Shown piece after piece: positions 1 through 64,000 of a DNA stretch of 64,000 nucleotides. The stretch comes from Thecamonas trahens ATCC 50062 (taxonomy: Eukaryota > Protista > Apusomonadida). Numbering within the stretch: the first letter of the stretch is position 1; each line of letters begins with the position of its first letter. The notes under the pieces were generated by a model that was not told the origin of the DNA, ran no database searches, and saw nothing but the letters and a program-made list of their open reading frames with translations. Position numbers and translations under genes: made by a program. The stretch spans positions 248,001 to 312,000 of the forward strand of contig NW_013657658.1 of NCBI RefSeq assembly GCF_000142905.1. Direction: 5' to 3'.

Positions 1-614
1 CCCGCGGCGAGTCGATGGTCCTGCTCCGATACTTGTCGATCGACGGAGCGTTTTCCGACGACGCTGTCGAGGTCGAGCCCCAGTACTCAGCACGGTCGGC
101 GAGCTCGGCAAGCCACGCCAGCGTGTGGATCGAGTGCAAGTGGGGTGAGTGCTTGATCACGACGACGACGCCGCCGCCACCACCACCACCTTGGGCGTCG
201 TCCGCGTCGGCATCGGTAGAAGGAGCGGATCCGCCATCGAGACCAAGCAGCGTCTGGCAGTACGAAGTCGGCTCTGCAGTTGTGGCGATAGCTGTGACGA
301 TTACGGTTTTGGTGGTTTGCTTGGTACGGCGGCGACGGAAGCGAAGGTCTGCGTCGCGCTTCCAGCTTGGTGCCCTCACGCCGCGATCGCGAGCGGCAGC
401 CGTGCCGATGTTGAGCATGAGCTCCGACTCGGAGACGGCAACGGATCCGGTGCCTCCTGTCATGATCGACGGCGCCACGCTGGCCGCCAAAGTCATCCAG
501 AGCCGCAACCCAGCGTTTGGTGGTGCAGCTTCTACCTCGCACTCGAGCGACTCTGACACGCTTGACACGGCAGAGTCGTCGTTTGCGCCGTCGATCGAGT
601 ACTCGTCGTACTGA
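1..614 (+). CDS. 3' end of a single-pass membrane protein of unknown function (5' part probably outside the window)
   Basis: ORF 15..614 has a Pro run, a hydrophobic segment AVVAIAVTITVLVVCLV followed by basic RRRRKRR (stop-transfer), and a Ser-rich tail. Stop at 612-614. Confidence 0.6.
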   Translation, partial: RGESMVLLRYLSIDGAFSDDAVEVEPQYSARSASSASHASVWIECKWGECLITTTTPPPPPPPWASSASASVEGADPPSRPSSVWQYEVGSAVVAIAVTITVLVVCLVRRRRKRRSASRFQLGALTPRSRAAAVPMLSMSSDSETATDPVPPVMIDGATLAAKVIQSRNPAFGGAASTSHSSDSDTLDTAESSFAPSIEYSSY

Positions 615-650
615 ATCAAGCGCAGGGCGGAGCAGTGTTCATTGGCGCCG

Positions 651-1455
651 TCATGGCGGGCGAGCGACCGAGTGAATGCGCTTGACCAGGACACCAAGGT
701 CCTCGGGCCGCATGGGGATTTCGGTGTGGAGCTCGGCCACAATGGTCTCACCCGAGTCAACCTTGGGGTCAAAGTGGAACTTGACGGTGGTCTCGCTGCC
801 AGCGGCCGACATAAAAGTAGTGCGCAGAGTGAGGACGCCTTGCTCCGAGACGGCGATGATGTCAACAAGAGGGAGGACCCGCGGCGAAACAACCGGCAGC
901 GGCGGCGTAGACGTTGACGGTGGATGGTTGGCCTGCGCCTGTGCCTGCGCCTGTGCCTGCGCCTGCGCCTGCGCCTGCGCCTGCGCCTGCGCTTGCTGCT
1001 GGGCATAGACGTAGGCGTCAGCTTGCGCGGCCTGTGCAGCCTGGGCCTGGAGCTGGGCCGCGGTGAGCGCATACTGGGCGGCATAGGCTTCGGCCGCCAA
1101 TTGGCGAGCCTGGCCAGCGTCGGTGGTGGCGGCCTGCAGGCGGGCCTGCTCGGCGGCGTATGCTTGGGCCTGCAGGTCGGCCTGGATGCGAGCTTGTTCG
1201 GCGGCGTATGCTTGTGCCTGTGCCTGTTCAGCGGCGTAGGCCTGCGCCTGCGCCTGCGCCAGCACTTGGGCTTGGACTTGCGCTTGCTGCTGCGCCAGAG
1301 CCTGCGCCTGTGCCTGCGCCTGTGCCTGCGCCTTTTGCTGCGCGAGCGCATCTGCTTGCGCCTGTGCAATAGCAAGAGCTTGCGCCTGAGCCTGCGCCAA
1401 CGCCTGAGCCTGCGCCTGCGCTTGCGCCTGCGCCTGAGCCTGAGCCTGCGCCTGC

Positions 1456-1505
<50 letters not shown>

Positions 1506-2953
1506 TTGCGCCTGAGCCTGTGCTTGCGCCTGAGCCTCTGCTTGCGCCTGAGCCTGCGCCTGAGCCTGCGCTTGTGCCTGAGCTTGCGCCTGGGCCCGAG
1601 CTTGCGCCTGAACCAGAGCATCGACTTGCATCTGTGAGTCGGCGGTGTGGGTGTGGGCGACGTCGCCTACCAGCTCGGGTGCCGGATCAAGAGGGGGCGG
1701 AGCATCAGAGCCAGGGTCAGTGCCGCGCGGAGCAGGCGGCTCGGACGGCTGCGGCTCGGCAGGGCGCGGCGTGCCTGGGGCGCCGATGCCCACCCCAGCG
1801 GCGGGCCCGGCAACGAGTGCGGGAGCGGCGGCGGCGGCAAAAGCAGCGGCAGCGGCGGACGCGGCGACAGCAGCGGTAGCAGCGGCAGCGGCATCCTCGT
1901 CAGCCGAGGCGTACGGCGGCGGCGGCTCTGCTGGCGCCAGTGTGGTGGCCGGTGACGGCTCAGGCTTTTCAACGGGCGAGCCGGGCTGCGGCACATACTC
2001 GGGCTTCCAGCCCTCGGGCATGATCTGCGGCCAGACAGCAACAGACGGCGCATACTCGAGGCGGTCGATCTTTGCACGCTCCGAAACAGCGAGGAACGGG
2101 TGCTGCATCAGCTCTGCGGCCGAGAGGCGGTCCTTCTCTTTGCAAATGCAGAGGCGGATGAACTCGCGAACAGTCGGGTCGCGGACCTGGGCGAGCTCGT
2201 CGGGCGGACAGCCCTCAGTGACCTTGCGCCAGATTTCGGCGACGCGATAGTTGTGGTACGGGACCTGGTGGGTATAGATCTCGAGAAGGACCATACCAAA
2301 GGCGTAAATGTCGGCCTTTTCGGTGTACTTTTCGTTGAACATCTCCGGTGCCATAAACTCGGGTGTGCCGATGACCGATGCCGCGTGCGAGTTGCGCATG
2401 ATGGTGGCGAGACCAAGATCACCGAGCTTAACCTCGCCCGAGTGGCCGTTGATGAAGATGTTGTCGCACTTGAGGTCGCGGTGGATGATGGGCGGGCGGT
2501 GTGTGTGAAGGTAGAGGAGGCCCTGCAGGATCTGCCGCGACCACCGCTTGATGACGCGGAGGTTGGGCTTTTGCGTCTTCTTGACAAAGGCGTTGAGCGT
2601 GCCCGAGGTCATGACTTCGGTGATGAACACAACCTGGTCCTTCTCGGTATCGACCCACGAGTGGTAAAAGTTGATGATGTTCTTGTGACGCAAGCCCTTG
2701 AGCAGCTTGACTTCCAGAAACAGCTTCTCGCGATCGGCCGGCGAGTACTGCTTGATCCTCACCTGGTTCCAAGCTACCTCGATACCTTCTTCAAGGTCGT
2801 ATGCCATGAACACAGACTTGAAAGCGCCCTTTCCGAGCAGCTTGTTTGTCTGTCCCCCCCCCCCCCCGCCGCGAACCACATCCCCGAGTCGATGATGACC
2901 GACCGCGTCCACATCCCGATCACCACCACGGACGTGCACCAAGCGGTCGCGAG

Positions 2954-2993
<40 letters not shown>

Positions 2994-3244
2994 ACATACA
3001 TACCAGCCAAAGCCAAAGCCAATGACAATGATCCATATTTCCCCATCATCACAATGATAAGTCCCATACCACCACCTCTTCTCCCCCCCCCCCCCCACTC
3101 CCCTTCCCCTTCCCCTTCTCCCCCCCCCCCTCCCCCCCCTCACCCACCCCCCTCCACACGACATACCCTTTCAAAGCGACCAGCATGCTCCTGGCCAGGC
3201 GGCGGACCCTTTTCCACCACTGTCTTGTCCTCCTCGTCAGCCAT
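651..3244 (-). CDS. WNK: WNK (with-no-lysine) Ser/Thr kinase; 2 exons (3244-3167, 2849-651); long (QA)n tract and C-terminal CCT/PF2-like domain
   Basis: Splicing GTATGT(3166)..ACAG(2850) gives [19 protein letters not shown], with Lys in the Gly loop. Also [37 protein letters not shown], and C-terminal [19 protein letters not shown]. Confidence 0.93.
930..1611 (-). repeat. Hexanucleotide (CAGGCN)n coding repeat giving poly(Gln-Ala) in WNK
   Basis: Arrays of gcctgc/gcctga/gcctgt on the + strand; translation is (AQ)n blocks. Confidence 0.95.
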
Positions 3245-3448
3245 GTCCACCACTTGAGGGGGAAGACGGCGAGGGAGGTGGGAGGGGTAGCAGGTGGGGG
3301 GTGGGGGGTGGGGGGGGGGTGGGGGGGTGGGCTCTTGGACTCGGTTGGCGACCTGATCGAGAGCGAAAAGCCGAGAAGGCAGGAAGGGGGGGGGGAGGGG
3401 GGGGGGGGGGTACGGAGTGGAGGAGCAGCGAGGGGGGGGGAGGGAGAG

Positions 3449-3768
3449 NNNNNNNNNNNNNNNNNNNNNNNNNNNNNNNNNNNNNNNNNNNNNNNNNNNN
3501 NNNNNNNNNNNNNNNNNNNNNNNNNNNNNNNNNNNNNNNNNNNNNNNNNNNNNNNNNNNNNNNNNNNNNNNNNNNNNNNNNNNNNNNNNNNNNNNNNNNN
3601 NNNNNNNNNNNNNNNNNNNNNNNNNNNNNNNNNNNNNNNNNNNNNNNNNNNNNNNNNNNNNNNNNNNNNNNNNNNNNNNNNNNNNNNNNNNNNNNNNNNN
3701 NNNNNNNNNNNNNNNNNNNNNNNNNNNNNNNNNNNNNNNNNNNNNNNNNNNNNNNNNNNNNNNNNNNN
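3449..3768. other. Assembly gap (N) in a G-homopolymer-rich region; further gaps at 22163-22338, 35493-35592 and 59842-59941
   Basis: Runs of n, mostly flanked by poly-G/poly-C tracts. Confidence 0.99.
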
Positions 3769-4104
3769 GGGAGAGGGGGTGGGGGAAGCCGATGCATCCT
3801 CCCCTTCCCCTTCCGACCCATCCATCCCGGCTCATCTTCGTCACCTGCTCCATCTCGATCTCCTCCCACATCGCGCCCATCTCCTCTCCGTCACACATGC
3901 CATGATTAAAAACCCCCATTGATCACTCCACTACCATACCCATACCTCCTCCATGCAGATCCTTCCAGACTTCGTCCATGCCCACTCTTGGCTTCGATGG
4001 GCGAATCACTCAAAAGCGAATGCCCCTTCCTCACCCCCTCCCCCCTTCCTCCCTCCGTCAACCACCCCCACGTCACGAACACCTCACTGTTGACGCAGCC
4101 CAGC

Positions 4105-7100
4105 ATGGCCGCATCCCAGTTCACCCCGCGTACGTCCATTACCCCCCCTCCTTCCCTCCTTCCCCTTTCCCCGCCTTCCCCCCCCCCCTTCCCCACTCCC
4201 GCCTTCCTCGCCTCGCTATGCCCGCGGCCTGATCCGTTTTTTGGATGGACTTGATCGCGATCACGAACACGATCATGATCACTCACACTGGCCATGACTG
4301 AACCCCTTGCCGCTGCGCAATCCCGCCCACGTAGTGCCCGCTCAGCGCAAGTTTGCCAAGAAAGAGGAGGAGACGCTCGAGTACTGGCGCAAGATCGATG
4401 CGTTCCGTACCTCGCTCAAGCTGTCGGAAGGCAAGCCCGAGTTCTCGTTCTTTGATGGCCCACCGTTTGCCACTGGCCTCCCGCACTATGGCCACATCCT
4501 TGCGGGGACCATCAAGGACGCGGTGACGCGGTATGCCCACATGACGGGCCACCACGTGACGCGCCGGTTTGGGTGGGACTGCCACGGCCTGCCGATCGAG
4601 TACCTCATTGATAAGAAGCTCGGCATCACGTCGCGCCAGCAAGTGCTCGACATGGGCATTGCCGCGTACAACACCGAGTGCCGGTCGATTGTCATGCGCT
4701 ACTCCAAGGAGTGGGAGCGGGTGGTCGAACGGGTCGGGCGGTGGATCGACTTTGACAATGACTACAAGACGATGGACACGCCGTTCATGGAGTCTGTCTG
4801 GTGGGTCTTCTCGCAGCTGTTTGAGAAGGGGCTGGTGTACAAGGGCTTTAAGGTCATGCCTTACTCGACCGCCTGCTCGACGCCGCTCTCCAACTTTGAA
4901 GCTGGCCAGAACTACAAGGACGTGTCGGACCCGGCGGTGACCGTCTCGTTCCCGCTTGTGGACGAGCCGGGCGTCGCGCTGCTGGCGTGGACGACCACGC
5001 CGTGGACCCTGCCGTCGAACCTTGCGCTGTGCGTCAACCCGGAGATGACCTACGTCCAGGTCCACGACACTGAGCGCGACACCGACTTTATCCTGCTCAA
5101 GGACCGCCTTGCTTCGCTCTACCCTTCGGCCAAGAAGGGCAAGGGCAAGGGCAAGGGCAAGAAGAAGGGCAAGGCCAAGGCGGCCGGCGACGATGGCGCG
5201 GCGGCTTCGGGCGACGACGCGCCCAAGTTCACCATTGTCCGCGAGTTCCCGGGTGCCGAGCTCGCCGGGCGGCGGTACACCCCGCTCTTCACCTACTTTG
5301 CCGACAACGAGGGTGCCGAGAACTACTGGCAGGTCCTCACCGACGACTACGTGTCTGCCGACTCGGGTACCGGCGTTGTTCACCAGGCGCCTGCCTTTGG
5401 TGAGGACGATTACCGGGTCTGCCTCGGCGCTGGCGTCATTGTCAAGGGTGGCGAGCTGCCGTGCCCGGTCGACTTTGACGGCAACTTTACGGCGCGGGTC
5501 ACCGACTTTGCCGGCGTCCACGTCAAGGCTGCGGACAAGGCCATCATCAAGAAGCTCAAGGACGAGGGCCGGCTTGTGGTGGCTGGCTCGATTGTGCACT
5601 CGTACCCGTTCTGCTGGCGGTCGGACACGCCGCTCATCTACCGCGCCATCCCCTCGTGGTTTGTCAACGTCACCGCGCTCAAGGAGCGCCTTGTGGCCAA
5701 CAACAAGGAGTCGCACTGGGTGCCCGAGGAGATCGGGACCCGCCGGTTCCACAACTGGCTCGAGAACGCCCGCGACTGGGCCATCTCGCGCAACCGCTTC
5801 TGGGGCACGCCCATCCCGGTGTGGATGTCCGACGACGGCGAGGAGGTCGTGGTCGTCTCCTCGGTGGCGCAGCTCGAGGAGCTCACCGGCGCCACAGGCA
5901 TCACCGACCTCCATCGCGACACCATCGATGACCTGACCATCCCGTCCAAGCGCGATGGCATGCCGCCGCTCAAGCGCATCGACGAGGTCTTTGACTGCTG
6001 GTTCGAGTCGGGCTCCATGCCATACGCCCAGAAGCACTACCCGTTTGAGAACAAGGAGTCGTTTGAGGCCTCGTACTTCCCGGCCGACTTTATCGCCGAG
6101 GGCCTCGACCAGACCCGCGGCTGGTTCTACACCCTCCTTGTCATCTCCACCGCCCTCTTTGACACCTCGCCATTCAAGAACGTCATCGTCAACGGCCTCG
6201 TCCTCGCCGCAGACGGCAAGAAGATGTCCAAGTCGAAGCAGAACTACCCCAACCCCGAGACCGAGATCATCGACGTCTACGGCGCCGACGCCCTCCGCCT
6301 CTACCTCATCAACTCGCCGGTTGTCCACGCCCAAGAGCTCAAGTTCCGCTCCGAGGGCGTCTTTGCCGTCATCCGCGACGTGTTCAACCCGTGGTACAAT
6401 GCCCAGCGGTTCTTTGTCGAGTACGCCAACGAGCTCGCCACCGCCGGCCACGCCTTTGACCCGGCCGCCGGCTCCGCCACCACCAACCTCATGGACAAGT
6501 GGATCCTCTCCGAGTGCGAGTCGCTCATCGCCTTTGTCCGCCAGGAGATGGAGGCCTACCGCCTCTCCACCGTCGTCCCGGGCCTGCTCACCTTTATCGA
6601 GCTCCTCACCAACTGGTGGCTCCGCCTCAACCGCCCGCGCCTCAAGGGTCAGGCCTCGGTCGACGAGTGGAAGACATCGCTGGCTGTCCTCTTCGGCATG
6701 CTCTTCAAGCTCACCGTCACCATGGCCCCGCTCACCCCGTTCCTCGTCGAGGACCTCTACCAGTCGCTCAAGCCGGCCCTGCCCGAGGAGATGCTCGCAG
6801 ACTCGGTCCACTACCTCTCCTTCCCCACCGCCGACGAGTCCATCCGCGACCCCGCCATCGAGGCAGCCGTCGCTTCCATGCGCAAGGTCATCGTCATGGC
6901 CCGCGTTCTCCGCGACCAGATCGGCCGCTCGTCCAAGTACCCGCTTGCCAAGATGATCGTCATCCACTCGGACGCCGCCGTCCTCGACCAGCTCGCAACC
7001 GTCGCCGCCTACGTCAAGGACGAGGCCAACGTCGAGGACATTGTCTTTGAGACCGACTTTGCCAAGTACGTCGACGCCCGTGCAGAGCCCAACCACCGCG

Positions 7101-7792
7101 CCCTCGGCCCGCGCCTCGGCAAGGGCGCTGGCAAGGTCTTTGGCGCCATCAAGCGCCTCGACACCGCCGCTGTCGCCGCCTTTCTCGCGAACGGTGAGCT
7201 CGCACTCGACGACGGTGTCACCCTCGCCGGGGACGACATGACCGTCAGCTTTGTCAAGCGCGAGGCCACCGACGCCGATGCCACCTCGTACGAGGTCATC
7301 ACCGAGGGCGCCTTTGTCGTCCTCCTCGACACCACCTTTGACCAGACCCTCGAGAACAAGGGCCTTGCCCGCGACATCCTCTCCCGCGTCCAAAAGCTCC
7401 GCAAGTCGTCCGGCCTCGTCATCGCAGACTCGGTCGACGTCTGGGTCGACCTCGCCGCCGCACCCTTCCTCGAAGACGTCCTCGCCCAGAACGCAGAGAC
7501 CATCACCAACGTCCTCGGCGCGCCCGTCCGCCCGCTCGCCTCCCGCCCGGCCCTTGCCTCGTCCGAGATCGCTCGCGAGACTCAGAAGCTCAACGGCGCC
7601 GAGTTTGACCTCGTCTTTACCCGCCCCGTCGCCCTCCTCACCGCCCAGGACGCTCCGCCCGCCCTCGCCGCCTTTGTCGCCACCCTCAACGTTGCACACC
7701 TTGCTGCCGGCGACATTCTCGACTTTGAGTTTGACGGCACTGCCCACCACCTCGTCGTCGGCGAGGACGTTGTCGTCTCTTCCAACATGTAG
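4105..7792 (+). CDS. IARS1: Cytoplasmic isoleucyl-tRNA synthetase; 2 exons (4105-4129, 4335-7792)
   Basis: DGPPFATGLPHYGH (HIGH), WTTTPWTLPSN, DWAISRNRFWGTPIP, EGLDQTRGWFY and KMSKS motifs. Intron GTACGT(4130)..TAG(4334) yields an in-frame MAASQFTPLPAQRKF N-terminus. Confidence 0.96.
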
Positions 7793-7837
7793 CCGCCCGC
7801 AAGTAACAGCGCCTCCATGGGCTCCTCCTCGCCCTCG

Positions 7838-10800
7838 TCATTGCTTTACCGGCAAGTGTTCCATCGACGTTGCGAGACGCAACTGCCCGCTCGTCCGCCG
7901 CGTCGACAGCGACGATGTGCTCTGCATGGCTTCGCCTGACTTCACCACAGCACCCGTCCGGCCAACCGAACGCCGTCGGAACGCAGCGTCGGAGCCGAGG
8001 CTCTGTCGTCCGGCTTCCAATCGCTCCTCCGATCGCCGCCGCACAAAGATAGGTGTCGAAGGCGTCTTGAGCATCGACGGCGTCGTCGGCGACCGCGAGC
8101 TCGGCGAGACCTGCCCGCCGGAAAAATCGGTCAGAATCTGCAGCCGCACCCCGGGCCGACCGGTCGTCGTGCTCTGCGACGCCGTCCGCGAGTGGCTCCG
8201 CGACAATGTCCGCGACATCGAGCCCGAGGCCGAGCCCGACGGCGATCGCGACCGTGACCGCGACGGGCCGCCCGGCGCGACCACCACCGACAGCGACGAA
8301 ACCCGCCGCATGCTGGCTTGTTGTCCGGCTGGCGCCACCCGGTTTCGCCGCTTGCGCCGCCGTGCCGAAAGTGTTGTGCCGGCTGCCGGCGGCAGCGGCG
8401 ATGGCGGCACCACCGTCGGTGTCGCAGGCCGCTTAGCTCCCTGACTCTTCCCCTTCGTCTCGCCGAGCAGAGCCTTGGCCGCCGCCTCAGCCTTCTTCGG
8501 ATCGACCGCCGAGACCGAGCTCTCCACACTCGTCGTCCTGCTCCGCACCTCGACCGGCTCACCGCTGACCCGCAGCGCCTTGGCTCGGAGTGTGGGGAAC
8601 TGACGCCCAGCAAGGAGCTTGGCATGAAGCGAGTAGAGGTCAAACTCGCCGGAACAGGCATCAAACGCATAGGTGCCCAGCCGGACAAGCTCTGCACCCT
8701 CAAACAACCGGTTGCGGAGCGCCGCGACGGTCGTGTGTGAGACCACTGTCTGCCCGCCATGCCCGGCGTCGCCGATCGCCTGCGCTTGGATCATGTGCGG
8801 GCCGATATAGTTGAACCGCTGCGTCCGCTCATCGAACACCCGCTCCGGCTTGCAGGTGTGTAGCCCGACACGAACCCGAAGCCCGCGGAAGAGCCACGGT
8901 GACGGCTTAAAGGCAAACAGCATCGCGTGTGAGGCCATGGCCGAGTCGACAATTGACGATGAAGACCATGAGGACGACGGCGACGATGGCGCCGACAAGC
9001 CATCAACCACTTGGTCCTGCTGCTCCTCGGCCTCTGCGCCAGCTGTGGCCTCGGAGCCAGCTCCTCGAGCCCGCTTTCCACGCTTGGACCGCGCCATCGC
9101 AGCCGTCGGCCGCCGCAGCTCGTGTTGTGTCTCGGATGGTTGTCCGCAGCTGCCGTCGGCCGCGCCGATCGGCACCTCTGCCGTTGCCGCATTCTTCAGT
9201 AGCTCGTCTGGCCACGGCGCCTCCATCAACGCGCTCTGCAGCTGCAACGCGCACGCCACCGCATCGCCTGCATGCTTGTATGCAATAATGAATGCATCGC
9301 CCTCAGTCCGCACCTCGTAGCCGCCGGTCAGATCAATGAGGTCGTGGAAGACCGCGTTGTGCATCTCCATGGCCTTCTTCATGGCTTCGGGGTGGTCTTC
9401 CCACAGCGTCGTCGACGACTCAACATCGGTAAACATGAGCGTGATCTTGCCGCTCGGCGCGTCAACGGCTGCAGCCTCAATAACGCCCTCCACATACTTG
9501 ATCTTGGCTTCCTTCGCCCGCAAGTAGTAGAGAACGACAAATACAAGGCCACCGCAGATAAGCATACCAGCCGTGGCGCCCGCAAGCCACAGCATGTACT
9601 GCGTCGACGTCGACGAGCGGGTGGCCAAACATGCGTTCGTACCGGCGCAAACGCCACACGCGTCGTCCTGCGCGCCCGAAAACGCCACAAAGTCGCACCC
9701 GATGCACGACGTGGCGTTGCCAAAGCACACTCCACACACATCCACGAACCGGTTGGTGCCAAAGCAGAGTCCGCACGAATCGCGTGCGACGTCGCCACCA
9801 CCGCAAATCCCGCAAGAGTCGAGGGCCGCATTGTTGCCAAAGCACTCGCCGCACTCGTCCAGCGCAGCATTGCCGCCAAAGCATACCTTGCAGCTATCCT
9901 TGTGAAAGTCAGTCGGGACGAGGCCGGCCGAGCCCGAGCAAACATTGCAGCTATCGACGACAGCGCTGCCGCCGCACACCCCAGCGCAGTCAAAGTACGC
10001 GCCGACGCCGTCGCAAAACACTGCGCACGTGCTCGTATTGCCGCCGCACACCCCGCACGCATCATACACGGCGCCGCGGCCGTCGCATCCGCTGCATGTG
10101 GTGTTGTCGCCACCGCACACCCCGCACGAGTCGGTGACATTGGCCGCCGATCCGCCGCACCCGCCGCACGGGCCAAAGCAACTACCGCACACATCGTCAA
10201 ACATGCCTGGCGTGAGGCCAGTCGTCCCGCCGGTGCACACCCGCACTCATCGAGCGCCGCACTCCCGTTGCACACGCCTGCACAGTCAAAGTAGACCGGC
10301 TCCGGTGCAGTTGCGTTGCACGACTGAAGGCATGCGCCCAGCGACGCTCCGCCACACACTCCGCACGCATCAAAGTGCTGTCCGCCCAGAGGAATCGGTA
10401 CACCATCGCATCCCAGGCACGAGCTGCCGTCGCCGCCGCACACTCCGCACACATCCAGGGTCCCGCCAGAGTTGGGCACGCCATCGCACCCAGCGCAGCT
10501 CGCGTTGTTCCCGCCGCACACTCCACAGTCGTCCATCCCGCTGTTTCCGCCGTAGCACACGAGGCACTCATCCAGCGCCCCGCCGCCACCAAAGCACTCG
10601 CCGCATGCGTCCTTGTCCGAGTCGGCCACATGCCCGGTGCCCGGCCCCGAGCACACCCCGCATGAGTCCAAAGTGGCCGGAGCCACGCACGACAGCCCGC
10701 TGGCAGAGACTCGGAAGACAAACAGCCCGTTGTGCGAGCTGCTGACATCAGTGTAGCTCACGCTCACGTCGCCAAACGCACTCGAGTCGGTACCGGACTC

Positions 10801-13717
10801 TGCCACAAACGTCACGTTGATCTCTCCGCCGCTGGCAGCCAAGGCGCCCGAGGTGAGCGACGCGCTCACCGGACTCACTGCGAGCACCCCCGTGAGCCAA
10901 CGTCAACGCTCACACTGACGGCTGTCACATAGACATCGGCGTGGGGCGCAGTTGCCGGCGCCAGCTCAAAGATTGACCATCCCACTCCGCCGCGGGCAAC
11001 AGGCACCAGTCGCGTCCCATCGCTAAACTCGGGCGTTGTGTCGCCAGACGAGACCGCGACCAATCCGGTCCCCCAAGAACTTCAAGGAGTGGTGGCGCAG
11101 GTACGCACATGCCCGATTCAGGTCCGCTCAGCATGTACCCTGCCACACACGCCGTGCAGTAGCTCGAGGAGCCCGAGCACTCGGCACAGAACGCTCCACT
11201 GTCGCACGTCCCACACACGCTCGTCTTGCTCACAAAGTAGCGACCAGGTGGACACGGCTTGACGCACGAGATACCGTTGTCTGCAGCTGCGAATCCCGGC
11301 GCGCAGCTAGAACATCCGCTTGATGGCGTCGTCGTACACAGCGCGTCGGCGCCACAGTTGAGCACTATTTCGCAGGAAGCCGACGGGCCAAAACCCTTTT
11401 TGCACGACGAGCACGCCGCATTGCGCGCGCCGACGCCACACGTCTGCGGCACGCCGTGGACGCACGCGGACCCGCTCGTCCCACATCCGTTTGGCAACCC
11501 AGTCGTGATCGCCCCGCCGCTGCATACCACGTTCGGCTCGCAGGTGTGCAGCGCCACGTTGCCGCACACCGCAGAAACGCTGTCAAAGGTCGCAGATCCC
11601 ATCGCACCCGACACAGACAGGCCGGCGGTCAAGGCCGGCGTGCTCGCCGCGTTTGTCCGGACCACACTGGTGGTCACATTCACAGCCGCGTTTGCCACAA
11701 CAAGTCCTGGAGTCGGCCCGCTGTTTGCCTCCACCACAGACTGCGATATTGATGTGCCTGTCGCCGCATACAACCCGCTTCCGTCGCCGCTGGCGCTGTT
11801 GTTGGTCACCGTCGCGTACCCGACATGAATTGTGGAGCTTGCACCGGGCCCCAGCCAGATACCACCGCCGCCGCCACTCGCGGCGTTGCCCGCCACCGTC
11901 AGTCCGCTTGTCGGCTCCAGCCGGACGTCGATGCCACTGTTCGAGCTCGCTACAGCGATGCCTCCGCCATCAGAGCTCGCGCTGTTGCCCTCGACCAGCC
12001 AGGCCAAGGAGCCAGTCGAGACCAGCGATACGTCCGCGGACGCTGGAATGGCAATTCCGCCGCCGACTGCTCCGGCGCTGTTGCTACGGACTGTCCACGC
12101 CCCGGTTGCACTCACAGACCCGGACGTGCCGCCCAGACTCACGCCACCACCTGAACCGCCGGCTGCGTTGGCCTCGGCCGTAATCGTGCTAGCACACGCC
12201 AGCGAGCCGCTCAACGGCGCCAGCCACATGCCACCACCATCGCCGCTAGCAATGTTGCGGAGCGACTCGATCGTCACACTTGCATCCATGGCACCCACAA
12301 CACCATACAGCCCGCCGCCAGAGCCGCCGGCCGTATTGTCACTCACCACTAGTCTGCCCGATCCCATCACGCTTGCCACACTCGCCAGGAACACCCCGCC
12401 ACCATTCAAGCCTGCCGAGTTGCCGCGTACAACCGTCTCGGGCCCGGCGAGTGCCAGGATCGATCCACCGCCAGAGACTTGAAAGCCACCGCCAGATCCT
12501 GTGCTGGCCGTGTTGCCCTCAATGAGGCAGCCAGATATCGTGACCGCGCTTCCGGACTTCATGTTGAGAAGCATGGTGCCGCTCGTGCCGCTCACCGTGT
12601 TGTTCATCACAGCAACATTGCTCAATGATGACGTGTCTGCGGCCTGGAACCTGACCAACGAGCCAGATGCAGTGTTGGCACGAAAGACGACGTTGGTGAA
12701 GTCATTGTAAGAGACTGGTGCGGTCTTGATCATCTCTGTTGCTGTGCAGCTTTCCACCACCACATCCTCAACTTGCATGACTTTGGCAAAGCCCTGAAGA
12801 TCGATCAACGTAGCTGACACGGATACTCTTGTGAACGATGTGTTCGTGATGAAAACAGACGCACCGGACTTGCTCGCAATGAGCCTTGGGGTCGACGGCG
12901 CAGAGATGTCAATGAACGTCGAGTCTTCAAGCTCGACTATTTGGGGAACCAAGGACGCGCCAGTATAGCTTGATGCAATGTCACTCACCGACAAGCTGTA
13001 GCAGCGCAAAATAGCTCCGTTGGCAACAATAGGGCCGTTCAGAGTACCCAGGCTAGAGGTGATGGTCACGTTGCGCAGGAGAAGGTCGCTCAACGACGAG
13101 AGGTTAATGATACCGAAGCCGGAACTCGCATGGCGGCGCGGGCCATCGACGACCACATTGATCACGGAGACTTCTCCATTTCCAACCGGCACTTGAACAA
13201 GACCAGTGACATTCCGCACAGCCGTGTCCTCAATGACAACGTTGCCGAGTTGCACGTCAAAGACAAAGTCGGCGCCATGTTCGACCACGACGTCCGATAC
13301 AAACAGAGTATGTACATCCGATGCAAATCTGCCCGACATGACCATATCAGGATAGATGATGGAGACGCTTGTCAAGGTTACGTCGGCGGCATGGGCATTG
13401 CCTGGATCGAGAGCAAAGAGAGGCTGAGAGGCCATTCCGGGCGTGCAGACAATGAGCGAGGGGTTGGCCACATCATTCGAGCCACGGACCACGACAGGGA
13501 AAGTCGAGGGAATGACGACCGACGTATTGCATGTTGTGTATGTACCAGGCATGAGCTGGAGAATGTTGTCGGCAGGGGTGAGGAGCGCAGCATACGCCGC
13601 CACTGAGGCCATTGGGCCAGGGGGTACCACGACGGCGCCAGCCCCCGCACCGACCGCAGCCGAGTCGAGGAGGAGGGCGACGGCGGCAACGAGAACAAAG
13701 ACGGGCAGTCTTGCCAT
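7838..13717 (-). CDS. Receptor-type class III nucleotidyl cyclase-like protein: signal peptide, PMP-like GGG(I/V/L) beta-helix repeats, furin-like and DxCGVCGG Cys repeats, TM, cyclase homology domain; split by three -1 nt frame breaks
   Basis: ORFs 10925..13957, 10875..11063, 9379..10887 and 7838..10246 join by adding one G at G-runs. Signal peptide MARLPVFVLVAAVALLL; TM YMLWLAGATAGMLICGGLVFVVLYYL; cyclase motifs FTDVESSTTLWE, GYEVRTEGDAF, GLRVRVGLH, GGQTVVS. Confidence 0.8.
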
Positions 13718-14015
13718 ACATCCACCCACATGGTATTGCCCTTGTTCTCGGGTGAGTATACCGCTCTTGCTTTTTGCCTTCATCTTGCTTGTGTTGGTAG
13801 CAAAGGCGGCGGCGTGCGGTGGTCCGTGACCCGTGATGCGAGTGCGGAACGTGAGCGTGCACCATTTGTGTTTGCAACGCATCGAACAAAAAAAGTGGTG
13901 CGCTGGCAGCGTGGGCAGGGCAGCCGTGCCCGCCGCACTGTTTACCAAATCGACCACCCTTACCGTTAGAGAGGGGGTACAAACCTACACAGCGGACATT
14001 TGGCGGGCGATGTGT

Positions 14016-17000
14016 TCAATTGGCAAACTTGGCGCGTGAGGCCTCGACAACGGCGCGTTTGAGACTCTTGATGACAAAACCGGCCGACTCATTGAGCTGG
14101 GCGACAAGCTCGAGAGAGTGGCCCACGTCGTCGTTGTCGTCAATGCCCATCAGCTGCCGAATCCAGAGCTCAATGTTGAGACCGGCCTTGGTAACACTTG
14201 ACCACCGCTGGACAAGGCCGAGGATCTCGATCGCAAAGGTGTAGAGCGCAAAGGCATCATCGCTGCGCGCGACTGCCAGCTCCATCGACGCCACGACCTC
14301 CTGCTTGCACGAAATGTACCGCCGCAGGCGCGAGCCAAAGTGCGAGATGAGCTCGCCGCGCTCGGTGAGAATCTCCTCCACTAGCTCGGGATCAACCTTG
14401 GCCCGCAGCAGCTCGAGACGCTGGTCTGCGGTCTCGACGCTCACCCGCGCCCGCACTCCGAGCTGCAGCTCCTTCATCTGGTCGCGGATGCCGCTGATGA
14501 GCGCAAAGTCCGGTACGGTTGCAAGCACGCCATGGTTGGCAGCAAAGACGACCGCAGCATCGCGTTGAAGCATCGACACAATGTCGTGGGCGAGTGGAAC
14601 AAAGGCAAATGACTCGCCGTCACCAGCCTCGCTGCCGCGCACAGCATCCTTCCACCGACGCACGTGCTTGAGGATGTGTAGATTGGGCGAGCCGGGTGAC
14701 TGTGCCTGGCTTTTGCTGCTGTGCGAGACGTCGAGCGTTGGCCGGACAGGTGTCGAGACGTTGTCGGTCGAGACTGGCTCGAGAACGCGCGCGCCTGGCC
14801 GCTGCTGCGAGCTTGTCGTCACTGCCCGCTGTCTCGACATGGAGGTTGGTGAAAGCAGCCGCGACGGGACAGCAGACATGCGTGCTGGCGCTTCGGAAGC
14901 CCCGGGTGGCGGATCGGTCATCTCGGCCATCTCCAGCTCCCGGATAGCCGGTGAGCGAACGGCTTTGAGGGTGGCGTACTTGCCCGGTTCACGCTTGCGC
15001 ACGGGGCGCGACGGTGCTGGTGCCTCGGACGCCCGCGACCGCAGCCCACGCGAGCCATGGCGTCCGCCCCGTCGCTCGACGACAGCCGAGACCGAGCGCT
15101 TCATACTAGCTCCCGCCTCGCCATCGTCGTCCGAGTCGATGGTTTCGTCGCCCTGGTTGTCAGGGCCGAGGATAACTACGCGGTCGACAGACCGGGGCGT
15201 CGACTCGGGCGAGTCGGGCCCGAGAATCGAGTCGACACGCGGGACAACCGAGAGCCCCGAGTCGTTGGCAAACAGGCCATCCTTATTCGATCTCGACGAT
15301 GCCTGTCGCGCGAGCGCGAGCTCCATGACCGTCTCGTCAAACAAGACGAGGTCGAGGCCGGAAAAGTGTTCCATAAGCACGTCTGCGAGTAGCGCCTGCC
15401 ACGCATCGACGCTTGACTCGCCCTCGTGCTGGTCCCACAGCTCGGTCCCAACCACCGCATCAAGGCGGTGCACAAAGTCGGCCCGCGACCGCTCGCGCGA
15501 GCGGGTGTTAAGAGCATGCAGCATGTTCCGCCACTCAGCAAAAGCGTTGACGTACTTGTCCGGATCGACATTGTTTTGGTCGAGCGAGAGCTGTGCCGTG
15601 AGAGCCAGATGCTCCTCGAGCACTGAAAAGAGCATGTCCGGGAGTGAGACCGGTGACCGCCCGCATCCGCGACGCTCCAGCCCAGCCACGCGTGCAGGCA
15701 TCCGCCCGGCAGCCTCGTAGTCGGCGGCCAGCGAGTGGAAGACCGGCGTCCGCTCGCTGAGAAGCTTGGCCAGCTCCGAGTGTCGCTCCGGTACACTAGC
15801 GCCAGCCCGCAACACCGCCAGCAGTGCCGAGAGCGCCGACACCCGCGCCTCTTCGCGTCCGAGCATGTACGACATGAACAGACTATCCCACACGAAGAAA
15901 ATGAGTGAGCTCGGCGACGATGGCGCCCATAGCGCGTGCGCCAGCGTCTCCGCCAGCGACTCGGCTCCAGCCTCGCGATCAGGACCAGGCAGCGCCACCG
16001 TCGACGCCAGCTCACCGAGCTCCGGCACGCCCAGCGCTGAGCCGACAGCGTGGAGGGCGAGGACGCACTCGGCATCGTGCTCACGCGCAGAGTGCAGCGA
16101 CCGAAAGTCAAGGTCAATCGCCAGGAGCCAGGCGTAGACGTGAAGCGGGCCGAGTGGACCGAGCGTCACACACGCCTTGGGTGCCGGCCACAGTCCGGTA
16201 AAGGTCTTGCCAAGCAACGACATGGCGGCAATGAGATCGTACGCCGCCGAAGCTGTCGTCTCGAGGCATGCTGCCTTGACCAGGACGGCAGCCATAGGCG
16301 GAATCCTCGCCTTTCCGCCCTGCTCCGACCACATCGCCGGATACGCAGTCTCGAGGTAGCTCTTAACGTCGAGCTGTGCAAAGAGCTCGACAATGTCGGG
16401 CTTGGGCGAGTCGCCGTACCGCCCACTCCGATCAATGCCGAGGAGCGGTCGGAGGAGGAGCGAGCGGACGGCGGCGGCAAAGACATAAAAGTTGGCCGCG
16501 AAAAGGTCGGGCGACGATGTGAGGCAGAGACCCATTGTCGCCCACAGCGCTGCGCCAAGTCGGGCAACAACTTGCTGTGCGCCAGCGGTTGACGTATCCA
16601 GATCATCGGCGGCATCGTCACCGCCGCCGTCTTCGTCGCTCTCGCCGCTTCCGTCACGGCTTGTCCTCAACGGGTCGGCGTGGAGCAACGCGCCAGAAGG
16701 CACGCCAACGCTCAACCACCGCCCCAAGTCGATCGAGTCAAAGACAGCTGCGAGAGAGACAAGCATCTCGCGAAGGAGCGGGAGCTCAATGGCATCGTAC
16801 GCGGCAGCGGAAATGCCTATGTGAATGCGCTGCATGAGCGCCTCGAGCACATTCATCATAAACTCGCCAGGAAGAGCGCGGAAGATCTGCAGTGCGCGGC
16901 GCGCCTGGTGTGGATACTTGGCTTTGAGGCCCCACTTGAGCGCCTCAAGCGACCAAGCGTGCATAGTGACGGTCTCGCGGCCCATGAGCTGGACCAGATC

Positions 17001-20000
17001 ACCGACAAAGGCCTGCAGCGTAGTGGTAGATGGGTCGTTGTCGCCAACCTTGAGCCGCGGGTGGAGCCGCGGTTCACGCGCCCACAGCGGCGCCTCGGTG
17101 GCGGTGAGCGAGTCGAGCAAGCCATCGACGAGCTCGTCGGACGCCGTCGATGGAGCCAGCGCTGCAATGACGTTGACAAGCAGGACTTTGGCGTGGTGCC
17201 ACACAACCGAGTTGGGCGAGTCCATGAGCAGGACGCCGGCGTTGAGGACGACGTGGGTGGCGTCGGTGAGGACAAAGGCGGTCTCGGGAATGAGCTCCGA
17301 GAGCAGGATGACAGCCATCTCAAACTGCGAGATCCGAGCCGACGGCGGTGGCCCGGCCCGGCCGCGCTCGAGAAACGCCGGCAGTAGCGAGGCTTCCGAG
17401 GTGTACGAGCGAAGTGACTGGGAAAAGGCCTCGTGCTCGTCCGACTCGCGGAGCTGGAGCACGTTGAGAAGCATGAGGACCACGTCCTGCGGGACGTACC
17501 GGACAAGGTAGACAACAACAGACTTGGCAACCGGGACAAAGCCCGGCATGTCGGCGTTGGTCCCGACGTCGAGCAGAAAGGCCATGACGGCATAGATGGG
17601 CAGGGTGGCAGCAACCAGCTGCCACGCCCGCTCGAGCTGCTGCACATGCGCTTCGCCGTAGAGCAGAGTCAGCTTGAGGAGCGAGCGCAGGAGGGCAATG
17701 GTCCGCTTCCGTGAGCCAGCGGCCTTGCCGGCCTTGGCGGCGCGGACTTCGGCGTCGGCAGCAGCCTCTGTCACCACCTTGAGCATCGGCAGCATGTAGT
17801 GAAGGACCTGGTTGACAGTCTCAAAGCCGAGCTTGCGGTCGACAAGCAGGGAGTGAGTTGTCTCATACAGCGAGCGCGCCAGATGCGGGCACGAGGTCAT
17901 CAGACTCTGGACAAGCTCAAACTGCCACTGCAGGCACTTGCTGGAGACGTCCGAGGCAAACTGCCACTTGCCCTTCATGATGAGCGACTCGGCGGCGACG
18001 CCAAGGGTGATGGCGTCAATGACCTGCAACGCCAGCTTGCGAGTCCCAAGCGTCGGCGACGCCCACTGGAGCAGCGCGAGGTGGAGCGCGGGGCCAAAGG
18101 CAATGTCGGGGCCGGGTTTGCGGATGGCATCGGTGCTGTCGCCATTGCTGGCCTGCTCACTCGGTTCGTTGTCGGCGGTTCGGACTAGCACAAAACGGCC
18201 GATGGCATAGAAGAGCGCTTCCCGAATGGGCGCAGCCTCGGTCTCGAGAACAAGCGCGGACATGCGGTCGAGAACACCGGTGGTGGTCTCTGGCGAGCAG
18301 AGGGTGGCCGACTGAGCGAGAATGAGAAAGGCGGCCTGGCGAGCAATGTCGAAGAGCGGCGCATCGCAGTCGGCGCACTGACTCAGCAGCTTGCGAGTCC
18401 AGGCCATGGCCTTGCCGGTGGCGGCAAAGACGCCGTTCTCAAACTCGGGCCCGTACCATGTGCTCAGCGCCGCCGAGGCCATGACAATGGCGGTGGCTGG
18501 CGGGGTTGTCTTTGCAACAGCAAGCGGGGCGAATGCTTCAAAGAGCTGCTTGCGGAGCTGCTTATACATGAATGAGAGCGACGAGAGGCGGAGGAGCGCC
18601 TGCGACTCGATCTCTTGCAGTGTCTCCTCAGAGTCGGCCAGCTCATCGTCTGAGTCGCCGCTGCCGCCGCGGGTGGTGCTGAGCTTGCCCGCTGAGTTGA
18701 AAGCCACGACTCCCGACCGCGCATCCCAGCGGTATCCAAAGTAGCACGCGTTAAGATCGGCGACAATCGACGCTAGGTTCGCCGCCATCAAGTCGGGCGC
18801 GTCGTTGGTTGCCCGGTCGACGACAGCACGCACGTCGAGAGGTACGAGAGAAGGTGCTTACGAAGTGAACCATCCATGTGCAAAATGTCCGAGTCGAGGC
18901 GCGGAACGAGGAGCGCCATCAGCTGCGATGCCGCCAGCTGGGTCCGCAGCTTTTGGTCGGTGGTAAAGACCGGTGGTGGGCCTCCGTCAGAGTCGGAGCT
19001 GCCGGCGCCTCCCGAGGCAAAGAGCGAGTCCGAGACGAGTCCCGAGACAAACGAGGTGATAGCGGTGACAAAGGCGCCCGCATGCGAGGTCGAGGCCATG
19101 GGCACCGCCTCGAGGACGGCGTCGACATGGGCTGGTGCCGCTGAAAAGAGGGCGGCAACGGTCCAGGTGTAGAACTGGAACGGCGAGATGGTCCACAGCG
19201 AGGTCGGCGGGATGACAGTGAGGTCCGGGCGAAGAAAGGCGGACGGCAGCGGTGGTGGCGCGTTGGGATCAGACGACGTCGGCGGAGCCTTGTGCGGAAC
19301 GGTCGCCATGGCAAGCGCAAGGTAGTTGCGCCAGGCGGAAAAGGTGACCTTGATGGCAGCGCGCGCGACGTTGGAAGTGTCGCCGATGACGACCGCCTTG
19401 CCAATCGGCCGCGGCTGGACGGCGGCGAGGCGGCCTAGCGCAATAGGCCACATGATGCCGAGCGCTGGGGCGAGGGCCTGCCAGCGAGCGGCCTCGGCGC
19501 CGAGCGCACCGAGGAACCGAGCCCAGGCATCACGAGCAGAGCGCGACTCACGCGACGACAGCTCCTCCACCGTAAGCTCGGAAGGAACGTCGTCGGGCGA
19601 GTCGAGACGGTGTGCGCGGGCAAGGAGCTGCGAACCATGCGAGATAATGAGGCCCATGATGGTGACCGGCGGTGGAGACCCAGAGTCGATTGCCGCGTTG
19701 TTCAGATGGACGTCGAGAAGAGTAAAGCCATGAAGCGCGAGTGAGCGCACTTCGCCAAGGACCGAGCAAAGCGCGAGGAGGAGGGAGGCGCGGAGCGAGT
19801 CAACGTTGAGCCCATCGTTGGCCGGTGCCTGTCCGCTAAGACTCTCGTTGTGAATTGATGGCGCGCCGTAGACAGCAAGCGTCTCAAGCCAAGACACAAG
19901 CGTGCGAAGATAGGTCGGAAGCAACTCGCGGGTCAGCTTGTTCTCTGCCGGCAGGCTGCGGATGTGAACCGAGAGGTGATTGATGAGGTCGGCGCGAGCC

Positions 20001-22009
20001 GAGCCCCAGTCGGCAGCTGCGTCAAAGATGGCCCGTGCCGAGGCGTGGGCAGCGTCGCGAAGCCGAGCGTCGGTGTGGACCATAAGCTTGACGAGCTTGG
20101 CGAGGATCTCGGGCATAGTGTCGAGGTACGAGGAGGAGACACAGGCCGGAAGGGCGCGAACAAGCGCGAGAAGAAGGCCAAATGAGAGGCCGGAGCCAAA
20201 GTGAGTGGCAAAGGCATCGGCGTTGGGCGCAGTAGCCTTCGAGTTGGAGAGGAGCAAGTTACCAAGCTCGGCGTCGAGAGCCATCCACCAGTGGGAGAGT
20301 GAGGAGAGAACAAGCTCGACGTCGTAGAGAACGTGCGAGACAGCGGCACTACGGCAAGCGTCGTCCATGGCGGCGAGGGCGCCAAACCCGAGCGCGGCAC
20401 GCTTGGGCCACTTGATGTCGGTGAGGAGGTTGAAGAAGGCAGCATCCATGGCGAGCTCGGGGGCGAGCTGAACAAGGGCAACAATGACATCGACGTAGCA
20501 GTTGAGCGGCGTGTGTTCGGCGAGGGCAATGTCGACAACCTGAGAAAAGGTGAGCGAGCCCATAGCCATGATGCGGGCCATGGGTTTGGAGCGGCTGAGC
20601 GTCTTGAGGGCCGCCTTGCGCGAGGCTTTGGCCTCTTTGGCAGCCTGTTTGGCCGACGGGATGGGGAAGAGGAGCGAGGTGACCTTGGCGAGCGGGGCAT
20701 CCAGGGCATCAATGACATCGGTGTGGCCAATGTCTGGGTCAAGGTCGAGACGAAGAGCAGTGAAAAAGGTGGCGAGAGCCCGAAGCGCCTCGGCCCGCTC
20801 GGTCTTTCCCTTGAACATTTTGCAGACCGGGCTGAGAAAGGCCGACGACGAGAAGAGTTTGGGCGCCAGAGCCAGATTGGCGTGTCTGAGTGGGAGAACG
20901 ACACTAAGAGCGAGGTAGCCGTCAGCAGCAGTCTTGGCCTTGCCGCACATCTTGACCACGGCCTTGTGCAAGTCCGAGACCGTGGCGGGAAAGCCCGGAA
21001 GGCCTCGGAGCTCGACGAGGGCGTCACGGTCGCGGAAGAGAGGTAGCAGAAGGCGCGGCAGGCCACGGAGAACCTCGACACGGACATCGCCTGACTTTGC
21101 TGCAGGCTTGCCGGTCTCGACAATGCCTGCAAGCTTGCCGAGGAACGAGAGGACCAGCCGCGGAGTCTCGGGCCGCGGCGTGGCCGCGGTGAGATCGAGC
21201 GACGAGACGGCCCGGAGGAGATGGATGATGTGCGGCGGCTTGGCGGCGTCTTCGAGTTCGGACGAGAACTCAATAATGATGTCCTTGAGCTTGACGGCGG
21301 AAGTGAGAGCGAGGACAGCCGAGAGCTGGCTCAAGCCAAAGACGGCGTTGGCCTCGATGGTGGTGAGATCAAACTTGGACGGGATCTTGGACGGGATCTT
21401 GAGCTTGGACCGGATGCCATCGTAGGCGGCACGCATGATCTGTAGGGCTAGCTCTGACGGAAGCGCCCGAAGGAGGTCCGGAGTGAGGAGGGTGGAGAAG
21501 AAGAGGCCAAAGAGCGCGGCGTGGGTGCAGGCCTTGCGGATCTTGAGCAGAGTCTTGGCCTCGGCGACGGAGACGGCAATAACCGCAAGCGATGAGCTGT
21601 CATTCAAAGATCCAGAGTCATTAGTCGAGCGCACAGGCGCCGAGTCTGGAGCCTCGTTCGAGTGCCTGGCAAAGGCATCTGCCTGGGCATCGCCCACTTC
21701 GAGCGGGACGTAGGCGAACCAGTTAAGGAGAGCAGAGAGCGAGGCCGAGACAGCCGGTGAATGTGGTCCGAGGCGAGTCAGCATGGCCTTGAGCGAGCGC
21801 AGAGCATGATGCAAATCAAGGGCAGTATCCTCACTCAGTGCATCTTCCACACGAGGTTCATCATTGACCGGAAACGATGTGGTGGTCCTCACAAAGGTCT
21901 TCGCTGCGAGTGTGGTGGCCAAGTCAACGACGTCGGCCAGAGGCGTGGGGGCTGCCACCGTCCCCGGGATAGCCTTCTTGAGTGACCACGCCCGGACAAG
22001 AGACACCAT
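14016..22009 (-). CDS. FRY: Furry/TAO3/MOR2-PAG1 family HEAT/ARM scaffold (cell morphogenesis); ORFs joined near 18773-18861; 5' end uncertain (next to gap)
   Basis: Long helical protein with Furry-like segments WSLEALKWGLKAKYPHQARRALQIFRAL, LLMDSPNSVVWHHAKVLLVN and VAKSVVVYL. The junction is either an 89-nt GTAAGC..CTAG intron or a missing base. Confidence 0.8.
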
Positions 22010-22568
22010 AGTAGAAGAGAGGTGGCGGGAGAGAGTGGTGGGGGGGGTGGGGGGGGGGGGGTGGCTGAGTTGAGTGAGTAGGAGGGGGGGGTGGGGGCTC
22101 TCCCCTGAAGGGAGGAAATCCTTATCTTTTTCATCTTTTTCCGGCACCCTCCCCCCCCCCCCNNNNNNNNNNNNNNNNNNNNNNNNNNNNNNNNNNNNNN
22201 NNNNNNNNNNNNNNNNNNNNNNNNNNNNNNNNNNNNNNNNNNNNNNNNNNNNNNNNNNNNNNNNNNNNNNNNNNNNNNNNNNNNNNNNNNNNNNNNNNNN
22301 NNNNNNNNNNNNNNNNNNNNNNNNNNNNNNNNNNNNNNTCAGAGAAGTTTTTTTTTGTTGGACAATGATGCGCTGAGGATGATGGGGGGGGGAAGGGGAC
22401 AGGGGAGTCACGAGGTTTGGCGGGGGGGGGGGAAGGGGGGGGGGGGGGGAGGGGTTAGGGAAGGGGAGGAGGAGGGGGAGGGTAAGAGTAGGAGTGCGTT
22501 TGTGTGGGTGAAGGCGTGGTTTCATGAGAGAGGCTCGGGCTCGTGTCTCGGTGCACATGACGCCTTAG

Positions 22569-23260
22569 CCCTTACTGGTACGGTTGTTCAGACGCATTGT
22601 TGCGCGTCTCAAAATGAACAACTCGATGATGCTTGACTTCCAGGTCACCGACCGACGCTGCGTGACGCCTGCTTGGCCTGCGGCTTGAGGTGGGAGGCGC
22701 GCCTGCACGTGATGGCGGCTGACACGTAGACGCCCGCCTGAAGGATGCCCGACCTGGGAGCACGGGCGAGGCGCACGAGATGCCGTATGGCGCCGATCCG
22801 GAGGAGCGGCGGGCGCGGACGGTGCGGAGCTTGTTGTTGACGACCCCGACGACAGGGAAGGAGAGCATGCCAGAGTTGAACACCGCGGCCGGACGGGAGC
22901 GCGCGAGGACGTCTTGCGACGGACGAGGTTGCCGGTCGGCGAGGCCGCGCAAGTGGTCGCACACCATCTTGTGCTGGGTTCTGGACGCCGCACTCATCAA
23001 CGCGTACGCGCTCGACGCTGACGCGAGCTCACGCCCTGCCATGCCTCGCGTTGCATTTCTCTACGACATCATCGACGCCCTCGTCGCCAGCGCCGACGCC
23101 GTCAGCTCCGCGCCCTTCGCCGACTGTTGTCTGTTGTGGCAGCCATGAACACATTGTACTACTCTTTTACAACAATCCATGGACGTTGCGACGTCTGTGG
23201 AGCGTCGCCGGAGCGCGGCTTGCGCGATGGACATCTTTGTCCATTCCGTACTGTAAAGGG
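22569..23260 (+). mobile_element. Degenerate non-autonomous piggyBac-like DNA transposon with a transposase C-terminal remnant
   Basis: Peptide RKWSHTILCWVLDAALINAYAL..RVAFLYDIIDALV resembles the piggyBac transposase C-terminal core. Imperfect inverted ends CCCTTACTGGTACGG / CCGTACTGTAAAGGG (11/15 match); left flank TTAG. Confidence 0.65.
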
Positions 23261-23294
23261 CAAGGCAAGGACGGCATCTGGGTCGTGACGCTGG

Positions 23295-25948
23295 TTAAAG
23301 CTTCGCGACGAGGGCGGCAAGCGCAGTCTCGATACTGGCAAGCCGAGAGTCAAGGGTTGTGGCGGTTGTAGCGGTTGTGGCAGTTGTGGCGGTTGTGGTG
23401 GTCGTGGTGGTCGCAGCGGATGAGGCTGACGCCGACGCCGAAGTTGTGACCGGCGGAGCGTGGGCTGCCGTCTGGATGAGGCGCGCGATCTGGGGCGAAG
23501 AGACAAAGCCCGCAGACGAGGCGGCAGAAGTGGCACTAGAGTCCGAGGCCGATGTATCAAAGTCAGCCGAGTCGAGCGTGGCCTGGAGCGCGGCCGGCGC
23601 AGCGGCAGCGGCAAAGGCCGAGCCCGGGTCGGCGACAAGCGGGTAGACGGCAACTGAGCTCGAGGTGCGGGTGTAGATGTGGAGCTTGAGGGCGACGGCG
23701 CAACGAGCCGCCACGTCGACGGCAATCCAGATGGCAAAGCGGACCTCGTTGTTCGACCGCGACTCTTGATAGAGCACGAGATCCTCGCCAGACTCGATGG
23801 CCTTGTGGACGATGCAGCGAAGAATAAAGTGCGAGGGCTCGAAGCGATAGCCAGGCGCCGAGAGCGAGAACGCCTTGCTGGCGTCGGACGAGTCCACCAT
23901 AGTGAGCGCAGAGCGGGAAAAAGCCTCGACGTTGTCGGCGTAGATGTGGAGGCGGGCGTCGGCCGGCGGAGCGGAGAAGAGCTCTTGCGGCGGGTTAGCA
24001 AAGGTAAACTCGAACCGGCCCTCTGCGCCCTTCTTGGACTCGAGAACAATGGCAAAGTCAATGGCGGTGAAGCGAGCGATCCAGGTGGCGCGACGCCAGC
24101 GGAAGTTGGCCTCGGCCTTGCCGGGCGACGGGACATGGAAGGTGAGGACCCCGCGGGCAACACCGTCAGCAGGGAGGACGGCAGGCCAGCTGGAGCTTGT
24201 CAAGCGGGAGTCAGCGTCGCCGGCGCCGGATGACCAGGACGTGAGCTCGAGGCCCGACGCCGGCCAGTCCTGAGCGACGTGGGTCCAGGCATCGCTGCCG
24301 GCGCCATGCGGTCGCCAGAGCACCTCGCCATCGAGGAGAGTGATCTTGGCGGTCTCACTAAGGTTGATGAAGGTGGCTTCAAGAGCAAAAACGTCGGCGT
24401 TAGTCCGACTCGCCGCTGTGCCGACAACATCCGCAGTGAGCTTGAGCGAGACTGGGAGGTCGCCAGCGGGCGTGAGGCGGGCGCGGGCCTTGGCGTCGGC
24501 GCGTCGGGTGCGGCCGGAAAGGCGTTGGGAAGAAAGGCACCGGCAGTGGCGAGGACCGGCTCGGGGGTGACGGCAGCATCGGCACTAGTGGGGGCAGCAC
24601 TCATGTTGGTCGAAAACTCGGTCTCGACGCCGCTCATCTCGAGAGTGGCCGGATCAATGTACACGACGTACGAGGAGGGCTGGGCGTCGGGCGCTGACTG
24701 GTCGACATGCGACGGCATGATGGAGAGGCGAATGCCGACAATGGTCCGCAGCTCACTGGCGTCTTCGCGCGGTTCCAGCGCGTAGACCCACTCGGCCTTG
24801 AACCATGTGGGAGCTGTTGCCTGCGTGGCTGTTGTGAGCGAGGGGATGGGCTCGACAAGCGGCAAGGCCGGCTTGGGGATGTGGGCGATGCGCTCCCAGC
24901 CACCAGCCTGGGCCTCAGCGATGTCGTCCGGCGAGAAGAGGCAAACCCACGAGATGTTGTCAAGCGCGACAAAGAGATGGCCGGAGCGCGGGCCGTCGTT
25001 GACAATGCCAACGGTGGCAACGAGCTCAGTCTCGGCAGCATAGTCGTCGACCGAGGCGGTGAAGAGCTTGGTGGCGTGCGAGCGCCAGCCGACGGTGTCG
25101 AGAGCCCACTCGTAGCGGCGAGTGTAGGGAAAGTTGTTGTGGTGGACGGCGGCGTGGCGGGCACGGCGGTAGCCGGCCTCGCCGCGCGGCTTGTTGTTGA
25201 TCCACGGCGAGTAGTACGTGTAGCGGCAGGCGCCGCGGCCGTTGGCCGACTCGACAAAGTCTTGCCCACACTGGACGCAGGAGAAGGTCTCCTCGGGCCC
25301 GAGCTCGTCACGCGCATGCCACATCGCACGGTAGCGCGGCCAGACGTACGAGTCAAGGCGCTTGACAATGGTCGGGATCTTATCCTTGAGGCTTCGCGGA
25401 TCAACAAAGACGCCCTGGATGGAGAACAGCTCGGCCATGGTCTGGGCAACCGTCTTGAGCTCGCCGCCGGCGTCCGAGGCGGCCTGGCGGGTGGTGAGCG
25501 AGACAATGTCCGGAAAGGGACTCCAGGCCGAGAACCGATGGTAGGCGCGAGCATCGTCGACATGGCCAACCAGCAGCGGCAAGATTTCCATCCTCCCAGC
25601 GTCTCTCAGAGCAAGGGCCTTCTCATACTCGAGCAAGACATTGTCCTTGTCATCGGGACCAAGGGAGGCAATGTTGGCAATGGCCTTGGCCGAGATGAGC
25701 GGGATGAAGAGCATCGATCCATGGAGGCCGTTGAGAAAGCCCCTCTCCCAGTCCTCTCCCTCCACCAGATTGTTCCGATCAAGAAAGCACCGCACACGGA
25801 CTTTGTCCTTTCCAATCACCGCCTGTTGGAGCTTGTCACAGAGCGACTCGGCCAAGCCAGCCTCAGTCGCCACCCTGTACGAGATGAACACATGAAAAAG
25901 CTTCTTGGCCTCGGTTGCCTCACCTGCAATGGAAGTATCCGTAGACAT
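23295..25948 (-). CDS. TIR-domain protein (N-terminal TIR, CxxC..C putative zinc motif, unknown C-terminal domains, coiled tail); one frame break near 24500
   Basis: FHVFISYRVATE (TIR box 1), CFLDRNNLVEGEDWERGFLNGL, FIPLIS, DNVLLEYEKAL, ILPLLVG. ORFs 24200..26074 and 23295..24323 overlap in different frames. Confidence 0.8.
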
Positions 25949-26257
25949 ATGGTTTGGAGAGAAAGAGAGAGAAATGATGAGTATGGGGGGGGGGGTGGGA
26001 TGAGGGGAAAGAGGAAACAAGCACGCGGATTCGCGCCGAGAGAAAGAAACCAGGACAAAGGAAAGAACGGTCACAGATGGAAGGGGGGGGGGGGGAGAGG
26101 ACGGTTTGGCGAAGGAGGGAATGGCCAGGAGAGGAGGAGGAGGGAGGGAGGGGAAGGGGGGAGGGGGAGGGCAATCGGGGGGGAAAGGGGGGGGGGGGGG
26201 GGGGGGGGGGAGGGACTGGCTTGGCAGGGTGACTGGCTAGGCAGGGTGATCGCCACG

Positions 26258-26336
26258 GCTTGATCACCACCACCGCTTGATCACCACCACCGCTTGATCA
26301 GGAAGTTGATCACACACAGCGGCGGGCGTTGATCAA
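26258..26336. repeat. 17-bp tandem repeat (GCTTGATCACCACCACC x2.5) and five clustered TTGATCA motifs in a divergent intergenic region
   Basis: Read directly at 26258-26300, with further GTTGATCA copies near 26306 and 26328. Confidence 0.85.
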
Positions 26337-26431
26337 ACGGTCCTCGTCGCCAGCCACCACAGAGCCAGCAACAGGGCCACCACCCCACCCACCCACCCAC
26401 CCACCACCACCACCACCACCAGTCACGCACC

Positions 26432-29011
26432 ATGGCAGCAGCTATGTACTCTGCATATGACGAGGTGTCTGCCACCGACTACACGGTAGAGGGAATGACC
26501 TTTGAAAGCCTCTCCGACTTTGACTTTGACGGTGAGGAGACGGACGATGTGTTGGTGGGCCACGGCAGGACGACGACGACGGCGACCACCAGCAAGTATG
26601 GTGCCCACCATGATGACCTCGACTACCATGATCTTGATCTAGACTTTATTGATGATGATGGTGGTGATGATGTCTCCAATGGTCTTCAACTCTCTCCTGT
26701 TCCTCGTGCTCCTCCGTCGGTTGCTTCCGCTCGCCAAGTTCCGGCTCCAGCTACCACTGGCTACTACCCGTCCGCGACGGCAGCTCCTGCTACGCCAGGT
26801 AGTGCCACCATGAACTCTTCGAGGGCCATCCTGGCCGCTACAAGGGTCCGGGGTCAGCCCATGCCAGATACTCCGCCGCATCATGCTGTGTCGTCCATCG
26901 GGACTCCGGTCCCCTCGCTCCTTGCGTCAGAGACGGAGGAGAGCACAGAGCTGGAGGCCTCGCTGCTAGCGGCTGAGGAGGCTGCAGCCGACGGCTATGG
27001 CTCGGGTCGCATGGGGCCAGATGTTTACTACACCGCGGGGATCACTGCCGACGGCGCGCGGCATGTGGCGCAGCCGGGCAGTCGCCGCACCGCCCGCGAT
27101 GAGGCGTATGCGGGCGGAGGCGTAACTCTCCGCGACAAGCTCGAGCTCAAGCGCAAGTTCTACGCCGAAAAGTTCCGCGTTCGCTCGCCGGCCGAGATCC
27201 GCGCGGCGGCAAGTGGCGATAGCGTGCCGCGGAGCCACGTGGCAGGCAACGGGCTGGCCGAAGTGCTCTCGCCGGAGCAACGCAACATGCTTACACTCGC
27301 GCAGTCGACGCCCGACGTGCGACCGCTGCTCTCCGAAGCCGACTTTGCCCGGGCGCCGCGGGCTGCGGCGCAGGCCGAGAGTGCGCTGGCGAGCGTCGAC
27401 TCGCCGCGGGCGGCATCGGGCCGCGGCACCCCGCGCTCGCTCCGCACCGGCTCGCAAAGCTCACGGACCCGGCGGCGGCATGTGGCCAAGCTCGAGGCGC
27501 AGGAGGCAGAGCAAGCAGTCATCGAGCGCAAGGTCGAGCTGGAGATGCGGCGAATGGAGCTCGAGGCGACGCTCTCACGCTCCAAGCGCAAGGTGCTCAA
27601 GCAGCGCAAGCTGCTGACCAAGACGACGGTGCCCGAGCCAATTTCGTCGTCGCTGGCGGGCCGGTCCAAGGCGCGGGAGGAAGCGCGGATCGAGAACAAG
27701 CGCAAGATTGCGCGGCGGCGCGCGTTTGACGCTGCCACTCGTGAGTGCCGCCAAGTCGTTGGCCAGGCTGTCACCCCGCTGGTCCGCAAACCCGAGACCG
27801 CGGCGCAGATTCTCGAGTCGCAGACCGAAACAGCCACCGCCATCCACTCGCTCAAGACCCAAGACCAGATCCGGACCAACGCTGTCCGCATCTCGTCGGC
27901 ATCGGCCAAGCGGCTGCAGCTCGAGACCGCGCACCTGCTCCGAAAGCTGGAAAACACGCCGTCGGCTGTGCGCCAGCGGGCGCAGGACCGCCACGCCGCG
28001 CGCCTTGCGCGCGCGCAGTCTCGCCGCCGCCAACCACCGGCCTGTGCCGAAACAACAACCAAAACGTTTGAGAGCTCGCGCAAGATTGCGCTCCGCATGC
28101 GCGAGCAGCTCGCCGAGCGCGAGAACCCTCCGCCGCACAAGCCGCTTCGTGTTCGCCCGCTTCCAGACGAGGTTGCAAAACGTCTCGTTCCCGAGCCAAA
28201 GCGCAACGTCGATGGTCTCACCCGCAAGGAAGAAGTTGAGGCTCGCGCTGCTGCCAAGGCCGCCGGAAAGACCTACGTCCCGTCCCGGCAGCCGGAGGTG
28301 TCTGTGGCAACCCCGTCGCGGACGCCGCCGCCCAAAAAGCGAAAGGCCGCTAGCAAAAAGGAGGTTGTGCCCGATCCTAAGCCCAAGTCGGAGCCCAAGT
28401 CGGAGCCCAAGTCGGAGCCCAAGTCGGAGCCCAAGTCGGAGCCCAAGTCGGAGCCCAAGTCGGAGCCAAAGGCAGAGCCAAAGGTGGAGACGCCTGAAAC
28501 GCCCGAACCAAAAGCCAAGGCCAAGGCCGAGCCGGCTGCTGTCGAACCGGAACCGGCGCCAAAGCCCGAGCCAGTGCTAGAGTCAGAGCCAGAGCCAAGC
28601 GGGTCGATTTCGCTGGGATCAGACGACCTCGACCTTGGCGACGTGGACAATGTGAGCAGCGGCAATCTCGACCTCGACGAGGTGCCTGATGACGATCTCG
28701 GACTTGATGACGGCGAGGCCGGTGCCGACGAACTGGATCTTGGCGACTCGGACGATCTGGGTCTCGATGGCTCGGACGACCTAGGTCTCGGCGGCTCGGA
28801 CGATCTGGACCTCGGCGGCTCGGACGATCTGGACCTCGGCGGTTCGGACGATCTGGACCTCGGCGGTTCGGACGATCTGGACCTCGGCGGCTCGGGCGGC
28901 GACGGCTCGCTCGGCTCGCTCGACCTCAACTCGTCAGACGAGGCGCTGCTCGACGACGACGGCTCGCTCGACCTCAACCTCGACGACGACGACCTCGACC
29001 TAGACTTGTAG
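26432..29011 (+). CDS. Unknown 859-aa protein: acidic N-terminus, basic coiled-coil middle, (PKSE)7 and (GGSDDLDL)n repeats, acidic tail
   Basis: Long ORF with ATG start and codon usage like neighbouring genes. No family recognised. Confidence 0.75.
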   Translation: MAAAMYSAYDEVSATDYTVEGMTFESLSDFDFDGEETDDVLVGHGRTTTTATTSKYGAHHDDLDYHDLDLDFIDDDGGDDVSNGLQLSPVPRAPPSVASARQVPAPATTGYYPSATAAPATPGSATMNSSRAILAATRVRGQPMPDTPPHHAVSSIGTPVPSLLASETEESTELEASLLAAEEAAADGYGSGRMGPDVYYTAGITADGARHVAQPGSRRTARDEAYAGGGVTLRDKLELKRKFYAEKFRVRSPAEIRAAASGDSVPRSHVAGNGLAEVLSPEQRNMLTLAQSTPDVRPLLSEADFARAPRAAAQAESALASVDSPRAASGRGTPRSLRTGSQSSRTRRRHVAKLEAQEAEQAVIERKVELEMRRMELEATLSRSKRKVLKQRKLLTKTTVPEPISSSLAGRSKAREEARIENKRKIARRRAFDAATRECRQVVGQAVTPLVRKPETAAQILESQTETATAIHSLKTQDQIRTNAVRISSASAKRLQLETAHLLRKLENTPSAVRQRAQDRHAARLARAQSRRRQPPACAETTTKTFESSRKIALRMREQLAERENPPPHKPLRVRPLPDEVAKRLVPEPKRNVDGLTRKEEVEARAAAKAAGKTYVPSRQPEVSVATPSRTPPPKKRKAASKKEVVPDPKPKSEPKSEPKSEPKSEPKSEPKSEPKSEPKAEPKVETPETPEPKAKAKAEPAAVEPEPAPKPEPVLESEPEPSGSISLGSDDLDLGDVDNVSSGNLDLDEVPDDDLGLDDGEAGADELDLGDSDDLGLDGSDDLGLGGSDDLDLGGSDDLDLGGSDDLDLGGSDDLDLGGSGGDGSLGSLDLNSSDEALLDDDGSLDLNLDDDDLDLDL
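28382..28465 (+). repeat. Perfect 12-bp coding minisatellite CCCAAGTCGGAG x7 (PKSE)
   Basis: Seen directly. Confidence 0.95.
28741..28890 (+). repeat. 24-bp coding repeat encoding GGSDDLDL, about 6 copies
   Basis: ggcggYtcggacgatctggacctc units. Confidence 0.9.
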
Positions 29012-29032
29012 CCGTAGGCAGAGAAAGATGGT

Positions 29033-30657
29033 TTACACAAGCTTGCTCAGGGTCTGCAGCACCATATCATGCGGCAGCGTTGAAACATGACGGTAGGTAA
29101 CGAGCGAGTAATCGGCCGCGTCATGCCACTCGTCCGGGATCCAGCCGGATGGATGCCAGCGGATAAGGACTTGGGTCGCGTCCTCAAGCGACTGCGAGAC
29201 CAGCCGCTGGACTACGACACGGCCGTCGAAGCGGAACATGCCCGAGACAAGGTCCAACCGCGAGTCGGCAGCGAGGATGCGGGCCATGTGTTTGGCGTCG
29301 GCGCTCTTCCGCGCAGCGACGACTGGAAAGTAAGGTGAGCTCGAAGTTGCGGTCGAGCCGCCGTTCCACGAGCTGAGCGCCCGGATGAGCGCCACCGGCT
29401 CGTGAAAGGCAAAGCCGGAGGAGTTATTGTAGGTGTGGAGCGAGCGGGTGATTTGCGAGTTGTCAGTGTGGACCCACTTGTCGCGGGAGGCCTCCACCTT
29501 GGCAACGTCGGCAAACGACGGGAGGTACGGGTAGGGCCACGGCTCAGTGCCGGGAGCCACATCCGTCTGGTACGCGAGTGCGTGCTTGATCGAGGCTGGT
29601 GGAACACCAGAAGCCTGGCCATGGGCCATAATCCGGGACGCGAGCGGACGCAGGCGCTTGCTTGGCGCCGCCGTTGCCGCTCGCTTGCGGGACCGGCGCC
29701 GCTTGCGGTCGTTCTTAGCGCCAGGATACAAACCTTCATGGTACTGCAAAAGGCGCTTGGTCAGTTGCTCGACGGCAAGGAAAACGGCAAAGTCACGCAG
29801 TGCCGGCGGATCCGAGTACATATCTGTGAGGCTTGTGACGACAACGCGAATAAAGGCCGTTCGCACATCGTCAAAGTTGTCGCGCTTGAGTGCCTTGATA
29901 ACGTCGCGGGCCCAGAGCGACTCGATAACGTCAAAGACGGCGTTGCGAATACTCCAGGCGAGCGTAAACATGGCCGACGTCAGCATCACCCCGTTGATCA
30001 CCTTGAGCTCGCCAAGATGAAGGACAGCCAGGTAGCCGGCGTGAGCTGGGAGCGGGTTGGCCTCGATGCGGAGGACCTCGATGTGCGGCATGGTGTGGAC
30101 AAACTCGACATTGGCCAAGCGGTTGCACGAGACATCCAAGACTCGCACACGAGGCAGCGGGAGATCGAGCACCTCCAGCTCGTTGTTGGCGATGTTGAGG
30201 TAGATGAGCGAGACTAGCTGCGAGGCGACCTTGGTCGGGCACACAAGCCGTCGCAGGCCGAGCGATGAGAGATTAAGTTCCTTCTGTATGTGTGATAGGG
30301 TGTGCGTGTGATGATGTGTTTGTGATGGGGTGTACGTGTGATGATGTTGTGATGATGTGTGTGCGTGCGTGATGATGTGTGTGCGTGCGTGATGGTGTGT
30401 GTGTGTGTGTGGCGAGTGATCGAAGTGTGTGCCGTGTGATGAGTCATCGATGAATGTGCGCGTGGTGAGTGACGAGTGATCGATGTGTGTGTGTGTGTGT
30501 TGGTGTGCCCCCTTCCCCCTCCTCCCCCCCCTTTCCCCTTCCCCCTCCCCTTCACCCCCTCCCTCTCCCCTCCCCCCCTCCTCACACATACCACATCCTC
30601 CATCCTCTTACAACCAGACACGGCCAACACAGCATCTACCGAGAGGGTCAGCTCCAT
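29033..30657 (-). CDS. Leucine-rich repeat (SDS22-like) protein; 2 exons (30657-30592, 30283-29033)
   Basis: MELTLSVDAVLAVSGCKRMEDV | KELNLSSLGL, LIYLNIANNEL, VRVLDVSCNRL, IEVLRIEANPL, LRR-cap-like LKVING. Intron GTATGT..CAG, phase 0. Confidence 0.8.
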
Positions 30658-31101
30658 GAAGAGTCCTCCACTACACACACAGACCACTTTCAGAGTGCAG
30701 TGTACCCTCTTCCCTCCACACTTGTTGCCATCCCCCTTGACCTCGCCAGGTGACAGTGTCTGCCCATGTGATCGTCGCTGATCCTCGGTCAGATGGACGG
30801 AACACAACTGCAACACTACATCGGAAGAAGGGGAAGGCTATAAGCACCCGTGCAGCATCCACACATCTGCAGTACTTGCTCTATGATGTGTGCAATATTG
30901 ATCCTGACTAACTGACTTTATTTGATATGATGATTTGCTATCTATATAATAGTCATCGCTCATCAGTGCCATGCCGTGGCTACACGTCGAGTTAGAGAGG
31001 AGCCCATCGCTATCCTTGGACCCCCCCCATACAACTTGTCCCATTCCATGGTCATTGATACAGATTGCTTGCTCCCTCTCTCTCTCGCACCCTGTGCTTG
31101 C

Positions 31102-31887
31102 TTACTGCGTCTTGGAGGTGGCGTTGATGTAGACGCCGTAGACAAAGCCGATGAGGTTGAAGATGGGGACAGTGAGCTGAGCCGGTGCAAACTTGAAGAC
31201 AATGAGCTGGATGATTGGAAAGTATGTCCACGTCTGCTTGACAATAGGGACAAAGTCGCGGAAGATGCGGGCCTGAAGGTCGTCGCGGCTGAGGCCCTCG
31301 ATCGTCCCCAGCGCGTAGAGGTAGACATAGGTGACGATGGGAATGATGAAGATGTTGACGGCTGCAAGATGCAGTGACATGTTAGTGATTGACGATGATG
31401 TGAGGTTGGTAAAGACAACATCAGCTGCTCCGTAGAGGACATGGTTGAGCGGGGCGTTGATCAGAGCACCGTATGCGCCCATCTTGGCCACCCGCAACCA
31501 ACCGATGTTGGCGCCCACCACAGCGAGCGCCTTCTCCTTTGCCACATCCAACCACTCCGCGACAACCCGCGCCACCGACACTGTCCTTTCGTTGCCGCTA
31601 TTGCCAGCACGGACGCCATCGCGGCCGTCCAGCCCAGGAGACCGTATCGGCGATCCGAGATTCGACTGGCCCGCATTGCCGGGGAACGACGTCGCCGTCC
31701 GCCAGATCGAGCTCGAGTCGCGAGCCGACGCTGCTGAACGAGCACGAGCGGCAGTTTGGCGTGATCTTGCTGTCCGACTCGCCAGGATCTGTCCCAACGT
31801 CTCTTCGGTGGCGTTGAGGACAGCGCAGGTGAGCATCTTGGTCAGTAGCGGGCTCCGCTCCAGCGCTGCCATATACAACCGCAGCAT
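31102..31887 (-). CDS. Mpv17/PMP22 family membrane protein
   Basis: YMAALERSPLLTKMLT, RVAKMGAYGALINAPLNHVLY, WTYFPIIQLIVFKFAP..VPIFNLIGFVYGVYIN. Confidence 0.88.
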   Translation of the reverse strand: MLRLYMAALERSPLLTKMLTCAVLNATEETLGQILASRTARSRQTAARARSAASARDSSSIWRTATSFPGNAGQSNLGSPIRSPGLDGRDGVRAGNSGNERTVSVARVVAEWLDVAKEKALAVVGANIGWLRVAKMGAYGALINAPLNHVLYGAADVVFTNLTSSSITNMSLHLAAVNIFIIPIVTYVYLYALGTIEGLSRDDLQARIFRDFVPIVKQTWTYFPIIQLIVFKFAPAQLTVPIFNLIGFVYGVYINATSKTQ

Positions 31888-32781
31888 GATAAAGTCGTGC
31901 AGAGGACTATGTTCAGAGCGTTCGGCCAATGCTGGTTGCCCTCTGTCCCTAAGAGCGACTTGTTTTCAGGTGAGGTGTGGCAGCTACTGCCCGGCCGCGG
32001 CCAAGCGACTCCAGGCGCCCACTCGATGGTCACTGGAGCTGGAGACGATCAGGGGCCAGACGAGAGTACCGCGCACACGCACACGGTCAGCACAAGATGA
32101 TTGACATCCGACAGTGATGAATATCTCTTGCGATCCGACAGTAGCAGCTGTCGGCGAGGTGCAGTGATCCGGATTCACACCATCTGGTCTTCCTGACCTC
32201 GCTGCCGGGCTGGAGCTGATCAGACGCCAAATACGTGGACTGCACACAAGCCCAAAGTCAGCTCAAGATCGTCACGCCACTCTGATGCTCCACAGGCGGT
32301 GAGTCTCTCTGGCCATGCTACGATAGCAGCTGTCCTGTCGAGAGCTGCTGTAATCCACATCCGATCAGATGTGATCGCTCTCTACCGCCCCGATGACAGA
32401 CTATCAGCAAGCATCAAACCTCATCACAAAGCACACATCATCCGCATCAAACCTTTGCGGCCACTTTGTAATCAGAACCAGTCATCATAATACTCATGTT
32501 GTCGATGTTGTATTTTTTGGAAGGGGGGGGGTGGTGGTGGTGGGGGGGGGGGGGCGAGCACGTGGCGCCAAAAGGGGTGAGCGAGCGAGGCCAGCACGAA
32601 AACGGGCGAGAGACTGACTGGCAGGGGGGGGAGAGGGGGGGGGGGAGACAGCCGAGGGGGGGGGGGGGGTGGCGGGGGGGTGGGGCCTGCCACGGTTTGC
32701 AAGGGCCATACCACACCACTCGACTGTGCTGTAGAGGGAGAGTGTATGTACACAGGTAGGAGTGATACAGAGAGTGGGAGT

Positions 32782-34293
32782 ATGGGTCATAGGCTCCTGG
32801 GCTTGCTGACCAACCCATCTGCCTCTGCTACCTCTGCTCCGCCGTCATCGTCGTCATTACTCTCGTCGGCTTCCTCGGCTCATACTTCGGTGGAATCGGC
32901 TCATGGTTCGGTGGCTACTGGGCGACATAGGTCGAGTGATGGAAGTCCTTCTTCGCCATCAAGGCATTTGTCGTCGTTGCACTCGGTGGCGAGGCTCTTT
33001 ACCGAGCTACATGAGGAGCGCTCGTGGTTGACAAATGAGTCGGAGAAGCTCTTCCGCTCGCGAGTCGATGTCGCTGCTGAACTGCGTGAGGTCGACAAGG
33101 CTCTGGCAGAGCTGACTGCGCGAAAGGGGCATCTCGAGTCGCGCTTGTCCTCCATCGGTGTCCGCGAGGCCGAGCTCAAGACCTCGGTTGCAGCCCTGGA
33201 TGCCAAGCTCAAGTCGATCGGCGATGTCTCGGAGGGCTTCGAGCATCGGGTCAAGTCGATCAAGGGCGCGCCGGTGGCGGGCGACGATCCGCTGGCTTCG
33301 CCACCTGGGCGGAGTGGCGGCGCAGTGTTTGCGCGCGCGTCGTCAGCCGAGCCGACGCCCGGCGTCTCGTCGTATGATGCCGAGACGGGCACCTTGCGGG
33401 TGCTGTCGCCGCTGGGCCTGGCGCGCGACGGGCGGGCAACCAGCGGCATCGACATGTGCACGCGGACGTTCTACGGGCACTCGGCGTCTGTGGCGGCAGT
33501 GTGCTACGAGCCTGTGCGCGGCAAAGTGTTCTCGGGCTCATCGGACGCAACGGTTCGGATGTGGAACATCGACTCGGGCGTGTGCGAGCGGTCGTTTCTC
33601 GGGCACACGGGATGGGTGCGGGCACTGCAGGCTTCGGGCGAGGTGGTGGTTTCGGGCTCGGGCGACAAGACGGTGCGGGTGTTTGAGCTGACAACAGGCG
33701 TGCAGAAGCTGCTCCTCGCCGGGCACAACGGCTCGGTCTCGTCGCTCCAGTTTGAGGGCTCAACGCTGGTCACGGGTTCGCTTGACAAGACGGCGCGGGT
33801 GTGGGACATGGAAGCTGGGGCCGAGGTGCTTGCGCTTCGTGGCCACGACTCGTACATTGCCGATCTCCAGTTCTGGCAGTACGGGCTGGCGACAGCGTCA
33901 GGCGACGCCACCATCAAGTTCTGGGACATCCGAACTGGCGAGTGCCACCGGACGCTGACCGGGCACGCCGGCGGAGTGCTTACGCTCGGCTTTGATGCCT
34001 CGTATTTGTACACGGGCGGGACGGATAAGGTGCTTGCGGCGTGGGATCTGCGGATGGGGTCGATGGCGGCTTCTGTGGCGCTGCCGGGCGGGGTGCAGAG
34101 CCTAGCGTTTGCCGGGCAGACGCTTGTGGCTGCAGCCGGCTCGCCAGTCGTCCATGTCTTTGACCGCGAGTCGTTGACTGAGACGGGGCTGCTCCGCGGG
34201 CATGTGAACACGGTCAAGTCGCTGCACATGGGAGCAGGCGGGCTTGTGGTGTCTGGCGGGGCCGACGCCAACGTCAAGACCTGGCAGGTGTGA
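32782..34293 (+). CDS. Coiled-coil + WD40 protein resembling the mitochondrial fission adaptor Mdv1/Caf4 (start uncertain)
   Basis: Coiled coil followed by about 7 GH..WD repeats; LQFWQYGLATASGDATIKFWDIRTGECHRTLTGH. Confidence 0.75.
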   Translation: MGHRLLGLLTNPSASATSAPPSSSSLLSSASSAHTSVESAHGSVATGRHRSSDGSPSSPSRHLSSLHSVARLFTELHEERSWLTNESEKLFRSRVDVAAELREVDKALAELTARKGHLESRLSSIGVREAELKTSVAALDAKLKSIGDVSEGFEHRVKSIKGAPVAGDDPLASPPGRSGGAVFARASSAEPTPGVSSYDAETGTLRVLSPLGLARDGRATSGIDMCTRTFYGHSASVAAVCYEPVRGKVFSGSSDATVRMWNIDSGVCERSFLGHTGWVRALQASGEVVVSGSGDKTVRVFELTTGVQKLLLAGHNGSVSSLQFEGSTLVTGSLDKTARVWDMEAGAEVLALRGHDSYIADLQFWQYGLATASGDATIKFWDIRTGECHRTLTGHAGGVLTLGFDASYLYTGGTDKVLAAWDLRMGSMAASVALPGGVQSLAFAGQTLVAAAGSPVVHVFDRESLTETGLLRGHVNTVKSLHMGAGGLVVSGGADANVKTWQV

Positions 34294-34311
34294 CCAGGCA
34301 GGTGACGGCAT

Positions 34312-35906
34312 TTACTCGTTCTTGCCACGGCGGGCCTTGCGCTGCGGGCGGCGGCGGGCAACCTTGGGCTTGGCAAAGGTAACCTTCTCCTCCTTGGCCG
34401 GGGGTGGATGGTGGTGTGGATAAATTCGGCGTCGATGTCGGCGGCCTCAGAGATCTCGACCTTTGCGTCGATGGTGACGCCGGCGCCGGTGATCTGGGCG
34501 ATGGCGGCCTCCTTGCACGAGGAGAACAGCATGCGCTCCTTGATCTTGGACGAGAGCGGGCAAGAATAGACAAAGACGACAGCGGCGGTAGCGGCACCCT
34601 CAAACTCGTGCTTGTAGTTGAACACGTGATACGCCGGCGACTCGTCTGAGACGTGGGCGGCGAGCTCGGTGGCGTCGACAGAGGCAGCCTCGGCGAGATC
34701 GATAGTCTCGGCATCGAGGTCGAGGCGGAGCTGGACGTAGTTGAGCGAGCCAGCGGCAAGCTTGCTGATCTCGTCCGACGCAGCGCTGGTGAGGGGGAAG
34801 TCGACGCCGTGGACACCTGCGCGACCGACACCAACGTGGATCTCCATACGAGCCTCTTCCATCTTCTCGCGCTCAGCCATGGAGAGCACGTCATAGTCAG
34901 TCCCGTTCTGGGCCTCGAGATGTGCGGCGTAGCCCTCTGCGGTGAGCTCATCCTTGAGCGAGGCGTGCATCTCCGAAGTGAACACGTTCTCACCAAGCTG
35001 CTTCTTGACGTTATCCCGGGTCGATGCGTACAGCATCTTGTGGCGAACAGGGCAGGTATCCGGGACAAAGGAGAGGAACATCCACTCATGACCAAAGTCA
35101 GCATGGACCTCGTCCTTGCGGAAGAGAATGTAGCAGGCCACATCGTCCTCCAGCTCACCAGCGACCATACCAAAGTCGTCATCAAAGCTCCCTGCGGCAT
35201 CCATAGCCTTGACACATTCCACAGACTCTATGCAGGAGGAGGAGGAGGGAAAGGGGGGGTGGTGGTGAGTGAATGATTGTGTAAGGGGAGGCGGGGTGGG
35301 GGGGGAGGCCTCTCCCACCCCCCTTCTTCCGTCGGTGACCAAAAAAAGTCGTACACCTGGACAAAGGGCGGAGACGGCTGGAAGGTGGTAGAGGGGAGGG
35401 GGGTGTGGGGGATGTGGGGGGTGGAGGAAGGGGAAGGTGTGTTTTTGTGTGTGGTGGGGGGGGGGGGGGAGGGGATGGTAGTAGAGGGGGGANNNNNNNN
35501 NNNNNNNNNNNNNNNNNNNNNNNNNNNNNNNNNNNNNNNNNNNNNNNNNNNNNNNNNNNNNNNNNNNNNNNNNNNNNNNNNNNNNNNNNNNNCGTCGATG
35601 GGGGGGGGGGGGGAGGGGGAGTGGTAGTAGAGGGGGAAGGGGGGAGGGAGTGGAAGTGGTTGGGGGGATGGTCGGGAGGGAGGCTGTGTGCTGGTGTTGG
35701 TGGTGATCGTTGGGGAGGGGAGGGGAGGGGAGGGAGGGCGAAAGGGGAGCTGGAGGGGGCAAGGGCGACGGGGGAAGGGGAGGGGGTATGGGCGTACCGT
35801 CATGAATCTCAGCCTTGATCAGGCGGACGTTGCTCTCATCTGTGCGTGCATCACGGAAGGTGTCGGCGAGGGAGGCTGCCACAGAAATGCCAGACGAGTG
35901 GGACAT
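34312..35906 (-). CDS. TWF: Twinfilin (two ADF-H domains); exons 35906-35798 and 35227-34312; one-base frame break at 34400-34404
   Basis: MSHSSGI, FVPDTCPVRHKMLYASTR, VFVYSCP..KIKERMLFSSCK. The conserved tail FAKPK is in the shifted frame, ending at TAA 34312. Intron GTACGC..TAG. Confidence 0.93.
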
Positions 35907-37158
35907 GACAGAGGTGGAGCAAGGGAGAGAAGGGTGCTGTGGTAGGGGTGGTGCCGGTGGTCGTCGTCGTCGTCGTGTTGGGCAGTGTGGGTCAGCTGGC
36001 TGCCGGTGGCTCTTCCAGCGAAAAACGAAATCAAATCGTATTCCTCCGCAGCTCTCGGGCCTCGGGCCTGGGGCTTCAAGCCTCGGAGCTCGGGATCGGC
36101 AAGAAAGAGCGAGTTGCTGCATTGGGTTGATGATGAGACTACTTGGGCTGCAGAAGCGGTGTACGGTCCGCTGTGCAAGTGGCTTCCATCTCGTTCCCCG
36201 CGTGGATCGAGCGAATTGTGTAAATGGAGCAGGTCGTCCGCCATGCCACTGCATAGCCATCAACCCCTACTGGGTCGACCTTGATGAAGCCAGGGATCAT
36301 CAGCAAGTGGCTCACTTGCTGGCTCTGGACAACAATGATCGGTGCTGGCATTGATCCCAAGATGCCCCGCCCCACCTCTCGCCAAAGGGTCACACAGGGT
36401 GTGTCCCCACATTTGACCAACCATACCACCGATCGCGTCGACTCGGCTGGAACAAGGGGGGGGTGGTAGGATCAGAGCCAGAGCAAGGCTTACTCCCCCC
36501 TCCTCCCCTCTCGGTCAAACGAGAAGCCGCTTTGTCAGCTAAATAAAATGGGACATGACAGAGGTGGAGCAAGGGAGAGAAGGGTGCTGTGGTAGGGGTG
36601 GTGCCGGTGGTCGTCGTCGTCGTCGTGTTGGGCAGTGTGGGTCAGCTGGCTGCCGGTGGCTCTTCCAGCGAAAAACGAAATCAAATCGTATTCCTCCGCA
36701 GCTCTCGGGCCTCGGGCCTGGGGCTTCAAGCCTCGGAGCTCGGGATCGGCAAGAAAGAGCGAGTTGCTGCATTGGGTTGATGATGAGACTACTTGGGCTG
36801 CAGAAGCGGTGTACGGTCCGCTGTGCAAGTGGCTTCCATCTCGTTCCCCGCGTGGATCGAGCGAATTGTGTAAATGGAGCAGGTCGTCCGCCATGCCACT
36901 GCATAGCCATCAACCCCTACTGGGTCGACCTTGATGAAGCCAGGGATCATCAGCAAGTGGCTCACTTGCTGGCTCTGGACAACAATGATCGGTGCTGGCA
37001 TTGATCCCAAGATGCCCCACCTCTCGCCAAAGGGTCACACAGGGTGTGTCCCCACATTTGACCAACCATACCACCGATCGCGTCGACTCGGCTGGAACAA
37101 GGGGGGGGTGTAGGATCAGAGCCAGAGCAAGGCTTACTCCCCCCTCCTCCCCTCTCGG
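35899..37158. repeat. Near-identical direct tandem duplication (35899-36514 and 36549-37158) with a 34-bp unique spacer
   Basis: Sequences read as identical apart from a 5-bp indel and a 1-bp indel. Duplicate ORFs appear in the track. Confidence 0.95.
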
Positions 37159-37335
37159 GATACGTGGGGCGATGTGGCCCAAAGGGCAGCACAATTGGTA
37201 CGGCGTGTGCGGGAGAGGTGGGCCATCGATCGCACAGAGGTCAACTCCTGGCGTGCCACTGGGCACGGGCCAAAGCCCGTCCTTGGCAAGACGGGCACTT
37301 TACTCGGAAGCAGTTCTGGAGGGAGCAAGGCAGGG

Positions 37336-39051
37336 ATGAATGCGGTCCTCTGTCTCACTACCTTTTGTGAGAAGCATGGTCCAAGGGTGGTGTTCTGTAC
37401 TCAGTCGGTCGAGTCGGACGAGCTGAGCGCTCTCCACCTTGCTATCCAAGATGCTGCTCTTGCTCAGGGTGGTCCTCTTCCTGCTACGGCTGCTTCCATC
37501 TCTTCCTCTCCGGGTGTTTCTCCTCGAAAGCCTACTGCTCAACATGGATCATCATCGCTTTCGGGCCCAGCTTCTCCTGGTCGACCGTTGTCATCGATGT
37601 CAGCATCGTCGTTGTCATCGCCGCGTACTCGCTCGTCGCCGGCTCGCTCGCCACGCTCCGCAACTGATGCTGGAGCTGGTGGAAGCGGGTCTATGTCAGC
37701 AGCCTGCGCCTCGTGCGCCTCTATCCCTCCGGATGCCTTTCTTGTCTCGTACGACGAGGCCGCGCAGGTGTACTACGCGTCCACGGCGTCGCCGCAGCAG
37801 GCCGACTACAAATGGCTGCAAGAGATCGCACTTCGCTCGCTCACCCACGAGCAGTGCCCGGGCATGGACGGCCCTATCGTGTTTGGTGACCCGGTCATGG
37901 GCTACGCTCTTGCGCACATGTTCAAGATTTCTGACGCCAAGGCACGCGGCGGCTGCCGCCTCTACTCGCTGGTCCTCGTCGTCCCGGATGAGGTCCATCT
38001 CGTCGCCTGCTGGGACGTCGTCACCCAGCACTTTGCTGCCATCGTTTGTGGCCTCAAAGCCAAGTCAAAGCTAGTGTACAACCTCGAGGGCGCGTCGCGC
38101 CAGCTAGGCCCGCGCTTTGCCCGCCAGCGCATGGCTGTCGTCCAGCGCTCGCTCGCCGAGCTTGTCGGCGGCATGGACTCGCTCTTCCCCTTTCTCCACG
38201 CCCAGCATGCCTGGATCATCCAGTCGTTTGGCCGCCGTCTTTTCCAGCGCCGCATCGAGGGTGCTCTGCCGGTCGCTCCAGCCCCGGCTTCGCCCTCGCT
38301 CTCGCAGGCCAGCCTCTCGTCGACCTCGAGCTCAGATACGGAGCGAAGCGCATCAATTTCGCTCGAGCTCGCAGATCTTGCCGCACTTGTCGACGTTGAA
38401 GGCCTCGCCTGCGTCTTCTTCCACCTCATCATCGGCAACCAGGTTGTAGTCCGCGGCGGCTCGCCCTGGCTCGTCTCGGCCGTCCTCGACCTCCTCGCTA
38501 CCCTTCTTCCACCGGCATGCGTCTCGAGCCTCTCCTCCGATACCTACGCAGACACCTGGCGGTGCAATTTGCTTGGCATCCCGTCGCGAGTCCGCATTCC
38601 CAAGCACGTCGACGCCTCGGCCTTTGTCCTCGTTGACATGCTTGCGCCGGGTCGAACTGGCGGCGGCGGGGCCAGGAGCCGCAGCGGTGCGCCGCCGGCC
38701 AACACTGCCGAGCTCCGCACCCTCCTCGCTGGCCAGCGCGTGTGCATCGTCGGCTCGTACCGCGAGACCACCCTCGGTGCCAAGCTCTTCTTTGCCGCCA
38801 CAACCCTCGACCGCGCCCTTGTCGCCGACTACGTCCACGCACTCAAGATCGAGTGGCACAACAAGGCCAAGGCTTTCTTTAAGTTTGCCAAGCTCCACAC
38901 CCTCAATGACGACGCCAAGGTCAAGGCCTTCCTCACCGCCCTCCATCTCTCCGACTCGGATCTTCTTGTTCTCCGGTTCTGGACGGCTGGCCTCGCGCGG
39001 CCACTCCGTGCCGCCGCCGCCTCCTCCACGGCAGCCACCGCGTCCAGCTAG
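37336..39051 (+). CDS. FLCN: Folliculin (longin + DENN)
   Basis: MNAVLCLTTFCEKHGPRVVFCTQ, CASCAS, RSLTHEQCPGMDGPIVFGD, FKISDAKARGG, IIGNQVVVRG, LKIEWHNKAK, LRFWTAGL. Confidence 0.93.
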   Translation: MNAVLCLTTFCEKHGPRVVFCTQSVESDELSALHLAIQDAALAQGGPLPATAASISSSPGVSPRKPTAQHGSSSLSGPASPGRPLSSMSASSLSSPRTRSSPARSPRSATDAGAGGSGSMSAACASCASIPPDAFLVSYDEAAQVYYASTASPQQADYKWLQEIALRSLTHEQCPGMDGPIVFGDPVMGYALAHMFKISDAKARGGCRLYSLVLVVPDEVHLVACWDVVTQHFAAIVCGLKAKSKLVYNLEGASRQLGPRFARQRMAVVQRSLAELVGGMDSLFPFLHAQHAWIIQSFGRRLFQRRIEGALPVAPAPASPSLSQASLSSTSSSDTERSASISLELADLAALVDVEGLACVFFHLIIGNQVVVRGGSPWLVSAVLDLLATLLPPACVSSLSSDTYADTWRCNLLGIPSRVRIPKHVDASAFVLVDMLAPGRTGGGGARSRSGAPPANTAELRTLLAGQRVCIVGSYRETTLGAKLFFAATTLDRALVADYVHALKIEWHNKAKAFFKFAKLHTLNDDAKVKAFLTALHLSDSDLLVLRFWTAGLARPLRAAAASSTAATASS

Positions 39052-39106
39052 CGCGCTGTGGCAATTGTAAAAGGTCAAGGATGTGTTCATTATTCATCGC
39101 CACGGC

Positions 39107-41209
39107 TCACGACGAGACGATCAGCGAGGGATACAACGAGGCCGGCCAGGCGTCGCTCGAGCTGGAGCCCGATGCGGGCGACCCGCCACCGCCTGACGAG
39201 CTGCTCTTGTCCGACGCTGGCGACATGGCCTGCGCCTTCAGAAAGTGCTGCCGCTCGCGCTGAAGCTCGTCCTGCGTCCGCGCCAGTGGCGGATCGTCGT
39301 GCGCGAGGTAGAAGACTCGCGACGGCGAGAGCGTGATCGAGGCGTCGAGAACCTGCGGCGGGTCAACAAGTGAGAGCGGCATCGGCGGCGAGCTCCACAT
39401 TGGCTTGCGCCGCTTACGGGTCCGCGAGCCCGACGGCGAGTAGCTCGGCGAAAACCGCGTCGGCGAGCCGTGGTCCGGCGACCGCTGGCGGCGCTTGCGC
39501 GACGATGTCGATCGCTCCTTCATGGCAGCGATGGACGAGAGCTGCTGCGAGGTCGTCAGCGTACCCGGAAGCGTTTCATAGACCGGTGCCAGAATAGCAG
39601 CCTTGGTCGAGACCGTCGGCATCTGCCGCTCCTTGCTCCGGCGGATCGAGATGCGCCGCGACGGCGTCGGCTCGCACGAGACTGAGCCTTCTGTCGAAGG
39701 TGTCGACGGCGGAAGGAGCATCCGGGATGACGGCGGCGAAACAGAGCTCGCTGCCGACGACGAGCGCGACGAGGCGCGCTCCATGACCGAAAACGCGCCA
39801 CCGCTCGATTCCAGTGACGGTGACGCGAGCGCCATGCGCTTTGAAGGCGATGGCACCGACGCGAGCGATGTCGGGGCACTCGACGCCGCCGCTGCCGCCG
39901 CGCGGGTCACCCGCGCCGCTGCACGCGGCCGCCGCGCGCTCGGCCGCAGCCCGCGGAGCATCAGCGGCGGGCTGTCAAACTGCGACGGCGAGAACGGGAC
40001 GCCGTCGTCGGGCTCGGCAAGCGCAGGCGCCGGCGACGACGACGGATTGATAGGGATCGGCGCAATCGGCGTCTGGGTGGCAGACCGCAGCGCCACCCGT
40101 CCCAGTGGTGGCGAGCCCATGGTGGTCGAAAAGAGCGATGGCGGTGGCGACAGCAGCATGTTCGCCCGCCCGGCACGCCGCGGGTCCGACCCGCTCGGCC
40201 CAGCCCGCGACGCTCCCGAGCTTCTTGAAGACGACACCGGCATCGGCGCGCTTGTACCCACCACCCGCGACGCCGAAGGTCGCGAACCGGTCCGGTACAC
40301 CGGACCCGACGGCGGCGAGAAGAGCTCTGTCCGCAGCGGGCGCTTGCTCTCTGCAGCAGCCGGCGCCAGCGGGCTGTCGAGCCGCGCTGCGCTGCTCATC
40401 TTGTACACCCGATGCGCCTGCGCAAGCGTCATCGTCGACGCCGCAAGCTTGGCCGTCATCGGCTCGCTCATCTCGCCTGACGGAATGTGGCCTTTGATGG
40501 GCGAGAAGAGGTCAAACAGATTGAGGTCGTCCGAAATAAGTGACGACGCAGACTCCTCGCCTTCGTCCTTGTCACCGGCCGCCGGCGACGCCGACCGCTC
40601 CTTGCCGCTGGCCTTGGCCTCGCGCGCAAGCTCGGCCGCCACCCGCGTTGTCGTTGCCGGTCCGGCGGCGGCGCCGGGCACAGTCGGCGCTGTCACCGCC
40701 GGCGGCGATGCCGACTTTGATTGCGACGCAGACTTGGCCGCCTTGCGCGACGCTTTGGCCTTGCTTCGGCTGGCCGAGCTCTTCTTCCGCGCCGCCGCAG
40801 CCTTGGACGCTCCCGACGCCGACGTCGACGGGCCCGAGGCCCCGCCCTGAATCTTGCGCTTGAGCGACGAGTTCCAGTGGTTCTTAATGGCGTTGTCCGT
40901 CCGCCCGGGCAGGAGCTTGGCAATCTCCGCCCACCGGTTGCCCATCCGCGAGTGGGCCGAGAGAATGACCGTGTCCTCGATGACCGTCCACGGGCCCTTG
41001 TAGATCGCCGGGTTGATATGGTTGTGCCACCGCTCACGGCACTGCTTCCCGATCCGTCCGGGCAGGTGCTCAGCAATCATGGTCCACTTCACGGGACCAT
41101 GCTTCTCCACTAGCAGCCGCACCAGCTCGTCCTCCTGCGGCGTCCACGCGCCTTTCAGCACCTCCTTCCGCCCCTTCTTCTTCTTCTTCACCTGCGTCGT
41201 TGTCGTCAT
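39107..41209 (-). CDS. MYB: c-Myb/B-Myb-type R2R3 transcription factor with a long Ser/Pro-rich tail
   Basis: [57 protein letters not shown]; many SP/TP sites. Confidence 0.92.
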
Positions 41210-41282
41210 TCCGCTTCTACCGCCATCGCCCCACACCCACACAGACCGCAGCCATTGTTGGTGAGCCTCTCTCTCTCATGAG

Positions 41283-41328
41283 TTTTTGCGCCATTTTTGG
41301 TCGACTCGGCCAAAATTCAAAATTTTCG
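41283..41328 (-). promoter_or_regulatory. Candidate CHR (TTTGAA) plus E2F-like element 5' of the Myb ATG
   Basis: CGAAAATTTTGAATTT at 41328-41313; TTTTGCGCC at 41284-41292; TTTGGCGC at 41559-41566. Confidence 0.55.
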
Positions 41329-42602
41329 TTCGGCGCTCTCCACATCCCGCGCGCGCGGCTCACCCGCACCACACCTTCCGGCCTCGCACACTGCGTGTAT
41401 GCCAGCTTCTTCATCGTCCTCTACACACAGCACCATGTGCCACTACCTTCTCTACTACAGGCTGCGACTTGCTGCTCTCGCGAAGCTCTTGGTCGCTCCA
41501 TACGAGCTCGATGGTGATGGGCATAGTGTGGCGTGGGAGTGGTCATTGGGCCACAAAGTTTGGCGCACTGCCTGACGCGGGGAGGGGGAGGTGGGCGACG
41601 GCGCCAAGGCAAGCCACAAGGAAAAGGTGGGGGGGGGTGTAATGGCAAGGGGGGGAGACAATGGGCATTGTGTAGACCAAGATGAAGTTATTCGTACCTG
41701 TGGTGGCGGTGTTGGACGTGATGTAGTGTGTTGCAGAACAAGATCACAAACCAAGTAGACTCTCTTGTGTCCCTTCGCCTGGTGTCGAACTTGGCGCCCT
41801 TCCGCCGTGCCAAGGTGAAGTCTTGCTCAATTTGTCCATTACTCGTTCATTCGTTCATTCGTCACCACCTCCCCCCCCTCCCCCTCCCGTGCTCTTTTTC
41901 GTGTTCAATGTTTTTGACATCATTTAATCGTTGGAGCTCGGCTGAGGCTACCGTCAGTGGCCCGGCCCGCCTGCCTCGCTGGCCATCGCATCAACTATGC
42001 GCGTTGAAGCAGACGACTGTCACCAAAGCTTCTCAATCTTTGTTATTTGTTGTATCTCTGCACAATACACTCACTGCAGGATCTCTATTCCTTTCCCCCT
42101 CCCGCCCAGTCCTGCTTACTGCAATCTGCTTGCTGACATGGAATTGGAATAGCCTTGGAAGGTTGGATTTGGTCGGTCGACCGCATCAACTTGACGGATT
42201 CGCCGCGCCTGCCCCGCGAGAGCAGCTCCTCATTCACATGCTCTGCCATGGGGATGATGAACAAGTAGAACTGAGAGAATGTGTGACTGATACAGATTAC
42301 GACATGTTGCACCTTCTCCATGGGTTGTACATCATGCATTGGGGGCTGCTGGCAAGAGGTCAATGTGCCGCCCATATCAGCCAAGCTTGTTGGGGAGAGG
42401 CGGCAGCAGCAGGTTGGCTGGCGAGGCGAGGCCGTGGCCTGAGTCTGGAGGGGAAGGTGGGGGGGGGTAACAAGTGTCTCACTCGAGGAGTGCAGCAGAC
42501 GAGACTGAGGGGTCAAGAGAGCGCACAACAAGACGGGGAACAAGTGTAACCTCTCTTCTACACATAGACATACTTGTTGTCTCTATACCTCTGTGCATGC
42601 TC

Positions 42603-44260
42603 ATGCCTGAGCCCAGGACGGCGGTCCTCCTCCTCGTCCTCCTCGGCCTGCTTCTGTTCAGCCCGAGTTCCGAAGCTGCTGGGGTACGGGTTGCGAGAGG
42701 GAGGGGGAGGAGAGAGAGGGGGGGGGGGGAGGAAGTGGGGAAGGTGTTGGTGGTGTAGGCATGAACTCATGATGATGCTGGTGGTGGTGATGGTGATGGT
42801 GGCTGTGATGGTGATGGCGGTGGTGATTGTGGCAACGATCGTGTCATGGTGGTGATGGTGATGGTTTCAATGATGGTCACGATCATATACCTGTTGTTTC
42901 CACGTTGTGCTCCAACCGGGGTCATGGGTGATGATGGTCCTATCCTGGCGACTACCTCTCCCACCTCTACAGCCAAAGCCCTGCTGCGCGTCACCGCCTT
43001 CGACGGTGCAGTGCACCAACGAGACAGTGTACGATCGGGTGACAGCGGCACAGCCGACATGTGCCACCACCTGGGGCCCGTCGTGCGTGGATACGGTGCG
43101 GTCAGAGTTCCCAGGCTACTGCCCCGTTCCGCCGACCGGGTGCCAGGCGACGTGCGACTTTGAGGGTCCGAACGGGGAGCGGTGCTTCTGGGAAGAGTGC
43201 GACGACGGTAACTTCAACAACACCGACTACTGCACCAACAGCTGCGATCTGGCCCGCTGCGGTGACGGCATTGTGCAGGCGGTAATTGGCGAAGAGTGCG
43301 ACGCTGGCGCCGCCAACGCCGAGGGCGGCGCCTGCCTCCCCACCTGCAAGATCGCCCGCTGCGGCGACGGCTTTGTTCGCACCGGCATCGAGGCGTGCGA
43401 CGACGGCAACACCAACGATGCCGATGGCTGCCTTTCGACCTGCGTCCTGGCGGTATGTGGCGATGGCATCTTCCGCTCCGACCCCGGCTCGCCCGAAGAG
43501 TGCGACGACGGAAACGCCATCAACACCGACGGCTGCCTCGCCAACTGCAGGCTCCCGCGCTGTGGCGACGGCTTTGTCCATGCAGGCGTCGAGGCGTGCG
43601 ACCTCGGGACCGGTAACTCGGACAGCCTGCCTAACACATGTCGGCTCAACTGCACGCTGCCGACCTGCGGCGACGGCGTGATCGACTCGACGAACCTGGA
43701 GATGTGTGACCCGGGCGGCCTCATCTCTGACTCGGGCTGCTGTGTCAGCTGCAAGTTTACGCCCGGCGCGTGCTCGTCGTGCATGAACTTGACGCACGCC
43801 CTGCAGGGCACTTGCGTCAGCGGTGTGTGCACCACCGGCGCACCCGTCTCCTGCGCCCCGTACGTCTGCGACAGCATCGAGTCGATCTGCCTCACCCGGT
43901 GTGCCACAGACTCACAGTGCCTGCCCGGCTACGGATGCTCGGGCTCGTCAGTGTGTGTGCCCAACAGCGAGCTCGACGCCTTTGGCCTATTTCCGTCGCC
44001 GCCGCTCAGCACAAGCGTTGTCGGCCGCTACGCCTTTCTCATCTGCCTCCTCGCCTTTACCGCCGTTGGCGTGGCCCTCGTCGCTGTCGCTCGCTGGCAC
44101 ACCGAAAGGCCTCGTCCAAGGCCGATGCTGCTGCTGACGCCGAGGCCCACACCGCGCTCATCGGCGGCGGCTTTGACGACGCCGCCACTGTGGGATGGGC
44201 GTCGGCTTCGTCGGTCGCCACAGCCTCATCCACAGCAACGTCAACCTCGACCTCGGCCCT

Positions 44261-44291
<31 letters not shown>

Positions 44292-44342
44292 ACCTCGAGC
44301 TCCACGTCATCATCCTCAAGTAGATTGGACTCGTCATCGTAG
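42603..44342 (+). CDS. Type I membrane protein with Myxococcus-type cysteine-rich repeats (CGDG..EECDDGN..DGC); exons 42603-42683 and 42973-44342; frame break near 44097
   Basis: Signal peptide AVLLLVLLGLLLFSPSSEA; intron GTACGG..CAG, phase 0; about 6 repeats; TM FLICLLAFTAVGVALVAV. The tail reads sensibly only in the shifted frame. Confidence 0.8.
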
Positions 44343-44432
44343 CGTAGCCGTCCTTTCATTACAGAGTCACATCCATAGCTTCTGGCCTGGCCTCTCCTGC
44401 ATGTCTGACTCGTCGTCGCAGCGTGCACACTA

Positions 44433-45103
44433 TCATGCGTCGCGCAGCGCCATCTTCTCCAGCACCAAGCGGAGGATCTCGTCGTGTGATGTATGAGCAT
44501 CGAGCGAGTCACCGATGTCATAAACCCGAGCCACTGCCGCCATATCCGCCACCTGCATCCAATCATGCTCGTCAGCACCCACAGGGACCATCGTGCCCGC
44601 CACCTTGCCACACACCTCCTTCATCGCCTCTGCGTCGCCGTCAACCCAAACAAGGACCAACGACTTGGACTTTTTCGACACACCATGGTTCTTGAACGCC
44701 GCCGAGATCTATACGCCCAGGTATCGCATCATGGTGTTGGTGTGAGTATCGCTCGTGTGTGTGTATGGGGTGGTGGTGGTGGGGGAGAGGGCGAGAGGTG
44801 GTGGACTGGTGATGAGCGTACGCTGGACGATGGTGAGAGCCCGTAGATGATCTCCGAGTGGACGGTGTGTGTGATGAGCGAGTTTGAAGCGTCTGCAAGC
44901 AGTGCACGCATGGTAGCAATGGCCAGCTGTGTCGGACCAATGACAAGGCTTCCATCTAGGACGGCCAGCTGACCGAGACTGCCGCTCATGGCCTCCTTGC
45001 GGATGCTGGCGGCATTGGTCACCTCTACAAACCGCACAGCCGACACCACTCGCTCTGGAAACAGCTCACACTCTAGCTGCACCACCTCCAACTCGCCAGA
45101 CAT
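44433..45103 (-). CDS. TPRKB: KEOPS complex subunit CGI-121/TPRKB; exons 45103-44822 and 44708-44433
   Basis: LFPER..VTNAASIRK..LITHTVHSEIIYGLSPSSS|ISAAFKNHGV..MALRD; intron GTACGC..TAG. Confidence 0.9.
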
Positions 45104-45856
45104 CCTTCTGTCTTCCTTGCTCGAGTCGTGTGTTTCGACGCGAGAGACTCTGAAGACCTCGTCGTCGCTCCGTCCGGTCGTCGCTCCGTCCGGTCGTCGC
45201 GTCGCGACTGAACGGTCCCTCTGCGCAAGCCATCGATGCTGGTGAGTGAAACTGTACTGGGCGCCGATTGCCACCATGCTGTGCTCTCATCAACATGTTT
45301 AGGCGCATGTATGGTCTCGGGCGTCTTTTGGTCGTAGTACTACCCGGGAGCGTCGTCCTCGCGCAGCTTCCGCACGCAGCTTCCTCGTCTAGACCTCGTA
45401 TGTACTCATTGATGAAGACCACGGTCACGGTAGGAAGGCCCAACAAGTGGCGATACAATGCAAGGCTGAACTGCTTGTAACAATGTGCAGTGATTGCAAG
45501 GATGATCGCCCAGACCGGCGACGTTGACCAGGCCAGCCCGTCAATCACCGTTTGCAGGTCACCATAGCCAACATGGTCGTCGAGTTGATCGTCATTGCGA
45601 CCACGATCATAGCCGTACTCAGTGATACCGTAATGTTCAACTCTCGAGCACCAACCATCACTGCCATTAACTAAGATCGCTTGTCCGTATCCGCCAGCAG
45701 CGACAGCGGCAGGGCAGCAATTGCACGTCCCTTGTCATGCAACACGCATGCTGCCACAAAGGTGAGGCTGCTTTCCTTGCCAAAAGTTGGCAGCAGAAGC
45801 GGGCACCGGAAGGGAGAGAGGGGAGAGATGAGCATTCTCGTCTCATTGTTAGCAAC

Positions 45857-48800
45857 ATGACGACGACCGCAACCAAGCACTCTACGCTGCTTTGCGTACT
45901 GGGTTTGCTCTTTGTGCTCCTTGTGAAGGAAGGCCATGCGGCTTGCCCGCATGAGGACGGAAGCCTCGTCCGATGGTCGACAGCAGTTTCGGCTTCCGGT
46001 GGCCAGCAGGTGGTGGTTGGTGCCGGACAGCGTCTCCTGTTCGACCTGGCTGCTTCTCCGCTCTACTCGCACGTCTACATTGATGGCGAGGTTGTGTTTG
46101 ACATGGCTATGTCATCTGTTGAGCTCCACTCCTATGGTGTCACTGTACGTCCCCCCCCCCCCCCCTCCTCCCCTCTCTCGGTGTTGCTGTGTCGGGTCGC
46201 ACGCGTGCGGCAAACAACTCCTTTTTTCGGGCCTCCCATTGAAAGGTGTGTTCCGTCACATCATTTTTTTTCGCTGTGGTGTCCCCTCTCCTCCTCGCGC
46301 TGTTTCCTCACTCATACACTCATGCTCCCTCCCCCTCTACCGCCACCAGATCCGAAGCGGCGGCAAGCTGACCGTTGGTTCCGAGTGCTGCCCGTACACG
46401 TCCAAGGCGATGATTGAGCTGCATGGGTCGAGCTCGGCGGCCAACCCGGACGGAGTTGGAGTCAAGGTCCTCGGCGTCCTCTCTGGCGGCGCGCTCAACC
46501 TGCACGGTGAGGTGGCCGGGCCGACTTGGACCCAGATGGCGGCGACGGCCAACGTCGGCGCGACTAGCATCACGCTCAAAGAGTCTGTGGCGTGGGCGGT
46601 CGGCGACGAGATCATCATTGCGTCGTCCGACTACGACTGGGAGCAGACCGAGGAGGTAACCATCACTGCGGTTGCAGGCAACACGGTCACGTTCACGCCT
46701 GCGCTTACCTACATGCACTACGCAGCGATCGAGCACGGGATGGACCTGCGGACCGAGGTGGGACACCTCACCCGCAACATCCTGATCCGCGGCGCGGGTG
46801 ACTCAGATGCGCAGGCCTTTGGTGCGCACGTCATGGCACTTGCGGGCTTTACCGAGGTCAAGATTGAGGGCGTCGAGGTGACCAAGGCCGGACAGGCCGG
46901 CGTGATGGGCCGGTACCCGATTCACTTTCATATGGTGGGCGACGCGGCGGGCCAGGCGTACGTCAAGGACTGCGGTATCCACCACAACTTCCAGCGGTCG
47001 ATCACTATCCACGCCACCCACAACCTGCTTGTCGAGCGCAATGTGCTTTACCACACCAAGGGTCACTCGCTCTTCCTGGAGGATGGCATCGAGACCGGCA
47101 ATCAGCTGCTGCACAACCTGGTGGTGACCGCCATCGAGGCCGCGCCTGGCGAGCTGTTGCTCGACTCGGACGAGGATGCGACGCTCATCTGGATCACCAA
47201 CCCTAACAACGTGATTGTGGGCAACGCGGCGGTGGGAGCCGACCGCCACTGCCTCTGGTTTGCCATGCCCGAGCACCCGCTCGGCCCGTCGTTCGACGCC
47301 AACATCTGGCCGCGGTTTACCCGCCTCGGACAGTTTGACCACAACCGTGCGCACTCGTGCGGATCGCGGGCGCTGATGATCGACGACGGTGCAGCGGTCA
47401 ACACCGGGACCGAGGGCTACAACTGGCGGCCGCGGACGACCGATGACAGCTCGGGCGACCCGGTGGTTGCGGTCATGAACGGCCTTGTTCTCTACCGCGC
47501 CGGCGACCGGTGCATCTGGACTCGCGGCACGCACATGGAGTTCCACGGGAGCTTCTTTGCGGACGCTGCCATTGGCACCACCTTTGCCACCAACGGCGGC
47601 CTCTGCGCTGTCCGCAATTCGATCTACATCGGTGAGACCGGAAACATGGGTACGCCCAAGCAGTACACTCCGGTCTCATCGTTTGACGGCCGGACTCTGC
47701 CCAAGCCGTGGGATGCTGACCATCTCATCTCGGGCTGGGACTACTACGACGGGCCGAATGGTGTCGAAAACGCGCGGTTCTACAACTTTAGGCCCAACTC
47801 GCAGCGCTCGTCGGCAGCCATCTCCATGCTTCGCCAGGACCAATTCTCGCTCACGCCGTCCAACTTTGCCCACGACGTTCAGCTCATGGTGGGCGGCGAT
47901 CGCATGGTCCATCTTGCCGAACACGTCCACGACGGTGACTTTAACCTTGTCTTCCGTGATCTCGACGGCTCGGTTACCGGCCGCCCACCAGTCGGCGACA
48001 ACATCCCTGTTGTCGTCGCCGACAACCCGTTCCTCGTCACCTCGTCGTGCGTCTCCATGCCGGCGTGGGAGGCCCACGTTTGCCCGGACCACTTTAAGTG
48101 GCTCCGGGTCTCAACGACTGGTGTAACCAACTGGCTTGGCCAGACAACCGGACTCACCCTCATCCGCGACGACAAGACCTCTGCGCCGTTCCACCTCTGC
48201 GGCTCGGGCGAGTCGTGCCCGCTCTCCGCTGGCGACAACCCGCGCGGCTTTGGCGCGACCGTCATCACCCGCAAGGCCTATCACGTCCAGTTCAACTCGG
48301 GGCCGCCGACCCGGGTCCACACCACCTTCCAGCACGCCGACCTCTGGTTCGACAAGGCTGCCGGCGAGTACAACTACATCCGCCTCGCCTTCTGCTTCCC
48401 GCCCGGCACCACCATCTCGTCGCTGCAGTACAACTACAAGACGACAACAACTCCAGCATCCTCGCTGGCCGCCATGGACGCCGCTCCGTTCTCGTCGAGC
48501 TGGTCGACCCGCGGCAATGGCATGTGGTTTGTCGACTCGGGCGCTGGCAAGATCTATGTCAAGCTCTACCCGTACGAGGAGCGGACTGCCGAGAACATGC
48601 TGCTCGGCTACCCGGCCGCCGACCTCACCATCGACGTTTCGCTGCCTGGCGGCACCTCGTCGACCTTGACCACCTGCTCGGTCTCGGGCACCTCTGAGAC
48701 GCCCGACTACCGCTCCGTCCCGCCCCCGGCGCCGGTCCCTGCCCCGCCGCCGCTTGTGCCTGCCCCGCCAGCTCCGCCCCGTGGCGCACCGAACGCATAC

Positions 48801-50411
48801 GGCGGATGCTCGGCCCCCACTCCGGCTCCGACTCCAGCCCCGACTCCGGCCCCGACTCCGGCCCCGACTCCGGCCCCGACTCCGGCTCCGACTCCGGCCC
48901 CGACTCCGGCCCCGACTCCGGCCCCGACTCCGGCCCCGACTCCGGCCCCGACTCCGGCTCCGACTCCGGCTCCGACTCCGGCTCCGACCCCGGCTCCGAC
49001 TCCGGCCCCGACTCCGGCCCCGACCCCTGCCCCGACTCCGACTCCGGCCCCGACCCCAGGCCCGACTCCGGCCCCGACCCCAGGCCCGACTCCGGCTCCG
49101 ACCCCGGCTCCGACCCCTGCCCCGACCCCGGCCCCGACCCCAGGCCCGACCCCGGCTCCCACCCCTGCCCCGACCCCGGCTCCGACTCCAGGCCCGACTC
49201 CGGCGCCCACGCCAGGCCCGACTCCGGCGCCCACCCCGGCGCCCACTCCGTCAACGGTGACCTGCGGCTTTGGCCAAGTGCCGAACCCGTCGTCAACCGC
49301 GTGTGTGGCGGCAACGATCGAGAGGATGACGTGGACGGCGGCCGGGCTCAGCCGCGACGGCACGGCGACGCCGTCGACGCCTTTCTTCGCCGTGCTAAGC
49401 GTGCCGACTGGATCGGTGCGGCGCGGGCTGCTCCAGGTCGGCGGGTCGGCTGTGACACTGTCGGCAACGCCTGCATCGACGCGTGCGGTGCTGGAGCTGG
49501 TTGTCGGCTACTCGCCGTCGACGTCGGACCGGCTCGCCGCCAACGGACAGGCCGGTGAGCGGCAGTCGGTTGTCTTGGCCGACGCCGCCTCGCGTTCGAC
49601 GTACTACGTCACTATCCGGTCGAACGAGCCGACGTCGATCACGTTTGCAGCTGAAGCCGGCAACGCCGACAACGTCCAGGTCTCGGGCGCTAGCACGAGC
49701 GGTAGCTCAAGCTCGGGCATGCCTGTGTGGATGTACGGCGCCATCGGCGCGGGCGTCGTCGTTCTCTGCGTCGCCGTGGCGATCGTGGTTGTCGTCCGTC
49801 GGCGCTCGTCGTCATCGGCCTTTGTCTACACGGGCGACTCGTTCACGTCGGCGTACAACACCACCGACACCATGCCGCTGGACACGTTCCCGGCGACTAC
49901 TACAATGGGCCGACTCTCGGAGCCGCCCAAGCCCATGTTCCCACCAGCGTCGGCGGCTGTCGAGCGGGTCCGCGCCAAGTACGCGTTCTCGGGCGCCAAC
50001 CACGACGAACTCGACTTTAGCAAGGGCGAAACCATCCTTGTCCACGTCATCCACGACGACGGTTGGGCGCTGGGCCAGATCGAAGGCTCGTCGCGCCGCG
50101 GCGTTTTCCCCTACAACTATGTCGAGCCGGCGCCAGCCGCCGCCGTTGTCGCCAAGCCGCCCCTCCGCCCGCTCCCGCTCTCCCGCGCGAGCCCGAGCCC
50201 GGGCTCCCGCCCGGGTCAGGTCTTTGCCGGTGATACGGTTGCCCCAGGCCCGTTCCGCTCGGCCGCCAAGTCGCAGACCGCGCCCAAGCCCCTGCCCAAG
50301 CCCTTGCCCAAGCCGCTGACCGCGCCCAAGCCGGCACCCAAGCCCCTGCCCAAGCCGGCACCCAAGCCCAAGCCTATGCTTGCGCCCAAGCCAGGCCAGC
50401 ACCACTGGTAA
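45857..50411 (+). CDS. G8-domain/parallel beta-helix (CEMIP/TMEM2/fibrocystin-L-like) type I membrane protein with PAPT stalk, TM, SH3 domain and Pro/Lys tail; exons 45857-46144 and 46350-50411
   Basis: Signal peptide; [61 protein letters not shown]; SH3 [34 protein letters not shown]. Confidence 0.88.
48812..49250 (+). repeat. 12-bp coding minisatellite (CCGACTCCGGCY) encoding a (PTPA/PTPG)n mucin-like stalk
   Basis: Seen directly, roughly 35 units. Confidence 0.95.
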
Positions 50412-50574
50412 GCAGCCACGGATAAACCGTTTTCCCATACCGAATCTGCTGCCTTGTCAGCCTTGGTCGGCCATGGTGGTGCCCGCGACGCGACGGTCTG
50501 CCAAGTGGCGCGCCGAGTGGTGAGTGGAGCGGCCTCGGCGCCAGCTCCGGACACGCCTCTCTCTCTCCCTGAGG

Positions 50575-50896
50575 ATGCGCATCGTCACCTGCGCCGACAC
50601 GGTGGCCGTATGGGAGCTTGACGCCCCACTCACGCCTGAAGTGGAGATGAAGCCACACAAGACAAGCACAACCCACTGCGCACGGTGGAACCACAACAGT
50701 ACGTGGACCTCTCCCATCCCCCCACCCCCCCTCTCCCACCCGCCTGCCCCCCCCCCCTGCCCAGGCCGTCCACCCTTGATCGTCAGCGGCCTCCGTTTTG
50801 GCGCGATCAGCGGCAGCCGTTCCACGACCTTTTTCGGCGAGGTCGAGGTGGGAGCAAGGGACAAGGACAGGAGGTATGGGAGCGAGAGGGAAGAGG

Positions 50897-50937
<41 letters not shown>

Positions 50938-52579
50938 CCAATTCATTGCGTCAATTCATTGCGTCTGGTGGTGGAGATGGCACCATTGCGCTATCGCATG
51001 CCTCTGGGGCTCTGCTCGGCACGCTGGTGTCCGCGCGGTCCTCGCTCTTGCCTTCTCGGCCGGCTCGCGGTATGTGGTGGCTGGTGGCATGGCACGGTCG
51101 GTCCAGGTGTGGGACCTGAAGACCAGAAGCATGGTCAAGAGCTTTGACGATGGCCATGCCCAGCAAGTCACCCGTATTGTGTTCACCCCGTCAGACAAGG
51201 CTGTGGTGTCGGGCGATGCTGCCGGTGTCCTCCTTGTCCACTCGCTCGTTCACTCGCGCGAGATGGCCCGCCTCGAGCCGCCGAGCCCGGCTGCTATCAC
51301 TGACATAGGCTTCTCGCCGTTCAAAAAGTCACTGCTGGCGGCGACGCATGACGATGGCTCGTTCCGACTGTGGAACGTGAGCTCGGGCGCGGAGCATGCC
51401 GTCTTTCCGGCGGCGCACGATGGACCGGCATCGGGCCTTGCCTTCTCACCGGTCAACCACCTGCTCTGCACCACAGTGGGACATGATAAGCGCATTGTGT
51501 TCTACGATGTGTTTGAGAAGAAGATCGTCAAGGTCATCCACGCCCCGGTCCCGCTCTCGTGCATCGCCTTTCTCGACGACGGCTTTACCCTCGTCGTCGG
51601 GACGACTGCCGGCTCTGTCCTCGTCTACAACCTCAAGGCCCGCTCGTCGGCACCGGCCACCACACTCCAAGCCCATCCTGGGAGCTCTGTTGCTGCCATT
51701 GACGTCGAGAACACGGTGTCGGGCAAGCGGAGCAGCGCGCGGCCCGGGGCTAGCGCCGGCGCCAGCGCGGCTCTGACTGCCGGCGGTGCCTCTGCCGGCC
51801 CTGCCACCGCGCCGGTTGCGTCCTCTGCGCCGCCGCCGGCTGCCCGTCGCGAGAGGGCGTCGCCGGCGCGGACGTCGGCGTACTCGGCGTATGCCAACAT
51901 GGACATGTTCTCGCCGCTCAAGGGCTCGGCGGCGCCGCGCGGAGCACGGACCTCACACTCGCCGCCGCAGCACGCTGGCTTGCCGCCGAGCCGGGCCGCT
52001 GTCGAACCACGGTCTCCACCTCACTCGCCGCCGCGCTCTCCGTCTGCTCCTGGCTCCCGTGGCATGCCGAGCACCTACACCGCGGCCGCATCCAAGATCC
52101 AGAACGCGCTGCAGTCGTACGCGTCGCCGGCCCGTGCACCTGAGGACGTCCCGGCGTCAGAGGCGTACGGCTACACCTCGCCAAGCTCGAGCCTGGTCTC
52201 ACCGTCTCGGCCGCGGAGCGGGTCGGCTGCCCGGACCCCCGTCAGCAGCGTCGACACAGCGACCCCATCACTACCTGCAGCGCCTTTAGCGTCGGCGCCG
52301 GCGCCGGCATCGGCGCCGGCATCAGGCTTTGAAACCGAGTTTGTGCGCAACATGCTCGAAGAGTCGCTGTCTGCCTTCCGCGACTCGATCCACCGCGACA
52401 TTCAGAACCTCCACGTCGACATGCTGCGGCAGTTTCAGGTCCAGCAGGCCGAGATTGTGGCGCTGCTGGAAAAATACTCGTCGCGCGGCGCTGCAGCTGC
52501 CGCCGAGCCTGTGGCTTCCACAGCACCGCCGCCATCATCGGCTGTAGCCTCGTTTTTCCGCACCGTCTCTCAGCAGTGA
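50575..52579 (+). CDS. NEDD1: NEDD1/GCP-WD gamma-tubulin ring complex targeting protein; exons 50575-50698 and 50937-52579
   Basis: ARWNHNNQFIAS, FSPFKKSLLA, FSPVNHLLCTTVGHDKRIVFYD, and C-terminal FRDSIHRDIQNLHVDMLRQFQVQQ. Confidence 0.9.
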
Positions 52580-52736
52580 AGCATGTGGTTATCGTCCCCG
52601 TCGTTCCTCGCTGACGCTACAGCCACAGCACGAGCGCCGGTTGCGACACATGCCGCTGCGAGCGGCCGCACACCAAAAGGACAGCATCATTGACTCGTGA
52701 ATGCCAACTGGCCACTGTACGCCCCACAACACAGCC

Positions 52737-53018
52737 ATGTCCGCGCCGCCACCGTCCAAAGCCGAGTTTGCCGCAGAAAAGGCGCAGCTGATGATGCAGG
52801 TATGGGTTAAGAAGCTGACCGGAGCCGAGGTGGCGGTCCAGGTGGCCAAAATCGCCACCGTGGCTGAGCTCAGGCAAGCCGTGGCCGATGCTGGCGGACC
52901 CGTGGCCGACGTCCAGCGGATCATCTACGAGGGCCAACAGCTCGGCAATGATCAGTCGCTGGCAAATGCTGGCGTGGGCAATGAGGCGACGGTCCATGTG
53001 GTGCAGATGCTGCGCTGA
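52737..53018 (+). CDS. Small ubiquitin-like protein lacking a C-terminal Gly-Gly
   Basis: MQVWVKKLTG..TVAELRQAV..QRIIYEGQQL..SLANAGV..ATVHVVQMLR*. Confidence 0.8.
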   Translation: MSAPPPSKAEFAAEKAQLMMQVWVKKLTGAEVAVQVAKIATVAELRQAVADAGGPVADVQRIIYEGQQLGNDQSLANAGVGNEATVHVVQMLR

Positions 53019-53130
53019 GCTGATGCAGGAGTGACCAGCCCGTCGCCGACGACCAGCAGTTCGGCAGCACGACCAAGGCGTGCATACAGTTGACAGGGGT
53101 GTTTGTTGAGAGGATAAAAAAAGCCTCATC

Positions 53131-55591
53131 TCATGCAGCAGTCTGCTTGGAGGAGGCCTTAGAGGCGATCTTGGAGAGGATCTGGCGGCAGTACGTCAGC
53201 CTGTTCACCAGGTCCGGCGACTGCTCGACCATGACAGCCTGAAGGGTGTGGGTCGAGGTGTTGCGCTGCTTGTCGACGTAAGTCACGATCTGGGCCTCGG
53301 ACGAGAGGATGATCTTGGTGTGGTCAAAGAAGTTGACCTGGACGGTCTTGTCGGAGAGGCGGAAGATGATGGCGTGCTTGGTGCGGAGCCACTTTTTGAC
53401 ATAGACCATGCCGGCGGTGGGCGCGTCCTTGGCATCGGGCACGTTCATGGCCGAGATGCCCGGCGATGAGGCGCGGGTGGAGGAAGAGGACTCGCCGTCC
53501 TTGTCTGCGCGCTCGAGGTGCTCCATCAGGTAGTTCTTAAAGTACGTGAGGAGCGTCATCTTCTTGTTGAGCGACTCAGGATACTCTTCCATGGTCACAG
53601 ACTGGGCGAGGTCGCGCGAGCCGGCCGACGACCGCAGCCGCTCGACGTAGTCGACGTTGGTCCCGTTCGATGAGAGCACAATCTTGGTCGAGTCGTTAAA
53701 GTACACGCCGATGGTGCCGTCGGAGAGTTGGTAGCCGAGCCCGTACTTGTTCGAGTAGTCAACCCACTTGATGACCCACTTTGCCGGCTCGGACGGAATG
53801 GCACCGTCGGGTGCCGCTGCCGCCGCCGCCGCCTTGCCCGAGTTCATCAGGGCAAACGACTTGGTGAGCTTGTCGTGCATGGCGCGGAGCGCGGCCGAGT
53901 CGTCATCGTCGGCCTTGGTGGTGCCTGCGCTGCCAGACGATGGGCGCGCGTCGGCGGCATCAGTGGCGCTCGCCTTGGCCTTGGCCTTGGCCTTGGCCTT
54001 GGCCGCGTATCCACCCGAGCCCACGCCATACTTGGCCTTGAGCGCCTCAGTGTAGTTGGACGAGGCGGCAGCAGAGCGGGCGGAGGCGCGCTCGCCGAGC
54101 GGCGCGCGCGACGCGTACTTGGCGGCAATGGCCGCTGCCGACGACGAACCGCCGTCGGCGGCGTACTTGTTGGCCAGCGACAAGGTCGACGGCGCAGCGC
54201 CATCGGCGCTCGACCCAAACAGCTCCGAATGGAGCGGGGCGCGCTTGAGCGCCGTCGGCGGGAGTGAGGCTGGGATCGGATTGTCGGAGAAGAACCGATG
54301 GGCCTTGATCTCGGCAATGGTGGGGCGGGCCGACGGCCGCGCCTGCAGCATGGAGCGAATGAGCGACCGGGCCGCCTCTGAGATGGGCTTGTCCGGCGGG
54401 AACGAGTACGTGTTGGTCTTGATGAGGTTGTACGTCGTCTTGAGCTTGGACGTCTCGAAAGGCGGCTTGCCGATAATCATGGTGTAGAGAATGACGCCAA
54501 TCGACCAGATGTCGACCTCAAACGAGTGCCCGTTGTTGCGCGAGTCCAGAATCTCCGGTGCAATGTAGTTGGGCGTTCCGCAGATGGTCTTCTTGCGCTC
54601 GCCCTTGTGCTCGACCGAGGTGGCGAGGCCAAAGTCTCCGACCTTGACCTGGAGCTTGTCGTCGATGAACAGATTGCCGAGCTTGAGGTCGCGGTGGATG
54701 ATGTTGCGTGCATGCATGTACTCGGTAGCCTCGAGCAGCTGCCACATGTAGTACGCCACCTCGGGCTCGGTCAGCTGCCGCCGCGCCTTGAGCAGCTCCA
54801 TGAAAGAGCCGTTGGTGCAGATCTCGAGCAGGATATACACAAACTTGGAGTCCTCCATAAACTGAACAAAGCTCACAATGTTCTCGTGGTCCAGCGACCG
54901 GTGGAGCTTGATCTCAGACTTGAGCTTGGCACGCGCCCGTGCGCCGGTAATGGATGACTTGGCCACCACCTTGCCGGCGTACACCTTGCCTGTTGCCATG
55001 TCCTGAAACTTGTACACGCGCGCAAAGCCGCCCTACTCTCCCGCGCAGCCATCCAACCACACGTTGCAGTAGCTGTCGTCAGTTCTTTGTCTGCAAGCGC
55101 TCCTCTGCTCCCTCTGCCCCCTGCTTGCACCCGCACCAGCGCCTCCTTCCCGCCTTGCATCCCTATCTACCGCCTCGCTGCGATTTTGTTAAATTTTCAA
55201 AAATGCCGGCCGAAAGGCCATAAATTCAAAATTTTCGCCGCCGCGCGCAACGGCGGCTCACGACGTGGCGAGGCGCACAGGGGACAGGTATGGGGGCTAG
55301 CAAAGAGCTATGAGAGCTAGAACAAGCCCAATGGGTAGAGCATGCAGTGGAGAACGCAGATAAGTGGATGAAGATGGGAAAGAAGCTTACCTTGCCAAGA
55401 AGGGCGCCAGTCTTGTACTTGGCGCCCGTGGTGGCGTTTCGGACAATGTCCGGAGGCGGCTCCGAGGGCACCTTTGAGCGGGACTTGCGGGCCTTGGTAC
55501 GGGCAGCAGGGCGAGCAGCTGTAGCCGCTGCAGTGCGACGAGAGAGAGGGTTGTACACGCCCGCGGTTTGCGTGCGGATAGGGTACGACAT
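53131..55591 (-). CDS. PLK1: Polo-like kinase; exons 55591-55391 and 55032-53131
   Basis: LLGK|GGFARVY, HRDLKLGN, GDFGLA, GERKKTICGTPNYIAPE; polo boxes WVIKWVDYSNKYGLGYQL and QVNFFDHTKIIL. Intron GTAAGC..TAG. Confidence 0.96.
55190..55253 (-). promoter_or_regulatory. Candidate E2F/CDE + CHR module (two TTTGAA) with an adjacent Myb-type CAACGG, inside the PLK1 intron
   Basis: GGCGAAAATTTTGAATTT at 55239-55222; second TTTGAA at 55201-55196; CAACGG at 55248-55253 on the + strand. Confidence 0.6.
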
Positions 55592-56066
55592 GGTCGACAA
55601 CGGGGGCGAGACAAGTTGTCCTCTCCTCTCGCCTCCCCCTCACTGCCGCCCTCCCCACTGACTCGCTCCGTCCGTCGCTCTGGGCCAACGGCGCCCATCC
55701 GAACCGACTCGTTTCCATCGGCCTGTCACGGCGGACCCGAGCGGAGCTTCCCCCCCTCCCACCCCCTCCCACCCCCTCCCCCCAAGACCAACATGACCAT
55801 TGTCCATCAGTACAGCCAGGGATTTTGTCTGGGTAGATCAAAATGTCCAGTGCCCATGATCTTGAGCTCATCGGCTTGGTAGCTGCAATCAGTGTGTGTG
55901 TGTGTGTGGAGAGTGTGTGTGATGGGGCTGGCCGTGCTCGCTCGACTCGACTCTGTTGGGTGGTCGGCAAACGGTGGTGGGTATGCGCAGGTCGTTGTGC
56001 AGGGCGAGGTGCGAGGTGGGGTAAACATAGACACACTTGTCTTGTGGAGCAAGGGGGGAAACAAAG

Positions 56067-56771
56067 ATGTTGCGGTCAATGATGACGGCGATAGCGGCGG
56101 GAGCGAGCACGGGGAGTGGAGCGAGTAGCAGGTGGCTGGCTGGGCGGGGAAGAGCCGTTGGCCGGCGGACGGCGACGATGGTGCCATCGGTGGAGGAGAA
56201 GGATGGGAGAGTGTACGACATCTATTCTCGGCTGCTGAAGGAGCGGATTGTGATGGTGACGGGGCCAATCGAGGATACCATGGCTTCGACAGTTGTGGCA
56301 TCGCTGCTGTTTCTCGAGGCCGAGTCGACGACCGCGCCCATCTCGCTGTACATCAACTCGCCCGGCGGAGTCATCTCCTCCGGCTTGTCCATCCTCGATA
56401 CCATGGCCTACATCCAAGCTCCGGTCCACACTGTGTGCATGGGCCAAGCTGCGTCAATGGCATCGCTTCTGCTGGCAGGTGGAGAGTCTGGATCGCGGGC
56501 GGTCCTTCCCAACGCGCGGGTCATGATCCACCAGCCGCACGTGGCCGGCATCGGCGGGCAAGCGACCGACATTGCCATCCAGGCCCGCAACATTGTTGAC
56601 ATCCGCGCGCAGCTTGTCGACCTCTATGCAGAGTTTACTGGCCAGACGCCCGAGGTCCTTGCCTCGGAAATGGAGCGCGATCGCTACTTTACAGCTGTCG
56701 AGGCTGCAGCCTTTGGTCTGGCCGACACGGTCATTGCCCGCCGGAGCCCTGGGCCGCCAAAGTCGTCGTAG
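56067..56771 (+). CDS. CLPP: Mitochondrial ATP-dependent Clp protease proteolytic subunit
   Basis: Arg-rich presequence; YDIYSRLLKERI, YINSPGG, GQAASMASLLL, RVMIHQP, MERDRY. Confidence 0.95.
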   Translation: MLRSMMTAIAAGASTGSGASSRWLAGRGRAVGRRTATMVPSVEEKDGRVYDIYSRLLKERIVMVTGPIEDTMASTVVASLLFLEAESTTAPISLYINSPGGVISSGLSILDTMAYIQAPVHTVCMGQAASMASLLLAGGESGSRAVLPNARVMIHQPHVAGIGGQATDIAIQARNIVDIRAQLVDLYAEFTGQTPEVLASEMERDRYFTAVEAAAFGLADTVIARRSPGPPKSS

Positions 56772-59700
56772 CAAGCTCGGCTTCGGTCTCTGCCAAGAGC
56801 TGATGAAGGTAGGATGAGCGGTCTGTGCGCGATGGGAGTGCAAGCATGGGAGTTGTCGCTGGCGTGAGTGCTGGGAGCAGCGAGGACGCCGTCGCGGTGG
56901 CTGCGGCAGCGTCGCGCCTGTGGCGTGCTCGGGTCCGCCGCCCGCTGCGGACAATCGGCACCGGCGTCGACTGCGGCTCGCTGCGAGAGTAGCCCACCTC
57001 GTGGGCGGCCACCAGCGCAGTCTTGAACGCATCCGCAAAACCCGGCGACGCGTCTTCCGCGGCGTCATAGACCTGCAGCGTCCGCGGCGGTTCGACAAAG
57101 TACATCGAGATGTAGTCGCATGTGTCAAAGTCTTCCTCCGGCGCGTCCGAGATGCTCGAATGATCATCGTCGTCGTCGTCATCCCCGCCATCAGCCCCGT
57201 TGTGGATGGCGACCCGGCGCTGGGCACTCGCCCGCTGGCGATCACGGGCGGTGGAGGTGGCGACAAGGCCAAAGCCGTCGATGGCCGGAACCGGATCGAG
57301 TGCGTCGCCAGCCCGCTGCGTGGAGAACGAAAACGACGAGGCCATAACCGGGGTAGCCAATGAGGCGGTAAACGGCGAGCGGGCCGAGGAAGGCGTAGCC
57401 TGGGCGAGCGTCATGGACGCGAGATGGACTTGCGCCGCGGCGAGGAGCATGGTGTCGCGGGCGTGAAGTTGGGCGCGGGCAGCGAGAACCAAGTTGTCGG
57501 AGGCAACGGCATTTGCCCAGACGTCTTCGAGGGCAGCGAGGCTGTCGATGCCTGCCACGTCCGCGGCCCAAGCGTAGGTCTCCCAGTGGTCGCGGGGCGG
57601 CACTCGCTCGCGGGCTAGCGACGGTCCCGACGGGCTGTTCGCGGCGACGGCAAGGACGGCGAGCTTGCGCAGCAGAATGGGATCCGAGCCAAGCGCGGCG
57701 TCAGCGATGACCTCGCGGCGCCAGCGGAGGATCTTGATGACGTTTGCTGGGGCGGCGCCGGGCGTTGTGGCCGCCAGCGGAGCGGCGGCGATACGGGCGG
57801 CGAGCGCCGGAGGCTCGGGCGGCTCGCCGGCGAGGAGGCGGGTATAGATGGTGACAACGGCGTCGCGCGAGGTTGCTGTTCGAGTTAGCTCGTCGAGAAA
57901 CATGACGGCATCGGCGCCAAGCGGCGAGAGGGCATAGAAGCAGGCGACGGTGAGCGAGCGACGGCGCTCGAGCACGTGGGCAACCTTAAACTTATTGAAG
58001 AGGACGACGCGGCGGGCAGCAGCGGCCCAGGCGCGGAAGACCTTGATGAGGGTGAGGCGCGGCGCGAAACGCGGCCCGCCCAGCGCGTACACAGCAAACA
58101 GTAGGGTAGCGCGTGGGGCGGTGGGGGCGAGTATCAAGGCGCGGGCGGCGAGATGTCCGAGCCTGCGGTGGCGGAGCCATGCCTTGAGCCGCTTCCACGC
58201 CACGTGCTTGAGGAGGAGGGCATGACGATGGGTTAGGGCGTCTCCGGCGGTGCGGCGGCGCATCTCGACCTTGAGCTTGTGGAACCAGCGGCCGAGTTTC
58301 CAGCGGCGCGCGCGCGAGTCGAGGGTGTGGGCCCGCCAATACGGCCAGACGGCGGACCACAGATTGCGCGAGTTGAAGGCGACGGCTGTGGCGTGGCGGG
58401 TGCGCGCCTCCGAGGCCGCGGCCGTGTGCCTGTGCCAAGCGGAAAAGGCCCTGCGGAGATGGAGTGAGGACGCGGCAGTGAGGGCGTGCATGACTGCAGC
58501 CGACTGCTTGTGGTAGCGGTCGAGAAAGGCGTCCCACTCGGGGATAGGCTCGGCAAAGGTGGGGTGCGGAGCGCCAGCGCGCTCGGCGGCGCGCATGTGG
58601 GCGTAGCGGTACCACATGACAAAGGTAAGGCCGGCAAAGTTGACCGAGTATGCGTCGCGGAGGAGGACCATGGCGTGCTGGATGGCGGCAGCCCGGCGCT
58701 TACGCATCTGGACCCATTGGTACCAGTGCTGGATGACGTTGCGAGTGGTCCGGAGCTGGATCATGGCGCGAAAGGCGACAATGACCCTGTGGACCCGCGA
58801 GCCCGAGTCGATGGAGACGCCAGCAAGCTTGAACACCGGATTCGAGGCCTGCATGGCGAGAAAGACCTCGGTGCACTTGTACCGCTGCCGGTTGTAGACG
58901 ACTTGAAACTCGAGGGCGCGAAAGGCTTTGGACATCAGCCGCAACCGGTTTGCCCGCTCCGAGACAACAGCCTGGACCCAGGCCGAGAAGACCGGGCGGA
59001 GGAAGGCTGCAGTTGCGGCGACGCGATCGTTGATGGCGGTTACCAGTTGGAGACGGCGAACAGTGGCCCGCCACCACTGCTGGATCCGCCGCGCCGCCCG
59101 CGATGACTTGGCAGTTCGGCGATGAAGGTCGAGGAATGCATCGATGTCGACGTCGACCGGCGGTCCGCTCCGCGAGCCAGCCGCGAGCTGCAGCCGCGCA
59201 TCGCGGCCAGCCCTGAGGCCAAGCGCGGTGGCAGGTCGCCGGCGTGCGACAGCCGAGCTGGGCCGCGAGCCAGCACGGGCCGAGCCAAGCACCGACGCAA
59301 CTTTGCGAACTAGCGGTGCGGTCTGAGGCGGGAGTGGCAGCGTTTTGGCCGAGTCCGGTGAGTACGGCAGAAGATCGTGAGGCAGCAGCGGCGACGGCGG
59401 TGGGGTCAAAGGTGGCTTGGCTGCTGCAGACGGGCGATTGCGGCGGCGCAGCGGCGCAGCACTCATCGGCCTCCTTCGCCCAGCTTTTGACTTGCTTCCA
59501 GCAGTCATTCGAGGCCCGCGGGCGTTTCGCGAAGCAGATATGGCGCGAGCAGCGACCGCAGGCGATGCCGGCCGAGCAAGCTTTCGCCCACCACGAGAGC
59601 GAGAGCTGCCAGCCTCGGCCTCTGCAGCTTTGCCGACAGTGAGCCTCGGCGATACTGCCGACAGCAGTTGTGATGGACGGGCGCGATGAGAGCGGATGGG

Positions 59701-59841
59701 CAAGGAGGTCGGACGCGACGAAGACGGAGACAGAGAAGGAGACAGAGGCAGTGACGGCTGACCGAGCTCAGAGCCAATGGTCACGGTTGTCAGGCGAGAA
59801 GGAGTATGGCGGGGAGGGTACTCGGCGAGGACGGGCAGCAT
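56731..59841 (-). CDS. Protein with an IQ-like motif and Sfi1-like Trp-containing helical repeats (putative centrin/calmodulin binding); 5' end at gap
   Basis: AARRIQQWWR; repeated F/W..W units LRPVFSAW, NVIQHW, LTFVMW, LRRAFSAW, VWPYW, IKVFRAW. Confidence 0.6.
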   Translation of the reverse strand: MLPVLAEYPPRHTPSRLTTVTIGSELGQPSLPLSPSLSPSSSRPTSLPIRSHRARPSQLLSAVSPRLTVGKAAEAEAGSSRSRGGRKLARPASPAVAARAISASRNARGPRMTAGSKSKAGRRRPMSAAPLRRRNRPSAAAKPPLTPPPSPLLPHDLLPYSPDSAKTLPLPPQTAPLVRKVASVLGSARAGSRPSSAVARRRPATALGLRAGRDARLQLAAGSRSGPPVDVDIDAFLDLHRRTAKSSRAARRIQQWWRATVRRLQLVTAINDRVAATAAFLRPVFSAWVQAVVSERANRLRLMSKAFRALEFQVVYNRQRYKCTEVFLAMQASNPVFKLAGVSIDSGSRVHRVIVAFRAMIQLRTTRNVIQHWYQWVQMRKRRAAAIQHAMVLLRDAYSVNFAGLTFVMWYRYAHMRAAERAGAPHPTFAEPIPEWDAFLDRYHKQSAAVMHALTAASSLHLRRAFSAWHRHTAAASEARTRHATAVAFNSRNLWSAVWPYWRAHTLDSRARRWKLGRWFHKLKVEMRRRTAGDALTHRHALLLKHVAWKRLKAWLRHRRLGHLAARALILAPTAPRATLLFAVYALGGPRFAPRLTLIKVFRAWAAAARRVVLFNKFKVAHVLERRRSLTVACFYALSPLGADAVMFLDELTRTATSRDAVVTIYTRLLAGEPPEPPALAARIAAAPLAATTPGAAPANVIKILRWRREVIADAALGSDPILLRKLAVLAVAANSPSGPSLARERVPPRDHWETYAWAADVAGIDSLAALEDVWANAVASDNLVLAARAQLHARDTMLLAAAQVHLASMTLAQATPSSARSPFTASLATPVMASSFSFSTQRAGDALDPVPAIDGFGLVATSTARDRQRASAQRRVAIHNGADGGDDDDDDDHSSISDAPEEDFDTCDYISMYFVEPPRTLQVYDAAEDASPGFADAFKTALVAAHEVGYSRSEPQSTPVPIVRSGRRTRARHRRDAAAATATASSLLPALTPATTPMLALPSRTDRSSYLHQLLAETEAELATTTLAAQGSGGQ

Positions 59842-60031
59842 NNNNNNNNNNNNNNNNNNNNNNNNNNNNNNNNNNNNNNNNNNNNNNNNNNNNNNNNNNN
59901 NNNNNNNNNNNNNNNNNNNNNNNNNNNNNNNNNNNNNNNNNACGGGGTACGGGACGGGAGGGAGGGAGGGGAGGGAGGAGGAGAGAGAGAGAGAGAGAGA
60001 GAGAGAGGCTCGGTTTAGGCGAGGCAGAGGG

Positions 60032-61970
60032 CTAGTTGTTCTTGGGAACCTGATCGGCGAGAAAGGTGGCGTCGGCAATGAGGACGGCGGCGGCAGCAAG
60101 GCCGATGCCAACGTTGACAAAGATGAGGATGATGTAGAGGGTGAGCTTGCGGTCGGATTCGGGGGTGCGCGGATCGTTGGAGGCCTTGAAAAGGGTGTTG
60201 ACAAACGAGGTGCCGCCGAGGAGGCCGACGTAGAACATGGCCACAAACTGGATGTAGTACGGCATCCACTTGTAGATGTCGTCGGCGAGCCAGAAGCCAA
60301 GGTTGAGGCCCTGGAGGACGGTGAGGATCTCGATGCGCGAAATCTTGAAGAAGCGCAGCGAGGAGCGCGAGACAAAGACACCGAGCTGGTAGCAGGCGGC
60401 GAGGATGACAAACGACTTGCGCTCCCAGAACGAGGCCCGCGGCGAGATGTGGTGCGGCTCGGCGTCGGCGGCGCATCCGACCGAGATCCAGTACTCGAAA
60501 AAGTAGACGGCGCCCATGTTGAGGCCGAGCCAGGTGACGAGGCGGAGGCAGCGCAAGACCCGCTGGGCGCCGGTCTCGTTCGGAGGCCCGACCTCGACGC
60601 CCGGCTGGACCACGCTGGCGTCAATCGGCGAGATGAGCGCGGTCCGCTCCGAGACGGCGGACCCGGCCTCGAGCTTGGCATCGGTGTTGAGCGAGGCGGC
60701 GACGCTCACCGCGCCCAGCGCCTTCTTGGCCACACCGTCCGAGTCATCATCAGCGGTAGGCGGCTTGAGGACGATGAAAAAGGTGAAGACGTAGATGGCG
60801 ACAAGCGGGAGGAGGAGGAAAAAGGTGAGTGCCACCGAGAGCTCCAGATATGAGAACAGAATCATGGTGAACGAGCCGGCAATGCCGGCCAGGCCGGTGC
60901 CAGACGACCAGCCGCCAACCATGGTCGGCGAGTACCGCTTGAGCTCACCGACCATGACGCACTGGCCAAATGAGGTGCCGGTCCCGACAAGGACGACGGC
61001 AAAGAGCATAAAGTAAAAGTCAACGTCGGGGGAGAAGGCGATGGCGGTCAGGCCGGCCAGGAACAGAGCCGCCACCACCGTCATCCGCTTTGATGTCGAC
61101 GTCCGTTCCAGAAACGCCGCATTGATCACTGCGTGTGGCCACCTCGGATGTTGTAAGTACTGCCCTCCCCCCTTCTCCCTTCTCCCACCCCTCTCTCGCA
61201 ACTAAGACCTCCCCATCACTCGTCAACGTACTCTGAATGAGCGCACCCGTCGCCACATTGGCCCATAGGATGGCTCCGATAGCAGACTCTTTGTGAAACT
61301 GCTTGGCAAGGTCCTTCGACTTGGAGTTGACTGCCACGTAAGCTGCGATGGCATTGGGATGGGGGTGAGTAGATGTGGCGCAGCCGATGGTGGGCAGGAA
61401 ATAAAGGATGAAGCAGCCTCCTACGTGACTTGACCCATCTCAATCTCTCGATCCCCCCCCCCCCCCCTTTCTCGCTCTCCTGCTCATCACACTCTATCTT
61501 GCCGCCTTCTGTCGGCAGACTGCGATCTGCGATCTGCCATCAAGTTGCGGCCTGTAAAGATCTCATCAGCTGGTCAAGACCCATCCGACTCGTCGAACCG
61601 CCATCAGATCGTCGACCTTCTACCCCCCCCTCCCCTCCCCTCCCCTCCCCTCCCCTCCCCCCCCTCCCCTCCTCCTCCATTCTTGCTGGCCCGTACCAAA
61701 GTTGTTGATGGTGCCCATGATAAAGAACCCAATCCAATTCCGAGCATAATGAGCATCCTCCACCTGCACGCCCCCCATCCCCCATACATCCATAAGTATT
61801 GATATTATGCCTATGCCCCCCCCTCCCTCCCCCCCTGTCTCCCCCCCCGCCTCACCCTCTCGCGCCTCTCCCTCCCAACCAAGTCACGAGGCGCAGGTCA
61901 CCCACCCTCACATCCCCCCCCAGTCACCTACATGACGCATGGGAACACCCACGGCTCCGGCAGCACCCAT
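60032..61970 (-). CDS. CLN3: CLN3/battenin (Btn1) lysosomal transporter; exons approx. 61970-61932, 61763-61697, 61342-61232, 61128-60032 (first exon tentative)
   Basis: Spliced RNWIGFFIMGTINNFAYVAVNS; GGWSSGTGLAG, VYFFEY, YQLGVFVSRSS, YVGLLGGTSFVN. GT-AG introns with matching phases. Confidence 0.88.
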
Positions 61971-62371
61971 GCCTCCCATACTCGTCTTGTTCTTCTACCA
62001 CTCCCAAGGGGGGGTGTGGGGGGGGGGGGGGCAGGAGGTGGTCTGTGAGAGAGCTGCAGAGGTGCAAAGGCAAGAGGCTGGCTGGTGTGCCGGCCAAGAC
62101 GTCGCAGTTTGGGCGCGTTGCTGGAGGTGGCTACCATCATCATCATCATGCTCCACTTTGGTGAGACCTCATTCTCGAAGCTTGCATCGCCGGCAATCTT
62201 GTGTTGTCTTTTGTTGCCTTGATTGCCACTATTGTCCTCCGCCGGTGATATTGAGTCGATGACAGAGCTGTACATCAACTATCCCCCCGGCCGGGCTGGG
62301 GCCATCGGGGAGGGCTGTACGACTCTTCAGACAGCTGAAGAGCCAGCATCTGGATCCTGATCTCTTAAAAA

Positions 62372-64000
62372 CTAGTGATCATCGTAGCCATACTTCTGAC
62401 CATCACCGTAATAACCTTGGCTGTTGCTGTGCCCAGAGTCACGCCGAAAGTCGTAGTCAAACTCGCGTACGTCGTCGCTGTCAAAACCCGGCGGCGAGTG
62501 CAGGTCGGCCGGGGTGACCGCGGCGGGACGCGCGCTCCTGCCGTGGCCTCGCTGGCGGCCACCGGGCGAGCGTGCATCGGGATTCGAGAGTTTTGGCACT
62601 GGGCGGGCACGAAACATCCGGGCTTGGCGGGCCTCGGCTTCCTTGCGCTCCTTGCGGCTTGTCCGGCCCTTGACGCTTACATCTGCGGTGCGCCGCTTCT
62701 TGCGTGCCTTGCGCTGCACCTGCCAGCCCGGCTGGCGCGGCTCGGCTACCTCCTTGATCACCATGCGCCCTGCCCTTCGTGTCCCCCGCGCGGCGCTGCT
62801 TCCCGCGCCCGGGGGAGAACCGTCCGTGCGCGCGTGCCGCGACACTGCCGGCGACTTGCGCCGTGTTGACCGCCGCGGCTGGCTCGATGCCATCTTTGAC
62901 CGCTGTTCGCGGGTCATGGCGCCTGGAGCAACAGCCGAGACGGTTGACATTGCAGCAGCCACACCCTTGAGCAGCTCATGCGGCTGGGCCATGTCATCCG
63001 CCAGCGACACCGTCCGTCCCGATCGCCGTCTCGGCGGCACCCCCCCGTTGGCCCTCTTTGCCCGCTCCCGTCCCAGCACCCGCTCCCGCAGTTTGGCATA
63101 CTCCGACTTGGCAGGAGGGTGACCATATCCGTAGCCCTGACCATGGGCATAGCCATAGCCATCGCCATCGCCATCGCCATGGTATCCACGTCGTTGTTGA
63201 TGATGATGCTGGTGATGTTGATGTTGATGATGATGACCCACTCCATGATGACCACCTTGATCACCACCATATCCGTATCCGTTCGCCACATCATCGCCTT
63301 GCCCATGATATTCAACCCATACCCATACCCATGCCTGTCGCCGCCACCATCACCACCACCACCACCTCCTCCACCGCCACGCCGCCGCCCGCCACCGCCA
63401 CCGCCACCTCGTCCTCCTCTCCGTCGCTCATGGACCGGAGGAGCCATGACGGTAGCCTCGGCTCCAAAAGTCACGTTCTTTCCCATGCGTCACCGACAGG
63501 TCCACCTCCCCCTGGTCAAGCTCCACGCAAGACTAGACTACGCACAGAGTGTGGTGTGTCGCCCCTTTGCTCGCTTTCCCGTTCCCGTCGCTGTTGGCAT
63601 TCACCGCCGTCATTGCCTTTTGGGCGTTGGTTGTCATTGGCATTCGTTCCTTCCATTGGCGTTCATGGCTGCTGCCACTGAACAATGGCGGAAGCACGCA
63701 GCTGATGGATGAGCCACAACAACACACATCCATGTCATGTCACCCATCGCCTGGCGTTGATCCTTTACTGCTAAAAGTCGTAGATGAACCAGTCGAGGGA
63801 AGAGAGCTCGAGGAACTTCATGGCCACAAACGGGTGGAGGCCGCCCATCTCGTACTGGGCGCGTAGGATGCACTCGACCTGCGACTGACCCTTGTTGCGG
63901 AGCATGGCCATGATCTCCTTCTCGTCCTCGTGGAACTTGGCGTTCTTCCGTGCCCACCGCCGCCGCGCTCGTTCCAGCCGCATAAAGTGCGACTTGGTCT
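62372..64000 (-). CDS. 3' part of an unknown low-complexity basic protein (His/Gly-rich, FRARPVP motif); exon structure unresolved
   Basis: ORFs 63771..63983 and 62372..63289 have coding-like composition. Confidence 0.45.

Follow-up and report, generated by a model that had tools for sequence, protein, structure and literature searches.

The window (the entire 64-kb stretch of Thecamonas DNA that we analyzed) contains a gene for a Polo-like kinase and a gene for an R2R3 Myb protein, and these two genes share an identical 16-mer, AAATTCAAAATTTTCG. The features that matter for our argument are:

39107..41209, minus strand: R2R3 Myb gene, 700 amino acids, with two Myb repeats from residue 20
41313..41328, minus strand: CHR-like element 5' of the Myb gene; core 12-mer at 41315-41326, sense AAAATTTTGAAT
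41559..41566, plus strand: E2F consensus TTTGGCGC, about 350 nt 5' of the Myb ATG
53131..55591, minus strand: Polo-like kinase gene; exon 1 at 55591-55391, intron at 55390-55033, exon 2 at 55032-53131
55196..55201, minus strand: second A/T-flanked TTTGAA core in Polo intron 1, sense context ATTTTTGAAAATTT
55222..55237, minus strand: CHR-like element in Polo kinase intron 1 (the same 16-mer); core at 55224-55235
55248..55253, plus strand: CAACGG, a Myb-site consensus, in the Polo intron, 13 nt from the core 12-mer (55235)
55598..55691, plus strand: two more CAACGG just 5' of the Polo ATG (starts at 55598 and 55686)

An element shared by the Polo kinase and Myb genes

The exact copies of AAATTCAAAATTTTCG lie at 41313-41328 and at 55222-55237. 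Even with up to two mismatches, there is no third match within the window, and 100 shuffles of the window gave an expectation of 0.01. Because the Polo and Myb genes are both on the minus strand, both read CGAAAATTTTGAATTT in the sense orientation. An earlier note on this sequence had pointed out the identity of the two copies and their shared orientation, as well as a second TTTGAA, a CAACGG, and the GGCGAAAA context at the Polo copy, and all of these are present. The window has 12 TTTGAA hexamers, and only three of them have A/T-rich flanks (two in the Polo intron and one 5' of Myb).

The core 5' of the Myb gene is 105 nt from the ATG (41209). In the Polo gene, the core is 155 nt 3' of the splice donor and 357 nt past the ATG. 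Exon 1 begins with the ATG at 55591 and ends at 55391 (...GALLGK), intron 1 is 358 nt long with GT..AG borders, and exon 2 opens with GGFARVYKF, which completes the glycine loop of the kinase. Since GGFARVYKF restores the glycine loop across the exon junction, the intron is genuine. The encoded protein combines a kinase domain with two POLO boxes. Upstream of the Polo ATG, a 1.2-kb stretch contains three CAACGG but lacks any TTYRAA or E2F site. The CHR-like copies at this gene are exclusively intronic, and the earlier view that the element lies in the intron rather than at the promoter holds.

The same note had read GGCGAAAA, which overlaps the element, as an E2F site (consensus TTTSSCGC). This was not borne out: the SS core is missing from GCGAAAA, and different sites have different bases 5' of the AAAA. 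The AAAA of GGCGAAAA is the A-tract of an extended CHR element, as described below.

Copy number and shape of the core motif

In the genome assembly (28.7 Mb, ~63% GC), the exact 16-mer occurs three times, and there are three more copies with one mismatch. The third exact copy is on contig C88, which is a duplicate of the Polo locus (99.74% identical). The part that is common to the aligned copies of the 16-mer is a core 12-mer, AAAAKTTTGAAT in sense. The genome has 22 copies of this core and 0 of the reversed word, which we used as a control; the estimated expectation from base composition alone is ~0.4 (assuming independent bases at 63% GC).

Dispersed repeats are recognized by shared flanks, many copies, and terminal repeats. 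Identical flanks were found solely at the duplicate contig. The flanks of the other copies are unrelated, with no similarity past about 25 nt, and the motif is therefore a short functional word rather than a family of repeats. The earlier note had raised the concern that the motif might be common or part of a dispersed repeat, and 22 copies in 28.7 Mb with unrelated flanks answer it. We also considered whether an A/T-rich word had simply recurred by chance, or whether a mobile element had left the 16-mer behind. An estimate with independent bases does predict a few chance repeats of 16-mers per 64-kb window, and two of the exact 12-mers (one in an A/T-rich island and one in the coding region of a WD40 protein) do resemble chance matches. 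However, this explanation is inconsistent with the shuffles, with the lack of any genome match to the reversed word, with the dissimilar flanks, and with the non-random gene neighborhood (see below). On the strength of the unrelated flanks, the 22 versus 0 comparison, and the shuffle expectation, we excluded a dispersed repeat, a mobile element, and chance, and we view this origin as the most improbable of the explanations that we weighed. From the 22 copies we removed three (the C88 duplicate, the copy in the WD40 coding region, and the copy in the A/T-rich island of 200 nt), which leaves the 19 sites that we used.

The consensus of the element is roughly S-AAAA-K-TTTGAA-T, usually with TTTG(G/S) 0-8 nt downstream. 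TTTGAA is present in 22/22 exact sites. If one mismatch is allowed, there are 107 matches genome-wide, compared to 23 for the control, and about 26 of the 107 are an unrelated subtelomeric repeat, AAAATGTTGAAT. In the non-repeat sites with one mismatch, the mismatch is at position 1 in 11 cases, at position 12 in 16 cases, and at each position of TTTGAA in 0-4 cases. Nevertheless, the final T is preferred: AAAAKTTTGAAV occurs 16 times versus 12 for its control, while the form with the T occurs 22 times versus 0. The bases before AAAA-K show a weak preference for C/G, and the variant of the core with G (AAAAGTTTGAAT) accounts for 11/19 sites. TTTG is found within 12 nt downstream in 13/19 sites, and the bipartite pattern TTTGAAT-N0-8-TTTG occurs 60 times in the genome versus 7 times for the control. 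Among the 19 sites, there is no GC-rich box at a fixed distance 5' of the core. In particular, the GC-rich CDE that would be expected 4 nt 5' of the CHR is absent: AAAA-K occupies the four or five bases before TTTGAA.

In 11 clear cases, the element is 14-190 nt 5' of the ATG (these are distances to ATG positions, not to transcription starts). At one kinesin gene, it is instead 114 nt past the ATG, in a stretch that is either an intron or five consecutive codons ending in A/T. The element lies in the transcribed region (the first intron) in Polo, and probably does so in this kinesin as well.

In yeast, the RRPE (AAAATTTT-type) is an element of ribosome-biogenesis genes, and the T-variant of the Thecamonas core contains GAAAATTTT. 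So we also considered a yeast-type RRPE reading of AAAATTTT. We rejected it: the G-variant lacks GAAAATTTT, and the neighboring genes are mitotic rather than ribosome-biogenesis genes. The Thecamonas element is best read as an extended, bipartite version of the animal CHR, without the CDE.

Genes that adjoin the element

To call the neighbors of the 19 exact sites, we took stop-free open reading frames with high third-position GC and then used Pfam and the best PDB match, without phylogeny. Across the genome, about twenty cell-division genes have the motif next to them, and such genes adjoin at least 10 of the 19 sites (the cytokinesis-type formin is a looser call). The genes at exact sites are:

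Polo kinase, site in intron 1
Myb, site 5' of the ATG
kinesin-5 (PDB match KIF11, 1e-121)
kinesin-4 (KIF4, 8e-118)
kinesin-14-type (motor at the C-terminus, neck of the kinesin-14 type)
divergent kinesin (best match KIF15)
topoisomerase II (TOP2)
condensin subunit CAP-H
Aurora kinase (1e-125), with DKEN near the N-terminus
formin, Diaphanous-type
CAP-Gly protein
coiled-coil protein, weakly CENP-F-like
two other long coiled-coil ORFs

Since the genome has ~50 kinesin genes, chance would hardly place four kinesins among the 19 sites. Long coiled-coil ORFs without a Pfam assignment adjoin two of the exact sites (L017 and L029). A kinase beside site L013 has no PDB match better than 1e-75, and we left it unclassified. 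At 5 of the 19 sites (L020, L023, L030, L035, and L036), the neighbors have no assigned identity; the L035 site is within or beside a TPR-repeat ORF.

We also ran the test in reverse, by comparing the coordinates of matches to mitotic and G1/S gene families with the coordinates of the motif. With ~80 sites in 28.7 Mb, we estimate that a gene would have a site within 1.5 kb by chance with a probability of ~0.004. UBE2C (5e-65 to human UBE2C) has a one-mismatch site about 65 nt 5' of its ATG, the best CDC20 gene has one 390 nt 5' of the WD40 domain, and an A/B-type cyclin (the second-best match) has one 770 nt 5' of the cyclin box, in sense. NDC80 and BUB1 are divergent neighbors with one common one-mismatch site between them, and the gene for an ASPM-type ASH-domain protein adjoins another. 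Altogether, 8 of the ~50 kinesins have a site. As a G1/S control, we checked the MCM genes, and 0/7 have a site. Several canonical mitotic genes also lack the strict site: four SMC genes, the MAD2-type HORMA gene, INCENP, NUF2, and CAP-G, as well as the cyclin match with the best score (on C16) and the second CDC20/FZR gene. A gene for PRC1/MAP65 was not found in our search of the genome. The earlier note had predicted enrichment at mitotic genes, and the enrichment that we see is strong, with exact sites at Polo, Myb, four kinesins, TOP2, CAP-H, and Aurora, and with one-mismatch sites at UBE2C, the ASPM-type gene, cyclin, CDC20, and NDC80/BUB1.

Could the element instead be an A/T element of general use, either in core promoters or in DNA structure (to mark starts or to exclude nucleosomes), that is found at arbitrary genes and has no role in the cell cycle? 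Its position 14-190 nt from the ATG in most of the clear cases, its A/T-rich composition in a genome with 63% GC, and the five sites whose neighbors lack an assigned identity would fit. However, there are about 20-80 sites for what we estimate to be on the order of 10,000 genes, the neighbors are overwhelmingly mitotic while the 7 MCM genes lack the element, and the Polo copy is in an intron, 357 nt past the ATG. We consider this explanation to be very unlikely. The element is real and specific, and, judging from the identity of the adjoining genes and their co-occurrence with it, it marks a cell-division regulon.

Partner motifs, the predicted reader, and the age of the code

Around each of the 19 sites, we counted potential partner motifs out to 100 nt. 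YAACGG, the core of Myb sites, occurs at 2.6/kb, compared to a background of 0.65/kb; it is found at 7/19 sites, including the Polo intron, and there is none within 100 nt of the element at the Myb gene. The strict E2F motif TTTSGCGC occurs at 1.3/kb, compared to a background of 0.05-0.19/kb, and is found at five sites (including TOP2, Aurora, and CAP-H), where it is 1-36 nt 3' of the core. The sites with YAACGG and the sites with the strict E2F motif do not overlap. Three of the genes (Aurora, kinesin-5, and kinesin-4) have an E2F-like GCGCGCC directly next to the ATG, at 14-15 nt from the core. Neither element in the window has a strict E2F site within 100 nt; the E2F site nearest to the Myb element is TTTGGCGC at 41559, which is 233 nt further 5'.

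Thecamonas also encodes the proteins that would be expected to act at such sites. A single CXC gene, on C27, matches the DNA-binding domain of human LIN54 (5FD3, 7.6e-29). This LIN54 homolog lies beside an assembly gap and has three CXC modules, and it retains LKLYCDCF and LKRYCDCY, which align with the human motifs and are the contexts of two tyrosines that contact DNA in the minor groove. Whether a LIN54/CXC protein is encoded had been named in the earlier note as decisive for its idea; the homolog is there, with both tyrosine contexts kept. The other proteins that it listed (LIN9, E2F/DP, and Rb) were all found, plus Myb: there is one LIN9/DIRP gene, one gene for an RB pocket protein (RB_A), and three E2F_TDP genes (E2F/DP), one of which is a two-domain E2F7/8-type gene. 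An apparent fusion of a kinesin and an E2F on C18 is two separate genes. In 3-kb pieces around the LIN54, LIN9, and E2F loci, we found no A/T-flanked TTTGAA.

We propose that the motif is a CHR-type element of a mitosis and cytokinesis regulon, with the LIN54 homolog as its predicted reader and with Myb and E2F as partners; we put the probability of this at roughly 70%. The rarity of the motif, the gene neighborhood, the partner motifs, and the encoded proteins all support the idea of a regulon with a shared CHR cis-module. We infer both LIN54 binding and G2/M timing from gene identity and co-occurrence. Under our proposal, the LIN54 homolog, as the DNA-binding subunit of the MuvB core, would bind the TTTGAA core. 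Together with the RB-like protein and E2F/DP, LIN54/MuvB would form a DREAM-type repressor outside of G2/M; partnership with Myb would instead yield Myb-MuvB, an activating complex, in G2/M. A nearby YAACGG (Myb) or TTTSGCGC (E2F) would help to recruit one partner or the other. The element would act in either orientation and, in the Polo kinase gene and probably in one kinesin gene, from the first intron.

In humans, the late cell-cycle genes with conserved CHRs that were tabulated by Mueller et al. (2014) include PLK1, MYBL2, KIF11, KIF4A, KIF15, and TOP2A (PMC4176359). NCAPH, AURKA/B, UBE2C, ASPM, CDC20, CCNA2/B1/B2, BUB1, NDC80, and CENPF are in the same table, and inverse CHRs are functional in human (PMC4176359). 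The Thecamonas element is found at nearly the same set of orthologous genes (with orthology assigned by best match). It is also like the animal CHR in its invariant TTTGAA, in its probably promoter-proximal position, in occurring in both orientations, and in having Myb and E2F sites nearby, and Thecamonas, too, encodes LIN54, LIN9, RB, E2F/DP, and Myb.

There are differences as well. The Thecamonas consensus is longer than the animal CHR, with a 5' AAAA-K and a 3' T that are required, and the element lies in a first intron in at least one case. Unlike the animal CDE/CHR, it has no CDE 4 nt upstream, and has an E2F-like TTTG(G/S) 0-8 nt downstream instead. Animal LIN54 has two CXC modules, whereas the Thecamonas homolog has three. 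The Myb in the window is R2R3 only, and a comparison of its C-terminus with the PDB gave no match that would point to a MuvB-binding region.

Some of these differences bear on another explanation, namely that the mitotic regulon is real but is read by some other, perhaps lineage-specific, protein (such as an HMG-box or forkhead protein), and that the likeness to the CHR arose by convergence or coincidence. At twice the length of the LIN54 hexamer, the conserved word needs the A-tract and the final T, which are outside of the animal consensus; furthermore, the CDE is missing and the E2F-like element is on the opposite side. But an invariant part that is exactly TTTGAA and that mismatches avoid, and a gene set that matches the human CHR table nearly one to one, speak against a different reader. 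So do the co-occurrence of Myb and E2F sites, which are sites for known partners of MuvB, and the retention of the DNA-contacting contexts of LIN54 in the sole CXC protein. We think that another reader is unlikely, and we prefer the LIN54 homolog.

A 2019 review describes the MuvB targets of humans, flies, and worms as enriched for the CHR (TTYRAA), which by then had not been identified in plants (PMC6927116). CHR-like motifs are found at the MuvB targets of the DREAM complexes of C. elegans and Drosophila (DRM and dREAM; PMC4176359, PMC6927116). The Thecamonas element is similarly a CHR-like sequence outside of the vertebrates, but Thecamonas is an apusomonad and so lies outside of Opisthokonta. 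In plants, which have DREAM-type complexes (MYB3R at the MSA, and TCX5/6), motifs for CXC proteins, E2F, and MYB3R are jointly enriched at cell-cycle promoters, and YAACGG, which accompanies the Thecamonas element, is a point of likeness (PMC6927116; PMC13674485). In particular, a 2026 paper reported CXC, E2F, and MYB3R motifs at the Arabidopsis promoters that are bound by TCX5 (PMC13674485). However, the MSA is the main G2/M element of plants, while in Thecamonas the most specific signal is TTTGAA, and Myb sites are found at about a third of the sites.

Our search of the literature found no cis-regulatory analysis for Thecamonas or for the cell-cycle genes of Capsaspora. For phylogenetic footprinting, we scanned metagenomes with the kinesin-4 protein, and no close relative was found (the best match was 56% identical). 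The 12-mer was present near KIF4 homologs at 0/80 metagenome loci (~480 kb of contigs, with no close relatives among them). These loci serve as an additional negative control for the motif and are uninformative about its conservation.

The CHR code, with which animals switch on mitosis genes, probably predates both animals and fungi. More specifically, we give about even odds to a LIN54-CHR mitotic code in the common ancestor of apusomonads and opisthokonts, and maybe in the first eukaryotes, with a 12-bp CHR plus TTTG, a LIN54 with three CXC modules, and an ability to work from introns as its Thecamonas form. The TCX motifs of plants are the reason that the code may reach back to the first eukaryotes. 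If our proposal is correct, then the CHR/LIN54 code originated before animals and fungi, and the long and specific Thecamonas motif would be a useful probe for LIN54 binding. The Polo gene indicates that a first intron can harbor such an element. A nearly complete G2/M regulon, including unknown coiled-coil proteins, would be readable from the genome sequence alone, and this would provide a ready-made set of candidate mitotic genes for a protist that has been little studied, including the unannotated coiled-coil proteins at exact sites.

Repeats, duplicates and a probable compositional match

The Polo-like kinase locus of the window has a second copy elsewhere in the Thecamonas trahens assembly:
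C88:6279-9294 (L003), Polo-locus copy
Window 53722-56737 (L002), its counterpart
The two are 99.74% identical across 2328 nt and divergent beyond. The C88 copy is a haplotig or assembly redundancy.

One exact 12-mer lies within an A/T-rich island whose surroundings are GC-rich:
C13:262990-263180 (L021:1430-1620), low-GC island, ~200 nt, GC ~25%
This match is probably the product of base composition alone.

At least 14 contigs also carry the word AAAATGTTGAAT near an end, at a distance of 370-1200 nt (for instance, at C1:916, C2:914, C10:740, C16:436, C20:374, C24:443, C27:559, C28:664, C30:495, C37:480, and C52:448), with identical orientation at every contig end where it is present. It looks like a subtelomeric repeat with no relation to the mitotic element.

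The CXC and atypical E2F genes

C27:228454-229226 (L049-L051), CXC (LIN54/TCX) gene
C18:121837-124361 (L054), C-terminal-motor kinesin and atypical E2F

The sole CXC gene in the genome encodes three CXC modules, not two, and is interrupted by a run of N directly after the third. On C18, the kinesin is followed ~700 nt on by an E2F with two DNA-binding domains (the E2F7/8/DEL type). We considered a kinesin-E2F fusion and rejected it: these are two separate genes.

Element sites at candidate and known mitotic genes

One divergent kinesin carries the element 114 nt 3' of its ATG:
C36:67444-67817 (L031:1387-1760), divergent kinesin with element
The element is in frame and contributes five successive A/T-ending codons to a gene whose GC3 is ~76%; between the element and the FEFD motif comes a low-complexity insert of ~75 aa. 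The explanation is either an intron not yet recognised or a DNA motif retained within the coding sequence.

Long coiled-coil ORFs lie beside three other exact sites:
L046:5171-8941 (C26), 1257 aa, starts just downstream of the site
L045:5196-7043 (C2), 616 aa, starts just downstream of the site
L040:3-4745 (C15), 1581 aa, only its end is near (~250 nt from) the site
No Pfam family was found for any of the three. The 1257-aa and 616-aa ORFs are candidates for unannotated mitotic proteins.

Finally, two mitotic genes are divergent neighbours, ~1 kb apart:
C5:367384-369220, NDC80 on the minus strand, BUB1 on the plus strand
A single AAAAGTTTGAAC site is located between them, and this interval is probably a mitotic promoter common to both genes.
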